Source: Spirochaetales bacterium (GTDB lineage Bacteria; Spirochaetota; Spirochaetia; SZUA-6; JAFGRV01). From it: 50,544 nt of DNA. Below, one piece after another: positions 1 to 50,544 of this stretch. How positions within the stretch are numbered: position 1 is the stretch's first letter; every line of letters begins with the position of its first letter. The position numbers and the translations under genes are program-made. The stretch spans positions 1-50,544 of the forward strand of contig JAFGRV010000019.1 in the NCBI GenBank assembly GCA_016934975.1, written 5' to 3'. The notes under the pieces are model-generated. The model did no database searches. It worked only from the letters and a program-made list of their open reading frames with translations, and was not told the origin of the DNA.

Positions 1-1700
1 TATCGGGAAAATATAAGGGTCACTATATCCATTCACGGCATAATCCTCTGCGGGAGTCTACTCAGCTCATTGAACGGGAAACAAAAGGAGATATCTCCTG
101 CGCACTCTTCTATGGCTTCGGCCTTGGGTACCACATAGAAGCATTCATGAAAAAATACCCATCAGTTCCCGTTCTCATTATCGAGCCGGAACCATCGTTT
201 TTTCACAAGGCTCTTGAATCGAGAGATCTCACATCCCTCTTTCAATCAACCTCTCTCCTCTATTATATTAATCCCGACCCGGATAACCTCATTGAATTTA
301 TAGAACAACTTCCCCTTTCTAACATACAGATTATACGCCTGCGGTCCATGTACGGATTCACTGCGGGATATTACAAACAGGTTGATGGAATAATTCAATC
401 CTATCTTTCGCGAAAAGAAGTAAATGTGAACACCTTAAAACGTTTCGGAAAGCTATGGGTTAATAATCTGGTTCATAATGTAGGCGAGCTTATTAAAAAA
501 CCGGGAATTACCCGCCTGGAAAACGAACTGGAGGGCATTCCATCCCTTGTCCTCGCTTCCGGTCCTTCTCTGGAACTCATCCTTCCCCATCTACCGGAAT
601 TAAAGAAAAGGATGATACTTATTTCCGTTGATACATCTCTCCGGGCCTGCCTTGCACAGAAGGTGGAACCGGATTTTCTTATTGTGGTTGATCCTCAATA
701 CTGGAATTCCCGTCATCTTGACTGGCTCTCCTGTAAAAACGCTCTCCTTCTCTCGGAATCTTCCACCCATCCCCGGGTGTTCCGTGACCTTACTATAGAC
801 GGATTCTTTGCAAGCTCTTTCTTTCCCCTGGGTATTTTCTTTGAATCGATTGTGGGAGATAAAGGGAAAATAGGTGCCGGGGGGTCGGTAGCAACCTCTG
901 CATGGGATTTCGCGAGAATCCTCGGAACATCCCCTATTTTTATGGCGGGACTGGATCTCGGCTTTCCTCACAAAAAAACACACTTTCACGGGGCATATTT
1001 CGAGGAGTGCTTTCACCAGATATCGGACCGGTATTCCCCCATGGAACACAAATCCTTTACCTATATAAGAGACGGAAAACCCTTCCCGGTCATCTCAAAT
1101 AACGGAAGTACGGTATTAACGGATCAGCGGATGATTATTTATAAATGGTGGTTTGAATCCCAGATGAATGCGTACCCATCACTTCCCACCTATTCCCTTT
1201 CCCCCGGAGGTGTCGCGATCCCGGGTATAATGGTAAGGGATGTAAAGGATCTCCTGAATCTTCCGCTACGAAGAGAGGATATCGATGAGAAGATGAAGCG
1301 TATCCGTTCATACACTCATGGGATTCCGGATCATGATAAGGTAGCTGCAAAACTCAAGAGAGCGATAGAGGAACTTCTCACGAATCTTCATCTCCTCGCG
1401 GATATTGCGGATGAGGGGATTACAACAACAGAAAAAGCGATCTCACACCTGTCTCACGGGAAAATTCCCCCTTCTTTCGTCGAAAAATTAAATAAGATTG
1501 ATAAAAAAATCTCCTCCGAATCATCCAGAGTTATCGCGGGGTTTCTTATCCAGCCGGTCATCCAGGGATTATTACACACATCAACTCACGATAAAACACC
1601 CGGGGAGATTTTAGCCTTTACCAAAGAACTGTATACGGAACTTAAATCGTCCTGCGACTATCATTACAAAGCACTCATAAAAGCTGAAAAAAAATTTTAA
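1..1700 (+). CDS. Motility accessory factor (Maf)/DUF115-type protein, putative flagellin glycosyltransferase; 5-prime partial, runs off the window start
   Basis: The ORF-track ATG at 147 is internal. The same frame is open from nt 3, and the upstream codons read SGKYKGHYIHSRHNPLRES...CALFYGFGLGYHIEAF, continuous with MKKYP. The core LVLASGPSL...ISVDTSLRACL...PDFLIVVDPQ resembles the MptE-like/DUF115 fold of Maf proteins (recalled, not searched). Confidence 0.6.
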   Translation, partial: SGKYKGHYIHSRHNPLRESTQLIERETKGDISCALFYGFGLGYHIEAFMKKYPSVPVLIIEPEPSFFHKALESRDLTSLFQSTSLLYYINPDPDNLIEFIEQLPLSNIQIIRLRSMYGFTAGYYKQVDGIIQSYLSRKEVNVNTLKRFGKLWVNNLVHNVGELIKKPGITRLENELEGIPSLVLASGPSLELILPHLPELKKRMILISVDTSLRACLAQKVEPDFLIVVDPQYWNSRHLDWLSCKNALLLSESSTHPRVFRDLTIDGFFASSFFPLGIFFESIVGDKGKIGAGGSVATSAWDFARILGTSPIFMAGLDLGFPHKKTHFHGAYFEECFHQISDRYSPMEHKSFTYIRDGKPFPVISNNGSTVLTDQRMIIYKWWFESQMNAYPSLPTYSLSPGGVAIPGIMVRDVKDLLNLPLRREDIDEKMKRIRSYTHGIPDHDKVAAKLKRAIEELLTNLHLLADIADEGITTTEKAISHLSHGKIPPSFVEKLNKIDKKISSESSRVIAGFLIQPVIQGLLHTSTHDKTPGEILAFTKELYTELKSSCDYHYKALIKAEKKF

Positions 1701-1742
1701 ATTTTCTTAAACTTATAGACCAATCCGCCGATTTAATAAGTG

Positions 1743-1768
1743 GAAAGCATAAACGCTTTCTTTTTATT
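1743..1768 (+). terminator. Rho-independent terminator candidate after the maf-like gene
   Basis: GAAAGC (1743-1748), 6-nt loop, GCTTTC (1755-1760), then TTTTTATT (1761-1768). It lies 43 nt after the stop at 1700. Confidence 0.5.
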
Positions 1769-1851
1769 AAACGGTATGCACATAGACATCCAGGCATACC
1801 GTTTTTTTTTTGCCCTTCTGTTTTTTATGAAGATCTCCCTTCATACAATGA

Positions 1852-1880
1852 TTGACCAGGAGTACCAATCTTGTTATAGT
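1852..1880 (+). promoter_or_regulatory. Sigma-70-type promoter with extended -10, upstream of the small ORF/hydrolase cassette
   Basis: TTGACC (1852-1857), 17-nt spacer, TGtTATAGT (TG at 1872-1873, -10 at 1875-1880). It sits about 55 nt upstream of the ATG at 1935. Confidence 0.5.
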
Positions 1881-1934
1881 GAATCAATTTTGTACGGTAC
1901 GCACCTGGTTGTGTTCCTGAGATAGGGAGGATAA

Positions 1935-2096
1935 ATGAAACCTGAAAATATTAACGATGATCAAAATAAGAATGAAAATGAACCGATCATTATTCATTCG
2001 ACAGTCGGATCCATGAGAAAAGAGGGAATCCGGCTTCTCAGCGGAAATAAATATACTCTGATTTTGAAACCAAAAAAGTTCGTATACTCTTTTTAG
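1935..2096 (+). CDS. Small hypothetical protein (53 aa), first gene of the hydrolase cassette
   Basis: Below the ORF-track length cutoff; translated by hand as MKPENINDDQNKNENEPIIIHSTVGSMRKEGIRLLSGNKYTLILKPKKFVYSF*. AGGGAGG (1924-1930) lies 4 nt before the ATG. The stop TAG (2094-2096) is 12 nt before the hydrolase ATG. No recognisable family. Confidence 0.4.
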   Translation: MKPENINDDQNKNENEPIIIHSTVGSMRKEGIRLLSGNKYTLILKPKKFVYSF

Positions 2097-2108
2097 GCGG
2101 GATATATC

Positions 2109-4790
2109 ATGGCCCTTTCATATCCCATCGAAATTACCGATGCATCACTTATTTTTGAAAATAACGAGACTCAAAAAGGCGGATTTTATCCCCTCGGTGC
2201 GAATAATTTATGGCACAGCGGTATTCATCTCCACGGTTACACGGCACGGGCAATCTATGACGGTGAGATTTTAGCCTGCCGTTTGGATGAGGAGTATTGC
2301 ACCGATGATCTGGGTGAAGGGGATTCCATTACTTATTCAAGGAATTTTGTATTAGTAAAACATCATTTAATAATTGATGAAAAGGGCGTGAAAAATGCGC
2401 CGGCATTTATAAGCTCGATGTATGATGTGGATCCTTATCTTGATGGATTAAAAGGAGAAGTATATTTTTATACTTTATATATGCACCTTGCGCCAACGAA
2501 TATATATGACATTACTATCCCGGCGCCTGAGTTCATGAATACAAAGATTTGTGAATTTATTTGTAATACCGAAGAAGATACCCTGGGGGGAGAATCGGGA
2601 TTAAATGTACGAAGTAGTCCTAATGGCTCAAAAATCGGTTTATTAAAATATGGAGAAACAGTTCACTTTGAAAATCCCCTGGATTTTATTAATAATCCCG
2701 GGGGATGGAAAAAAATCAATCCCACTCCCTATGGGGCCGGTTCAGCATATATTTTCTGCTCACCAAAGAGCGGAGGGGGAGAACGGATAAAAAAGGGTGA
2801 TGAAAAAGACATACCGAAGAATGAGATCGTTGTCTTTGATAATCCGGTAAAAGTTACTGCCGGAGAGTATTTGGGGTACTGCGGCAAATACGGACCCCAG
2901 GAGAATATGTTTCATGTCGAGATTTTCCTGGATAATGTCATGTTTATGGATATGGATCCGGAATCAGTTGACCTGGGAAAAATCTATTTTTTTGAGAAAG
3001 ATTTTAATGAATTTAAAAAGGGTGCCGATTTTGAGAAAATTCATACGGACTTTTATGAGGGATCACAATTTTACAGTTTAGATAATGCTGACGGCGCGTA
3101 TAAAGTCAAAGTAAAAAAAGCCAATTTATGGATAGAAAAAAGTAAACTACATTGGATCGATTCAATAAGTCGTTATAAATGGAAAGACACTGTCAGCGAG
3201 GCTGTAGGTTATATGACAGACATCGGAAACGCCTCGGACGCGATGGAAGTAAGTGTCAGCAGCAGCGATGAATTTAAATTTCCCGGCTGGGATCTCGCTA
3301 AAACTGTGGGCGGTATAGAATACAGGAAAATTCAAGTCTCTGTAAAATACGATGGTGCTGTCACCGGATGGCTGAGCAAGAAGCAAATGGAGAGTAAAGT
3401 AAACTGGGAGTACAGTGCAGGAACCTTATTCTTAAAAGTAAAAACCGGAGCTCAAATCGCCCATTTATATAAAACGAATCCGGAAGAAATAAATTTTACC
3501 AGTGCATTAGGAGAGAGTTTAACCAAGCCCCTGGAAGTCGGTATCATTAATGGGGGGATAAAAGAGGTTAAGGATAATGATAATGTAGAATGGCTGGGGT
3601 TTACGATAAAAAAGGAGTTTCTCGGGAGTGGAAGCGAAGATGTCACTGGTTGGATAAAAAAAACAGATGCCGAAACAAAAATAATCAATTATTTCGATTG
3701 GAAAAAATTTTTTGATAAGCTGGAACCTGAATCCGACGGAGATAGTTTATGTGACAATAGCGAATTGGTAAATAAAATTGAAAATGCCGCCCAATATACA
3801 GGATCTCCATATGATCCGGACGTCTCTATCGATAATTCATTAACCAGCGAGGAGCTTTTATTAGCGTTGCAGGATGAAAGCATTGCAGCGGAATTAAGAA
3901 GAATGGTGGTCTGCCATCCTACGGAATGGAGTAATGCGGTTAATTATGATAAATTTAAAGATAATCTTAAAGATCTTTATCTCTTTAATGATAACCAGGT
4001 AAATAAACTCATGACCCATATTGAAAATATGCAATGGTGGGAAGAGGTGCAAACGAAAAGCGGTAATCAATTACCTTCCGATTCAAAAAAGATATGGTAT
4101 TTCCATCCAATTGCATTGATTGAGCATTTAAAGAAATTAAAGATAGGTATCCCGAAAGTAGAAATGTTGATCGACCACGAAGCAATGGACTATTGGTTTG
4201 ACAAAACCTATGAATCCTCAAAAAATGCAAATGGTAATTTTGCCCGAAGTCTCGATGATATTATCGAAGTCACGATTCATCATACAGAGGGAAATAGTAA
4301 TTGGTTGGATTCAAAAGGTATGATTTATGACGGCTGGCCTCTTTACGGGGGCGGCGATAATAAAGAAAATTATAAAAATGGTATAAGTTTATATAATTAT
4401 TTTTTACAAAAAGACGGCACATTAGTCGAGTGCGCCCCCTTAACAAGATGGTATAAACATTCTCATGCTAATATTCAGGATAAATATCATGTCGGTATTG
4501 AAATAAGTCATTCGACCGGTCCTTTTACCGATGAGCAGTATAACATGTTATTTGCTTTTATTTTCGATCATATTGCATCTCTCTGTATGAACTTCAAACG
4601 CATTTCCTGTCATGCATTTAATAAATGGCATTTTACAAGCGGGGGAACAAAGGAGTGTCCGTCAAAGGATTTTCTTTTCTCAAAGCTTGTAGCGGAAATG
4701 ACAAACAGGGGAATGAGTTTTACCACGGAAGATACGGAAGGTGCATACGGGGATCATGAATATTACCGATACACTATCACCTCATTTTAA
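2109..4790 (+). CDS. Multidomain peptidoglycan hydrolase: N-terminal M23/LytM-like domain split by an SH3b insert, further SH3b-like modules, a helical linker, and a C-terminal N-acetylmuramoyl-L-alanine amidase (Amidase_2/PGRP fold)
   Basis: M23-like elements: NNLWHSGIHLHG (aa 32-43), FYTLYMHL (aa 120-127), VTAGEYLGYCGKYGPQENMFHVEIF (aa 249-273). SH3b-like: GLNVRSSPNGSKIGLLKYGETV...GGWKKI (aa 164-203). Later modules end in TGWL (aa 419-422) and TGWI (aa 512-515). Amidase_2-like: IEVTIHHTEG (aa 719-728), HVGIEISH (aa 794-801), SCHAF (aa 833-837), KECPSKDF (aa 848-855). No N-terminal signal peptide or TM segment (MALSYPIEITDASLIFENNETQKGG). Confidence 0.75.
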   Translation: MALSYPIEITDASLIFENNETQKGGFYPLGANNLWHSGIHLHGYTARAIYDGEILACRLDEEYCTDDLGEGDSITYSRNFVLVKHHLIIDEKGVKNAPAFISSMYDVDPYLDGLKGEVYFYTLYMHLAPTNIYDITIPAPEFMNTKICEFICNTEEDTLGGESGLNVRSSPNGSKIGLLKYGETVHFENPLDFINNPGGWKKINPTPYGAGSAYIFCSPKSGGGERIKKGDEKDIPKNEIVVFDNPVKVTAGEYLGYCGKYGPQENMFHVEIFLDNVMFMDMDPESVDLGKIYFFEKDFNEFKKGADFEKIHTDFYEGSQFYSLDNADGAYKVKVKKANLWIEKSKLHWIDSISRYKWKDTVSEAVGYMTDIGNASDAMEVSVSSSDEFKFPGWDLAKTVGGIEYRKIQVSVKYDGAVTGWLSKKQMESKVNWEYSAGTLFLKVKTGAQIAHLYKTNPEEINFTSALGESLTKPLEVGIINGGIKEVKDNDNVEWLGFTIKKEFLGSGSEDVTGWIKKTDAETKIINYFDWKKFFDKLEPESDGDSLCDNSELVNKIENAAQYTGSPYDPDVSIDNSLTSEELLLALQDESIAAELRRMVVCHPTEWSNAVNYDKFKDNLKDLYLFNDNQVNKLMTHIENMQWWEEVQTKSGNQLPSDSKKIWYFHPIALIEHLKKLKIGIPKVEMLIDHEAMDYWFDKTYESSKNANGNFARSLDDIIEVTIHHTEGNSNWLDSKGMIYDGWPLYGGGDNKENYKNGISLYNYFLQKDGTLVECAPLTRWYKHSHANIQDKYHVGIEISHSTGPFTDEQYNMLFAFIFDHIASLCMNFKRISCHAFNKWHFTSGGTKECPSKDFLFSKLVAEMTNRGMSFTTEDTEGAYGDHEYYRYTITSF

Positions 4791-4876
4791 GTCAATCACC
4801 CGAAACGGATTTTATATTGAAACTCTTGGGTGAATGGTGAGTTTTCTCATCATCATTTTATCCCTTATAAGCTCCC

Positions 4877-5341
4877 TTACCGTCCGGTAAGGGAAATAAT
4901 CAATTCCACTTCACCGATAGGGAGGTTCATATGATTTGCGATGACGGAAGTGGAGAATCCTTCGCGGTAAAGCTTTAATACCTGGTCTTTTACATCAACC
5001 TCTTTTTTTATTTCAGGGCTTTTTTCGGTATCTTTTTTATTCTGTGTCAAAATATTGGAATAATTTTTACTCATGCTGTATTTTTCCGATTCGCGGCGCA
5101 AGAGAGCTATCTTTTTATCGGCTTTATCCATCAGGTCACTGAGCTCATTGATTTTATCTTCGATAATATTTATATTTCGTTCCGTCGTATTGTTAAGCTG
5201 TAGAATAATCCGGTCTACTTCCACCCTGATTTCATCGATAAGGGCTTTGGGATTGACAGATGAGTTGATTTTTCTTACCAGGATAAGATAGAGGATGGCG
5301 AAGCCCATAAGAATAAGACTGATAGTTACTATATAGATCAT
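4877..5341 (-). CDS. Membrane-anchored coiled-coil protein with a C-terminal helix-turn-helix-like segment; last gene of the minus-strand array
   Basis: N-terminal TM segment (IYIVTISLILMGFAILYLILV), a charged heptad-like middle, and a C-terminus KDQVLKLYREGFSTSVIANHMNLPIGEVELIISL resembling a small HTH. ATG start; 9 nt after the upstream stop. Confidence 0.6.
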   Translation of the reverse strand: MIYIVTISLILMGFAILYLILVRKINSSVNPKALIDEIRVEVDRIILQLNNTTERNINIIEDKINELSDLMDKADKKIALLRRESEKYSMSKNYSNILTQNKKDTEKSPEIKKEVDVKDQVLKLYREGFSTSVIANHMNLPIGEVELIISLTGR

Positions 5342-5350
5342 AGATGTTTA

Positions 5351-5683
5351 TTATCCGGTTATATCGATATGATGTCCAAGATATGGTTCTTTAAAAAATT
5401 GTTTTTCTTCATTTTTTTTGTCCGCCTCTTCTTTTTCCCGCTTTTTTTGCTCTGCTTTGGTCTCATTTCCCTTATTTTTCTCCTCGTCCTTTATTTTTTC
5501 AATACCTTCTTTTATCTCATCCGTCTCATTCACACTCTCGTCTTTTACTTTTGCATCTTTTGCAATCTCCATCCCCTGGAGAGATTGATGAAGATGAGCC
5601 GCATCTTTTTGTACCGCCTGATCTTTTCCAATTTGATTTAGATGAGAAAACATGGTCTGTAAATCAATCGGGAGCAAAGGCAT
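5351..5683 (-). CDS. Small K/E-rich hypothetical protein (110 aa)
   Basis: MPLLPIDLQTMFSHLNQIGKDQ... followed by a low-complexity K/E/D tract. ATG lies 3 nt after the fapA-like stop. Operon position and strand bias support coding; no family recognised. Confidence 0.5.
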   Translation of the reverse strand: MPLLPIDLQTMFSHLNQIGKDQAVQKDAAHLHQSLQGMEIAKDAKVKDESVNETDEIKEGIEKIKDEEKNKGNETKAEQKKREKEEADKKNEEKQFFKEPYLGHHIDITG

Positions 5684-5686
5684 ACT

Positions 5687-7627
5687 CTACACAATCCTCC
5701 TTCTAAAATCTTCTTCTATGGCTTCGTATTTCGTAATCCTTACATTATTATTTTCCATAATAAAGGTAACAAATTTAAATTCATTTTTCACTTCCAGGTA
5801 AGCATCCCGGATATATAATTTCACCCCGGGAAACACCTTTTCCGAAGCCGATATCTTCCCCTGCTTCTTTATCGACATCAGGTGTGCTTTAATTTCATCA
5901 ATTTCCGTATTTAACAAATCAACTTCAGTTTTTATGGTATCCCGTTTGCTTGATAATTCGGTGAGATAGTTCTGCTTTTCTTCCGAAAGCTTTCGCTGCA
6001 CCTTCTTTAAATTAAGGAGGGTTTTGATGTTCAGTTCAATCTCATCCAGGTCTTTTTCTATATCCGTCTTCTTTTTATCGAGACTCCCGAGTCGTTCTTT
6101 ACTGGAGGGATCATATCCCACCTCTAAAACAGTCTCGGTCCCTGCAATAGAGCCAAGATTTTTGGCATTGATTTCTTCCGAGGCCCGGAGTTTTCCACCC
6201 ACAATTGAGGCCCGCCTTCCCTGACAGATAATCTTCTTATTCGCATCTACCATACTATGGAGGATTCCTTCATTTACAACAACATAATCCGTTGCTTCGA
6301 CTCGTGCATGCTCGATAAATTTGGAGAAAACGCTTTTTCCGGTTTTCACCTGACCACCGTTTTTCCCAAGGATCCCCTGATGAACGATAATATCGCCTTC
6401 CGCATCAAGAATACATTTACCGACATTACCTTTTATTTCGATGTTTCCCGCGGCTTTTATTGAAAATCCGTCAAGAACACTCCCTTTTACAATAACAGTC
6501 CCGAGAAACAGGATATTACCGGTCTGAAGATTTACATCACCATTGACGGTGTAAATCGGTTCTACGTTAATCTTTCCTGCCAAAAGCATTACCTGCCCGT
6601 TTATCTCGGAAATTGCCGTCGTGCCGTCTTCCGAGAGCTTTACATTTTTACCGATGACGATGGCTACATCATTCCCTGATTTGGCGGGAATGGTTTTTCC
6701 CGTTACAGTCCTGCCGTCGATTCCTTTTTGAGGGGGAGTTTTTTTTGCGAGAACCTGGCCCGCGACAACATTTTCTATAAGATTCAGTTCTTTAAAATCG
6801 ACTCTTCCCCCTTCTTCATGAAGCTGGATATGTCCCCGCTCTTTATTAAAATGGTATTGCACCACGGCATCAGAACCATTTTGTGGTTTACTTCCTTCGG
6901 CGATTAAAAACCGGCTATTATATTGGGGATAATCCTCAAACTGTCTCACCTCATCTTCAAGAATTCCATGAACGACCCCATTATTATTTAAGATCGCGAT
7001 AATATTATCATAGGTAAGGTCCGCACCACCCAATCGAGGCGGGGTCACCTCGATATACGCTTTCATTTCCATATCGAAGATATCTACGGAAATGGTTGCA
7101 TCATTTATGGGATTATAATCGAATTCACCGATACGGATGTATTTTGACTCCGCCCGCTTCACAACACGTGAAATAAGGGTCATATCGTATCTGGTGACCC
7201 CTCTTCTGTGAATCTGCTCCAGTGCCCTTTTCTCCTGAAGAGGTTTTCCTCTTCCGACGGGTTTTGTTATTTTAAGGTACACACCGTCATGAGTGAGCCG
7301 GACAAATACTTCGCCATCCTTATCTTTTTCCAATTCGATTTGTGGTTGTTCGATATGTACGACATTTTCAATGAGATTTGTAATGGATACCTTTTCTACA
7401 ACTTCATAAACAAAGAGAACCCATTCCTTTTTTCCCACCCCCCAAACACCCTTGTTTCCCCGTTCTATTATCTCATATTGAAGACGGTTGATCGGGACAT
7501 CCAGCTCAATTGAAGCGGTTTTCAGGGCATCTTCCATTGAATCTCCCCTGACCTCTTTGGATTTGACTTCCTTGTCCTTTTCAACCTGTTTTATCATATA
7601 TTCACGAAGTTGGGATAATGTTATCAT
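5687..7627 (-). CDS. FapA/DUF342-like flagellar assembly (polar landmark) protein
   Basis: The ORF-track start at 7708 is trimmed to the ATG at 7627 (GGAGTG upstream; MITLSQLREY). Features: Jag/KH-like N-module, beta-helix-like G-rich repeats (GNIEIKGNVGKCILDAEGDIIVHQGILG), C-terminal coiled coil. Sits immediately downstream of fliA. Confidence 0.7.
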   Translation of the reverse strand: MITLSQLREYMIKQVEKDKEVKSKEVRGDSMEDALKTASIELDVPINRLQYEIIERGNKGVWGVGKKEWVLFVYEVVEKVSITNLIENVVHIEQPQIELEKDKDGEVFVRLTHDGVYLKITKPVGRGKPLQEKRALEQIHRRGVTRYDMTLISRVVKRAESKYIRIGEFDYNPINDATISVDIFDMEMKAYIEVTPPRLGGADLTYDNIIAILNNNGVVHGILEDEVRQFEDYPQYNSRFLIAEGSKPQNGSDAVVQYHFNKERGHIQLHEEGGRVDFKELNLIENVVAGQVLAKKTPPQKGIDGRTVTGKTIPAKSGNDVAIVIGKNVKLSEDGTTAISEINGQVMLLAGKINVEPIYTVNGDVNLQTGNILFLGTVIVKGSVLDGFSIKAAGNIEIKGNVGKCILDAEGDIIVHQGILGKNGGQVKTGKSVFSKFIEHARVEATDYVVVNEGILHSMVDANKKIICQGRRASIVGGKLRASEEINAKNLGSIAGTETVLEVGYDPSSKERLGSLDKKKTDIEKDLDEIELNIKTLLNLKKVQRKLSEEKQNYLTELSSKRDTIKTEVDLLNTEIDEIKAHLMSIKKQGKISASEKVFPGVKLYIRDAYLEVKNEFKFVTFIMENNNVRITKYEAIEEDFRRRIV

Positions 7628-7744
7628 TTTCACTCCAAAATAGTACGAGTTCTTTCTATAAGTATAATATATCACAAATTCTACCAGGGTGCCACATGTA
7701 GAGGACATAATAAAATTCAGACATATATCCTTTATACTTTTATA

Positions 7745-8530
7745 CTAAAAGATCCCTTTTTTAATACTGGTGAGTTTTGTCCTAAGACGCATGATTGCTT
7801 TCGTGTGGAGCTGGGAAATTCTCGACTCTGTTACGGCAAGTACTTCTCCAATTTCTTTGAGGGTTAAATCCTCATAATAATAAAGAACAAGCACTTTTTT
7901 TTCTTTTTCCGGGAGTTCCTGAATCGCTTCTATAATGACCCGTTTTACTTCTTCTTTTTCGACGATTGTATCCGGGTTCAGGCTTGTAGGTGATTCAATA
8001 CTGTCAACAATAGAAATTTTATCATTTTCTTCCCCGGTATTCCAGACGTCATTAAGTGAAAGGATGGAAGTACCGCTGATTTTTAATATCATTTTTTGAA
8101 AATCACCGGTACTCATATCCATGGCTTTGGCGATCTCTTTATCCGTCGCCACTCTTCCGAGTTGAGATTCCAGATGGCGGACCGTTTCTTCAAGTTGTCT
8201 GCTTTTCTGACGTACCGACCGCGGTACCCAATCTATAGCCCGTAGTTCATCAAAAATAGCGCCCCGGATTCTCGTTACCGCATAGGTTTTAAATTTAACA
8301 TGTTTTTCCGGATCGAATTTTTCAATTGCATCAAAAAGGCCGAAAACACCGAACCCCACGAGATCATCGAACTCGACATTATGAGGCATTCCGATCGCCA
8401 CCTTGCCGGCAACGTACTTAACAAGGGGAGCATACTGTTTTACAAAAAAATCCCTTATTTTGGGATCTTTTGCTTTCTTATATTGTTTCCAAAGTTCTTG
8501 TTCGGATTTTTCTTTTAATGGATTAAGCAT
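7745..8530 (-). CDS. fliA: Flagellar sigma factor sigma-28 (FliA/WhiG)
   Basis: Sigma-70 region 2 ([44 protein letters not shown]) and region 4 HTH ([29 protein letters not shown]). Start moved to the ATG at 8530 (MLNPLKEK). This removes the overlap with the upstream gene and places GGAAGGA upstream. Confidence 0.9.
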
Positions 8531-8537
8531 ATTCCTT

Positions 8538-9287
8538 TTATCCTTCCTTATCTCTTTCAATCCATGTATGAATCGCTTTAGCTGTTTTTTCAGGATCTTC
8601 CACAAAACCACTCACATCCAGATTTGTCTTTGGTTTGGAATGCATAGTATTTGAATGAATCGTTTCATTTTCCCCATCCTGAGTACCACCGCCATAGGGC
8701 GTAAAGGACGATGCAAATGAATCGATTTCCGGGAGTGCATCAAGATTGTCGATATTTTCATCCGTGGGTTGTTCTTCATCCGAAAGCTCATCGATATAAG
8801 GGACATTATCCATCTTGTTGCTCATTTCATCCGGTTGAAAATCAGAAGTATCCTCGGAAATATCGTAAGAACTATCCGTGGAGATATCATTGGAGATATT
8901 TTCATTATTATTTTCAGCAGATCCTAATTCCTCTAAATCCGAAGATTCATCCTGAATATCCAAATCAAGTTTGGAATCTCCTCTCATATCAGCGAACATA
9001 CTATCCTGATGTAATGAATCATGAGGATTCTCTTCTGGTATTATCGCCTCGAATTCACCCTGATAATTTTTTTCTTCATCAGTTTCATTATTTATTAACC
9101 GGCCTAATTCAGGCAAAAATTTATTAATAATAACACTCACTCCCACTCCGATACCTGCGAAGATTGCTCCCCAAATGACAGCTCTAAGGAGAATTTGCAA
9201 AATAGGGACACCCCGAATTCCACCTCCCATTAAAGAAACGAGTACGGCAAATCCTGCTAAAACAGCGATTATTTTCGTGTTCATCAT
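8538..9287 (-). CDS. Membrane protein with an extremely acidic, low-complexity C-terminal region (hypothetical)
   Basis: Two N-terminal hydrophobic segments ([18 protein letters not shown]; [18 protein letters not shown]), then a D/E/S/N-rich tail. Located between flhG and fliA, where I recall Treponema also carrying hypothetical genes. Confidence 0.6.
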
Positions 9288-9390
9288 ATACTACTCTAAG
9301 ATTAAAGCAAAATAAGAAACCAGTCAAGCAGGTTAGTTATACCTTACTTGTTTAAAAAAGGCTGCATCCGTTAACCTTTCACCGGTCTCA

Positions 9391-10281
9391 TTATTTTTTT
9401 ACAAAAAGTTTTTTCAAAAAACCGCTTACACCACTTCCTTCTTTATATTCTATATTTTCAAGACGTCCGACAATATGTTTTATACAAATAGATGCCTTAC
9501 TTTTCGCATCTGCCAATAAAAAAGGCCTTTGTTTCACAACACAATTGTGAACAAGAACATCATCATAGATTGAACCAAGATAATCAATCTTTAAATTAAG
9601 AAATTGCCCGGCGATATTTATCACCCGCTCTGCAACCCTTTTCCCCTCGGTCACGGACTTCACCTTATTTACAATAAGTTTTAATCCGATATTTACATTA
9701 TCTATTTCCGTGGCGATTATTTTAATAATACCGTATGCATCGGTAATGGCAGTGGGTTCGGGAGTTGTCACTATGAGCGCATCGTCTGCGGCCGCGATAA
9801 AAGAAAGTACATTATTGGAGACCCCGGCGCCCGTATCAATAATAAGGACATCCGCCACGGAAAGCTCACTCAGTTCATCAATAATATTTTTACGCTCATC
9901 GTCAGTGAGATTTGCAATTTTTGAAAATCCCGAAGCCCCCGCTACAATCTTAATTCCATAATTAGTATCCTGCAAAATATCCTTCATTTTCTTTTGTTTT
10001 CGTATAAGATGATAGAGATTATAACGCGGAATAATTCCAAGTACCACATTAACATTGGCTAGACCAAGATCGGCATCCATCACGATTACTTTTTTTCCAA
10101 GCTGCGCATACGCGAGTGCTATATTTATTGCGATATTTGTCTTTCCCACACCCCCTTTACCGCTGGAAACAGCGATTATACGGGTATTGGTACGTATGGA
10201 ACCATTGCGTAAAGAGTCATTTTGTATAGAATTCTGCTGATTTTGCATGATTTCCCTCAATTTTTCTGCCTGATCTCCCAT
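9391..10281 (-). CDS. flhG: FlhG/YlxH MinD-type ATPase (flagellar number regulator)
   Basis: Deviant Walker A SSGKGGVGKT and MinD-like fold motifs (VMDADLGLANV, IIDTGAG). Start trimmed to the ATG at 10281 (GGAGAT upstream), just after the flhF stop. Confidence 0.9.
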   Translation of the reverse strand: MGDQAEKLREIMQNQQNSIQNDSLRNGSIRTNTRIIAVSSGKGGVGKTNIAINIALAYAQLGKKVIVMDADLGLANVNVVLGIIPRYNLYHLIRKQKKMKDILQDTNYGIKIVAGASGFSKIANLTDDERKNIIDELSELSVADVLIIDTGAGVSNNVLSFIAAADDALIVTTPEPTAITDAYGIIKIIATEIDNVNIGLKLIVNKVKSVTEGKRVAERVINIAGQFLNLKIDYLGSIYDDVLVHNCVVKQRPFLLADAKSKASICIKHIVGRLENIEYKEGSGVSGFLKKLFVKK

Positions 10282-10285
10282 TTTT

Positions 10286-11467
10286 TTATCTCCAATAGTT
10301 TGTTGATAAGTCATCCTGCTCTCCAAAAATAGTTTCAATATATTCTCTATCAATCTTTAAGCCTTCAATTTTCATGAGGAGACGAAATATTTTCGCCTCT
10401 TCAATATCCTGAGGTACGACCTGACCATCGGTAATATAAGAAATCGGTTTACCATGTTCTGCAAGCACACTTAACATATTCCCTATCCTTCCGGTTTCGT
10501 CCAGTTTTGTAAGGATGATTGATTTATAATTAAAAGGCTCAAATTGCCTTAATAGATTTTCCACATCCGACGCTTTTGTCGTGGCGCTTAAAGCAAGGTG
10601 AGTTTCGCTCATGTTTCCGCAAATACTTAAAATTCTACGCATTTCACCAAGTTTCTCGAAATCCGACGGACTTTTCCCTATGGTATCGATAAGTATCAGG
10701 TCCATGTCCGCATATAACGCCAAAGCTTTTTTTAAGTCATTATAAGTTTCGGCACAGGTGACGGGAATCTGCATAATATCTGCATAAGTTTCTATCTGTT
10801 TTTTAGCAGCGATTCTGTAATTATCAATTGTAATCATCCTTACCTGGCAGGAAGGATTTTTTTTATTACCCAAACCGTAAATTGCCGCGAGCTTGGCGAT
10901 GGTTGTCGTCTTCCCCACACCTGTGGGTCCCACAATAATAAATATTGTCGGTTTCTTATTCGTATTATGATAGGGCGGATGTATCAGGATCTGCTCGCCA
11001 ATCCACCTGACAACAGTCTGTTGTATTTTCACAAAATCATTTAAATCATCTATGGTAAGTTCTTTTTTTATCCTGTGAATAATATTTTTTATATATTTTG
11101 GGGTGAAATCATTAAATTCAAGAATTTCCCTGATTCTTTCAATAGAAGGATTCCCCTCCTCATGAGTTTTCTCCCTGGTTTGCACAGTGGTCTTTAGGGT
11201 TTGAATCTCTTTGAGTATTTTAGAGAGGGTCTGCTCTTTTTGTGCCGCCTCTAAAATCTTCCTTTTTTCATCCTGAGAAACAAGCTGTTTTGATGTGTTG
11301 TCAGAAATATATCCGGTAATTTCGGTTCCCTGCCTGGCAAAAAAACCCAATACTCCCCCGATCTTTATTCCTCTATGAGTAAGTAGTCTCGCGTTTTCTC
11401 CGTACTGTTTTTTCATCTTCATGAGAGCATCACTCAACGTGTATGCCTGCAATGTAAAATATTGCAT
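10286..11467 (-). CDS. flhF: FlhF SRP-type GTPase
   Basis: [21 protein letters not shown] and TKLDET motifs. GAGGAG SD before the ATG. Confidence 0.92.
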   Translation of the reverse strand: MQYFTLQAYTLSDALMKMKKQYGENARLLTHRGIKIGGVLGFFARQGTEITGYISDNTSKQLVSQDEKRKILEAAQKEQTLSKILKEIQTLKTTVQTREKTHEEGNPSIERIREILEFNDFTPKYIKNIIHRIKKELTIDDLNDFVKIQQTVVRWIGEQILIHPPYHNTNKKPTIFIIVGPTGVGKTTTIAKLAAIYGLGNKKNPSCQVRMITIDNYRIAAKKQIETYADIMQIPVTCAETYNDLKKALALYADMDLILIDTIGKSPSDFEKLGEMRRILSICGNMSETHLALSATTKASDVENLLRQFEPFNYKSIILTKLDETGRIGNMLSVLAEHGKPISYITDGQVVPQDIEEAKIFRLLMKIEGLKIDREYIETIFGEQDDLSTNYWR

Positions 11468-11509
11468 ACTATACTCCTCATTAATTGGTTTTCCACACCA
11501 AACAAGCCG

Positions 11510-11591
11510 GCAGGTTCGCAGGAAATCAAAAATTTTTACAACGGCAACCTTGTCACAAATTAATTATTTGGGTTGCGGGTGCGGACTGCGT
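11510..11591. repeat. Copy A of an ~82-nt dispersed intergenic repeat (flhA-flhF spacer)
   Basis: Hand alignment to the reverse complement of 20434-20517 is gapless, with 68/82 identical positions. Shared cores are GAAATCAAAAATTTT and TTATTTGGGTTGCGGG. The copy abuts the flhA stop codon. Confidence 0.8.
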
Positions 11592-13672
11592 CATGTTATG
11601 GCGATTTCACCAAGACTTTCAATCGTGATATCCGGTACAATTTCCGGCACCGAGAGCACGATAAGGTGAGGTACTTCCCTCCTTGAACTTGATTTTACAA
11701 GCGGTCTTGCCGCCTCGGAACAGAGAATAACCGGTGTTATCCCTTGTTCCTGGACTGATTTTACCGCGTTCACCAGGGCCTGAATCCATTGACGCTGGAG
11801 CCCCGGTTCCAAAGCGGAAATAAATCCGGTATTTGTTTCCATCTTTGAATCGATAATTTTATGTTCCAATTCCGGCGCGATGGTAAGGACCCGGATTATA
11901 TTATTTTCATCCGCGTAATGGGCGCAGATTTGTCTTTTAAGCATCTGTCTTACTTTTTCCGTCAGAAATCCGATATTCTTTGTTACCTCTCCGAAATCCG
12001 CCAGTGTTTCAAGAATCTGTATGATATTCCTGATTGATACCTGTTCTTTTAAGAGCGCCTGGAGCACTTTATGAATCTCCCCGATAGAAAACATCTTATT
12101 TATTTCTTCGATGACAGCGGGATAATCATTCTTAAGGGTATCCAGAATTGTCTTCACACCCTGTCTGCCTAAAATCTCAGAGGCATGTTTCTTAATGATT
12201 TCCGTAAAATGAGTCGCGATAATTGACGGCGGATCCACCACAGTATATCCCATTTGCTCGGCTTTTTCTCTGTAATCCTCGGTAATCCATATTGCGGGAA
12301 GACCGAAAGCAGGATCTTTAGTATTTTCACCGGGTATTTTATCTTTAACACCCCCGGGATTGATAGCCATATAATGCCCCATCCGGATTCTCCCTTTTCC
12401 GATTTCCACACCATTTATTTTAAAAGAATATTCCGGGGGTTCAAGTCTCATATTATCGATAATTCTTATTCTCGGGACGACAATCCCCAACTCCAATGCC
12501 GATTCCCGCCGAATACGTGTTATTCTGTTAAGCAGCTCTGCCCCGTGATCTTTATCTACCAGGGGAATAAGGCCGTACCCGATTTCCAGGGAAAGGGGAT
12601 CCAGGGGAACAACAGGGGACATCTCTTTCGGGACCTCCTGTTCCTTTTCCTTGAACTTGGCGATTTTCTCTTTTTCTTCTTCCGTCACCTTTTTTCTGGA
12701 AAGGGTTACTCCGAGAAAGACCAGAAGTCCTGCCAACGGGAAAAGAACATACCAGGGAAAACCGGGAAGAATCCCGAGAATAGCCAATATACCGGCGGAT
12801 ATCCAGTAGGGACGTGACTGCAATCCGAACTGGGCGGTAATATCCCTTCCGAAGGAGGCATCCGAGACCGAACGGGTGACAATAATACCTGTTGAAACCG
12901 ATATCAGGAGGGCGGGAATCTGTGTTACCAATCCGTCCCCAATAGCCAACGGGATATAGGTGTTCACCGCCAGATCCATGGTTTCCGCGTGAAGGACAAC
13001 ACCGACGATCATCCCGGCGATAATATTTACAAGAGTAATAATGATACCTACTTTTACATTTCCCGATACAAACTTGGAAGCTCCGTCCATGGCCCCGTAA
13101 AAATCAACCTCCTTCTGGAGATCATTCTTCTTTTTCGTCGCTTCCTCCTCGGTGATAAGACCGGAGGAATATTCCGCTTCAAGGGCCATCTGTTTCCCCG
13201 GGAGGGCATCTAACGTAAAACGTGCGGCGACTTCCGCAACACGGGTAGAACCTTTTGTAATAACGAGAAACTGAACAATAATGATGATAATAAAGATGAT
13301 AAGACCGATAACAAATCCTTCCGAGCCGCTTGTTCCCACGACAAAGGTGCCGAAAGCCTTGACAATCCTCCCGTCAAAGGTACTTCCCTTTACAAGGATG
13401 AGCCGGGTTGATGATATGTTGATGGCAAGTCCGAAAACCGTGAGAATTAAGAGGAGTGTGGGAAATACGGAAAATTCAAGGGCATTCCTGGAATATAAAA
13501 CCATAAGAATAACCAAAAGTGAAAAAACCAGGTTAACCGCCATAAAAGCATCAAGGAGAAAGGCGGGAATGGGGATTACGATCATCATCACAAACATGAC
13601 AACGCCGATAGCGACAAAGAGGTCACTCGGGTTTTTAAACAGATCCCGTGTTATCTGTTGAACATCTGCCAT
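11591..13672 (-). CDS. flhA: Flagellar export gate protein FlhA
   Basis: 693 aa. N-terminal polytopic membrane domain plus a large cytoplasmic C-domain. Classic FlhA start MADVQQITRDLFKNPSDLFVAIGVV, and operon position. Confidence 0.95.
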   Translation of the reverse strand: MADVQQITRDLFKNPSDLFVAIGVVMFVMMIVIPIPAFLLDAFMAVNLVFSLLVILMVLYSRNALEFSVFPTLLLILTVFGLAINISSTRLILVKGSTFDGRIVKAFGTFVVGTSGSEGFVIGLIIFIIIIIVQFLVITKGSTRVAEVAARFTLDALPGKQMALEAEYSSGLITEEEATKKKNDLQKEVDFYGAMDGASKFVSGNVKVGIIITLVNIIAGMIVGVVLHAETMDLAVNTYIPLAIGDGLVTQIPALLISVSTGIIVTRSVSDASFGRDITAQFGLQSRPYWISAGILAILGILPGFPWYVLFPLAGLLVFLGVTLSRKKVTEEEKEKIAKFKEKEQEVPKEMSPVVPLDPLSLEIGYGLIPLVDKDHGAELLNRITRIRRESALELGIVVPRIRIIDNMRLEPPEYSFKINGVEIGKGRIRMGHYMAINPGGVKDKIPGENTKDPAFGLPAIWITEDYREKAEQMGYTVVDPPSIIATHFTEIIKKHASEILGRQGVKTILDTLKNDYPAVIEEINKMFSIGEIHKVLQALLKEQVSIRNIIQILETLADFGEVTKNIGFLTEKVRQMLKRQICAHYADENNIIRVLTIAPELEHKIIDSKMETNTGFISALEPGLQRQWIQALVNAVKSVQEQGITPVILCSEAARPLVKSSSRREVPHLIVLSVPEIVPDITIESLGEIAIT

Positions 13673-13681
13673 ATAGTCTCC

Positions 13682-14878
13682 TTAGACTGCTTCCTTTTCT
13701 TTTCCGGTTAATTTATATACCTGGGCCAGGATGAGAGCCACAACTTCATAGAATTTTTCAGGAATTGATTCTCCGATCTCTACTTCCTGAAATATCGCCC
13801 GTGCAAGGGGTTTGTTCTCTATGACCGGTACATCATGGGCCTTTGCAATCTCTTTAATTTTAAAAGCAATTTCATCCGCCCCTTTTGCAACAACCTGGGG
13901 ACTCACCATATTCTCTTTTTTCCACTCCAGAGCAACGGCATAATGAGTCGGGTTTGTGATAACGACATCTGCCTTGGGAACTACCTTGAGCATACTTCTC
14001 CGCATAATTTCCTGCATCCGCTGTCTGAGTCTGCTTTTAAGAAGGGGATCGCCGTCATATGTTTTGCGTTCTTCTTTAATTTCCTGCTTCGACATTTTAA
14101 TCGATTCTTTGTGCTTTTGACGCTGGAAGAAATAATCTGCTATTGATATGATCAACAGCGCTATTGCAGTCTCGATAATTATTTTAAAAACAAGGGAAGC
14201 ATAAAAATGAAAACTGATCATATAATGAGTTCTCATGAGTACTGCAATTTTTTTTATCTCGAAAAACAGATTCAGATACACAATGATACAAATCACCGCA
14301 ATGGTAAAAAATGATTTTCCGAGATTAAAAAGTGCTTCCGTAGACATGAAAGCACGTTGAAGCCATTTCCCGAACTTCGGGATAATCTTTTTAAAATCCG
14401 GAGTTATCGGTTTTACCGTAAAAAGAAATCCCACCTGCATGATATTTCCCAACAAAGCGGTAATAAAACTTATCACCAGAATCGGGAGGCTGAGTTTGAT
14501 AAAAAACGTCAGGAACGAGGCCATAACATGGCTGTCAGTGGATATATCAACTTCAGTGGCGTGAGAGAAATAATAGGTGAGCATGGCAAGGAAATTATTT
14601 AATAAATACCCCGAAAGGATACCGATTCCTACCATCCCGAATAAAAGAATCAAAGAAGAGGTTAATTCTCCGGATTTAGCAACTTTCCCTTCTTCCCGTG
14701 CTTTCTTAATTTTATGTTCTGTAGGATCCTCGGTTCTGCCCTCATCCTCCGCGGCAAACCATTGAAGATGAACATCGAAAGGTGTGGAGATTCCCGTTTT
14801 ACGACCGAGGGGTGTTACTGTCATTTCATTAAAGGGGAGTACCAGGGTATCGTAAAAGAGGAAATCCTTGAGGCTCAA
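13682..14878 (-). CDS. flhB: Flagellar export switch protein FlhB
   Basis: AEDEGRTEDPTEHKIKKAREEGKVAKS N-terminal motif and NPTH autocleavage site (VITNPTHYAVAL). TTG start at 14878 with GGGAGG 6 nt upstream; 4-nt overlap with the fliR stop. Confidence 0.93.
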   Translation of the reverse strand: MSLKDFLFYDTLVLPFNEMTVTPLGRKTGISTPFDVHLQWFAAEDEGRTEDPTEHKIKKAREEGKVAKSGELTSSLILLFGMVGIGILSGYLLNNFLAMLTYYFSHATEVDISTDSHVMASFLTFFIKLSLPILVISFITALLGNIMQVGFLFTVKPITPDFKKIIPKFGKWLQRAFMSTEALFNLGKSFFTIAVICIIVYLNLFFEIKKIAVLMRTHYMISFHFYASLVFKIIIETAIALLIISIADYFFQRQKHKESIKMSKQEIKEERKTYDGDPLLKSRLRQRMQEIMRRSMLKVVPKADVVITNPTHYAVALEWKKENMVSPQVVAKGADEIAFKIKEIAKAHDVPVIENKPLARAIFQEVEIGESIPEKFYEVVALILAQVYKLTGKEKEAV

Positions 14879-15660
14879 CCTGTGCCTCCCATGTGCATGA
14901 GTAATCTGGCGATCCCTTCAAAACTTGCATCTATCATTCTCCCGAAGGTTTCCATAAGAAACGGCATCGTTGCAAAGAGCACGATAAAGGCGACACCGAT
15001 TGCAATAGGGAAACCGATCATGAGGAGGTTCATCTGCGGCGCGGCTTTTGCAAGCAGACCGACGGATGTGGAGATAATAAACAGAGTTCCAAGTATAGGG
15101 AAAGAAATCATCAGGGCCGCTTCGAAAAGTCTGCCAAGACTCCGGACGAATACGGAAAAAAGTTTTTCGTTTCCTATAACCAGGTCCACGGCTTTCAAAG
15201 CAGTAAAAGAGCCCTGAACTCCAACGATCATAAATTTCTGCATTCCGCCTATGGTGATAAAAACGAGCATCGCGACAATATTAAGAAACTGACCTATTAA
15301 AGGGATTTCAATCTGAGCAAGAGGATCAAACACCTCGGAGGCACCGAACCCCATTTGCAGAGAGAAAAACTGGCCCGCTACCTGAAAACTTGCATAGACG
15401 ACTACTAAAAAAAACCCGATTATTATCCCTATGAGGACCTCCCCGAGGATGAGTAAAACATAATGAAACGGATCGGCAGGAAGAACATAACCTTCGGCGA
15501 CGACGACGGGAAAAATTACCGCCGCGACAAAAAGCGAAAACCCGATCTTTGCAGTCTGGGGAAAAGCAGACGATGAAAAAAGAGGAGCGACCTCCAGCAT
15601 CGCAACTATACGGAAAAGAACGAGTAAGAAAATCTGAAAATTATTAATATATAGTTCGAT
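14875..15660 (-). CDS. fliR: Flagellar export apparatus protein FliR (start codon non-canonical; coordinate tentative)
   Basis: The first ATG (15600) sits in the middle of the conserved first helix. The in-frame upstream codons read IELYINNFQIFLLVLFRIVA-MLEVAPLFSS, which matches the FliR N-terminal consensus. Candidate start ATC at 15660 (GGGGGA, 6-nt spacer) or ATT at 15648. Confidence 0.85.
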   Translation of the reverse strand: MELYINNFQIFLLVLFRIVAMLEVAPLFSSSAFPQTAKIGFSLFVAAVIFPVVVAEGYVLPADPFHYVLLILGEVLIGIIIGFFLVVVYASFQVAGQFFSLQMGFGASEVFDPLAQIEIPLIGQFLNIVAMLVFITIGGMQKFMIVGVQGSFTALKAVDLVIGNEKLFSVFVRSLGRLFEAALMISFPILGTLFIISTSVGLLAKAAPQMNLLMIGFPIAIGVAFIVLFATMPFLMETFGRMIDASFEGIARLLMHMGGTG

Positions 15661-15671
15661 GACAGATCCCC

Positions 15672-15941
15672 CTATTTGGCTAAAACAGCCATGCTTTCTA
15701 TTAATCTGATAGTGAACTGCACCATCGATGTAAATATCCAGGGACCGAAGATAATAATTGAACCAAGTATTGCCGCTATTTTAGGAACAAACGTAAGTGT
15801 CTGTTCCTGGATTGATGTGGTTGCCTGAAAAATTGCTATGATAAGGCCGACAGCCATACCGACAAGAAGCATCGGTGCAGACAATAATAATATCTGAAGT
15901 ATACCACTCCGGACAAGGTTAATTGCAAAACTGGAACTCAT
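15672..15941 (-). CDS. fliQ: Flagellar export apparatus protein FliQ
   Basis: 89-aa two-TM protein between fliP and fliR. AAAGGAGAA SD. Confidence 0.93.
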   Translation of the reverse strand: MSSSFAINLVRSGILQILLLSAPMLLVGMAVGLIIAIFQATTSIQEQTLTFVPKIAAILGSIIIFGPWIFTSMVQFTIRLIESMAVLAK

Positions 15942-15959
15942 AAGGTCATTCTCCTTTCA

Positions 15960-16733
15960 TCACAAAAATGTCTCAATAAGTTTCTTTATAATTAAATCCC
16001 ATCCATTTACCAGCACAAAAAGAATGAGCTTAAAAGGCATTGATATCATTACCGGGGGAAGCATGATCATCCCCATGGACATCAAGGTGGAAGCAACAAC
16101 CATATCTATAATAATAAACGGGATAAAGAGAAAGATACCGATTTTAAATGCGATGGTGAGCTCATTGAGAACAAAAGCCGGTACCAGGATATACGTTGGA
16201 ACATCTTTATCAGTTTTCGGCTTTGCCATGTTCTGCATATTCATAAAGAGTTTTATATTGTCGTACTTTCCTTCCAGTTGTTTGAACATGAAGATACGCA
16301 GGGGGGCTTCCGTATTTTTATAAAGATCTTCAATACCGATCTGTTCCTCTGCAAAGGGTTTAAATCCATTATCATACATCTGAGTAAATACAGGCCACAT
16401 AATAAACAATGTCAGAAAAAGCGCAATTCCCATGAGAACCTGAGTCGGCGGCACCTGTTGAAGAGAAAGTGCCCTCTTTATAAAATCAAAAACGATTGCT
16501 ATACGTAAAAAAGAAGTGGTAAGTAATACGATGGAGGGAGCAAGGGTTATCACCGAGAGAAGAAGAAGAAGCTGGATTGAAAGAGCCACTTCCTGATTTG
16601 TTTTTGCTTCTCTCACATTCAGATCAATATATGGGAATCCCGGTACTGCCGTATTCGCTTGTGCAAAGGAGAAAGACGGAAAAAACAGTATGAGTATGAA
16701 GATTGTGCAGAAAATGAGAATACATTTTTTCAT
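15960..16733 (-). CDS. fliP: Flagellar export apparatus protein FliP
   Basis: Signal-like N-terminus, then conserved FliP membrane segments (LLLLSVITLAPSIVLLTTSFLRIAIVF, ALFLTLFIMWPV). GGGAGGG SD. Confidence 0.95.
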   Translation of the reverse strand: MKKCILIFCTIFILILFFPSFSFAQANTAVPGFPYIDLNVREAKTNQEVALSIQLLLLLSVITLAPSIVLLTTSFLRIAIVFDFIKRALSLQQVPPTQVLMGIALFLTLFIMWPVFTQMYDNGFKPFAEEQIGIEDLYKNTEAPLRIFMFKQLEGKYDNIKLFMNMQNMAKPKTDKDVPTYILVPAFVLNELTIAFKIGIFLFIPFIIIDMVVASTLMSMGMIMLPPVMISMPFKLILFVLVNGWDLIIKKLIETFL

Positions 16734-16800
16734 TGTCCCTCCCAGTTACAATTTATATAACGTATAAATGACTAAAAAAACACTCATGACGAGCGAATAC

Positions 16801-17391
16801 TTATTTCAACTTATCTAATCTCTCCTGCTGTTTTTTCATGAAATTAATCGGGTTCGAAAGCAATCCCTCCTGCTTTTTTCCGGGATTAAATATATGTAAA
16901 AGAATGTCGGAAAAACTTTTTTTTACTTCCGGAGATTCTTCTGCTGCTTTAAGCATAATGGTATCGATGGTTTCTTTATCGGTGATCTGGGCGATGAGAG
17001 ACAGACTTCCTCCCCCTGAACCGACTACATAATAATGAAATCCGACCTGTATTATGTAGAGAAGATCATTTCCCTGGAGTGACGTCGTTGTAATCACTTT
17101 TATAAAATCGTTTTGAGGTATTTTCTTTTTCATACCTTTCTTTAAAAAGAAAAAGAAAAGGTAAATGACACCGACAACACACCCAAGAATAATAAGCATA
17201 CGTACATATTCCCAGACCGGCACAAAATTACCATCTTCTTCTGCTGCCGATGGGTTGGTTACCGGTTCTTCCTCAAGATTAAAGAGGGGTTCTTCCTCCG
17301 GAATAGTATCACCGTCTTGAGAAAAGAGCGAAAAAGGGAGTATTAATAGAACTATAACTAAATTTATACGAAAAATGAGTGAAGTATTCAG
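16801..17391 (-). CDS. fliZ: FliO/FliZ flagellar biosynthesis protein, extended to a CTG start
   Basis: The track ORF (GTG 17223) begins at the internal TM segment. The in-frame upstream codons encode a signal-like segment plus an acidic linker (LNTSLIFRINLVIVLLILPFSLFSQDGDTIPEEEPLF...), as in Bacillus FliZ/FliO. GGGAGGGG (17397-17404) lies 5 nt before the CTG at 17391. Confidence 0.75.
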   Translation of the reverse strand: MNTSLIFRINLVIVLLILPFSLFSQDGDTIPEEEPLFNLEEEPVTNPSAAEEDGNFVPVWEYVRMLIILGCVVGVIYLFFFFLKKGMKKKIPQNDFIKVITTTSLQGNDLLYIIQVGFHYYVVGSGGGSLSLIAQITDKETIDTIMLKAAEESPEVKKSFSDILLHIFNPGKKQEGLLSNPINFMKKQQERLDKLK

Positions 17392-17444
17392 TTTTTCCCC
17401 TCCCAGGTTATAATAAATAAGACATTTTACCGCCTTATAGTTAG

Positions 17445-17473
17445 TTTATATCATTTTTTCTACATTGTGGCAA
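17445..17473 (-). promoter_or_regulatory. Candidate internal sigma-70-type promoter upstream of fliZ
   Basis: On the minus strand: TTGCCA (17473-17468), 17-nt spacer, TATAAA (17450-17445), inside the 191-nt fliY-fliZ spacer. AT-rich context, so a chance match is plausible. Confidence 0.3.
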
Positions 17474-17582
17474 GAACTTTTTTTTATTTTTTCACGATAC
17501 TGTAATAAAAAACGTATCTGACCTGTTATTTACGAAAGATAATGTCAAAGAAGATTATTGATATGATAAAAGATGTGCTTAT

Positions 17583-18716
17583 TTACGGTAAATCACCCAT
17601 CCTTTCCATTGGAGAGACAATTTCCGTTACACGAACTCCGAAGTTTTCATCGATAACAACAACTTCTCCCTTTGCAATAAGCTTGTGATTCACCAGAATA
17701 TCCACAGGCTCACCAGCTAATTTATCCAACTCAATAATCGTACCTTCACCGATTCCAAGAATTTCCTTGATAAGTTTTTTTGTTCTCCCGAGCTCAACGG
17801 TCATTTCCATGTATACGTCCATGAGAAGACCGATGTTTCCCTGTTCCTGGGAAGATATACCGCTCTGAAGATTGGGGAATTGAACAGACTGAACACTCGG
17901 AGAATTCGTTTTCCCTGATGCAAAGGAATTATTCATATTCAACTGATTTCCGCCATTCATACTTCCCCCCCCAAGAGCATCAGGGGGAAAAAGAGAATCT
18001 GCATCACTACTATCAAGACCAAATGCATCCAAATCACTACTCATAGACGATCCTGCTTCGTTTCTGGTAAGGAGAGAACTCAGCTCTTTTGCCAGACCCA
18101 TGGAATATATATCAGTCATGCGGGTGGATTTTCCCTCGATCCCGACCGTATACTCGACGACTAAAAAATTATCACCCACCGGAAATGAGACCCCTGTTTT
18201 CATTATTTTCTGGGCAGTCGGAGGAGATGTGGTGATCGTTGTATTTACTTTATTACCGATAGCAGTCAGTGCCGGACCCATAATATTTGACATTGCTTCA
18301 CCAAGGGTGGAAAATGCCATCTCATTAAGAACAACCCCATCCTGTCCGAGCATCGATCCTGCTATCTTAATCGCAGTCTGCTCGGTAAGGAGAGTGACAT
18401 GTTCTCCTTTCAAGCCTTCGATAAAATCAGTTTTTACTTCAACAAGATCCTTCTGCAGCTCTGTCATGAGTTGATCCCTGGACTTTACATCAACCTCGGG
18501 CTTTCCGATAGTAATTGTCTGACTCGCGAGCATCGAAAGGTTGGAACTCTGAGACTCGGTGACACTGGCAAGAATTTGCTGTATCGCCTGTTTTTCCTGT
18601 TCCGATAACGACTCACCACCCCCTTCATTACCGTTAAAATCCGAGCCAAAATCTATTGAATCTGATCCTTGTAATAGAGCATCTATTTCATCTTGAGAGA
18701 GAGAACCATCACTCAT
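17583..18716 (-). CDS. fliY: Flagellar switch protein FliY (CheC-like N-region plus FliN/SpoA C-domain)
   Basis: N-terminal LSQDEIDALLQG. C-terminal FliN domain VELGRTKKLIKEILGIGEGTIIELDKLAGEPVDILVNHKLIAKGEVVVIDENFGVRVTEIV. At 377 aa it is longer than a plain FliN. Confidence 0.92.
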   Translation of the reverse strand: MSDGSLSQDEIDALLQGSDSIDFGSDFNGNEGGGESLSEQEKQAIQQILASVTESQSSNLSMLASQTITIGKPEVDVKSRDQLMTELQKDLVEVKTDFIEGLKGEHVTLLTEQTAIKIAGSMLGQDGVVLNEMAFSTLGEAMSNIMGPALTAIGNKVNTTITTSPPTAQKIMKTGVSFPVGDNFLVVEYTVGIEGKSTRMTDIYSMGLAKELSSLLTRNEAGSSMSSDLDAFGLDSSDADSLFPPDALGGGSMNGGNQLNMNNSFASGKTNSPSVQSVQFPNLQSGISSQEQGNIGLLMDVYMEMTVELGRTKKLIKEILGIGEGTIIELDKLAGEPVDILVNHKLIAKGEVVVIDENFGVRVTEIVSPMERMGDLP

Positions 18717-18718
18717 CG

Positions 18719-19744
18719 TTATTCCTCCACTTCTGTTGATAATTCTTCAAAATCCTGCCGTTCGGATTGTTCAAGTTTCTGGATTATCTGAATTGCCAGC
18801 TTATTTCCCACCATCCCGGGTCTACAGAGAAATTTCTTTCTCGTTCCGATCCGTAATACCATGGGATCCCCTACCCTCACGCTATATAGACGAATCACAT
18901 CACCGATCCTCAAGGCGAGAACATCCCGGACTTTAAGATTGATACTCCCGATCTCCGCAACGATCGGTACTTCGATTGTTGAAAGCCGGTCTCGTAAGAT
19001 ATTAAGATTCTCCGTCGTTGTCCCGCGCCTTACCGAAGAATACCAGTATTGTGCCGATAGTTTTGAAATAATCGGTTCTATCGTAAGATAGGGTATACAA
19101 AAGTTCATCATTCCTTCTACTTCACCGACTTTGGTCTCCAGGGTAACCAAAACCACCATTTCCGTGGGGGGGACAATCTGTGCAAACTGAGGGTTTGTCT
19201 CTATCTGTCCTAACCGTGGTCTTAAATCGATCACCGTAGACCATGCTTCTCTCATATTCCCTAAAATACGAACGATAATACCTTCCATAACCGCCTGTTC
19301 TATGTCGGTAAGGTCACGGGAAAATTTAGTACCTTCACCATGTCCCCCGAATAATCTGTCTATAATCGAAAAAGTAACGGCCGGATCTATTTCCAGGATC
19401 GCTGATCCTTTGAGGGGATCCATATTAATGACCGCAAGAGTCGTGGGATTGGGGATTGACCGTATAAATTCCTCATAGGTGAGCTGATCTACCGATGCGA
19501 CATGGACATGCACAAGGCTTCTCAACTGGGCGGAAAGGGATGTCGTTGTAAGGCGTGCAAAGGTTTCATGCATAATAGAAACTGTGCGAATCTGGTCTTT
19601 TGAGAATTTATCAGGGCGTTTGAAATCGTAAATTTTGATTTTTTTCTGGTCGGTTGCCTGCTGAATCTCCGCAGTTTCAACTTCCCCGGATGAAATCGCC
19701 GTTAAGAGTTGATCTATTTCATCCTGTGATAAAACCTCTGTCAT
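18719..19744 (-). CDS. fliM: Flagellar switch protein FliM
   Basis: N-terminal CheY-P binding motif LSQDEIDQLL, 341 aa, position between fliL and fliY. Confidence 0.95.
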   Translation of the reverse strand: MTEVLSQDEIDQLLTAISSGEVETAEIQQATDQKKIKIYDFKRPDKFSKDQIRTVSIMHETFARLTTTSLSAQLRSLVHVHVASVDQLTYEEFIRSIPNPTTLAVINMDPLKGSAILEIDPAVTFSIIDRLFGGHGEGTKFSRDLTDIEQAVMEGIIVRILGNMREAWSTVIDLRPRLGQIETNPQFAQIVPPTEMVVLVTLETKVGEVEGMMNFCIPYLTIEPIISKLSAQYWYSSVRRGTTTENLNILRDRLSTIEVPIVAEIGSINLKVRDVLALRIGDVIRLYSVRVGDPMVLRIGTRKKFLCRPGMVGNKLAIQIIQKLEQSERQDFEELSTEVEE

Positions 19745-19794
19745 TATACAGCCTTCCTTTTAGTGGCATAAAAAAACCACCGCCGGTTAAAACA

Positions 19795-20337
19795 CTAGAA
19801 TACCTGGAGTTCTTTAAAAAGAACCAGGTCTATTTTTTCAATCATTATTTTATTGATTCTATTTTTAATCTGTTCCTGAAGCTCCTCTGCCTTTACAGGC
19901 ATCAGTTCCTCTCCTTTTTTCTGGCCCAAAAAAAGGAATATTATGTTTTCGATACTATCTTTTCGCGCAATAAGTTCTGTCTGAACTTTAGTTCTCCCTT
20001 TTTTATATCCGATCGTAATAAGGGCGGAAAATGTTTTGGGAGGATCATCCGACGTAAGGCCTCTAATAGGAGTCAGACTATTAAAATACTGATATTCCGT
20101 ATAGGGATCTATATACTCCGGTGATGTTGAATAGGGACTATCCGGGATTCTCCCCCCCATTAACAACCGGTATGTGATAATAGATACTGTTACAACCAAA
20201 ATGACGATTGCCACGAAGATAATGACATATTTCAATGCCTGCTTAAGGAAGTCTTTAAAAAAACCCTCCCTTTTGCCGGTATCTAAATCGTCACCACCTT
20301 CCTGCTCCTCATCTATATATTGTTCCTCATCTCCCAT
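19795..20337 (-). CDS. fliL: Flagellar basal-body-associated protein FliL
   Basis: Single TM segment (YVIIFVAIVILVVTVSIITY), FliL-like C-domain, position after motB. GGAGTG SD. Confidence 0.85.
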   Translation of the reverse strand: MGDEEQYIDEEQEGGDDLDTGKREGFFKDFLKQALKYVIIFVAIVILVVTVSIITYRLLMGGRIPDSPYSTSPEYIDPYTEYQYFNSLTPIRGLTSDDPPKTFSALITIGYKKGRTKVQTELIARKDSIENIIFLFLGQKKGEELMPVKAEELQEQIKNRINKIMIEKIDLVLFKELQVF

Positions 20338-20433
20338 ATGACACTCCGATTTCTTCCTTAAATATTAATTTATCAGATATTTTTTAATTGTTCAAACCCT
20401 TATAGCAAGTAATTTCAAGGATATCCTTACATT

Positions 20434-20517
20434 ACGCAGGCTACGCCCGCAACCCAAATAATCAATTTATTACAAGTTTACCGTTATGAAAATTTTTGAT
20501 TTCATGTAAACCTGCGT
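20434..20517. repeat. Copy B (inverted) of the ~82-nt dispersed repeat (motB-fliL spacer)
   Basis: Reverse complement aligns gaplessly to 11510-11591 (68/82). Ends are a 7-nt terminal inverted repeat, ACGCAGG...CCTGCGT. The interior can fold as GTTTAC-ATGAAA...TTTCAT-...GTAAAC. Confidence 0.8.
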
Positions 20518-20520
20518 TTT

Positions 20521-20596
20521 GCTATTATTCCACATTTTTTGTTCAAAAAAAGTGGCACATATTCTTGTTAAAAACAAGAATATGTGGAATAATAGC
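20521..20596 (-). other. Nested palindrome / terminator-like stem-loop in the motB-fliL spacer
   Basis: Perfect 14-bp stem: CACATATTCTTGTT (20556-20569) with AACAAGAATATGTG (20573-20586), 3-nt loop. On the minus strand it is followed by CCAC plus U7. An outer perfect 15-nt inverted repeat, 20521-20535 with 20582-20596, shares the ATGTG bases with the inner stem. Confidence 0.6.
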
Positions 20597-20655
20597 ATAT
20601 TTCATCACTATCTCAATGTAAACAATTAATATATCTTCCAGCAATACATTCCTTA

Positions 20656-21387
20656 TTATAAATGCCCTTCGGTAAGAATCACAATATCGACTCTTCTATT
20701 TGCAGCTCTTCCTTCGGGTGTGCTGTTTTCAAATAAAGGGACTGTATCGGCGAATCCTGCAACCTGAAATTGATTTTCATTCACACCGAACTCAACAAGA
20801 TAATGAAGCACATTTGTCGAGCGGGCCGCCGAAAGTTCCCAGTTTGTGGCATATTCCCCCAGGGGATCCGTCGGCCAGGAATCGGTATGCCCCTCTATTC
20901 TAAATTTCGAGTTCTTTAATTCCGGTGCTTTAAGAAGTTTCGCCACATTCTTTAAGACTTCACGGGTCTCTTCGATATCAACATCCGCGCTTCCTTCCCT
21001 GAAATATGCGTCCGAGGCCAGGGAGATAATGAGTCCCCGCTCATCTTCCTTGACCCGTATTTTGTTTGTTTTTGCTTCAAGCTGAAAAAGAGATTTTGCA
21101 CGTTTAAGGGCCTTGTCCAGGGCCCTGCCCTTTTCCATCGAGGGAAGGGATTCAATGGTATTTCCCAGTTCCGCAAGTTTTCCTTCCGAGAGGGTGTTGC
21201 CACCCCGAAGAACCCCGAGACCCTGGAAAGCGGCCAGGATCATCCGCATCTCGGATCCATCGATGGTCGCCATGGTAAACATGAAAATAAAAAACGTAAG
21301 AAGAAGGGTTGTCATATCTCCATAGGTTAAAAGCCAATCCGGAGATCCTTCTTCTACTTTTTTCTTTCTGCGTTTTACAGCCGGCAT
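20656..21387 (-). CDS. motB: Flagellar stator protein MotB
   Basis: N-terminal plug/TM region with a conserved Asp (WLLTYGDMTTLLLTFF). OmpA-like C-domain (IEGHTDSWP...NWELSAARSTNV...NRRVDIVI). Confidence 0.95.
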   Translation of the reverse strand: MPAVKRRKKKVEEGSPDWLLTYGDMTTLLLTFFIFMFTMATIDGSEMRMILAAFQGLGVLRGGNTLSEGKLAELGNTIESLPSMEKGRALDKALKRAKSLFQLEAKTNKIRVKEDERGLIISLASDAYFREGSADVDIEETREVLKNVAKLLKAPELKNSKFRIEGHTDSWPTDPLGEYATNWELSAARSTNVLHYLVEFGVNENQFQVAGFADTVPLFENSTPEGRAANRRVDIVILTEGHL

Positions 21388-21405
21388 ACTATTTCTATTC
21401 CTTTC

Positions 21406-22194
21406 CTATTCCCTCATGGATTCCTGCTGGATCGCCTCTCTCTTATCCGTGGGAAGATATGAAAGGAGTTTTTCCTCCAGGATTCGCGGATTATCACCTG
21501 ATTGTATTGATAAAATACCCTCTATCATAATTTCCTTAATAAGTGATTCTTCTTTATCTTTATCTTCCAGCTTATTTTTAATCGGTATAAAGAGAATATT
21601 TGCTAAAAATGCACCATATAATGTGGTAACTAAAGCGATGGACATACCGCTCCCGATGGCCGACCTGTCTTCGATTTTCGTAAGCATGGCGATAAGCCCG
21701 ATAAGGGTTCCGATCATTCCGAAAGCCGGGGCAAGCTTTCCCCAGGTATCAAAAAGCTTAATTCCATCGTCGTGTCTGTCCCGAATTTTATTAAGCTCGG
21801 TATTTAACACATTCTTGATAATGTCCGGGTCTGTCCCATCAACAACGAGCTGAATACCTTTCCGGAGAAAATCATCATCCACACTCTCAAGATCATCTTC
21901 AAGGGCAAGAATCCCGTCCCGGCGTGCTTTTTCCGAAAAGGAGACAAGGTTCTGAATGAGTTTTAGCTCCCCGTGTTCCTGCTTACGGAAAATAATAGCG
22001 AAAAACTTAAGCATATCCAGAACACGGGACATGGGATTCGCGATCATTATTGCACCAAAGGAACCGCCGACGGTAATAAGGAAGGAAGATAAACTCACAT
22101 AGATGATAGGAGATGTTCCGCCCCCTGCCATACCGATAATAACAGCAATAACACCTAATATTAAACCAATAATTGTTGCCAGATCAATTCCCAT
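21406..22194 (-). CDS. motA: Flagellar stator protein MotA
   Basis: 262 aa, four-TM MotA/TolQ/ExbB family (APAFGMIGTLIGLI, LVTTLYGAFLANILFIP). Confidence 0.95.
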   Translation of the reverse strand: MGIDLATIIGLILGVIAVIIGMAGGGTSPIIYVSLSSFLITVGGSFGAIMIANPMSRVLDMLKFFAIIFRKQEHGELKLIQNLVSFSEKARRDGILALEDDLESVDDDFLRKGIQLVVDGTDPDIIKNVLNTELNKIRDRHDDGIKLFDTWGKLAPAFGMIGTLIGLIAMLTKIEDRSAIGSGMSIALVTTLYGAFLANILFIPIKNKLEDKDKEESLIKEIMIEGILSIQSGDNPRILEEKLLSYLPTDKREAIQQESMRE

Positions 22195-22305
22195 TATTAT
22201 TACTCCCTATTCCTTACCGTAAGGAACTTATTCTTTATTCCGGTCACTGTATGCTCATTCCGAAGAGCACCTCTTAATGCCAATTTTTTCTTTATTCCCT
22301 TCATT

Positions 22306-22503
22306 TCATGTTTCATTCTTGAAGGCACCTATCAATTTTCTGTACTGTACGATTCTTTTAAATATGGTGGGATAATCTTCACGGATAACGAGGCGTTTCC
22401 CGGACAACATAATGAGTGTGGTATCCGGATTATTCTCTATGTATTCAATTTGATGAGGATTTACATAAAATGTTGTTTTATCTAATTTTGTCACTTCTAT
22501 CAT
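22306..22503 (-). CDS. flbD: FlbD (small flagellar protein, SwrD family)
   Basis: MIEVTKLDKTTFYVNPHQIEYIENNPDTTLIMLSGKRLVIRE is the typical FlbD sequence. Position immediately upstream of motA. Confidence 0.9.
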   Translation of the reverse strand: MIEVTKLDKTTFYVNPHQIEYIENNPDTTLIMLSGKRLVIREDYPTIFKRIVQYRKLIGAFKNET

Positions 22504-22552
22504 AAAATCAATTTACCACTCTTATTTGCAAGAACCTGTCTTCACATATGAA

Positions 22553-22621
22553 GCGTACTCTCGCCAAGCGAGTACTTTCGCCAAGCGAGTACCCTCGCCA
22601 AGGCGAGTACTCTCGCCAACC
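22553..22621. repeat. Tandem repeat, 4 units of 17-18 nt (consensus GAGTACTYTCGCCAAGC)
   Basis: Units at 22553-22569, 22570-22586, 22587-22604 and 22605-22621. On the transcribed (minus) strand, adjacent units form GC-rich tetraloop hairpins, e.g. GGCGAG-AGUA-CUCGCC, separated by UU. Confidence 0.85.
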
Positions 22622-22693
22622 GACTGCAAAAAGTCTACAATTATTATAGGATTTTTGCAATTGGCACATGAAGGCTGATATGAACATAAATGA

Positions 22694-22737
22694 GTTTTCC
22701 ACCTCCCTGCATTTTGCTCTACATTGAGGTGGAAAAC
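22694..22737. other. 12-bp perfect inverted repeat (stem-loop) in the flgE-flbD spacer
   Basis: GTTTTCCACCTC (22694-22705) pairs with GAGGTGGAAAAC (22726-22737); 20-nt loop. Confidence 0.7.
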
Positions 22738-22831
22738 ATTAAACCTTCATTATAATAAAAGTGCACACCTTAGTACTTACCGAAGCAGACGCTAAGGTGC
22801 ACACACCATTGTCTTATACTCCTCCTGTTTA

Positions 22832-22893
22832 GAGTTTGTCATTTCCTTTTTTTAATTAAGTACTCTTAATTAAAAAAAGGAAATGACAAACTC
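22832..22893. other. Perfect 29-bp stem, 4-nt loop hairpin starting 45 nt downstream of the flgE stop
   Basis: GAGTTTGTCATTTCCTTTTTTTAATTAAG (22832-22860), loop TACT, then the exact reverse complement (22865-22893). No flanking U-tract on either strand. Confidence 0.85.
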
Positions 22894-22938
22894 ACTATTA
22901 CTGGAAATACAGACAATTTATAAAATAGTCTGTATATA

Positions 22939-24333
22939 CTATCGCTTGAGTGTTAACAACTCCTGGAGCATTTGATCGGATGTTGTTATTGTACGGGAGT
23001 TTGCCTGGAATCCACGTTGGGTGACAATCATATCGGTAAATTGTTCTGCCAGATCAACATTACTCATTTCCAAAGCCCCGGCGATTATCCGTCCTCTTCC
23101 TTCCACCCCGGATGTGCCTGTCCGCGCTTCACCGGAATTATTCGAGACAACATAGTCATTCTCACCCGCTTTCTCGAGTCCACCGGGATTAGTAAAATGA
23201 GCAAGAGCTATCTGCCCGAGGGTTCTGTTGGTACCATTTGAATACACCCCGGTAATGACACCCTGCTGATCTATTTTAAATGTCTCCAGATATCCCATGG
23301 AATGGCCATTCTGCTCAATTATCTTTGTGGAAAATAAATCCCCGAATTGAGTGACCGCATTTCTGTACGACCCTATTTCGCCAAGATTCAGATTAAAGGT
23401 CTGTCTGTATACCCCGCCTTCTGCTGTCTGGTCTGCTTCCGATACATCAAATGCAACTGTAGCGATGGCGGGAATGTTATCACCGATAACCTCGCCTCCC
23501 GCGGCATCTAAAATTGACTGCAAAGCCCCTTCATTATCAAAATCAAGAAAAAATATGTTGGAAGCATTCCCTGATCCGGGGATTTCAGCGATTGTATTTG
23601 TCGGGGGGTCTGCTCCCGGATCCACCTCAACAACAACCTGCCATCTGTTTGCTATATCCTCTACCCGGGAAAAGGTAACCTGAAGCATGTGGGGGCGTCC
23701 GAAGGAATCATAGATATCAAAACTTGTTACCCAGGTCCGTTGATTTAATTCAGCTTCCGTCGGGTTTGCCCCTAAGGGCTCCACCCGCTTATCAAGGTTA
23801 CTGGCGAATTTAACTTCCGTTGTTGCAAATGCCGGGTCTTTACTCCCTACGGGAATAACCATATCTTCCAGGGCAGCTGATGTGTTAAGAACCGTCTCTC
23901 CCCCGACTGTCCTGGCATTCCATCCCTGTACTTTCTGTCCATTTGCGGGATTTACTAAGAAGCCTTGCTGATCCAGGGTAAAAGCCCCGTTTCTTGTGTA
24001 AAAACTCTTATCCCCATCTTTCAAAATAAAAAATCCATTCCCCTGAAGCGCCAGGTCTGTCATGACCCCGGTGGTCTGTAGAGACCCCTGGGTATGAATC
24101 GTATCAATTGATGCGATCACCATGCCGAGGCCGACTTGTTTCGGATTCACACCCCCGATTTCATTCGTCGGCTGTGCCGCCCCCGACATCGTCTGGGAAA
24201 GCATATCCTGAAAATTAACACGGCCTTTTTTAAATCCTGTCGTGTTTACATTGGAAATATTATTACCAAGGACATCCATTCTTACCTGGTGATTTTGAAG
24301 TCCTGAAACTCCTGCATACAGTGATCTCAACAT
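22939..24333 (-). CDS. flgE: Flagellar hook protein FlgE
   Basis: N-terminal MLRSLYAGVSGLQNHQVRMDVLGNNISNVNTTGFK and C-terminal VDLAEQFTDMIVTQRGFQANSR rod/hook motifs. 464 aa. GGGAG SD. Confidence 0.96.
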   Translation of the reverse strand: MLRSLYAGVSGLQNHQVRMDVLGNNISNVNTTGFKKGRVNFQDMLSQTMSGAAQPTNEIGGVNPKQVGLGMVIASIDTIHTQGSLQTTGVMTDLALQGNGFFILKDGDKSFYTRNGAFTLDQQGFLVNPANGQKVQGWNARTVGGETVLNTSAALEDMVIPVGSKDPAFATTEVKFASNLDKRVEPLGANPTEAELNQRTWVTSFDIYDSFGRPHMLQVTFSRVEDIANRWQVVVEVDPGADPPTNTIAEIPGSGNASNIFFLDFDNEGALQSILDAAGGEVIGDNIPAIATVAFDVSEADQTAEGGVYRQTFNLNLGEIGSYRNAVTQFGDLFSTKIIEQNGHSMGYLETFKIDQQGVITGVYSNGTNRTLGQIALAHFTNPGGLEKAGENDYVVSNNSGEARTGTSGVEGRGRIIAGALEMSNVDLAEQFTDMIVTQRGFQANSRTITTSDQMLQELLTLKR

Positions 24334-24335
24334 AA

Positions 24336-24812
24336 TTACGCTCCCTCTGAACTGATACTTACTACTGCCTGATAGTCAAAATACTGACCATTTACAAATA
24401 TCTGTTGAGTATCCCCTCCCGAAACTTTCTCAACTTTTCCTTTAATAATGTCACCGCCGGACACAATTTCCACCACCTTCCCAAGCAAGGAAATCGCGTT
24501 ATTACCCTCGATAAGATGTGATAAATTTTCAAGTCCGGTTCCCAGCTTTCCAAACCCTTCGCTCATATTATTAATCTGTTCCAGTGTGGAAAACTGGGCC
24601 ATCTGGGAAATGAACTCTTTATCTTCCATCGGCTTCATGGGATCCTGATTCGCAAGCTGTGTAATAAGAAGTTTTAGAAAGGCATCCTTATCCATCTCAT
24701 TTTTATTCACTTTGCCCTGTGAAATCTGCTTATTTACTGCATCTGTGAGGATTTGAGTCTTGTGCATGTCTTCTTTTGACATTATCATATTCGGAATCCC
24801 AATCCCATCCAT
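24336..24812 (-). CDS. flgD: Hook capping/assembly protein FlgD
   Basis: MDKDAFLKLLITQLANQDPMKPM motif. GGAGG SD. Position upstream of flgE. Confidence 0.93.
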   Translation of the reverse strand: MDGIGIPNMIMSKEDMHKTQILTDAVNKQISQGKVNKNEMDKDAFLKLLITQLANQDPMKPMEDKEFISQMAQFSTLEQINNMSEGFGKLGTGLENLSHLIEGNNAISLLGKVVEIVSGGDIIKGKVEKVSGGDTQQIFVNGQYFDYQAVVSISSEGA

Positions 24813-24891
24813 CTACGGCCTCCTTCTTATTCTATCACCTGTTCCGTGCTTCATCCGAAGCAGCGGACTTATTCACCAATTTTCAATTGGG

Positions 24892-26106
24892 TCAGACAAC
24901 AAGATTAACCCTGGCAAACTGAATTCCAGGATCAAACAATACATCAACATTCTTATCAAACTCTTCTACTGCTTCCGCATACGGAATATAATCATCCGGT
25001 TTTCCTTGTTGGTTTTGCGGATTGCCGTCTCCAACGGAAACATGCAGGGAAACCGAATCATACCCCTCCTGCTTCAAAGCAGTATTCAAATTCTGCAGGG
25101 ATGTTTCAACGATCCCTTTTATACTATTATTTTCGACAAATATTTTACCATCTATATGATTATTCTGTAAAAGTACACGCATTCTTATGCGCCCGAGAGA
25201 TTCCGGCTTCAAATCGATCCTTATTTCACCTGCGCCGCCTTGTTTTATAATTATTTTCGTGTGTTTTACCATCTCGGACTCAAGAGAGGCTTTTAATTTT
25301 TGTACCATTTCCTGATCAAGTCCGGCAGGTGCCTTGTTTATTACTCCCGGAGTTGTTTCCTGCTGCCGGATAGTACCATCTCCCTGAGAAGATACATAGA
25401 ATACGTGCTGGGAAGACTGCTGGGAAGACCCCTCCGATTTTTGCAGCATAGCTTTACTTGCCTGATCACTGTTTCCCGTGGCCTTTGATTGATCTGTGAC
25501 CTTTGATTCTTTCTGAGTATTTTTAATATCTTTTCTTAAATCGATGACCACAAGCTTCGGCAAAGAATCCGGCTTCTGTAAGTCCGGCAGCTTTACATTC
25601 TTTTCATTTATCAACCCAAGAACTGCTTTAAATGGAGGATCCTGATTCTTCGTATCAGCTTTATTCTTATCCGGTGAAGCGATAAGAGCTTGTAAGGCAT
25701 TAATAAGGCCCTCATCAATCTCGTTTTTTTTCTCAAGTTTCTTTAATAATGCGGAAAGAAGATCTCCTTTTTCTTTGTCTGAAAATTGAGTGTGTTCAAG
25801 GAGATTTTTTACAAAAGCAAATAATTTTTTCTTTACGGGTCCCTTAACTTTACCTGCAATTTTTTTTACAACATCGGATATAAAACGAAGAAGCTTATGT
25901 TCACTTATTTTTTCTTGTGATGTTTGCTTTATGTCACTCTCCGACTCCCTGGCTTTCTCAACTTCCCGGGCAAAAGAGTCCTTTTTATTTTTGTCTTCTA
26001 TGTCTTCTTTCCGGAATTCTGTTTTCTTTTCAGATTTTACTTCTTTTGATGTTGTCTGTGCTCCGGGGTTCTGTATAGCTGTAAAAACCGGTATGGCTTG
26101 GGCCAC
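24892..26106 (-). CDS. fliK: Hook-length control protein FliK (Treponema Tap1 / Borrelia FlbC position)
   Basis: Low-complexity K/E/Q-rich N-region. C-terminal Flg_hook-like domain (GEIRIDLKPESLGRIRMRVLLQNNHIDGKIFVENNSIKGIVE). GTG start with GGAG. Confidence 0.85.
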   Translation of the reverse strand: MAQAIPVFTAIQNPGAQTTSKEVKSEKKTEFRKEDIEDKNKKDSFAREVEKARESESDIKQTSQEKISEHKLLRFISDVVKKIAGKVKGPVKKKLFAFVKNLLEHTQFSDKEKGDLLSALLKKLEKKNEIDEGLINALQALIASPDKNKADTKNQDPPFKAVLGLINEKNVKLPDLQKPDSLPKLVVIDLRKDIKNTQKESKVTDQSKATGNSDQASKAMLQKSEGSSQQSSQHVFYVSSQGDGTIRQQETTPGVINKAPAGLDQEMVQKLKASLESEMVKHTKIIIKQGGAGEIRIDLKPESLGRIRMRVLLQNNHIDGKIFVENNSIKGIVETSLQNLNTALKQEGYDSVSLHVSVGDGNPQNQQGKPDDYIPYAEAVEEFDKNVDVLFDPGIQFARVNLVV

Positions 26107-26119
26107 TTATATTTCTCCA

Positions 26120-26743
26120 TTAACTGCTTGTTTTCCGGGCCATCTTTCTGTTTATTTCTGCCGCCCGTTCCTTTGGCATTTCCGAGAGCCAGTATGCAAC
26201 CAGGGACATTTCCCCTTGTTCCCGGGCGTTTTCTTCCGTAATCCGGAAGATATCGATAATATCCACATCTTCCATTTCCAGAAGTATCGCCACTGCTTTT
26301 TTCGGTTCCATATTGACCAGATACTCGGAACTCTGTTCAAGGTTCCTTCTTCTCTTATCGTACGCTTCGACCCGTTCATTAAATGAATTTTCTCGTTCGG
26401 ACATAGCTTTTTCCTGTTCTTCCAGATCCATGATCATCTGGGCGATCTCTTTTTCTTTATCCGCGATGGCTTTTTCCCTCGTATCGAGTTCTTCCGCCCG
26501 TAGTTGTAATGCCTCATCCTGCATAACAAATTGTTCCCGCTCCCTTAAAAGGGGATCTTCGATATCCTCGACAACCGTACGTTCATTAAACCCGAGGATA
26601 CGGAAGAGTGGGGCCAGAACATCCTTGCCGTCATAAAGACCGAGCAAATCAAACCAGGCAAATCCCGCGACAACTAAGGTTATGAGGATAAGAAGAAGAA
26701 ATATTATTTTTGTGCCGCCTCCTATGTATGAATACCGTGCCAT
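26120..26743 (-). CDS. flbB: FlbB (spirochete collar-associated flagellar protein, MgtE-N-like)
   Basis: Single N-terminal TM segment (IIFLLLILITLVVAGFAWF), coiled coil, MgtE-N-like segment (MEPKKAVAILLEMEDVDIIDIF). Sits between fliJ and fliK, as in Borrelia. GGGAGGGGG SD. Confidence 0.8.
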   Translation of the reverse strand: MARYSYIGGGTKIIFLLLILITLVVAGFAWFDLLGLYDGKDVLAPLFRILGFNERTVVEDIEDPLLREREQFVMQDEALQLRAEELDTREKAIADKEKEIAQMIMDLEEQEKAMSERENSFNERVEAYDKRRRNLEQSSEYLVNMEPKKAVAILLEMEDVDIIDIFRITEENAREQGEMSLVAYWLSEMPKERAAEINRKMARKTSS

Positions 26744-26758
26744 ATTCCCCCTCCCTTG

Positions 26759-27205
26759 CTATTCTTTCTCTTTCCTGAAAAATATTCCATTATTTATATC
26801 ATCCGTTATTTTAAATTCTTCTTTATTGACAAGAGAATAATATTCCTTTTCCCGTTTTTCTTTCAATTTTTCCAGTACCTTTCTCTTTCTCGAATGAACC
26901 AGGTATTCAATTTGTATTGCCTGTCTTTCATCGATGCGCTTTTTTAACTCTTCTTCTTTATCTCTCCGTTCCTGACGAAGACGCGTCATATAGAACTCAT
27001 TTGAAACAAGATATGAATAATCCCCTATCATATCGGACCGGAACAAAGATTGAATCGTATTTTTAATCTGTGTATCGATTTCTGAAATACGGCGCTCGAT
27101 GGTGAAACAAATACCGGTGATTTTTGCAAGTTTAAGCTCCCATTCCCGTTCTTTGTACCGCCGTAATTCCAAAACCCTTTCAAGGGTGAACCGGAACCTT
27201 CTCAC
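26759..27205 (-). CDS. fliJ: Flagellar export chaperone FliJ
   Basis: 148-aa all-coiled-coil protein (FRFTLERVLELRRYKEREWELKL). GTG start behind GGAGAT, overlapping the fliI end by 26 nt. Confidence 0.85.
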   Translation of the reverse strand: MRRFRFTLERVLELRRYKEREWELKLAKITGICFTIERRISEIDTQIKNTIQSLFRSDMIGDYSYLVSNEFYMTRLRQERRDKEEELKKRIDERQAIQIEYLVHSRKRKVLEKLKEKREKEYYSLVNKEEFKITDDINNGIFFRKEKE

Positions 27206-28538
27206 CTTTTATCTCCGTATCCGGAATAGCAATATTCGCTATTTCTCCCAATTCTGAAAATGTCGTGGAGAGATCGGATTTCTCTTCCACACCCTGTTTT
27301 AAGAAACTGTTAATATCCTGTATTTTATTGATCGCTTCATCGATCTCCGGATTACTTCCTTTTACGTATGCCCCGACATTTATAAGATCTTCCGCCTCTG
27401 CATACACTGCCATCAGTTGCTTGATGTACCCTGCTGCTTTTTTCATCTGTGTGCCGGTAATCTTCGGTGTAAGCCTGGAAATAGAAGTGAGAACCTCGAT
27501 GGCAGGATAATGATTCCTCGAAGCGAGCCGCTTTGACAGGACGATATGGCCGTCCAGAATTCCCCGAACCGTGTCAGACACCGGCTCATCCATGTCATCT
27601 CCTTCTACAAGAATCGTATAGAATCCGGTTATCGTTCCTTTGTCTGAGGTTCCGCTCCGCTCCAAAAGTTTCGGCAATAATGAAAAAACAGAGGGGGTAA
27701 ATCCACGATTTGCAGGGGGCTCACCGATTGCAAGACCAATTTCCCTCTGGGACCGGGCAAACCGGGTAACCGAATCAAACATCAGCACCACATCATTTCC
27801 CTGGTCCCGGAAAAATTCCGAAATAGCAGTGGCAAGATAAGCACCGCGGATTCGTGATAAAGGAGATTCGTTTGATGTGGCGACCACCAACACAGAGCGC
27901 TTTAATCCCTCTTCACCTAGGTCGTTCTCGATAAACTCCCGGACTTCTCTCCCCCGCTCTCCGATAAGGGCGATCACATTAATATCTGCCGAGGTGTTCC
28001 GGGCGATCATTCCCAACAGGGTCGATTTTCCGTATCCGCTTCCGGAAAAAATACCGAGACGCTGGCCTTTTCCCACCGTAAGAAGCCCGTCTATTGCCCG
28101 GACACCGGTAGACATAATCTCACATATACGCCGTCGTTTAAGAACATCCGGGGGACTGGCGAAAACGGAACGCCATTCCGGGGATCCGATATCACCTTTT
28201 CCGTCAATCGGTTTTCCCCGGGCATTTAATACCCTGCCGAGAAGCTTTTCCGATACGGGAACCACGGAAAACTCACCTGTGCCCACGACAAGACACCCGA
28301 TCTCTATGCCGTCCATATCGTCGTAGGTCATGAGCTGCACCACATCATCCCGCAGCCCCACAACCTCTCCCCATACGATTTTATTGTGTTTGGGAACATG
28401 TATCTGACAGAGTTCACCGACTACCGCGTGAGGACCGTAACTTTCGATAAGTAATCCTTGTACCCGTTTTACGACACCGGTAAATTTGATGGGATCACAT
28501 TCTGTTATGACTGATGTATATTTATCGAAAATTTCCAT
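27180..28538 (-). CDS. fliI: Flagellum-specific ATPase FliI
   Basis: Walker A GSGYGKST, Walker B VVLMFDSVTR, F1/T3SS ATPase fold motifs. Confidence 0.96.
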   Translation of the reverse strand: MEIFDKYTSVITECDPIKFTGVVKRVQGLLIESYGPHAVVGELCQIHVPKHNKIVWGEVVGLRDDVVQLMTYDDMDGIEIGCLVVGTGEFSVVPVSEKLLGRVLNARGKPIDGKGDIGSPEWRSVFASPPDVLKRRRICEIMSTGVRAIDGLLTVGKGQRLGIFSGSGYGKSTLLGMIARNTSADINVIALIGERGREVREFIENDLGEEGLKRSVLVVATSNESPLSRIRGAYLATAISEFFRDQGNDVVLMFDSVTRFARSQREIGLAIGEPPANRGFTPSVFSLLPKLLERSGTSDKGTITGFYTILVEGDDMDEPVSDTVRGILDGHIVLSKRLASRNHYPAIEVLTSISRLTPKITGTQMKKAAGYIKQLMAVYAEAEDLINVGAYVKGSNPEIDEAINKIQDINSFLKQGVEEKSDLSTTFSELGEIANIAIPDTEIKGEKVPVHP

Positions 28539-28560
28539 TCACTCTCCTTCAAGCCCAACA

Positions 28561-29472
28561 TTAGTCCCCCATGGCTTTGGCTGTTATGGGCATCATCTCC
28601 AGAATCTTTTCCTCGATTTCATGGAGCTGAGATGAGATCCTCGCATTAATCTGGCCGAAATCCGTTTCAATGACACAACCGCCTCTGTCTACCGAGGTAT
28701 CTTCAAGTATCGATACATTTCTTCCCTGTTCCAGGCGTTTCAGGAAAGAATCAATATGAGAAGAGGTAAGATCAAGATCGTCGGGATTCACTTTTATGAC
28801 GACATCTCCACCGCCCTTTAATTTAAGAAGGGCCTGCATGACATTGTTAATAACAACATTTTTCTGGTTTTCAGAGATCACTTTTATCACTTTTTTTGCG
28901 ATTAAAAGAACCATGTTGATGAGTTGGGTTTCCGATTCTTCTACAATCTCATTTCTTTTCTCGATAGTTTTAGAAATAATCGCATGAAGACGCTGAATAA
29001 GACGTTCCACTTCCTGTTCTCCCGAAGCAAATCCCTTTTCATGTCCCTCTTTATATCCCCGCTCATAGGCTTGTTTCTCTATGAGCTGTACTTTTTCTTC
29101 CGTCTCTCTTTCAATTTTTAAGCCTTGTTCTTTTGCTTCATCAATAACTTTCTTTACCTCGGAGGAGGCTTCCTGCCTGATTTTCTGGGCTTCATTCGTC
29201 TTTTCCTTTACTTTTTCAAAAGCAAGCTCCTCTGCTTCCTGGATAATCTTTTCCGCTTCCACCCGTGCTTCTTCTATCATTCTGGTCTTTTCATTTTCCC
29301 AGTTATGCCTGAACTCTTCCACTTCCTTCTGCAATTCCAGCATTTGCTCTTTTGAATCATCCTCCGCGAACTCTTCTTCCACGGTCTCAATTTCTTTTGC
29401 AATAGGGGGAGCAATAATTACTTTTTTCGTAAGATTCGTTATCTCTGATGGCTTAAAAACATGTTTTGCCAC
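28561..29472 (-). CDS. fliH: Flagellar export protein FliH
   Basis: E/K-rich coiled coil plus a FliH C-domain (GGCVIETDFGQINARISSQL). GTG start behind AAGGAG. Confidence 0.88.
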   Translation of the reverse strand: MAKHVFKPSEITNLTKKVIIAPPIAKEIETVEEEFAEDDSKEQMLELQKEVEEFRHNWENEKTRMIEEARVEAEKIIQEAEELAFEKVKEKTNEAQKIRQEASSEVKKVIDEAKEQGLKIERETEEKVQLIEKQAYERGYKEGHEKGFASGEQEVERLIQRLHAIISKTIEKRNEIVEESETQLINMVLLIAKKVIKVISENQKNVVINNVMQALLKLKGGGDVVIKVNPDDLDLTSSHIDSFLKRLEQGRNVSILEDTSVDRGGCVIETDFGQINARISSQLHEIEEKILEMMPITAKAMGD

Positions 29473-29488
29473 GTATTACTCCTTTTAA

Positions 29489-30544
29489 CTAAACTACCAA
29501 TTCATCCTCACCTGCCCGTGCAACAACGATTTCTCCCTGTTCTTCGAGCTTCCTGATAATAGACACAATCTTTTGTTGGGATTCTTCCACATCTTTCAGT
29601 CTGATAGGTCCCATATAATCCATATCTTCTTTTAACAGAGTCGCCGCCCGTTTTGACATATTCCTGAAAATCTTGTCCTGTACTTCCGAATCCACGGCTT
29701 TTAATGCTTTTGCAAGCTCCTGGGTATCTACTTCACGCAATACTTTCTGAATTGCCCGGTCATCAAGAAGAACAATGTCTTCGAATACGAACATCCTCTT
29801 CTTAATTTCTTCCGCGAGTTCCGGATCGTCTTCTTCCAGAGACTCGATAATGGTTTTTTCAGTAGACCTGTCCACGAGGTTCAGAATATCCACGATGCTC
29901 TCGACTCCCCCCGCGGCGGTATAGTCTTCGGAAGACAAGGTGGAGAGTTTCTTTTCCAGTACCCGCTCGACCTCCCGCAAGACTTCCGGCGAGGTTCTGT
30001 CCATAATGGCGATACGTTTTGCCACATCCGATTGAATTTCATGGGGAAGGCTTCCCAGGATAACAGATGCTTTCTGGGGTTCGAGATAGGCGAGGATGAG
30101 TGCGATTGTCTGGGGATGTTCCTGCTGAATAAAGTTTAAAAGATGGGCGGGATCGGTTCTCCGGATAAAATCAAAGGGACGTACCTGAAGGGAGCTGGTA
30201 AGCCTGTTAATGATATCAACCGCTTTCTGGGGTCCCAGGGATTTTTCAAGAAGTTCTCTTGCATAATCGATACCCCCTGTGGAAATAAAATCCTGGGCCA
30301 TCATAAGTTCCTGGAATTCTATTAAAACCTGGTCCCTGTCCGCAGACTCGATATTTTCAAGCCGGGCTATTTCAAAGGTAAGCTGCTCGATCTCATCTTC
30401 CCTCAGATGTTTGAAAATCTCAGCTGAAATCTCCGACCCAAGAGTAACTAAAAAAATCGCGGCTTTCTGACGCCCGGTTAAGGGTTTCTTGTGGCCGGGG
30501 CTTTTTTTTGCCGCTGCCGCCGGAGTTACCGGTTTCTTTGCCAT
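29489..30544 (-). CDS. fliG: Flagellar motor switch protein FliG
   Basis: LTGRQKAAIFLVTLG, EHPQTIALILAYL and MFVFEDI motifs. Confidence 0.96.
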   Translation of the reverse strand: MAKKPVTPAAAAKKSPGHKKPLTGRQKAAIFLVTLGSEISAEIFKHLREDEIEQLTFEIARLENIESADRDQVLIEFQELMMAQDFISTGGIDYARELLEKSLGPQKAVDIINRLTSSLQVRPFDFIRRTDPAHLLNFIQQEHPQTIALILAYLEPQKASVILGSLPHEIQSDVAKRIAIMDRTSPEVLREVERVLEKKLSTLSSEDYTAAGGVESIVDILNLVDRSTEKTIIESLEEDDPELAEEIKKRMFVFEDIVLLDDRAIQKVLREVDTQELAKALKAVDSEVQDKIFRNMSKRAATLLKEDMDYMGPIRLKDVEESQQKIVSIIRKLEEQGEIVVARAGEDELVV

Positions 30545-30548
30545 ACGC

Positions 30549-32267
30549 TCACTCCTCTATTAACCAGGTACGGATAAGCTGTGCAACATCTTCCGGATGT
30601 TCCCTTGCCATATTAACAGCGTTCTCCTGCATCTCCATCCGGGCGCGTTCTTCCACAGTAAGCTCCACATCCATACCCTGGTCCTCCGCACTCTTGAGTG
30701 CCGCTTCCCGCATGGCCTGGTGTTGCCGTGCAAGTTCTTCTTCCTTTTCTCTCCGTTTTCTTTCTATGTACTTGGAGAGCATACGGAATAAAACTGCCGC
30801 CAATATTATAGCACCTATGCCGACACTAATCCAGAGAAACATATTGGCAATTCGCTTGCCCTGGAGCGCTGTATAATCTTCTTTCTTGAACTCTTCTCTT
30901 CTGTCGAATTGCATATGCTCGACAGTGACCGAATCTCCCCGTGCCCTGTTATATCCTATGGCGTCTTCCACAAGGGATTGTACCTTTTTTAGTTCTTCAT
31001 CCGTCACCGGGTAATACACCCGCTTGATCTTAGCGCTGTTTTCTTCTTCGAAAACTTTATTTCCGTCTTTATCATACACAGGCTCCCAGTACCCGTCAAT
31101 TGCAATACCCACGGTCATCCGCTTGATATTCCAGGGTTGTTCTTTTCTATCCGTATTCTTCTCGTTAATTTCATAGTTTGCACGCTCTGTTTCATGATCA
31201 TATTTACCCACGAGATTTGAGAGATCCTTATATTGAGGGGGTGTCTGGCCTTCACTTCCCGGAGGGCCTTCCGGATTGAAGCCGGTGCCTTCGAAGTGTT
31301 CGCCGATGCTTTCTTTTGAGATAAGGACCGAAGGTTCCACTTCTTTTTCACTGAAGGGGGTTCTCGGGTCATCCTCCACCATGGTGATGGGAAATATCTC
31401 TTTTATCGTGCTTGTCTCTTCACTCATATCAAGGTTGATATCGAGTTTAAGAATCGTTACACGGTCCGGCGAATAAATACCCTGAAGTTCTTTTAGAATC
31501 TCATTTTTGTATTCCTGTTCAAGCTTTCTTTTTTGCTTCAGCTGACGTTCAACAATCTGTATTTTCTCGATTCTATCCATTCCTTCAAAATCATTGAGGA
31601 TATTCCCCTTGTTATCGGTAATAACAATATTCTCCTTGCTCAATCCGGATATGGCGAGGATCACAAGCTTTTCAATACCCTCGATCTTTTTCCTGTTTTC
31701 TATAATATCCGAGCCGGGTTTGGGTGTGATGTGGATGGAAGCGGTGTACGGTTTCTCGTCTTCGACAAAGAGCGATTCTTCCGGCAGGTCGATTATGACC
31801 CGGACCGCATCAAGGTCATCCAGAGCGAGGAGATGCTGTTCAAGTGTTCTGGTAACAGCCCTCCGGACATTAATTTTCCGCTCAAAATCGGTAAGAGTCC
31901 ATCGTTCAATATCAAATATTTCCCAGGGATCTGCTTCGGCGGGGAGCAAATCCTCCCGCGCAAGGATCATACGCATAAGACGGGCAGTCTTCTGGTCCGC
32001 CACGACGATAACATTATCGGCACGCACCTCATACTTGCCCGGAATCTCTTCGTCTAACCGGGTAATAATACGGGACCGCAGCTGATCGTCTTCTACCGGA
32101 GTACCGATTAACGGAACCGTACTCGGTACGGAACTAAAAACAAAAAGAAGAATAATCGCAACCAAAACAATACCGATACTTCCAAAAAAAATACCTTTTT
32201 GCAGTGTTGTCCATTTTCCCCAGAGTTGTTTTATTTGCTCGAGAAATTTTTTAAGCCATTCGTTCAT
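30549..32267 (-). CDS. fliF: MS-ring protein FliF
   Basis: YscJ/FliF family, with an N-terminal TM segment and a C-terminal TM segment (MFLWISVGIGAIILAAVLF). Start set at the ATG at 32267 (GGGAGGGG upstream) rather than the track start at 32285, which lacks an SD. Confidence 0.94.
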   Translation of the reverse strand: MNEWLKKFLEQIKQLWGKWTTLQKGIFFGSIGIVLVAIILLFVFSSVPSTVPLIGTPVEDDQLRSRIITRLDEEIPGKYEVRADNVIVVADQKTARLMRMILAREDLLPAEADPWEIFDIERWTLTDFERKINVRRAVTRTLEQHLLALDDLDAVRVIIDLPEESLFVEDEKPYTASIHITPKPGSDIIENRKKIEGIEKLVILAISGLSKENIVITDNKGNILNDFEGMDRIEKIQIVERQLKQKRKLEQEYKNEILKELQGIYSPDRVTILKLDINLDMSEETSTIKEIFPITMVEDDPRTPFSEKEVEPSVLISKESIGEHFEGTGFNPEGPPGSEGQTPPQYKDLSNLVGKYDHETERANYEINEKNTDRKEQPWNIKRMTVGIAIDGYWEPVYDKDGNKVFEEENSAKIKRVYYPVTDEELKKVQSLVEDAIGYNRARGDSVTVEHMQFDRREEFKKEDYTALQGKRIANMFLWISVGIGAIILAAVLFRMLSKYIERKRREKEEELARQHQAMREAALKSAEDQGMDVELTVEERARMEMQENAVNMAREHPEDVAQLIRTWLIEE

Positions 32268-32370
32268 TATCCCCTCCCATTCCATGTCATACGAATGAAC
32301 ATTTATTGTGGATTCTCCGCAAACCTTGAGGGAGTCCGCGGATCATCCATAGATTATATTTAATATCTCA

Positions 32371-32700
32371 TCATCGAATAGAGATTATCTCCTTATATGC
32401 CCGGATCGCTCTGTCCACCACACCTTTCGTGATAGAGAGTGCAAGATTTGCTTCTGCCAGGGCGATCGTGACGTCATGAACATTAACGGAATCCGGATCT
32501 GTAATCATCTGTTCATTTAGTTCGGTCGTTTTGACCTGCACATCGTTCACATCATTAAAAGCACTTATGAGTACATCTCCGAAGGATTTTTCCACTCCCG
32601 GTTTTGATTCTCCCTGAAACCCGGCCCCGGAAATATGCTTCGGATTCGTTGTTTTTAATGAAATAAGATGACCCACTGCCTCATTTGAACGTAAAAACAT
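32371..32700 (-). CDS. fliE: Hook-basal body complex protein FliE
   Basis: SFGDVLISAFNDVNDVQ and C-terminal AYKEIISIR motifs; 109 aa. Confidence 0.92.
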   Translation of the reverse strand: MFLRSNEAVGHLISLKTTNPKHISGAGFQGESKPGVEKSFGDVLISAFNDVNDVQVKTTELNEQMITDPDSVNVHDVTIALAEANLALSITKGVVDRAIRAYKEIISIR

Positions 32701-32705
32701 AACTT

Positions 32706-33164
32706 TTATCTCCCTATATCGAGTGCTTTTAAAAACATTGATTTCGAGCCGTTTATCACAGCCACATTCGCTTCATATGAGCGGGAGGCTGATATCATAT
32801 CCACCATTTCGCTCACAATATTTATATTCGGAAACTCAACATACCCCTTCCGCTCGCCGGTCTTAATTGCGTCGGGATGTGTCGGATCATAGACCAGTTT
32901 CGTCTCCGCATCATAATCCTTTTCAATTTTCTTGATCCTCACCCCTTTGCCGACCCCATTATCCATGTATTCCGGAAGAAAAGGACTCCGCCAATAGGGT
33001 TGACTCACACGGGGACGAAACACGACCCGGCTCCTTCGAAACGGACCGCCTTCTGCTGTCCGTGTCGAATTCACATTGGCGATATTATCCGCTATTACAT
33101 CCAGCCGCGTTCTCTGTGCCGTAAGGCCCGAGGAAGCAGTATTGATACTCGTAAATATTCCCAT
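32706..33164 (-). CDS. flgC: Proximal rod protein FlgC
   Basis: LDVIADNIANVNSTRT and VEFPNINIVSEMVDMISASRSYEANV motifs. Confidence 0.96.
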   Translation of the reverse strand: MGIFTSINTASSGLTAQRTRLDVIADNIANVNSTRTAEGGPFRRSRVVFRPRVSQPYWRSPFLPEYMDNGVGKGVRIKKIEKDYDAETKLVYDPTHPDAIKTGERKGYVEFPNINIVSEMVDMISASRSYEANVAVINGSKSMFLKALDIGR

Positions 33165-33175
33165 CTCCCTCTCTC

Positions 33176-33592
33176 CTACTTCAGAACCAGATTAACTCTG
33201 TTGAATTCATTCTGAACAACCTGGGCTTCCATCTGATACATCAACTGATTCGACATCATTCCCATCATTTCCACATCAACATCAACATTATTCCCATTAT
33301 TCTTTGATGTTGTGAGGTAATCCAGGACCCTCCGGGGCTGAACATCCCGCCAATCCCGGGGTCTGTCAAAAGAAATATGCTTTTTTCGTGTTAATTTTGC
33401 CGGAAACGGCCGTTGATTCTCCGATTCAAGAGCCCTTTTAAGCTCCGCTTCAAAATTGACATCCGTCCGTTTAAAATTCGGGGTATCCGAATTCGCGATA
33501 TTATTTGCCATGACATTCCGGCGAAGAACACCTACGTCCATTGACTTATTGAGCATATCTATTGATTTTGAAAAACTGCCTTTAAAAAACAT
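33176..33592 (-). CDS. flgB: Proximal rod protein FlgB
   Basis: VMANNIANSDTPNFKR motif. First gene after hslU, as in Borrelia and Bacillus. Confidence 0.95.
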   Translation of the reverse strand: MFFKGSFSKSIDMLNKSMDVGVLRRNVMANNIANSDTPNFKRTDVNFEAELKRALESENQRPFPAKLTRKKHISFDRPRDWRDVQPRRVLDYLTTSKNNGNNVDVDVEMMGMMSNQLMYQMEAQVVQNEFNRVNLVLK

Positions 33593-33668
33593 AAATACTC
33601 CTCTTCGTAAGAGTTTGGTTCCCTCTCTTCCAATGTTCGGACGATTTCAATACCGGAATAAGGTAAAA

Positions 33669-35042
33669 TTAGAGAATAAACCGGGTTAAATCCCTGTCTT
33701 CGACAATATCTTTTAGTCGTTCATTCACATATTCTTTCGTAATCTTTACTGTCTGACCTGATATATCCGATGCAGTAAAGGAAATTTCTTCAAGAAGATG
33801 CTCCATAATCGTATGAAGCCGCCGTGCCCCGATATTCTCTGTTTTAGAGTTGACCTCGGAGGCGATCTCCGAAATCTGAGTGATTGATTCTTCATCAAAT
33901 TCAAGCTTCACTCCTTCTGTTTCCAGGAGGGCGACATATTGTTTAATAAGAGCGTTTTCCGGCTGAGTAAGGATTTTAATAAAATCCCCGGTTGTCAGGG
34001 ATTCAAGCTCCACACGGAGGGGGAATCTTCCCTGTAATTCCGGGATAAGATCAGAGGGCTTTGACATATGGAAAGCACCTGCAGCGATAAACAGTATATG
34101 CGAGGTATCGACAATGCCATACCGTGTGTGCACTTTGGATCCTTCAACAATGGGGAGTATGTCCCGCTGTACACCTTCACGGGAAACATCCGGGCCGCCA
34201 TGCTTGCCGGAACCGGAGGCGATTTTATCAATCTCATCGAGGAAAATAATGCCCATATCCTCGACACGCTGCCGGGCAATCTCCGAGACATTGTCCATAT
34301 CAACAAGTTTATCCATCTCTTCATTTTTAAGAATCTCAAGGGCTTGTTTCACTTTGACACTTTTCTTTTTTTTCTTCCCGCCAAAAAGATTGGAAATGTT
34401 TTCCATGTTAAGTCCGATTTCTTCAAAGTTTGTGCCGCTGAACATCTGAACAGCCTGAAATCCCTTTTTTGATACATCAACTTCTACTGTTTTATCATCC
34501 AGCTGCCCTTTCCTGAGCATCTCTCTAAGTTTTTCCCGGGTGTGTGAGGTTGATGATTCACTATTCGGGGGTTCCGTATTCGGTGCAGTGGCGGAAAGGG
34601 GGCTGTGTCTTTGTTTTGTATCCGGCAGGAGAAGATTCAGCATCTCTTCTTCCGCACGTTTTTCAGCTTCATCTTTTACTGTCTCCTGCATCTCATTTTT
34701 CACCATGGAAATACTTTCAGAGACAAGATCCCTCACCATGGATTCCACATCTCGTCCCACATACCCGACTTCCGTGTACTTGGTGGCTTCTACTTTAATG
34801 AAAGGGGCACCGCTGAGCTTTGATAATCTCCGGGCAATCTCCGTCTTCCCGACTCCCGTGGGTCCGATCATAATAATATTCTTTGGCGCGACCTCATCTT
34901 TTAAATCCTCGGGAAGCTTTTGTCTGCGCATCCTGTTACGGAGGGCGATGGCAACCGACCTTTTTGCTGCCATCTGACCGATAATATATTTATCGAGTTC
35001 AGCCACGATTTCTTTTGGTGTTAATTTATCTAAATCTGCCAT
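33669..35042 (-). CDS. hslU: ATP-dependent protease ATPase subunit HslU
   Basis: [40 protein letters not shown] motifs. Confidence 0.97.
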
Positions 35043-35046
35043 ATCA

Positions 35047-35580
35047 CTATATCTCCTCTAAGTGGATTTCCGAATTTGTATATATACAGACGGAAGATGC
35101 GATCGCAAGGGAGCGCTCTGCTATTTCTTTTGCCGTGAGGTCAGAGCCATCCATATATGCCATGGCCGCGGAATATGCATAGCTGCCCCCCGAACCGATA
35201 GCGATAATTCCTTTTTCCGGTTCGATCACATCTCCTGTCCCGGATATAAGAAGGGTTTTTATTTTGTCGGCGACAAGTAAAAGAGCCTCCAACCGCCTTA
35301 AGGCTCTGTCCGTCCGCCAGTCCTTTGCCAGTTCAACAGCTGCCCGTGTTAAATCCCCCCCGTATTCTTTCACTTTTCCTTCAAACCGCTCAAAAAGCGT
35401 GAAGGCATCTGCCGTGGCCCCGGCAAATCCGACGATAATTTTATCATCATAAATCTTCCGCACTTTTTTTGCGTTTGCTTTCATTATGGTATTTCCTAAT
35501 GTTACCTGGCCGTCCCCGGCCATGGCAACCTTATTATCCTTGCGAACTGCTATGACTGTTGTTCCTCGAAATTTAATCAT
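35047..35580 (-). CDS. hslV: ATP-dependent protease subunit HslV
   Basis: N-terminal catalytic Thr context [24 protein letters not shown] motifs. Confidence 0.97.
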
Positions 35581-36475
35581 CTTTTTTCTCCTTCATCGTT
35601 GCGTGGGGATGAGCATCCTTATAGACTTTTTGTAAGCGTTTCAGGCTGATGTGGGTATAGACCTGGGTTGTTGTGAGACTCGCGTGACCCAAAAGTTCCT
35701 GGACAACCCGTATATCCGCACCCTGATTTAACAGATGTGTTGCAAAAGAATGCCTGAAGGTATGGGGAGTAATTTTTTTCTGAAACTGTGTATCCGTTAA
35801 ATAACGCTGCAAAATATACCTCACTCCCCTCGAGGTGATTCTTTTCCCGTTCCTGTTTAAAAAAAGAGCTCTCCCTGCATCAATATCATCTTTTTTTACA
35901 TGATACTTTCTTTTTATTATATATTCCGAGAGTACCTTTAAGGCGGTATCGCCGATAAAGATCATTCTCTCTTTATTTCCTTTTCCGGTAACCCGGGTTT
36001 GTCCCTCTTTAAAATTGATATCGGTTATATTACATGCAACCGCCTCGCTCACTCTGCATCCCGTGGTATAGAGAAACTCAAAGACCGCCTTGTTTCTGAG
36101 ATCCAAAAACTCCATGGAAGAGATCTCCAAAAAATCTTCCACCTCATTTTCAAACAAAAAAACCGGAAGCTTTGATTCTCCTCGTATCGAGGTAATACCG
36201 GAAAAGGGATTTAACCGGACATACCCGTGTGTCTGCAAAAATTTATAAAATCCGCGCACACCGGAGATAATCCTGTTTATTGTCGGTGAAGCAAGACCTC
36301 TTTTTGAAAGAGATGCGACGAATGACCTGATAAGGTTTATATCCGCATCAAGGTCACTACGGTTCTGTTTTAAGAGAAACTCCTCGTATTGTTCAATATC
36401 CTCCGAATATGCCCTTATGGTATTCCCGGACAGGGCCCTTATACTTTTTAAATAGGATATATATTTAGCTACCAC
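35573..36475 (-). CDS. xerC: Tyrosine recombinase XerC/CodV
   Basis: Catalytic motifs [34 protein letters not shown]. The track ORF (start 36628) overlaps topA by 164 nt. It is trimmed to the GTG at 36475 ([11 protein letters not shown]..., about 300 aa), with AGGAGG 12 nt upstream. Confidence 0.85.
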
Positions 36476-38594
36476 TGGAAACTTCCGCCTCCTGTAGATG
36501 CATATAATCACATTCGGGATTGACGCACATTTTGTAATCTCCTCTTTTTTTATCCGAGCGTTCAACAAGAAAATAACCGCAATGAGGACACTTGGTATTT
36601 GTAGGAGGAAAATAAGTAACGAAATCACATTCGGGATAATTGGTGCATCCGTAAAACACCTTCCCTTTTTTATTCTGTTTTCTTTTCGCGATAATACTTC
36701 CGGTACATCCGGGCTTCGGACAATCCGCGAGGGGCACTGCTTTTGAATTCATACACTCGGGGAATCCGGAACACGCGATAAAAAAACCGTACCGTCCGAG
36801 TTTTTTTATCATCGGCCGGTTGCATTTTTCGCAGATATGATCCGTCGGTTCTTCAAGGACACCCTTAATCGATTCAAGGTGCTCCATCACATAATCAACT
36901 TTCTCGCTGAAGGGTTTATAAAATTCACCGATCATAATCTCCCAGGGTTCATTTTTTGATTCCACTTCATCGAGGCGCTTCTCCACATTTGCGGTAAAAT
37001 TGACATCGATAATCTCGGGAAAGGTCTTCTCAAGCATTTCGCTGATAATTCTGCCAAGGACAGTCGCTTTCAGGCGTTTCGTCTTTCGCACAACATAATA
37101 TCTGTCTATGAGTACGGAAATAATCGGCGCATAGGTTGAGGGACGTCCGATTCCTCTTTCTTCCAGGGCTTTGATAATTGACGCATCGGTAAAATACGAG
37201 GGACCTTGGGTAAAATGCTGATCCCCGGTAAGGTCGACACATTCGAGGTCATCTCCGATTTCAAGGGATGGAAGGGTATGGAATTTCTCTTTTGGTGCAA
37301 GAAGTTTGAGGGCTTTATAGAATCCCTTTTCAAGTACTTTCGTCGTACTTGACCGGAAAAGTCCATCACCGCAGGTAAATTCGATGGAAAGGATTCTGCT
37401 TTTATATGGTTTCATCTGGGATGAAACAAAGCGCTCCCAAATAAGAGAATAAAGCTTAAACTGCTCCCCTGTGAGATAGCTCTTTACGGATTCAGGGGTT
37501 CTCTCCACATATGTCGGCCGGATTGCTTCGTGGGCGTCCTGGGCTTTTTTCATCGGCGTGTAGATATTCGGTTGTTCCGGAAGTTCGTCGGGATAGGTAT
37601 CTCCTATAAACTTCCTGACCGCATCCAGGGCAGTATCCGCGATTCTTGTCGAATCTGTTCGCATATAGGTAATTAAACCGATTCGTTCGGAACCGATATT
37701 AACCCCCTCATACAAGGTCTGGGCAATCCGCATGGTCTTTCGTGAGGTATATCCCAACCTGGTAGCGGAAGCCTGCTGTAATTTCGAGGTGGTAAAGGGT
37801 GCGAGGGGTTTTAATTGCTTGTCTTTTTGTTTTATATCCGCAACTTTAAAGGTTTTGCCTTTAAAAAGCTTAATAAGTTTCTGCACTTCCTCTTTCGTCT
37901 TTATATCCGGTTTCTGACCCTGAAACTGAACAAGCTGGGATGTTAATGTCTTTTTTCCCTGCTTTAATGTCACATCGATTGTCCAGTATTCCTGGGGCAT
38001 AAAGGCTTCTACTTCACGGTCTCTGTCGCAAATCAGTTTCAAAGCAACCGACTGCACACGTCCGGCGGAAAGACCATTTTTAACTTTTTTCCAGAGGATC
38101 GGAGAGAGTTTGTACCCCACGAGTCTGTCAAGGATTCTCCGTGCTTTCTGCGCATTCACTTTATTAATATCAATACTCATGGGAGATTTTACTGCTTCCC
38201 GTATCGCCACCGGGGTAATCTCATTAAATACAATCCTCATAATTTTCATATCCGGAAATTTACGCAAGATCGCATTCCGGAGATGAAAGGCTATTGCCTC
38301 TCCTTCCCTGTCATTATCAGAAGCTAAAAGAATTTGTTCAGCTTTCTTTGCTTCCTTAAGTATTTCTTTTAATATCTTTGCTTTGCCCCGGATCGTAATA
38401 TATTCCGGTTCGAAGTTTTTATCTACGTCTATTGCGAGCCGTGAACGAGGAAGATCAAAAAGATGTCCTATTGATGCGGTCACACCAAAACCATTCCCAA
38501 GATATTTTTGAATAGTTTTTGCTTTCGCCGGTGACTCAACGATGAGTAAATTAATCTTTTTAACCTTTTTCGTCTTTTTTGCCGTCTTTGCCAT
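36465..38594 (-). CDS. topA: DNA topoisomerase I
   Basis: TOPRIM start LLIVESPAKAKTIQKYLG, type IA core, several C-terminal Cys4 zinc ribbons (CEKCNRPM..., CPKPGCTG..., CPHCG...). Confidence 0.97.
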   Translation of the reverse strand: MAKTAKKTKKVKKINLLIVESPAKAKTIQKYLGNGFGVTASIGHLFDLPRSRLAIDVDKNFEPEYITIRGKAKILKEILKEAKKAEQILLASDNDREGEAIAFHLRNAILRKFPDMKIMRIVFNEITPVAIREAVKSPMSIDINKVNAQKARRILDRLVGYKLSPILWKKVKNGLSAGRVQSVALKLICDRDREVEAFMPQEYWTIDVTLKQGKKTLTSQLVQFQGQKPDIKTKEEVQKLIKLFKGKTFKVADIKQKDKQLKPLAPFTTSKLQQASATRLGYTSRKTMRIAQTLYEGVNIGSERIGLITYMRTDSTRIADTALDAVRKFIGDTYPDELPEQPNIYTPMKKAQDAHEAIRPTYVERTPESVKSYLTGEQFKLYSLIWERFVSSQMKPYKSRILSIEFTCGDGLFRSSTTKVLEKGFYKALKLLAPKEKFHTLPSLEIGDDLECVDLTGDQHFTQGPSYFTDASIIKALEERGIGRPSTYAPIISVLIDRYYVVRKTKRLKATVLGRIISEMLEKTFPEIIDVNFTANVEKRLDEVESKNEPWEIMIGEFYKPFSEKVDYVMEHLESIKGVLEEPTDHICEKCNRPMIKKLGRYGFFIACSGFPECMNSKAVPLADCPKPGCTGSIIAKRKQNKKGKVFYGCTNYPECDFVTYFPPTNTKCPHCGYFLVERSDKKRGDYKMCVNPECDYMHLQEAEVSSGS

Positions 38595-38603
38595 CCACCT
38601 CTC

Positions 38604-39611
38604 CTAAAAATAGCTGCCATTATGCATATGTAAAGCCCCTGTCAATTCATTTTCAAGCATTTTTGCCAATGTGATTCCCGGATGCTCTACTTTTTCTTCA
38701 TTAATATAATCGCAATTCGACTGAGATAAGTCAACGTATAAGCCCCAATCCATACATATTTCTTTACCATGTTCAATCATTATGGCTCCATCTTCATGCA
38801 ATCGCCGGGTTCCTTCACTCTGCTCCCCTGTTAATCCGACTCTATGGACATAAATATCCCTTCCCTGGTCAAGGGCAAAGTCCGCAGTAATCAAAGCCCC
38901 TGACTTTTCAGGTGCCTGAATAACAACAAGGCTTCTCGAAAGACCGCTTATAATCCTGTTTCGCGCGGGAAAATGATATTTTAACGGGGGAACTCCCGGA
39001 AAATATTCGGAAATTATGACTCCATTATTCTCTAAAATCTTTTCCGCCAGATTTCTGCTGGAAAAGGGATAAACCGTATCTATTCCATTCCCAAGCACGG
39101 CGATTGAGGTTCCCTTTCCATGAAGACTCCCGGCATGTGCATCCCCGTCAATTCCCCGTGCAAGACCGGATATGACCGTTATCCCGTATTGTGATAATTC
39201 CATTCCGACCTGAAAAGCGGCTGTTCTTCCTGCCCCTGTGGGACAACGGGTACCGACAATCGCCACCGACGGAACAATGAATCGGGGAAGTGTACCGCGA
39301 TAAAAAAGAACAAAAGGAGGATCATAGATTTCCCGGAGCTGCTGAGGATACCCCGGATCCCAATAATAAAGGAATCCGATTCCCCGTCCCTCCATAATCT
39401 GTATGTCATGTTCCGGATTACTCAAAAAACTCAAAGGTTTCCACGAACCGGGTTTTAATTTCCGTCCAATACAGGCTTCCACATCAGCCTGGGAAAATAA
39501 GAAAAGATCTTCCATCGACTCCGCCTCTTCACATAAAGTCAATTTTTCCCCGGTTGTCAAGAATCCCATTTTATGCAATGCAAGGATATGAAGATCTTTA
39601 TTGAGTATCAT
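38604..39611 (-). CDS. dprA: DNA-processing protein DprA (Smf)
   Basis: Rossmann-like core VAIVGTRCPT...VISGLARGIDGDAHAG. Sits upstream of topA, as in Bacillus and Treponema. Confidence 0.9.
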   Translation of the reverse strand: MILNKDLHILALHKMGFLTTGEKLTLCEEAESMEDLFLFSQADVEACIGRKLKPGSWKPLSFLSNPEHDIQIMEGRGIGFLYYWDPGYPQQLREIYDPPFVLFYRGTLPRFIVPSVAIVGTRCPTGAGRTAAFQVGMELSQYGITVISGLARGIDGDAHAGSLHGKGTSIAVLGNGIDTVYPFSSRNLAEKILENNGVIISEYFPGVPPLKYHFPARNRIISGLSRSLVVIQAPEKSGALITADFALDQGRDIYVHRVGLTGEQSEGTRRLHEDGAIMIEHGKEICMDWGLYVDLSQSNCDYINEEKVEHPGITLAKMLENELTGALHMHNGSYF

Positions 39612-40449
39612 ACAGCATCTCCTTTACCTGCATTTTGAGTAATTCCGCCTGACTCCGGATATCATCGGATGTCGATAGTTTGATGATGAGATCATAGTGG
39701 TCCAGAGATTGTTCATAATCACCAATCTGATAATAACCACGCGCAAGAAGAAACAGACTTTTAATATTTTTCTGTTCCTTTTCCAGGATTTTCTTAAGCA
39801 ATGGAATTGCTTCACCGGCCCTGTTCAATTCAAGAATAAGAAGTACCGAATAACCGTACAAGGCATCAATATAATATGGATCCAATTCAATGGCTCTTTT
39901 ATACCCGGACTCTGCCGTGGTATACCACTTTTCCCTTTGTTCACCTGAATCCGGATCTATGAGAGATTTTGCCATCCAACCGGCACATACGCTTGCATTA
40001 TAATATAAAAGCGGGTTCCCCGGATCCAGTTCAATAGCACGGTTAAAACTTTTATAAGCTTTTCCGAACATCTCATCATCATAATAACGGATGGCAAGCA
40101 TCTTATTATATATGCTCTCCTCACGGGAAGAGGCGAATTCCGGAGTCTCCACGGTGAGGCGACGGTCAATCGCTTTATAAATTTCTGCCAGTTCCAGATA
40201 TTTTGCTCCCAATCGTTTATAGTACAGCACCAACTCTTCATTCGCCGTCACTTCTTTTTCAAAAGCATTTTCAAAGGTCTCTACAATCTTCCCGATTTCC
40301 TTTTTTATCCCGGGATCGATCTCCTGGTGTGCATAAGTCGAGTTATCCAGACTCAACAAGGCTTTAAGAAAATCTTCTTTGCCCCGGTTTTTTTCACACC
40401 CGGTAAAAAGAAAAATACTGCACAGACACAAAATGAAATACATCCGCAT
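39598..40449 (-). CDS. TPR-repeat lipoprotein (hypothetical)
   Basis: Lipobox LFTGC at the end of a signal peptide (MRMYFILCLCSIFLFTGC). Repeated TPR-like A/Y/L patterns (AIELDPGNPLLYYN, AIELDPYYIDALYG). Confidence 0.75.
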   Translation of the reverse strand: MRMYFILCLCSIFLFTGCEKNRGKEDFLKALLSLDNSTYAHQEIDPGIKKEIGKIVETFENAFEKEVTANEELVLYYKRLGAKYLELAEIYKAIDRRLTVETPEFASSREESIYNKMLAIRYYDDEMFGKAYKSFNRAIELDPGNPLLYYNASVCAGWMAKSLIDPDSGEQREKWYTTAESGYKRAIELDPYYIDALYGYSVLLILELNRAGEAIPLLKKILEKEQKNIKSLFLLARGYYQIGDYEQSLDHYDLIIKLSTSDDIRSQAELLKMQVKEMLYDTQ

Positions 40450-40493
40450 AATAAATTGAAAATACTCCTTATCACATACTCTTTCTTTATAAA

Positions 40494-40531
40494 CGGAATA
40501 TAATAAAAATTACTATTTTTATTATATTCCG
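40494..40531 (-). terminator. AT-rich 16-bp perfect hairpin between the xerD-like gene and the TPR gene (weak terminator candidate)
   Basis: CGGAATATAATAAAAA (40494-40509), 6-nt loop, TTTTTATTATATTCCG (40516-40531). On the minus strand it is followed by TTTATAAAG. The stem is almost all A/T. Confidence 0.35.
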
Positions 40532-40596
40532 GTATTTCAACCTTCTATGTATTATATATCAAAAAAAATCATCCTGCATTGCTTTACGAGGCCTAA

Positions 40597-41517
40597 TTAT
40601 CCTCTCGGATGATATTTTTTATGAAATTTCTTTAATTCCTCTTCTTCCACATGGGTATATATCTGTGTTGTACAAATATCCGCATGGCCAAGAAGTTCCT
40701 GTACCGACCTGAGATCTGCTCCCCCGCTTAATAAATGAGTGGCAAAAGAGTGCCTGAGGGTATGTACTTTGCCATCCAGGTTTGCCCGGCTTAAAATCTC
40801 TTTAAAACGCTTCCACGCTCCTTTTCTGGAGAGAGGTCGTCCATAATGATTAAGAAAAAGCATATTGGTATTCCTGTTTCGTTTAAGAAGTGAAAGGCGT
40901 GCCTCTTTTATATAAAGGGTCAGCCATTGTAACCCATATTCTCCCACCGGAACAAATCGTTCCTTATTTCCTTTTCCTTTCACTTTTAACAGTGCTTCTT
41001 CGATATAAAGATCGGTACATTGTAATCCGACAGCTTCGGAAATCCGGAGACCACAGGAGTAAATAAGCTCAAAAAGAGCCCGGTCCCGTATTCCCAAAGG
41101 GGAGGAGCTGTCAATCTGTTCAAATAATTGTTCAATTTCAGATATTGTGAATACTTTCGGAATTTTCAGGGATATTTTGGGCATATCAACAAGTTCCGCC
41201 GGATTCTGATCGATTATTCGTTCCAGAATGAGAAATTTAAAAAAAGAGCGAAGACTACTCAAACATTTTGCGACAGTCCTCTGACTCACTCCCTTTAATT
41301 GCCGGCGGATGAGAAAATCAATAATGGTAGTGCTGTTTATATCCTTGATATCGATCCCTTTTTCTTTGCAATATAAAATAAAGACCCTACATTCATGGAG
41401 ATAGGTCTCGCCTGAGTTTGCCGATAACCTCAATTCTACGGTGATATAATCTTCAAATCTTTTTAAAAGGTTGCTCATTTCCATCGTTTGACTCACGTCA
41501 TAATTGAGATCAGTCAA
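40597..41517 (-). CDS. xerD: Tyrosine recombinase, XerD-like
   Basis: [53 protein letters not shown] motifs. The track start is TTG at 41517; the ATG at 41484 (MEMSNLLKRF) is an alternative. Confidence 0.8.
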   Translation of the reverse strand: MTDLNYDVSQTMEMSNLLKRFEDYITVELRLSANSGETYLHECRVFILYCKEKGIDIKDINSTTIIDFLIRRQLKGVSQRTVAKCLSSLRSFFKFLILERIIDQNPAELVDMPKISLKIPKVFTISEIEQLFEQIDSSSPLGIRDRALFELIYSCGLRISEAVGLQCTDLYIEEALLKVKGKGNKERFVPVGEYGLQWLTLYIKEARLSLLKRNRNTNMLFLNHYGRPLSRKGAWKRFKEILSRANLDGKVHTLRHSFATHLLSGGADLRSVQELLGHADICTTQIYTHVEEEELKKFHKKYHPRG

Positions 41518-41532
41518 TAATCCCGATTACCA

Positions 41533-42726
41533 TTATGAATTTCCATTCCCGGATACTTTTTTATCTCTCAGGATAGTGGGGATAAAAAGTTCCGCTTCTT
41601 TGGAATTCCGTTCAAGTAAATATTCACCCTGAACCTTTTTTGTCATACCTTTGCCGATCTGTACCCATTCATCATAGGGAATAATATCCTCTTTGCCCTC
41701 TTTCTTGTGACCATGTGTATTCATCGTTGAAGTGGAATAAAGAGTCGCCTTTCCTTCCTCCGGACGATTGTCAAAACCCGCAGCGATGACAATCACTTTT
41801 ATCTGATTTTCCAGGGCATTGTCAAAGGCGGTTCCGGCAATAATCAGAGCATCGTCATCCGCATTCGCGGTAATAATTTTCATGATTTCTTCGAATTCGG
41901 TAAGGGCAAGATCGTCACCCCCGGTCACATTCACGAGGATTGATTTTGCTCCCTCGATCTTTGCATCTTCCAGGAGGGGATTATTTATCGCGTTTGTTGC
42001 CGCATCTACCGCCCGGTTATCGTCTTTCCCGATACCGATCCCCATAAGAGCATCACCCTTGCCTTTCATAATTGTGCAGACATCGGCGAAATCGATATTG
42101 ATTTCTCCCGGGGTTGTAATAAGATCGGAAATACCCTGGACTCCCTGGCGGAGAACATCATCTGCCAGCCTGAAAGCCTGTTTTATCGGGGTCTTGCGTT
42201 CAACAATCTTTAATAAATATTGATTCGGGATCACGATAAGGGTATCAACACATTCCCGCAATTTTTCGATTCCTTTTTCCGCGAGAAGCATTTTCCGCTT
42301 TCCCTCGAATTCAAAGGGCTTTGTCACGACCGCGACAGTAAGCACATCAAGCTCTTTGGCGATTTGAGCGATCACCGGAGCGGCCCCGGTTCCGGTACCG
42401 CCGCCCATGCCGGCGGTGATAAAGATCATATCAGATCCGCGGATAAGTGACTGAATCTCATCATAATCCTCTATCGCCGCTTTTTCTCCGACCTCCGGCT
42501 TCCCTCCGGCGCCCAGTCCGCCGGTAATTTTTGAACCAAGAGAAAGTTTAATCTCTGCCTTGGACATTTGAAGGGCTTGAACATCGGTGTTTACGGAAAT
42601 AAATCGAACATTCCGTAATCCCGCATCAATCATACGGTTTACCGCATTATTCCCCCCGCCACCGATACCGATGACTTTTATAAGGGTAAGACTTGTATTA
42701 TTTTCTTCGAGAAACTCTATATTCAT
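41533..42726 (-). CDS. ftsZ: Cell division protein FtsZ
   Basis: [13 protein letters not shown] tubulin signature, NTDVQAL motif. GGGAGGGG SD. Confidence 0.98.
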
Positions 42727-42787
42727 TTTCCCCTCCCAGTTTTTTGAATATATTATGTTGATGTAAGCATTCTGCTTTGCGTTGTCA

Positions 42788-42811
42788 GTTTACGAATCTA
42801 TTTTCGTAAAC
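42788..42811. other. 9-bp hairpin in the ftsA-ftsZ spacer
   Basis: GTTTACGAA (42788-42796), loop TCTATT, TTCGTAAAC (42803-42811). The GTTTAC/GTAAAC ends also occur in repeat copy B. Confidence 0.5.
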
Positions 42812-42836
42812 CAGAACGAAAACACTCATAACGTTC

Positions 42837-44075
42837 TTATATAAATTCCTTAAACCAATCTTTCATCCTTTCAAGAACATTCTTTAAAACACTATTTTTA
42901 TCAAGGCTTTTTCCTTTGGTCCCGGATTCCCGCTGTGCCGCTCCGTAAAGAACCAGGCCGACACCTGTTGCAAATTTCGGATTGTAATACTCTTCCACCA
43001 ACCCCCCGAATTTTATCGGATATCCGATACGGGCGGGAAGACCGAATATTTCCATGGTTAATTCCATTATCCCGGGTAAGAGCGCCCCTCCTCCTGTCAG
43101 AACGACTCCACCGCCTAACATTTTCAGGTATCCTTTCCGGTCGATTTTATCTTTTACCATGGTTAATATCTCGGAAACCCGGGGCTGAATAATTTCAACC
43201 AGATCTTTTTTTAATAAACGCCGCGGGGGTCTGCCCCCGACTCCCGGAATAAAAACCTCTTCATCTCCCTGAATAAGGTCCATATAACAACATCCCGATT
43301 TAAGCTTGATCTTTTCCGCCGCATCAACAGGGGTTTTAAGAATAATGGAAATATCGTTGGTCACCTGCTCTCCCCCCAGGGGAATGACATCCGTATAATA
43401 GGGGGACCCTTCGATATAAAGAAGGATATCCGTAGTGCCGCCGCCCAGATCAATCAAAACAGTACCCAGCTCTTTTTCGTCCGCAGAGAGCACTGCTTTT
43501 GCGGAAGCCAGGGGTTCAAGGATAATATTCTGTGCTTTAAATCCCGCCCGGTTCACCGATTTCACAATATTCTGAGCAGAAGTAACGGCAGCGGTGATGA
43601 TATGAACCTCCGCCTCCAGGCGGACTCCGATCATCCCGATGGGATTCTTTATTCCACCCTGCTCATCAACAATAAATTCCTGGGGGATCATATGGATGAC
43701 TTCCCTGTCCATGGGGATGGGGACTGCCCGGGCAGCATCAACCACCCTGTCCACATCCTCTTTGGTTATTTCCCTTCCTTTGCCGGTGACCGCGACTACC
43801 CCTTTTGAGTTTATTCCTTCTATATTTCCTCCGGCAAGACCGGTATGAACACTCTCCACTTCCCGTCCGGACATCATTTCAGCCGCTTCGATGGCACTCA
43901 AAATGGACTTTACCGTTGTTTCGATATTGATGATAACTCCCCGGCGTAAACCCTTGGATGGAGCTGTGCCTACTCCGGTAATCTCCAGTACATTATTCTC
44001 ATTATATTCCCCGATAATTGCGCATATCTTTGTTGTTCCGATATCGAGGCCGACAATACATTCTCCCTGGCTCAC
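42837..44075 (-). CDS. ftsA: Cell division protein FtsA
   Basis: Actin-fold phosphate-1 motif VGLDIGTTKICAIIGE, and DLGGGTTDI. GTG start overlapping the ftsQ stop (GTGA). Confidence 0.96.
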   Translation of the reverse strand: MSQGECIVGLDIGTTKICAIIGEYNENNVLEITGVGTAPSKGLRRGVIINIETTVKSILSAIEAAEMMSGREVESVHTGLAGGNIEGINSKGVVAVTGKGREITKEDVDRVVDAARAVPIPMDREVIHMIPQEFIVDEQGGIKNPIGMIGVRLEAEVHIITAAVTSAQNIVKSVNRAGFKAQNIILEPLASAKAVLSADEKELGTVLIDLGGGTTDILLYIEGSPYYTDVIPLGGEQVTNDISIILKTPVDAAEKIKLKSGCCYMDLIQGDEEVFIPGVGGRPPRRLLKKDLVEIIQPRVSEILTMVKDKIDRKGYLKMLGGGVVLTGGGALLPGIMELTMEIFGLPARIGYPIKFGGLVEEYYNPKFATGVGLVLYGAAQRESGTKGKSLDKNSVLKNVLERMKDWFKEFI

Positions 44076-44890
44076 GCGTCTCCCCTTTCTTCTCGTTTAT
44101 AGACGATCTCTTTTGATCTGAAATCTATCTCTTTTACCTCATCTGCCATTCCCTGATGCTTCAATACATCAAGAACCATCATCGCATAGGTAAGGATATT
44201 TTCATTTATACTATTCCCAAATCTGATTTTTGTCGTATATGGAATCATATAAAACAATAATTCAAAATCTTTATTGCCAATAGGCAATACCTTGATCTCT
44301 GAAATAAAATCATACAACGTACGGGCACTCTTCTTCAAGAGATAAAGTTGATCTAAAAATGACAATAATACTTCCGGGAGCTTCATTCCTGCTCCGTATC
44401 CGTTAAAATCAAGACCGGAAATCACAGGGAAATTATAATCATCTATGAGACGTCCAATATAAAAAACAACTCCCTGTTCATCAATAAGAGCAGGAAGACT
44501 TAATCCCTTATCTTCAATAAGAGTAATAACCAAGGGGTTCCGTTTGACTACATCGAGTTTTAGAGTATTGGGGAATTCTTTTACAACCGTCGCATCCCTG
44601 ACAACCGGATAACTCTTTAGTTTCAATTCTACCTCAGCTTTATTAAGAGAAAAATAATATACATTTTTGCTTATTCCTGCAATATGTAATACTTCTTCCT
44701 CCGAAAGGCCGAGATCACTCTTTATAACTATCTTGCTTATTTTAAGTTGGGGTAAAATAATGAATTGAAACATCACCTCCGCAAAAATGATGATAAAAAG
44801 AATTATAATGACAATCACCAGTATCTTGTTGACAAGTTTCTCATTTTTCTTTTTATCCCAGGAGGTATGTAATTCATGTATTTCCTGCAT
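44072..44890 (-). CDS. ftsQ: Cell division protein FtsQ/DivIB
   Basis: Single TM segment (ILVIVIIILFIIIFAEVMF), POTRA-like region, position between ftsW and ftsA. Confidence 0.8.
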   Translation of the reverse strand: MQEIHELHTSWDKKKNEKLVNKILVIVIIILFIIIFAEVMFQFIILPQLKISKIVIKSDLGLSEEEVLHIAGISKNVYYFSLNKAEVELKLKSYPVVRDATVVKEFPNTLKLDVVKRNPLVITLIEDKGLSLPALIDEQGVVFYIGRLIDDYNFPVISGLDFNGYGAGMKLPEVLLSFLDQLYLLKKSARTLYDFISEIKVLPIGNKDFELLFYMIPYTTKIRFGNSINENILTYAMMVLDVLKHQGMADEVKEIDFRSKEIVYKREERGDA

Positions 44891-46011
44891 TATCTATACC
44901 CCCAATTCTTTTCAGTTATTCCCCTGGATATATTTATCAAAATCCCTGTCATAATAAGGGTCATTAAAACAGAGGATCCCCCGAGGGAAAAAAAAGGGAG
45001 AGGCATACCTGTGGCCGGGATAAGTCCCGCAACAACGGCCATATTCACAATGGCCTGAAAAAAAATAATACTTGTTATTCCAAAAGAAAGATAATATTTA
45101 AAGGGATCTTCGGATTTCCATGCGATAAGGTAACCTCTATAGCAAAAACAAACAAAGAGGGCGATAATAAAGAGAATTCCGAACAATCCGGCTTCTTCTC
45201 CGATAACCGCGAATATAAAGTCCGAATGTGCCTCGGGAAGAGCCCCAAGTTTTTTCACCCCATTTCCCAATCCTTTGCCAAGGAATCCCCCCCGGGTTAA
45301 TGCGGCATGGGCTTGCGTTATCTGCCAGCCGGTGCCGGAGGGGTCCAATTCCGGTTTAATAAAGACCATCAGCTTTTTAACCCAATAGACTTTGGTAAAC
45401 AGGAGGACAATCCCCACGGGGAAAATGATGGCACCGATGAGAATAAAATAAATTGCCCTGACATTCGCAATAAAAAAAATAGCTAAGGCGATAAAAAAGA
45501 TAAAAAAGGCGGTTGAAAAATCATTTTGCAGATAGATAATAACCACAAAGATAAAAACGACGATAAGGGGGGGAAGGACATTAGTAACAGGATCGTCATT
45601 TTTTTCCTTTTTTCTGCTTAATATATAAGCCAAATAACAAACAATCGCGAATTTCGCAAACTCCGATGGTTGAAAGGATTGTCCGAATATAAAAATCCAC
45701 CGCCGTGCACCGCTTATCGGTTCGCCGATCACAGGGAAAAATGTTAAAATTGATAAAATAAAACCGGTAAGGAGTATCCAGGGGACGGCTTTTTTTAGCA
45801 CGTCTAGCGAGATATGAGAAATAAAAAAAGCAATAACCAGACCGATTATGATCCAGATAGATTGCTTTATAACAAAATAGAGTGAGGGTTTTCCTAATTT
45901 TTCAGCATGATGATATGAAGCGGAAAAAAGAAAAGAGACACCTATCCCGATTAAAAGTGCCAGAATAAGAATCAGCAATAAATCCGCCTGATTTTTATTT
46001 ATTTTTTCCAA
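44890..46011 (-). CDS. ftsW: SEDS-family peptidoglycan polymerase FtsW
   Basis: Polytopic SEDS protein (SFQPSEFAKF, LPEAHSDFIFAVIGEE, GLIPATGMPLPFFSLGGSS). TTG start. Confidence 0.93.
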   Translation of the reverse strand: MEKINKNQADLLLILILALLIGIGVSFLFSASYHHAEKLGKPSLYFVIKQSIWIIIGLVIAFFISHISLDVLKKAVPWILLTGFILSILTFFPVIGEPISGARRWIFIFGQSFQPSEFAKFAIVCYLAYILSRKKEKNDDPVTNVLPPLIVVFIFVVIIYLQNDFSTAFFIFFIALAIFFIANVRAIYFILIGAIIFPVGIVLLFTKVYWVKKLMVFIKPELDPSGTGWQITQAHAALTRGGFLGKGLGNGVKKLGALPEAHSDFIFAVIGEEAGLFGILFIIALFVCFCYRGYLIAWKSEDPFKYYLSFGITSIIFFQAIVNMAVVAGLIPATGMPLPFFSLGGSSVLMTLIMTGILINISRGITEKNWGYR

Positions 46012-46035
46012 CTTCTACTATCCTTTAGAATTCAG

Positions 46036-47115
46036 CTATTGTATTTTTAGTGTGGATAAACTTAAAAGGGCAAACAACCCTCCAAGTATCCATAATCGTA
46101 TAACTACTTTACTCTCTTTCCATCCTTTTAGCTCAAAATGATGGTGTAATGGCGCCATTTTAAAGACCCTCTTTTTTGTTAGTTTAAAAACAGCGACCTG
46201 GATAATAACAGAGAATATTTCCATGACAAAAACACCCCCCGTGATAATTAAAAGGATCTCCTTTTTAATGATAAGAGCAATGACCCCGATAACTCCGCCC
46301 AAAGCCAGACTTCCCGTATCCCCCATCATGACCTCCGCGGGATGCGTATTAAACCAGAGAAACCCGACAGCCGCGCCAAAAAGAGCCGAACAAATGATCG
46401 TGAGTTCTCCGCTGCCGATGATATACGGAATATTGAGATAATCAGACATATCGACTCTTCCGGTAAGATATGAGAGAACGGCAAAAGTGATACCGATAAA
46501 AATAACCAATCCCGAGGCAAGTCCATCCAAACCGTCTGTAAAATTGACCGCATTGGAATACATCATTAAAAGAACAACAGAAATGGGTATGTAATAAAAA
46601 GAAAGATCCATGACCGGATTTTTAATAAAGGGAAGATATAACAAGGTGGTATGCTCTGTTTTTCCAAGATAAAGGACAACAACAATAATGAGAGAAATGA
46701 CAAACTGCCCGATCAATTTAAAACGGGCTTTTAGTCCCCCGGAATCCTTTTTGATAATTTTAATATAATCATCGATAAATCCAATGAGCCCGAAACCAGC
46801 CACTGCCAGGAGTAAAAGCCAGGTATAAAGAGAATCAAGATCCTGCCAGAGAATCACGGAAATAAGGACGGAGAGGATGATGAGAATGCCTCCCATTGTG
46901 GGAATCCCGGATTTTGCAAGATGAGTTTTCGGTCCGTCCGCACGTACTTCCTGGCCGAGCTTTAATTTCTTGAGCCGTTTGATAAGAACAGGCCCTAAAA
47001 GAAATGAAATAAGCAAAGCCGTAATTGCAGCGTACACGGCCCGGAAGGTAATATATCTGAATATATTAAATCCGGAAAAATATTTCACAAGTGGATACAA
47101 AAATTTATAAAACAC
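46036..47115 (-). CDS. mraY: Phospho-N-acetylmuramoyl-pentapeptide transferase MraY
   Basis: GIPTMGGILI, NAVNFTDGLDGLA, MGDTGSLALGG, APLHHHFE motifs. GTG start. Confidence 0.97.
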   Translation of the reverse strand: MFYKFLYPLVKYFSGFNIFRYITFRAVYAAITALLISFLLGPVLIKRLKKLKLGQEVRADGPKTHLAKSGIPTMGGILIILSVLISVILWQDLDSLYTWLLLLAVAGFGLIGFIDDYIKIIKKDSGGLKARFKLIGQFVISLIIVVVLYLGKTEHTTLLYLPFIKNPVMDLSFYYIPISVVLLMMYSNAVNFTDGLDGLASGLVIFIGITFAVLSYLTGRVDMSDYLNIPYIIGSGELTIICSALFGAAVGFLWFNTHPAEVMMGDTGSLALGGVIGVIALIIKKEILLIITGGVFVMEIFSVIIQVAVFKLTKKRVFKMAPLHHHFELKGWKESKVVIRLWILGGLFALLSLSTLKIQ

Positions 47116-48528
47116 TCATACTCCTGTTATGTAAGTTTTTTGTAATTCCGGGAATAACCGTTCCAAAGCAACACCCCGGGAACCTTTTAGTAAAATCAGA
47201 TCGCCCTCTTCCACAACATCTTTCACTTCTTTTTGTAATGACTCGAATTTATCCGTCCAGTATAAAGGCGCGTTCAATTCTTTTTCTTTCAGTGTCTTAT
47301 AGACACCTTTAAATTCTTCTCCGAACAAGTATATTCCATCGAAAGAAAGGGAAAGTGCTTTCTGAACGACCAGGGTGTGTGCCGCATCAGCCTCGTCCCC
47401 CAGTTCAAGCATACTTCCCAGGACAACTATTTTTCTGCCTTTCCAGGAAAGAGTATGAAGGAAAGACAGGACCTCTTTTACCGAATCAGGATTTGAATTA
47501 TAACAATCCATAATAACAGTATAAGCCCCTTTATACACCTGGGACCTGCCAAAGAGGGGTTTTACACGGGAAAGGCCTTCAATAATGTCCGAATTGCTTA
47601 ACCCCAGTTCCCGGGCAACAGCAAGAGCCCCAAGGGCATTATGAAGATTATGTATCCCCCAGAGGGGAAAGCGGACCCGGGACCCCTCCCAGTTAATGGC
47701 TATGCCATCCAGCCCCAGGTCCTTATATCCTCTGAAACCTTTGGTACTCTTCTGCCCATAGGGAATGATCTTTCCCGCAATCCCTTTTGACAGAAAGGAA
47801 AAATAGGGTTCATCTTCATATAAAAACAAACTCTGCTTTCCGGTAAAAAAAGAACATATTTTCTTCTTTTCACCGGCAATTGCATCTTTTGATCCGAGAA
47901 TTCCAATATGCGCACTTCCGATTGTCGTAATAAGAGCGGCATCCGGCTGTACAATATTACTTAAAACTTCCATTTCCCCTCGATGGTTCATTCCCATCTC
48001 AAAAACTCCGAATCGATGCATCGGCAAGACCCTGAGGACAGAGAGAGGAAGTCCTATTTCCGAGTTAAAATTTCCTTTATTAATAATAGTCTCACCCCCT
48101 CGAGCGAGAAGAGACCCAAGAATTTCTTTTGTTGTGGTTTTTCCATTACTCCCGGTAATCCCTATCCGGTAGAGCGAAGGAAACTGCTCCAGATAGGTTT
48201 TTGCGCACTCCTGGAGTGCTCCTAAAGGATCGGCCACGGCAACGATCGAGACCTGCCGGTCTTCCAAATCATGCAACACCTTCGCTTTATGCTCCTGCCA
48301 GTATGCGGTAGAGACAAAAAGAGTCCTGGCTCCGTTTTCAACAGCATTTCGTAAAAATTCATGCCCGTCGGAGTGTTCTCCTTTAAGGGGGATAAAAAGA
48401 GATAAGGTTTCGGCACTTCTTGAATCGATCACAACAGAATGAACAGGATAAAGATGACCTGTGGTATAGACACATTCTCCCTTTACCGCTTTTATGAGTT
48501 CATCTATTGTAAATAATTCTCTTTTCAT
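47116..48528 (-). CDS. murF: UDP-MurNAc-tripeptide--D-Ala-D-Ala ligase MurF
   Basis: Mur ligase P-loop ITGSNGKTTTKE. ATG at 48528 (MKRELFTIDEL) is preferred; the TTG at 48540 is also possible. Confidence 0.93.
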   Translation of the reverse strand: MKRELFTIDELIKAVKGECVYTTGHLYPVHSVVIDSRSAETLSLFIPLKGEHSDGHEFLRNAVENGARTLFVSTAYWQEHKAKVLHDLEDRQVSIVAVADPLGALQECAKTYLEQFPSLYRIGITGSNGKTTTKEILGSLLARGGETIINKGNFNSEIGLPLSVLRVLPMHRFGVFEMGMNHRGEMEVLSNIVQPDAALITTIGSAHIGILGSKDAIAGEKKKICSFFTGKQSLFLYEDEPYFSFLSKGIAGKIIPYGQKSTKGFRGYKDLGLDGIAINWEGSRVRFPLWGIHNLHNALGALAVARELGLSNSDIIEGLSRVKPLFGRSQVYKGAYTVIMDCYNSNPDSVKEVLSFLHTLSWKGRKIVVLGSMLELGDEADAAHTLVVQKALSLSFDGIYLFGEEFKGVYKTLKEKELNAPLYWTDKFESLQKEVKDVVEEGDLILLKGSRGVALERLFPELQKTYITGV

Positions 48529-48551
48529 CACACCTGTCAAAACCGTATTAC

Positions 48552-48827
48552 CTATTTATTCCTCATTAATATAATTTCCGTCATGCGGTGAGGTTCGATC
48601 TTGATAAGATCAAGATTCTCTCTCACCACTTTTTCTATTCTCTCAGGTGAACTATACACTGCAATCGCCGCGATCAACTTTTTATTCTTCTCGAGCCATT
48701 CATTCTGCTCTGTCTCTAATCTATCAATATCATCTACAATCTTTTGATTCGAGAAAACTCCCCATACCTCAAGGAAAAACATAAGAGGTACGATAAGGGT
48801 AAGGAAAATAATGATGATTTTCTTCAT
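48552..48827 (-). CDS. ftsL: FtsL-like septum formation protein
   Basis: 91 aa, with a TM segment (IIIIFLTLIVPLMFFL) plus a short coiled coil. ATGA overlap with the rsmH stop. GAGGAG SD. Confidence 0.75.
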   Translation of the reverse strand: MKKIIIIFLTLIVPLMFFLEVWGVFSNQKIVDDIDRLETEQNEWLEKNKKLIAAIAVYSSPERIEKVVRENLDLIKIEPHRMTEIILMRNK

Positions 48828-49777
48828 AGTGTACTCCTCTGAACAACCTTCTCTATAACTCTTAATTTTGCGGATCTTGCAGCGTGATTCGATTTGACTT
48901 CCTCAGAGCCAGCGATCACAGGTTTTTTAGTGAGAATCTTTCCCTGTCTCACTCTGTCACACCTGCACACCGGCCATTCCGGCGGACAGGTACACTCTGA
49001 ATTTTTCAGTTTAAAAAATCGTTTCACAATCCTGTCTTCAAGTGAATGATATGACACAACCCCTAACCGGCCTCCTTTTTCAAGAACATTAAATGCTCCA
49101 TCAAGAGCACCGGAAAGCCGTTTCAACTCGGAGTTTACCTCGATCCGTAATGCCTGAAAGCAGCGGGTCGCGGGATGGATTTTTGATCCGTAATTTTTAG
49201 AACGGGGAACTGCCCTCTTAATGATCTCCGAAAGTAAAAAAGCATTATCTATCGGCGCCATGGCTCGTTCGGCTACAATAATCCGTGCGATTCTCCTGGC
49301 GAATCTCTCTTCTCCGAAATCCCTGAACAATGCAGAGAGATCATCTTCCGGATAATTATTCACGATATCGAAAGCGGAATAAGGCAGTTCTTCCGAGAGC
49401 CGCATATCCAGGGGTTCTTCCTTAGCAAAAGAAAATCCCCGTCCACTCACTTCATAATGAAACCGGGAAATACCAAGGTCAAAAATAATCCTATCCGGAT
49501 ATATATCATGATAATCACTATAATTCTTAAAAAATTCATCGAACCACATATTTAAAAACTGAGATCTCTTTCCGAAACCGGCGCATCTTTTTTCCGCAAT
49601 ACCAAGTATTGATAAATCCCGATCTATGCCGATAAGGGTGATATGAGGAAATGAATTCAAAAAAGCAAAGGTATATCCTCCTTCACCAAGGGTCGCATCC
49701 ACAAATAAACTTCGGGGATTAACCGGTGTTAAGTACATGAGAACTTCATCTAATAACACAGGAGTATGAACGTACAT
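48824..49777 (-). CDS. rsmH: 16S rRNA m4C1402 methyltransferase RsmH (MraW)
   Basis: HTPVLLDEV, DATLGEGGYT, DLGISRFH, SYHSLEDRIVK motifs. Start set at the ATG at 49777 (MYVHTPV) rather than the track start at 49822. Confidence 0.95.
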   Translation of the reverse strand: MYVHTPVLLDEVLMYLTPVNPRSLFVDATLGEGGYTFAFLNSFPHITLIGIDRDLSILGIAEKRCAGFGKRSQFLNMWFDEFFKNYSDYHDIYPDRIIFDLGISRFHYEVSGRGFSFAKEEPLDMRLSEELPYSAFDIVNNYPEDDLSALFRDFGEERFARRIARIIVAERAMAPIDNAFLLSEIIKRAVPRSKNYGSKIHPATRCFQALRIEVNSELKRLSGALDGAFNVLEKGGRLGVVSYHSLEDRIVKRFFKLKNSECTCPPEWPVCRCDRVRQGKILTKKPVIAGSEEVKSNHAARSAKLRVIEKVVQRSTL

Positions 49778-49837
49778 CAACTTCCTTTTATATAGTAAAT
49801 TTTTTAAATCCTCTAAAACCATTACAAAAAAAGAGTT

Positions 49838-50269
49838 CTATTTACCAAGCTCTTCAAAAGCCTCATGAAATTCCGGCTCATGTTCCATACAATATTCTTT
49901 ATATAATTCATCATCCCATATTTCAATAGATTTTCCCTGGCCCAAAATATAACACTCTTTTTTTAGCTGGGCATATTCCCTCATTGTACAGGGTATAACG
50001 ATCCTCCCATTCTTATCAATCTCTACCTCTTGAGCGGGTGAAATGATCCGTCTCCGGATGAGCCTTCCCTTTTTCTCATAAATGGAGGTGGATGATATAA
50101 GATTTTCTGAAAAAATCTGCCATTCCCGGGGTGGAAAAAGCCAGAGACACTTTTCTGCACCGCGAGTGAGGATAAGAATGTTGCCTTCTATCTCTCCTCT
50201 CATTTTCGCAGGAATCATTAATCTCCCCTTATCATCCAATGAATACTTAAATTCCCCGGTAATTAACAA
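49838..50269 (-). CDS. mraZ: Transcriptional regulator MraZ
   Basis: Two SpoVT/AbrB-like halves carrying DDKGRLMIPAKMR and DKNGRIVIPCTMR. TTG start with AGGTGG upstream. Confidence 0.95.
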   Translation of the reverse strand: MLITGEFKYSLDDKGRLMIPAKMRGEIEGNILILTRGAEKCLWLFPPREWQIFSENLISSTSIYEKKGRLIRRRIISPAQEVEIDKNGRIVIPCTMREYAQLKKECYILGQGKSIEIWDDELYKEYCMEHEPEFHEAFEELGK

Positions 50270-50274
50270 TCATT

Positions 50275-50310
50275 TCCCACCTTTTACTAATTTCTCCCAC
50301 AATTCCCCAC
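50275..50310 (-). promoter_or_regulatory. Array of three GTGGG(R) direct repeats (MraZ-box-like operator)
   Basis: On the minus strand: GTGGGG (50310-50305), GTGGGA (50300-50295), GTGGGA (50280-50275). Spacings are 10 and 20 nt. The repeats sit within a longer direct repeat, ATTAGTAAAA(T)GGTGGGRAAT. They lie between the candidate promoter and the mraZ start. Confidence 0.55.
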
Positions 50311-50320
50311 CATTTTACTA

Positions 50321-50348
50321 ATATTAACCCCTTATTCAAATTTGTCAA
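50321..50348 (-). promoter_or_regulatory. Candidate sigma-70-type promoter of the dcw cluster
   Basis: On the minus strand: a perfect TTGACA (50348-50343), a 16-nt spacer, TAATAT (50326-50321). A/T homopolymer tracts lie further upstream. Confidence 0.4.
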
Positions 50349-50544
50349 TATTTTTTTTGTACAAAATATTACTATTTAAGTCTTTTTTTTTATAAGAACT
50401 ACATACATGTATAGTAGTCAATAAAATCGCTCCACAAAGACAGGTTTTACAGACGTATTCTTCCATCTCATGAAAAAAAAATCGACCATGTAATAGAATG
50501 TCAGCTGCAACTTTCTTTAAAAAAAAAAAAAAATAACCAATAAA

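Follow-up and report, generated by a model that had tools for sequence, protein, structure and literature searches.

The WHIX domain, whose signature is WHxxxH, was defined by Fridman et al. (PLoS Biol 2025, PMC12135965), who established by experiment that it is a T6SS loading domain; in their survey more than 98% of the genomes with WHIX carry a T6SS. Published work also showed that WHIX binding requires the C-terminal 14 residues of VgrG4. TseP of Aeromonas dhakensis, cited in PMC12135965 as a WHIX-containing secreted protein, has an N-terminal domain that is reported to be a Zn-dependent amidase, to bind VgrG2 (Wang et al., eLife 2025, PMC11893102) and to superpose on the M23 structure 3SLU (PMC11893102). 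In this work we analysed a window of 50,544 nucleotides from a Spirochaetales bacterium (contig JAFGRV010000019.1), in which two consecutive ORFs encode proteins of 53 and 893 amino acids (aa). Its assignment to a Spirochaetales MAG is supported by FliG, which shares a 90% cluster with proteins bearing that name. The explanation that we favour, and consider moderately likely, is that these two ORFs are together an orphan module, probably acquired by horizontal transfer, that encodes cargo for a contractile injection system (CIS), either a T6SS or a phage-tail-like CIS.

The larger ORF (2109..4790, + strand) starts with ATG and was confirmed to be real. Its ATG is the first start past an in-frame stop, so an upstream extension cannot add a signal peptide, and in a Kyte-Doolittle analysis the N-terminus is hydrophilic and no hydrophobic segment is seen, the highest 19-residue mean being 1.15. 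The protein is thus signal-less and devoid of a TM segment, as the earlier note had read it, and because it has no Sec signal it would need a non-Sec route. It is a singleton, seen only here and in a second assembly of the same sequence, and its identity with any relative is about 25–39%. Used as a single sequence, it gave no phmmer match in the PDB and no relatives in a metagenome scan; PADLOC returned no match, and no spirochaete locus was present in the best 80 of 338 of a genome-collection scan.

The first ~680 residues, described in the earlier note as a variant M23 domain, are assigned here to the bipartite WHIX domain, and the 893-aa protein as a whole is, judged from its sequence, a divergent WHIX effector of subclass I. 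The WHxxxH signature is present as W35-H36-S-G-I-H40 (WHSGIH, beginning at aa 35), with W35, H36, G38 and H40 invariant or nearly so in 46 relatives, and these relatives align at aa ~1–135 and ~240–680, on either side of a variable insert. WHIX region 1 (aa 1–135; 2109..2513, + strand), the first half of an M23-like core, also carries H85 and a YMHL motif that begins at aa 124 and contains H126. The second half of the core (aa 239–285; 2823..2963, + strand) contains G256, G259 and the MFHVEIF segment beginning at aa 267, where H269-V-E271-I-F273 includes an H-x-E motif (H269 and E271), and it aligns on the GWSGSTG...HLHFQ of lysostaphin. WHIX region 2 (aa 286–680; 2964..4148, + strand) is made of all-beta modules (aa ~290–517) followed by a part that is helical and contains an EF-hand-like loop (aa ~570–583), HPTE606W607, WW and WYFHP667. 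The conserved positions of the domain are Y124, H126, G256, G259, H269, E271, W531, E606, W607, W644 and P667, the last five being invariant or nearly so in the alignment of the relatives. The insert that splits the core (aa 136–238; 2514..2822, + strand) differs in length between relatives. It is SH3b-like, as previously noted, although weakly so: the Pfam SH3_3 score is 17.6 bits (aa 163–204), below the cut-off of 27, SH3_3 is detected in 11 of the 46 relatives, and a profile of aa 1–300 matches the 67-residue PDB chain 9ovi ("Conserved domain protein") at the insert with a value of 5.8e-4.

The relationship of the core with M23 peptidases is visible by profile comparison. The same profile of aa 1–300, built from 12 sequences, matches lysostaphin 4qp5 (E=1.3e-3) in a register that places WHxxxH on HxxxD and ..HFE on HLHFQ, and it has weak matches with SpoIIQ, zoocin A and TagE (E 0.06–0.16); hhalign of the effector N-terminus with five M23 domains gave E=1.7e-5 and a probability of 78%. 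Pfam found no PF01551 match at E<=1, and the canonical M23 motifs are altered in the way first described from the sequence, HxxxD reading H36-S-G-I-H40, with His for Asp, and HxH reading M267-F-H269, with the first His lost. The proposal of an M23-like N-terminus is supported by profile and HMM–HMM similarity, the variant M23 domain of the earlier note being the WHIX domain. We conclude that the WHIX core is by its motifs derived from M23/LytM, with a putative H-H-H metal triad (H36, H40, H269) replacing H-D-H. The WHIX domain may also have a Zn-dependent amidase activity of its own, such as is reported for TseP-N, since it retains the conserved His and Glu. AlphaFold2 prediction of the full-length protein from a 12-sequence alignment had a mean pLDDT of 33, while prediction with the 46 relatives gave a confident WHIX part and left the amidase part unmodelled: pLDDT is about 86–96 in region 1, except for a loop (aa 97–114) specific to this protein, and mostly 72–97 in region 2, with dips to ~61–65 near aa 371–380 and 561–570. 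Foldseek comparison of the whole model with the PDB and BFVD found nothing meaningful (E>0.01, TM<0.1), and so gives no independent confirmation of the fold.

The C-terminal toxin domain (aa ~715–870; 4251..4718, + strand) is recognized by Pfam, by profile and by alignment as an Amidase_2 domain, and its predicted activity is that of an N-acetylmuramoyl-L-alanine amidase. Pfam Amidase_2 (PF01510) matches aa 721–852 with 28.9 bits against a gathering cut-off of 26, over positions 8–130 of the 131 of the model, and a profile that includes stand-alone relatives matches AmpD 1j3g (8e-8) and XlyA; the C-terminal domain on its own found no match in a word-index search. The motifs IHHTE (aa 723), SCHAF (aa 833) and TKECP (aa 847) provide the predicted Zn ligands H724, H835 and C850, and E798 and K848 are the predicted catalytic residues. 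In an alignment with 12 stand-alone relatives, H724, H835, C850, E798 and P851 are invariant, and K848 almost so. The domain thus appears intact, including the H/H/C zinc set first recognized by eye, and the architecture initially proposed (an M23-derived N-terminus, an SH3b-like insert and an intact Amidase_2) is largely upheld.

An exhaustive search identified 874 related representative proteins, the best full-length ones covering aa ~1–680. What follows the WHIX domain varies: among the 46 relatives the C-terminus is GH19 (8), M23 (7), GH46 (3), phage lysozyme (2), Amidase_2 (2) or CHAP (2), and SLT, glucosaminidase, M74 and Ntox44 are also found. This exchange of peptidoglycan-hydrolase C-termini is a polymorphic-toxin pattern. 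The ORFs immediately upstream of 60 relatives match Phage_GPD (VgrG; 26), Phage_base_V (25), DUF6484 (17) and PAAR-type domains (9); when the overlap between Phage_GPD and Phage_base_V is allowed for, a spike-type gene (VgrG, PAAR or gp5-type) lies directly upstream in roughly 42–47 of the 60, about 70–80%. One relative (P0003) is encoded within a T6SS cluster, after VgrG and before an LprI immunity-type gene. Flagellar genes were not found beside any of about 168 related loci, the sole match being a generic MotB/OmpA-like one. The survey of homologue neighbourhoods, which the earlier note had proposed, thus finds spike genes to be common and flagellar genes absent, and together with the family assignment it favours the antibacterial effector that the note had listed as an alternative.

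The effector gene has a small partner. A 53-aa ORF (1935..2096, + strand; MKPEN...LILKPKKFVYSF), overlooked at first reading, ends 12 nt before the effector gene, has a strong ribosome-binding site (AGGGAGGA) and was also given a gene call in an independent assembly. The protein ends in KFVYSF, which fits the motif [FYIVLM]x[FY]Sx-COOH carried by 30 of 60 and, in another count, 51 of 121 upstream carrier proteins, for a background of about 0.3–0.5%. Besides this short motif, the similarity of the ORF to others comes from one homologue, a 46-aa ORF (...LILRKRKFVFSG) situated between VgrG and a WHIX effector in another locus (L097). These features make the 53-aa protein a candidate free-standing spike-tail adaptor with a WHIX-docking C-terminal motif. 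No VgrG remnant is detectable by phmmer upstream of it, and no plausible ORF lies within 1701–1934. A promoter-like site of the sigma-70 type that has an extended -10 (TTGACC, 17 nt, TG-TATAGT; 1852..1880, + strand; 10/12 matches, TG present) is located 55 nt upstream of the 53-aa ORF; sites of this kind are not above shuffles in the region, and position is its sole support. The extended -10 promoter attributed to the effector gene therefore exists as a site, although it precedes the 53-aa ORF and not the effector gene directly, and its location upstream of an ORF with a strong ribosome-binding site suggests that the cassette is bicistronic. A terminator-like hairpin (1742..1761, + strand), a 7-pair stem followed by a T-run (TTTTTATT) that is a consensus match only, separates the cassette from the preceding gene. 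That gene encodes a 517-aa MptE/Maf-like protein (147..1700, + strand), so that a Maf-like gene does adjoin the cassette, as stated earlier, and the effector gene is not the only large plus-strand gene.

The rest of the window contains no obvious machinery for delivery. A phmmer search with 71 queries found no spike, sheath, tube, baseplate or T6SS membrane-complex gene in the 50.5 kb; the effector is not encoded beside VgrG or PAAR and is preceded only by the 53-aa ORF with its spike-like tail. The effector gene is not followed by a gene for a signal-peptide-bearing protein, which is how immunity is usually encoded: downstream is an 86-nt gap with a weak terminator-like hairpin (4834..4853, + strand; consensus match only), and then a DUF6115 gene of the flagellar operon (4877..5341, - strand), convergent with the effector gene as the earlier note had described for the whole minus-strand flagellar array. 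The GC3 of the cassette is 0.37 compared with 0.45–0.49 for the flagellar genes, and because of this difference its position by these genes looks incidental.

A canonical T6SS is, to our knowledge, not known in spirochaetes, and we found nothing decisive in the literature on T6SS or CIS in these bacteria. A spirochaete CIS with WHIX-like cargo exists. In Treponema succinifaciens (CP002632.1) a phage-tail-like injection cluster encodes gp25, a 988-aa protein (whose counterpart in locus L002 is Baseplate_J), sheath, gp19 tube, DUF1257, P2 gpI and a gp5-type spike, and after this spike it ends in three ORFs: one of 45 aa, one for a WHIX-like protein of 1162 aa whose C-terminal domain is M23, and one for an SH3 protein. 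A gut-metagenome relative of this cargo is encoded in a second Treponema locus (P0007). The Treponema small ORFs (43–45 aa) lack the tail motif of the 53-aa ORF and show no significant similarity with this ORF; homology with the 43-aa ORF was considered and rejected, as the alignment score is no better than that of shuffles. The parts of the supplements of PMC12135965 that were available to us mention no spirochaete.

As the window holds neither a spike nor an immunity gene, CIS delivery in the Spirochaetales host is what we infer. We propose that the effector would be loaded in the cytoplasm and then fired across both envelopes, which would account for the lack of a signal peptide. The 53-aa protein would provide the docking tail (...KKFVYSF-COOH) in trans and bridge the effector to a spike encoded elsewhere, and the last ~180 residues (Amidase_2) would cleave the bond between the stem peptide and N-acetylmuramic acid in the target bacterium's peptidoglycan.

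An alternative, which we regard as unlikely, is that the WHIX cassette was transferred without its injection machine and is a stranded relic or a domesticated autolysin, inert, released by lysis or used for the turnover of the cell's own wall. The 50 kb without spike, CIS or immunity gene, the singleton sequence and the low GC3 are all compatible with such an origin, and some close relatives are orphans too, for example P0016, which has no co-directional upstream gene. However, the ORF is intact across its 893 codons and has retained all family-invariant and amidase catalytic residues, the small partner ORF and its ribosome-binding site are kept, and a cytoplasmic amidase without an export route cannot reach peptidoglycan; moreover, orphan T6SS effectors far from their machines are well documented (PMC12135965, discussion). 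We consider it very unlikely that the protein is a phage-derived lysin, that is, a prophage or tailocin tail lysin or an endolysin that breaches peptidoglycan during infection or lysis and is not an interbacterial toxin. Tail lysins commonly carry M23 and amidase domains, the Treponema system is made of phage-tail parts, phrog_1493 is weakly matched by the whole protein, and the nearest relatives of the C-terminal module are stand-alone, endolysin-like proteins of 166–243 aa that match PHROG endolysin and amidase families. This origin, raised in the earlier note, is weak: only the amidase module resembles endolysins, only 3 WHIX relatives were found in 2.9 million viral contigs, there is no holin, capsid, terminase, tail or other phage gene in the window, relatives lie in T6SS clusters with immunity-type genes, and WHIX is experimentally a T6SS loading domain.

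The hypothesis put forward at first, a FlgJ-like enzyme exported by the flagellar T3SS to open peptidoglycan for the periplasmic flagella, is hardly credible. In its favour, spirochaete FlgJ is not known to have a hydrolase domain, so that a separate enzyme is needed, the gene adjoins the end of the flagellar superoperon and a Maf-like gene, and a sigma-28-like match (TAAA-N15-GCCGATTT) is present at 1708–1734, but this match has 2 mismatches, is not above chance (13 found at this level for 7.3 +/- 2.9 expected) and precedes the terminator-like hairpin, the gene converges on the flagellar array, differs from it in GC3 and has a sigma-70-like promoter of its own, Pfam finds no FlgJ rod-binding or glucosaminidase domain in the protein, which belongs by sequence to WHIX, and most related loci carry spike genes and none of the about 168 a flagellar gene.

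We know of no described interbacterial injection weaponry in Spirochaetota. If the 53-aa and 893-aa proteins are CIS cargo, a handle family defined in 2025 and supposedly T6SS-specific would extend to this phylum, and WHIX would reach phage-tail-like injection systems, in which there is no T6SS membrane complex. The "mystery" WHIX fold would be a repurposed M23 peptidase core, and the conserved FxFSx tail at the C-terminus of VgrG, PAAR or mini-adaptor proteins would constitute a simple, testable docking code, usable for predicting carrier–cargo pairs and for engineering cargo loading. The first reading was misled by the proximity of the flagellar operon, and the finding of an effector tells nothing new on how spirochaete flagella cross the cell wall. 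We put forward tentatively, as a possibility, a more complete model, in which WHIX cargo is not T6SS-specific, a compact spirochaete phage-tail-like system loads it, a mini-protein of 45–55 residues supplies the hydrophobic-x-aromatic-Ser-x-COOH tail in trans, and this tail binds like a pseudo-substrate in the His-His-His groove that WHIX derives from M23. Were this model correct, the window would contain the smallest known module of an adaptor and an effector, which would also be the first to use Amidase_2 as its warhead.

The comparison with described systems can be made at four levels. With M23/LytM proteins (lysostaphin, LytM and NGO1686 3SLU, and the degenerate SpoIIQ and EnvC) the protein shares the order and spacing of the core motifs, the GxxxGxxG before the last His, profile and HMM–HMM matches in register and, with lysostaphin, an identical YMHL motif. 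It differs by HxxxH in place of HxxxD, by Met in place of the first His of HxH, by the ~100-aa insert inside the domain, by the lack of a PF01551 match, and because its domain is part of a far larger fold, the known role of which is to bind the spike. TseP is likewise a chimeric effector with two peptidoglycan-related modules, has HxxxH (H19/H23) in its N-domain, and shows the same 86-residue His spacing, H23–H109 corresponding to H40–H126, the residue match covering H19/H23 and the spacing to H109 (the Aeromonas relatives that we used are other WHIX effectors). In contrast, the C-domain of TseP is a lysozyme and not Amidase_2, and tseP is flanked by VgrG2 upstream and the TsiP immunity gene downstream.

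WHIX subclass I (PMC12135965; for example V. alginolyticus WP_005373349.1 and A. jandaei Awe1) provides the same overall plan: WHxxxH at the N-terminus, a conserved domain of ~650 aa in two parts around a variable insert, a toxin module directed at peptidoglycan at the C-terminus, no signal peptide, and a tail-bearing partner gene directly upstream. The docking tail is at the VgrG C-terminus in that subclass, whereas it is on a stand-alone 53-aa ORF here; the host here is a Spirochaetales MAG and not a T6SS proteobacterium, there is no nearby VgrG/PAAR or immunity gene, and the cargo is a C-terminal Amidase_2, while AmpD-like and PGRP domains are each reported once in PMC12135965, at the N-terminus. 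Finally, the Treponema cargo proteins differ by their M23 toxin domain, by a metal site that is partly lost (FHNGIN in T. succinifaciens; YMNL and no His of H-x-E in P0007), by small ORFs with acidic tails instead of FxYSx, and by the adjoining genes, which encode the spike, the baseplate and an SH3 protein whose N-terminus resembles a signal peptide. They share with the window a spirochaete host and the succession of a small ORF and a gene for a WHIX-like protein that ends in a peptidoglycan hydrolase; the WHSGIH variant of the motif is found in P0007 as well, and the helical part of WHIX region 2 can be aligned.

The effector is encoded by an ORF of 893 codons at 2109..4790 on the plus strand, as the earlier note had stated, and its first start codon follows an in-frame stop, so that no upstream extension could provide a signal peptide. 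Hydropathy averaged over 19 residues does not exceed 1.15 anywhere, and the protein starts with a hydrophilic N-terminus; by this crude measure there is neither a TM segment nor a Sec-type leader, again as claimed. The residues given in that note lie where it placed them, and the key motifs read W35-H36-S-G-I-H40, Y-M-H126-L, M-F-H269-V-E271, I-H724-H-T-E, S-C-H835-A-F and T-K848-E-C850-P. The first homologues found (770–967 AA) have the N-terminal ~680 residues in common and differ in their C-terminal peptidoglycan hydrolases. According to the WHIX paper (Fridman et al., 2025; PMC12135965), the WHIX domain, named after a W-H-x-x-x-H motif, consists of two regions separated by a variable sequence, is fused to polymorphic peptidoglycan-targeting domains, and suffices for T6SS secretion; its predicted role is to form a cap over the C-terminal tail of VgrG, and the last 14 residues of VgrG are needed for WHIX binding and delivery. 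An exhaustive HMMER search returned 874 representative relatives, 269 of them at E<=1e-10. The residues invariant or nearly invariant in a 46-sequence alignment (W35, H36, G38, H40, H85, Y124 and H126 in region 1; G256, G259, H269, E271, W531, E606, W607, W644 and P667 further on) are all kept in the window protein, and the extra domains of the aligned relatives comprise GH19, M23, GH46, phage lysozyme, Amidase_2, CHAP, SLT, glucosaminidase, M74 and Ntox44. AlphaFold2, run with this alignment, modelled AA 1–680 confidently (pTM 0.66, pLDDT 72–97 in most blocks), the N-terminal half being rich in beta structure and AA ~518–680 helical; Foldseek with the whole model gave no informative match. 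Its sequence identifies the window protein as a member of the WHIX family with an intact Amidase_2 module and no export signals.

The N-terminal part had been described as an M23-like core in which Asp is replaced by His and the first His of HxH is lost, with an SH3b-like insert. Pfam detects no M23 domain there, and the SH3_3 match at AA 163–204 is sub-threshold. A profile built from AA 1–300 and 11 relatives matched lysostaphin (E=1.3e-3), with HxxxD under WHxxxH and 'HLHFQ' under '..HFE', and more weakly SpoIIQ, zoocin A and TagE. The insert matched the 67-residue PDB chain 9ovi, and an hhalign comparison with five true M23 domains gave E=1.7e-5. On this profile-level evidence the description holds. 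TseP of Aeromonas dhakensis is a WHIX-containing secreted protein (PMC12135965). The TseP N-domain, with H19/H23 among the residues named, has been reported to be a Zn-dependent amidase and to be superposable on the M23 structure 3SLU. Region 1 of the window protein also contains a ~20-residue insertion (PAFISSMYDVDPYLDGLKGE, window 2397–2450, AA 97–114) that none of the relatives aligned at the N-terminus has and that is of low confidence in the model. In the helical part of region 2 lies an EF-hand-like loop (DPDVSIDNSLTSEE, window 3816–3857, AA ~570–583); canonical EF-hand Pfam matches occur at the equivalent place in 7 of the 46 relatives, for example DADNDGVLSSQE in the relative P0003, a sequence likeness that hints at Ca2+ binding.

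The relatives of the effector are spike-linked polymorphic toxins. P0003 is encoded directly 3' of VgrG in a T6SS-i cluster (TssJ/K/L/M, PppA, PpkA), and the next gene encodes an LprI-domain protein. Of 60 ORFs that immediately precede relatives, 26 match Phage_GPD and 25 Phage_base_V (VgrG), 17 match DUF6484 and 9 a PAAR-type domain. Hosts among the best 80 of 338 genome loci include Bacteroidota, Myxococcota, Chitinivibrionales, Pseudomonas, Aeromonas, Burkholderiales and Vibrio.

A 53-aa ORF (1935–2096, plus strand) with a strong ribosome-binding site ends 12 nt upstream of the effector ORF; gene calling in an independent assembly of this locus also recovered it. Its single homologue occupies the same position in the metagenome locus L097: the C-terminal half, KEGIRLLSGNKYTLILKPKKFVYSF, resembles a 46-aa ORF (KQGVALVPSCKITLILRKRKFVFSG, L097 401–541) located exactly between the VgrG C-terminus and a WHIX effector with 37% identity to the window protein across AA 2–130, a gene for a signal-peptide-bearing protein coming next. 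A common C-terminal tail is found on the proteins whose genes immediately precede those of WHIX effectors, as in Aeromonas (...AFYLFSE), Pseudomonas (...AFFVFSE), Massilia (...TFTFSA), Vibrio (...TFTFSG), Burkholderia (...YFPFSG), Myxococcus (...TFFFSV), Chitinivibrionales (...SFRFSE), a PAAR-like protein of Flavobacteriia (...IDFSV) and the related locus L173 (...NIEFSL). Of 60 upstream ORFs, 30 match the pattern [FYIVLM]x[FY]Sx-COOH; among all stop-terminated segments of these loci the rate is 0.56%, the 30 matches themselves being counted in this background. A wider survey, covering the ORF just before each WHIX effector (L007–L169, L173 and L174), found the pattern at 51 of 121 loci, against a background of about 0.3–0.5%; the carriers, of 46–847 AA, are VgrG, PAAR-like and other proteins from Proteobacteria, Bacteroidota, Myxococcota and Chitinivibrionales. 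We found no description of this tail in the available part of the WHIX paper (PMC12135965); it is probably the docking code for the WHIX cavity. The 53-aa ORF ends in KKFVYSF and satisfies the motif (F-V-Y-S-F), and one homologue and this short motif lead us to propose that it carries the WHIX-docking tail as a free-standing protein.

A contractile system was found in Treponema. The relative P0007, which has the WHSGIH variant in common with the window protein and a C-terminal M23 domain, neighbours gp25, Baseplate_J, sheath and gp19-tube genes and is preceded by a gp5-OB/PAAR spike and then a 43-aa ORF; the sheath at this locus is >90% identical to that of Treponema succinifaciens, as is its SH3 neighbour to Treponema MAG proteins. 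The compact T. succinifaciens cluster (CP002632.1; L171 1–15991), also seen in L002, L170 and L172, encodes in order gp25, a 988-aa protein (Baseplate_J in the L002 counterpart), a 164-aa protein, the sheath, a gp19 tube, a 432-aa protein, a 139-aa protein, DUF1257, P2 gpI, a gp5/PAAR spike, a 45-aa ORF (43–45 AA across these loci), a 1162-aa WHIX-like/M23 protein and an SH3 protein with a signal-peptide-like N-terminus, with no capsid or T6SS membrane-complex gene in view. Spirochaetes thus carry a phage-tail-like contractile system in which a small ORF and then a WHIX-like hydrolase come after the spike gene, and the 341 members of its sheath cluster indicate that the system is common in gut metagenomes. 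The 43–45-aa ORFs lack the tail motif and have no significant similarity to the 53-aa ORF. Metal-site residues are partly lost in the Treponema-type WHIX-like domains (P0007, P0011; L171 11576–15064): YMHL becomes YMNL, WHxxxH becomes FHNGIN in T. succinifaciens, and P0007 lacks the His of H-x-E. The window protein retains every one of these residues, and the comparison of sequences suggests that the WHIX metal site may be dispensable for loading, yet is kept in the window protein.

The cassette formed by the two ORFs (window 1935–4790) has a GC3 of 0.35–0.37, compared with 0.45–0.49 for flhA, fliI, fliG, fliF and flgE (window 5687–32285), and is flanked on both sides by terminator-like hairpins. 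An extended -10 promoter had been assigned to the large gene; a separate promoter-like site with an extended -10 is indeed present at 1852–1880, but before the 53-aa ORF. Lower GC3, hairpins and separate promoter-like site fit a horizontally acquired cassette placed by chance beside the flagellar operon. Neither a spike or CIS gene nor an immunity-type gene was found in the window, as might be expected of a stranded relic or an autolysin; with both reading frames intact and the conserved residues kept, we consider this explanation unlikely.

Amidase_2 (AA 721–852; 28.9 bits, cut-off 26) is the sole above-threshold Pfam match in the effector, and profile matches to AmpD (8e-8), amidase 7f5i and XlyA, together with the retained zinc and catalytic residues, bear out the intact C-terminal domain proposed before. 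In an alignment with stand-alone amidase relatives from the exhaustive search (166–243 AA, 30–42% identical), H724, E798, H835, C850 and P851 are invariant and K848 nearly so; on these residues the amidase looks catalytically competent. The stand-alone relatives match PHROG endolysin and amidase families, but the phage-like appearance is limited to this module, and only three WHIX relatives were found in 2.9 million viral contigs; that the effector is a phage lysin is distinctly improbable.

The flagellar array of the window includes FapA, FliA and FlhA among others, and its FliG falls within the same 90% cluster as proteins named '[Spirochaetales bacterium]', which bears out the assignment of the host. 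The array ends, as had been noted, beside the effector gene. Of its last two genes (4877–5683, minus strand), the final one (4877..5341) encodes a DUF6115 protein with a TM helix, a coiled coil and a DUF2802-like C-terminus; the other encodes a Lys/Glu-rich protein of 110 AA for which no family match was found. The effector gene is not the only large plus-strand gene, contrary to the earlier note: a Maf-type gene at 147–1700 (plus strand) encodes a 517-aa MptE-like protein (PF01973) that weakly matches the PseD flagellin-modification family, and ends at a terminator-like hairpin (1742–1761). The suggested sigma-28 motif, TAAA-N15-GCCGATTT (1708–1734, plus strand), lies just past the Maf stop codon and just ahead of the hairpin, and has two mismatches, a match as frequent in the window as chance predicts. 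Adjacency is the sole support for a flagellar FlgJ-like enzyme, and as about 168 related loci contained no flagellar genes, we hold that reading to be very improbable.

We favour delivery by a contractile injection system. The effector would be made in the cytoplasm, where its WHIX cavity would dock on the tail of the 53-aa protein, which would link it to a spike encoded elsewhere; once fired into neighbouring bacteria, its amidase would strip stem peptides from the glycan, and the His-His-His site of the WHIX core might add a second, TseP-N-like activity. The WHIX family is already known (2025), so that our main identification is of a further member. Compared with published WHIX effectors, the window protein belongs to a different host phylum and carries its Amidase_2 warhead at the C-terminus, the Treponema WHIX-like cargo is linked to a phage-tail-like system that is not a T6SS, and the putative mini-adaptor of the window, with its conserved tail, is detached.

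Follow-up and report, generated by a model that had tools for sequence, protein, structure and literature searches.

The hook protein FlgE encoded in the analysed window, a stretch of 50,544 nucleotides of a Spirochaetales bacterium (contig JAFGRV010000019.1), carries Ser in place of Cys at position 178 and otherwise retains the published signature of lysinoalanine (Lal) cross-linking, namely K165 in the D1-D2 linker, N179, L180, a hydroxyl residue (S335) where T. denticola has the catalytic Thr, and K337. By analogy with Ser-type hook proteins that have been studied biochemically, it is probably an SNL-type, lysinoalanine-competent hook protein that would act via a dehydroalanine derived from Ser178. 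At the site where spirochete hooks are cross-linked, Ser178 is an ordinary variant that has been described before.

The flgE gene (22939..24333, minus strand), recognised as an open reading frame and by Pfam and PDB matches, codes for a protein of 464 residues with D0-D1-D2 organisation, in which the Pfam domains Flg_bb_rod, LlgE_F_G_D1, FlgE_D2 and Flg_bbr_C are found. On the same strand, Lys165, the predicted nucleophile of the cross-link as judged from the alignments below, is encoded by AAA (23839..23841), Ser178 by AGT (23800..23802), and Asn179 by AAC (23799-23797). The Asn179-Leu180 codons (23794..23799) complete the SNL motif, and the Ser335-Thr336-Lys337 segment lies at 23323..23331. 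The local motif around K165 and S178 is IPVGSKDPAFATTEVKFASNLDKR, and the stretch from residue 135 to residue 164 is free of Lys. An earlier note on this DNA had given the positions of K165, S178 and N179, the coordinates of the AGT codon and this local motif exactly, and had correctly described the 464-residue translation as containing no Cys. The absence of Cys from the whole protein is true but is not a separate signal: each of the 56 Cys-type species representatives surveyed below has exactly one Cys, at column 178, and only a few metagenomic Cys-type relatives have a second. The query is therefore free of Cys because the single Cys of most Cys-type relatives is the very residue that has been switched.

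Ser178 falls exactly on the residue of Treponema denticola FlgE that undergoes the cross-link chemistry. In a phmmer search against the PDB the query matched T. denticola FlgE (6ndx_B) with E = 2.4e-100; residues 92-193 align without a gap, with numbering shared up to residue 193, and the identity over residues 92-424 is 51%. In MAFFT alignments, K165/S178/N179/L180 of the query correspond to residues 165/178/179/180 of T. denticola, and S335/T336/K337 to T334/T335/K336. The same method places K165/S178/N179 on K166/S179/N180 of Turneriella parva (Leptospirales) FlgE and S335/T336/K337 on T335/T336/K337 of the Leptospirales protein, the sequence aligned (P0124) representing a cluster to which Turneriella parva WP_014802556 belongs. 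The equivalence of S178 and T. denticola C178, which the earlier note had put forward, is thus upheld by both phmmer and MAFFT, and MAFFT extends it to Turneriella S179. Among the deposited T. denticola D2 chains, 6NDW (wild type) and 6NDV (K336A) read NYACNLDKR at the site, i.e. Cys178, whereas 6NDT has the letter S in this column and 6NDX the letter A. Because the entry titles describe 6NDT as the dehydroalanine intermediate and 6NDX as the lysinoalanine-linked dimer, these letters are parent-residue codes of the modified residue, which is dehydroalanine in 6NDT and the alanyl half of the lysinoalanine in 6NDX. An AlphaFold2 model of the query has pLDDT values of 85-93 over D1-D2 and low values in the D0 helices. 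Its D2 domain matches the T. denticola D2 crystal structures in Foldseek with target-normalised TM scores of 0.89-0.93 and an rmsd of 1.7-2.6 Å, and the structures matched by the predicted fold include the Lal-dimer and dehydroalanine-intermediate entries.

As TGT is only one transversion away from AGT, the codon might in principle represent a sequencing or assembly error at position 23802, and this was one of the readings that the earlier note had entertained. An exact-protein look-up retrieved a Logan contig (SRR13394437_2139412), from a separate assembly of run SRR13394437, that encodes an identical 464-residue FlgE. It matches the window over positions 22760-26333 with two mismatches, at 22901 (C/T) and 23677 (A/G), neither of them at the Ser178 site. 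A further contig co-occurring in the same run, 87% identical, keeps the AGT codon. Five near relatives with identities of 91, 88, 84, 79 and 77% all possess Ser178, one at 85% has Cys, and Ser is present at this position in 30-48% of relatives. The identical protein on an independent contig and the Ser in the nearest relatives exclude an assembly error for practical purposes and leave it a negligible probability, the support for the base at 23802 coming from assembled Logan contigs and relatives. Ser178 is genuine and inherited.

Dehydroalanine can arise by β-elimination from two residues, Cys and Ser, of which Ser is a far worse leaving-group precursor. A natural precedent for the use of Ser comes from Leptospira interrogans FlgE, in which a Ser (S179) replaces the Lal-forming Cys and lysinoalanine is still formed; Lynch et al. 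2023 (PMC10691653) detected it in the recombinant protein as well as in the native periplasmic flagella. The recombinant protein forms Lal without any other factor, with a requirement for pH 10-11 in vitro, and it has been suggested that cellular factors may compensate for the poor reactivity of Ser (PMC10691653). The same report describes the T. denticola C178S variant as forming Lal-linked complexes in lower yield and more slowly than the Cys form; the FlgE of Brevinema andersonii is listed there as K165/S178/T328, being mentioned and not assayed (PMC10691653). A candidate signature (Lynch, Charon and Crane), proposed in a 2026 preprint by the same group, combines CNL or SNL with a catalytic Lys and a catalytic Thr, and explicitly accepts SNL proteins (10.64898/2026.05.22.727228). 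The catalytic Thr is T334 in T. denticola, where its hydroxyl bonds the N179 amide (PMC10691653; 10.64898/2026.05.22.727228); in Thermanaerovibrio FlgE it is required only in part (preprint 10.64898/2026.05.22.727228). The earlier note started from the premise that spirochetes in general conserve the Cys. This is out of date: Ser occurs in Leptospira and Brevinema (PMC10691653) as well as in many of the relatives that we surveyed. With Ser being common in characterised clades and in our survey alike, Ser178 also cannot be counted as unusual, and its frequency in characterised clades is a result that the note itself had named as a refutation. Generation of dehydroalanine from Ser is the best supported of the three readings that the note had offered, but the chemistry itself has already been published (PMC10691653).

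The survey showed Ser to be common among close relatives at every level of sampling. The 193 non-redundant relatives have Cys in 112 cases, Ser in 80 and a gap in one, and when the query is included (194 sequences; Cys 112, Ser 81) no other residue is encountered in column 178. The best 120 proteins, which are 66-91% identical to the query and derive mostly from metagenome-assembled genomes annotated as Spirochaetales or Spirochaetaceae, include 61 with Cys and 58 with Ser. Among the best 80 GTDB species representatives, 56 have Cys (TGT 35, TGC 21) and 24 have Ser. The Ser codons in these 24 are evenly divided between AGY (12; AGC 11, AGT 1) and TCN (12), and as these are two one-step routes from TGY, Ser must have arisen repeatedly. 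In agreement with this, Fitch parsimony on a neighbour-joining tree of the 194 non-redundant sequences puts Cys at the root and requires a minimum of 13 switches between Cys and Ser, and shuffled column-178 states on the same tree require at least 52. Some clades consist of Ser-type sequences only (39, 12, 9 and 4 members, with the query in the clade of 4), and protein divergence within them reaches up to 21-25%. At the other extreme, 12 phylogenetically independent Cys/Ser pairs were recovered, the closest of which are 98% and 95% identical. In the first (P0020 and P0025) the two FlgE proteins differ as Cys versus Ser at column 178, and the second comprises two Sediminispirochaeta sp. metagenome-assembled genomes, L072 (Cys) and L076 (Ser). 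Such pairs show that the switch can occur in very close relatives, possibly inside a single genus.

The residues surrounding this column are far less labile. K165 and N179 are found in all 80 species representatives, K165 is invariant in all 194 sequences of the clade, as are N179 and L180, and K165, D166, N179, L180 and K337 are retained in every one of the 81 Ser-type sequences. Column 335, equivalent to T334 of T. denticola, holds Ser in 185 of the 194 sequences and Thr in the other 9, in Cys-type and Ser-type proteins alike. Ser335 of the query thus keeps a hydroxyl at the position where T. denticola and Turneriella have Thr, and a strict Thr-based motif screen would overlook the whole clade. 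Together these patterns show purifying selection on the whole cross-link signature in Ser-type lineages; as an argument for cross-linking such conservation is correlative, and it draws on sequences that are not fully phylogenetically independent. Substitutions that might compensate for the switch were also considered. Columns 332, 176, 327 and 40 showed a raw association with the Ser state that vanished in the 12 independent pairs and so appears to be a phylogenetic artefact; no column changes consistently with the Cys/Ser switch in these pairs.

A comparison with more distant FlgE proteins helps in separating the features that are specific to cross-linking from those that belong to the fold. 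The xNL motif is near-universal in a set of 150 FlgE proteins that represent clusters at 50% identity. Its first residue is Gly in 82 of them, Cys in 18, Ser in 15, Asn in 15 and Lys in 11. All 18 proteins with Cys also have Lys at column 165, as do 13 of the 15 with Ser, only 10 of the 82 with Gly, and none of the 33 with Asn, Lys, Gln or His (Fisher's test for Lys165 with Ser versus with residues other than Cys or Ser, p = 3.9e-10). In FlgE proteins that do not cross-link, column 165 is Thr, Ser, Gln or Leu and column 178 is mostly Gly, Asn or Lys. The prevalence of the latter three residues outside the cross-linking lineages implies that the fold does not demand Cys or Ser at this position. 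What marks the cross-linking lineages is Lys165 combined with a column 178 that is limited to Cys or Ser.

Taking as models the FlgE of L. interrogans and the C178S variant of T. denticola, we propose that after hook assembly Ser178 would lose water by β-elimination to yield dehydroalanine, and that the ε-amine of K165 from an adjacent subunit would then undergo aza-Michael addition to it, generating an inter-subunit Lal bond. The reaction started from Ser is probably slower than that started from Cys. Given that there is no Lys in residues 135-164, no link besides the canonical K165-178 one would be expected. We infer that this cross-link forms in the source organism, in a protein whose residues, alignment columns, fold and inherited Ser are matters of observation, as is the purifying selection on its signature in Ser-type lineages. 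A contrary reading is that the Ser-type hooks of this lineage are un-cross-linked or only marginally cross-linked in vivo, the change from Cys to Ser being a tolerated loss and the neighbouring residues being kept for structural reasons. The much lower reactivity of Ser would fit this, as would the reduced yield of C178S and the high pH needed by the Leptospira protein in vitro (PMC10691653). The switches between proteins that are 95-98% identical, with no accompanying compensation, also have a near-neutral look, and N179 and L180 are conserved in nearly all FlgE proteins, whether cross-linking or not. Yet with the loss of the cross-link both K165 and residue 178 would be expected to drift, whereas K165 is never lost among the Ser-type sequences and column 178 never leaves the Cys/Ser pair, even in clades with 21-25% divergence. 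Moreover, the Ser-type hooks of Leptospira bear Lal in vivo (PMC10691653). We consequently regard loss of the cross-link as somewhat unlikely. The limitation of the column to Cys and Ser and the unfailing retention of K165 instead support Ser as a working dehydroalanine precursor.

A close counterpart is the L. interrogans protein (K166/S179/T335), which likewise has the Ser in an SNL motif, preceded by a Lys at a distance of 13 residues, and a (T/S)TK segment containing a hydroxyl residue and a Lys. The related FlgE of Turneriella parva (Leptospirales) aligns column for column with the query and is 53% identical to it. The query lineage is nevertheless Spirochaetales-like and not Leptospirales, and the position of the catalytic Thr is occupied by Ser. 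L. interrogans further possesses the lysines K145 and K148, which give rise to alternative Lal isoforms, and the equivalent positions in Turneriella (ATK and EGK) are lysines too; these are absent from the query, in which only K165 is available. T. denticola FlgE (K165/C178/N179/T334/K336) shares K165, N179 and L180 with the query, and its K336 corresponds to K337. It differs in having C178 and T334 where the query has S178 and S335, and dehydroalanine formation in the query would release water rather than the H2S released in T. denticola. From the published residue listing, Brevinema andersonii FlgE agrees with the query in its K165/S178 numbering and Ser state, but it belongs to a different order and has Thr (T328) where the third motif of the query has Ser. 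The FlgE of the synergistote Thermanaerovibrio and the SNL hits of the preprint follow the same three-motif logic (CNL/SNL, Lys, Thr). They differ in possessing additional D3/D4 domains and external flagella, whereas the query is a compact D0-D1-D2 protein encoded in a spirochete-type operon.

This operon is a flagellar superoperon of spirochete style on the minus strand, with the order flgB-side genes, fliI, fliJ, an ORF lacking Pfam matches, fliK, flgD, flgE, flbD, motA, motB, fliL and fliM, followed by flhA, flhF, flhG and a sigma factor. The genes hslVU, an xerC-like gene, topA, dprA and ftsQAZ lie upstream of it. Directly upstream of flgE is the hook-cap gene flgD (24336..24812, minus strand; Pfam FlgD, 9.7e-24), preceded by the hook-length control gene fliK (24892..26106, minus strand; Pfam Flg_hook, 1.1e-14). 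On the other side, an ORF of 65 residues (22306..22503, minus strand) separates flgE from the stator genes motA and motB (20656..22194, minus strand; Pfam MotA_ExbB, MotB_plug and OmpA). In keeping with spirochete flgB operons we take this ORF to be flbD-like, and in each of the 80 related loci tblastn detects it on the downstream side of flgE. Two ORFs of the superoperon lack any Pfam match, one of 207 residues between fliJ and fliK (26120-26743, minus strand) and one of 249 residues flanked by the genes for the flhG-like ATPase and a sigma factor (8538-9287, minus strand); these are probably lineage-specific flagellar genes. Elsewhere in the window, a protein of 893 residues (2109-4790, plus strand) combines a C-terminal Amidase_2 (N-acetylmuramoyl-L-alanine amidase) domain with about 700 N-terminal residues lacking a Pfam match.

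The gene neighborhoods bear on a further alternative, in which Ser178 is handled by other chemistry with the aid of an accessory factor, for instance phosphorylation or esterification followed by elimination, in the manner of the lanthipeptide dehydratases, or is joined to a different partner. This draws on the suggestion of the Leptospira study that cellular factors might offset the low reactivity of Ser (PMC10691653). We consider it quite improbable: Ser-type loci show no extra gene beside flgE as compared to Cys-type loci, no accessory gene adjoins a Ser-type flgE among the 80 related loci, in which the gap between flgE and flbD is short in both types, and recombinant Leptospira FlgE forms Lal unaided (PMC10691653). 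A different partner is likewise disfavored, as the Leptospira lysines K145 and K148 have no counterpart in the query.

The spacer between the stop codon of flgE and the start of flbD in the window (22504-22938) is unusually long at 435 nt; the corresponding gap in the 80 related loci is 7-281 nt, and mostly about 22 nt. No homologue of the spacer was found in these loci. It contains a perfect inverted repeat of 29 bp (22832-22860/22865-22893) with a 4-nt loop, several further hairpins, and four tandem units of approximately 17 nt, GCGAGTACTYTCGCCAA, at 22551-22623. Folded as RNA, it reaches -169 kcal/mol (z = -12.3 relative to shuffled sequences), and an Rfam scan of the window returned no match. 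The spacer could be an inserted REP-like or otherwise structured element, a small RNA, or a structure that stabilises or attenuates the mRNA after flgE. The independent Logan contig described above (L081) ends at 22760, inside this structured region and downstream of the 29-bp hairpin, which would fit with repeats breaking the assembly graph.

A more far-reaching interpretation concerns the free-living Spirochaetales as a whole, in which Cys and Ser would have been switched repeatedly and reversibly (at least 12 events). If cross-linking of their Ser-type hooks goes to completion in vivo at physiological pH, then either the active site activates Ser much better than the in vitro work suggests, or a cellular factor or condition drives the reaction, and the choice between the two residues might be adaptive. 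We put this forward as a speculation that is rather unlikely to hold; if true, the choice might set, for example, the rate of cross-linking or the sensitivity to periplasmic oxidants or sulfide. In the literature the Cys is treated as conserved outside Leptospira, with Ser noted for Brevinema, whereas in our survey about a third to half of the uncultured and free-living Spirochaetales have Ser. What is added here to the published picture is small, namely the frequent toggling between Cys and Ser in free-living Spirochaetales other than Leptospira, with the Lys partner held constant under continued selection. The frequency of the Ser type also bears on proposals for thiol-directed inhibitors of the Cys-dependent cross-link.
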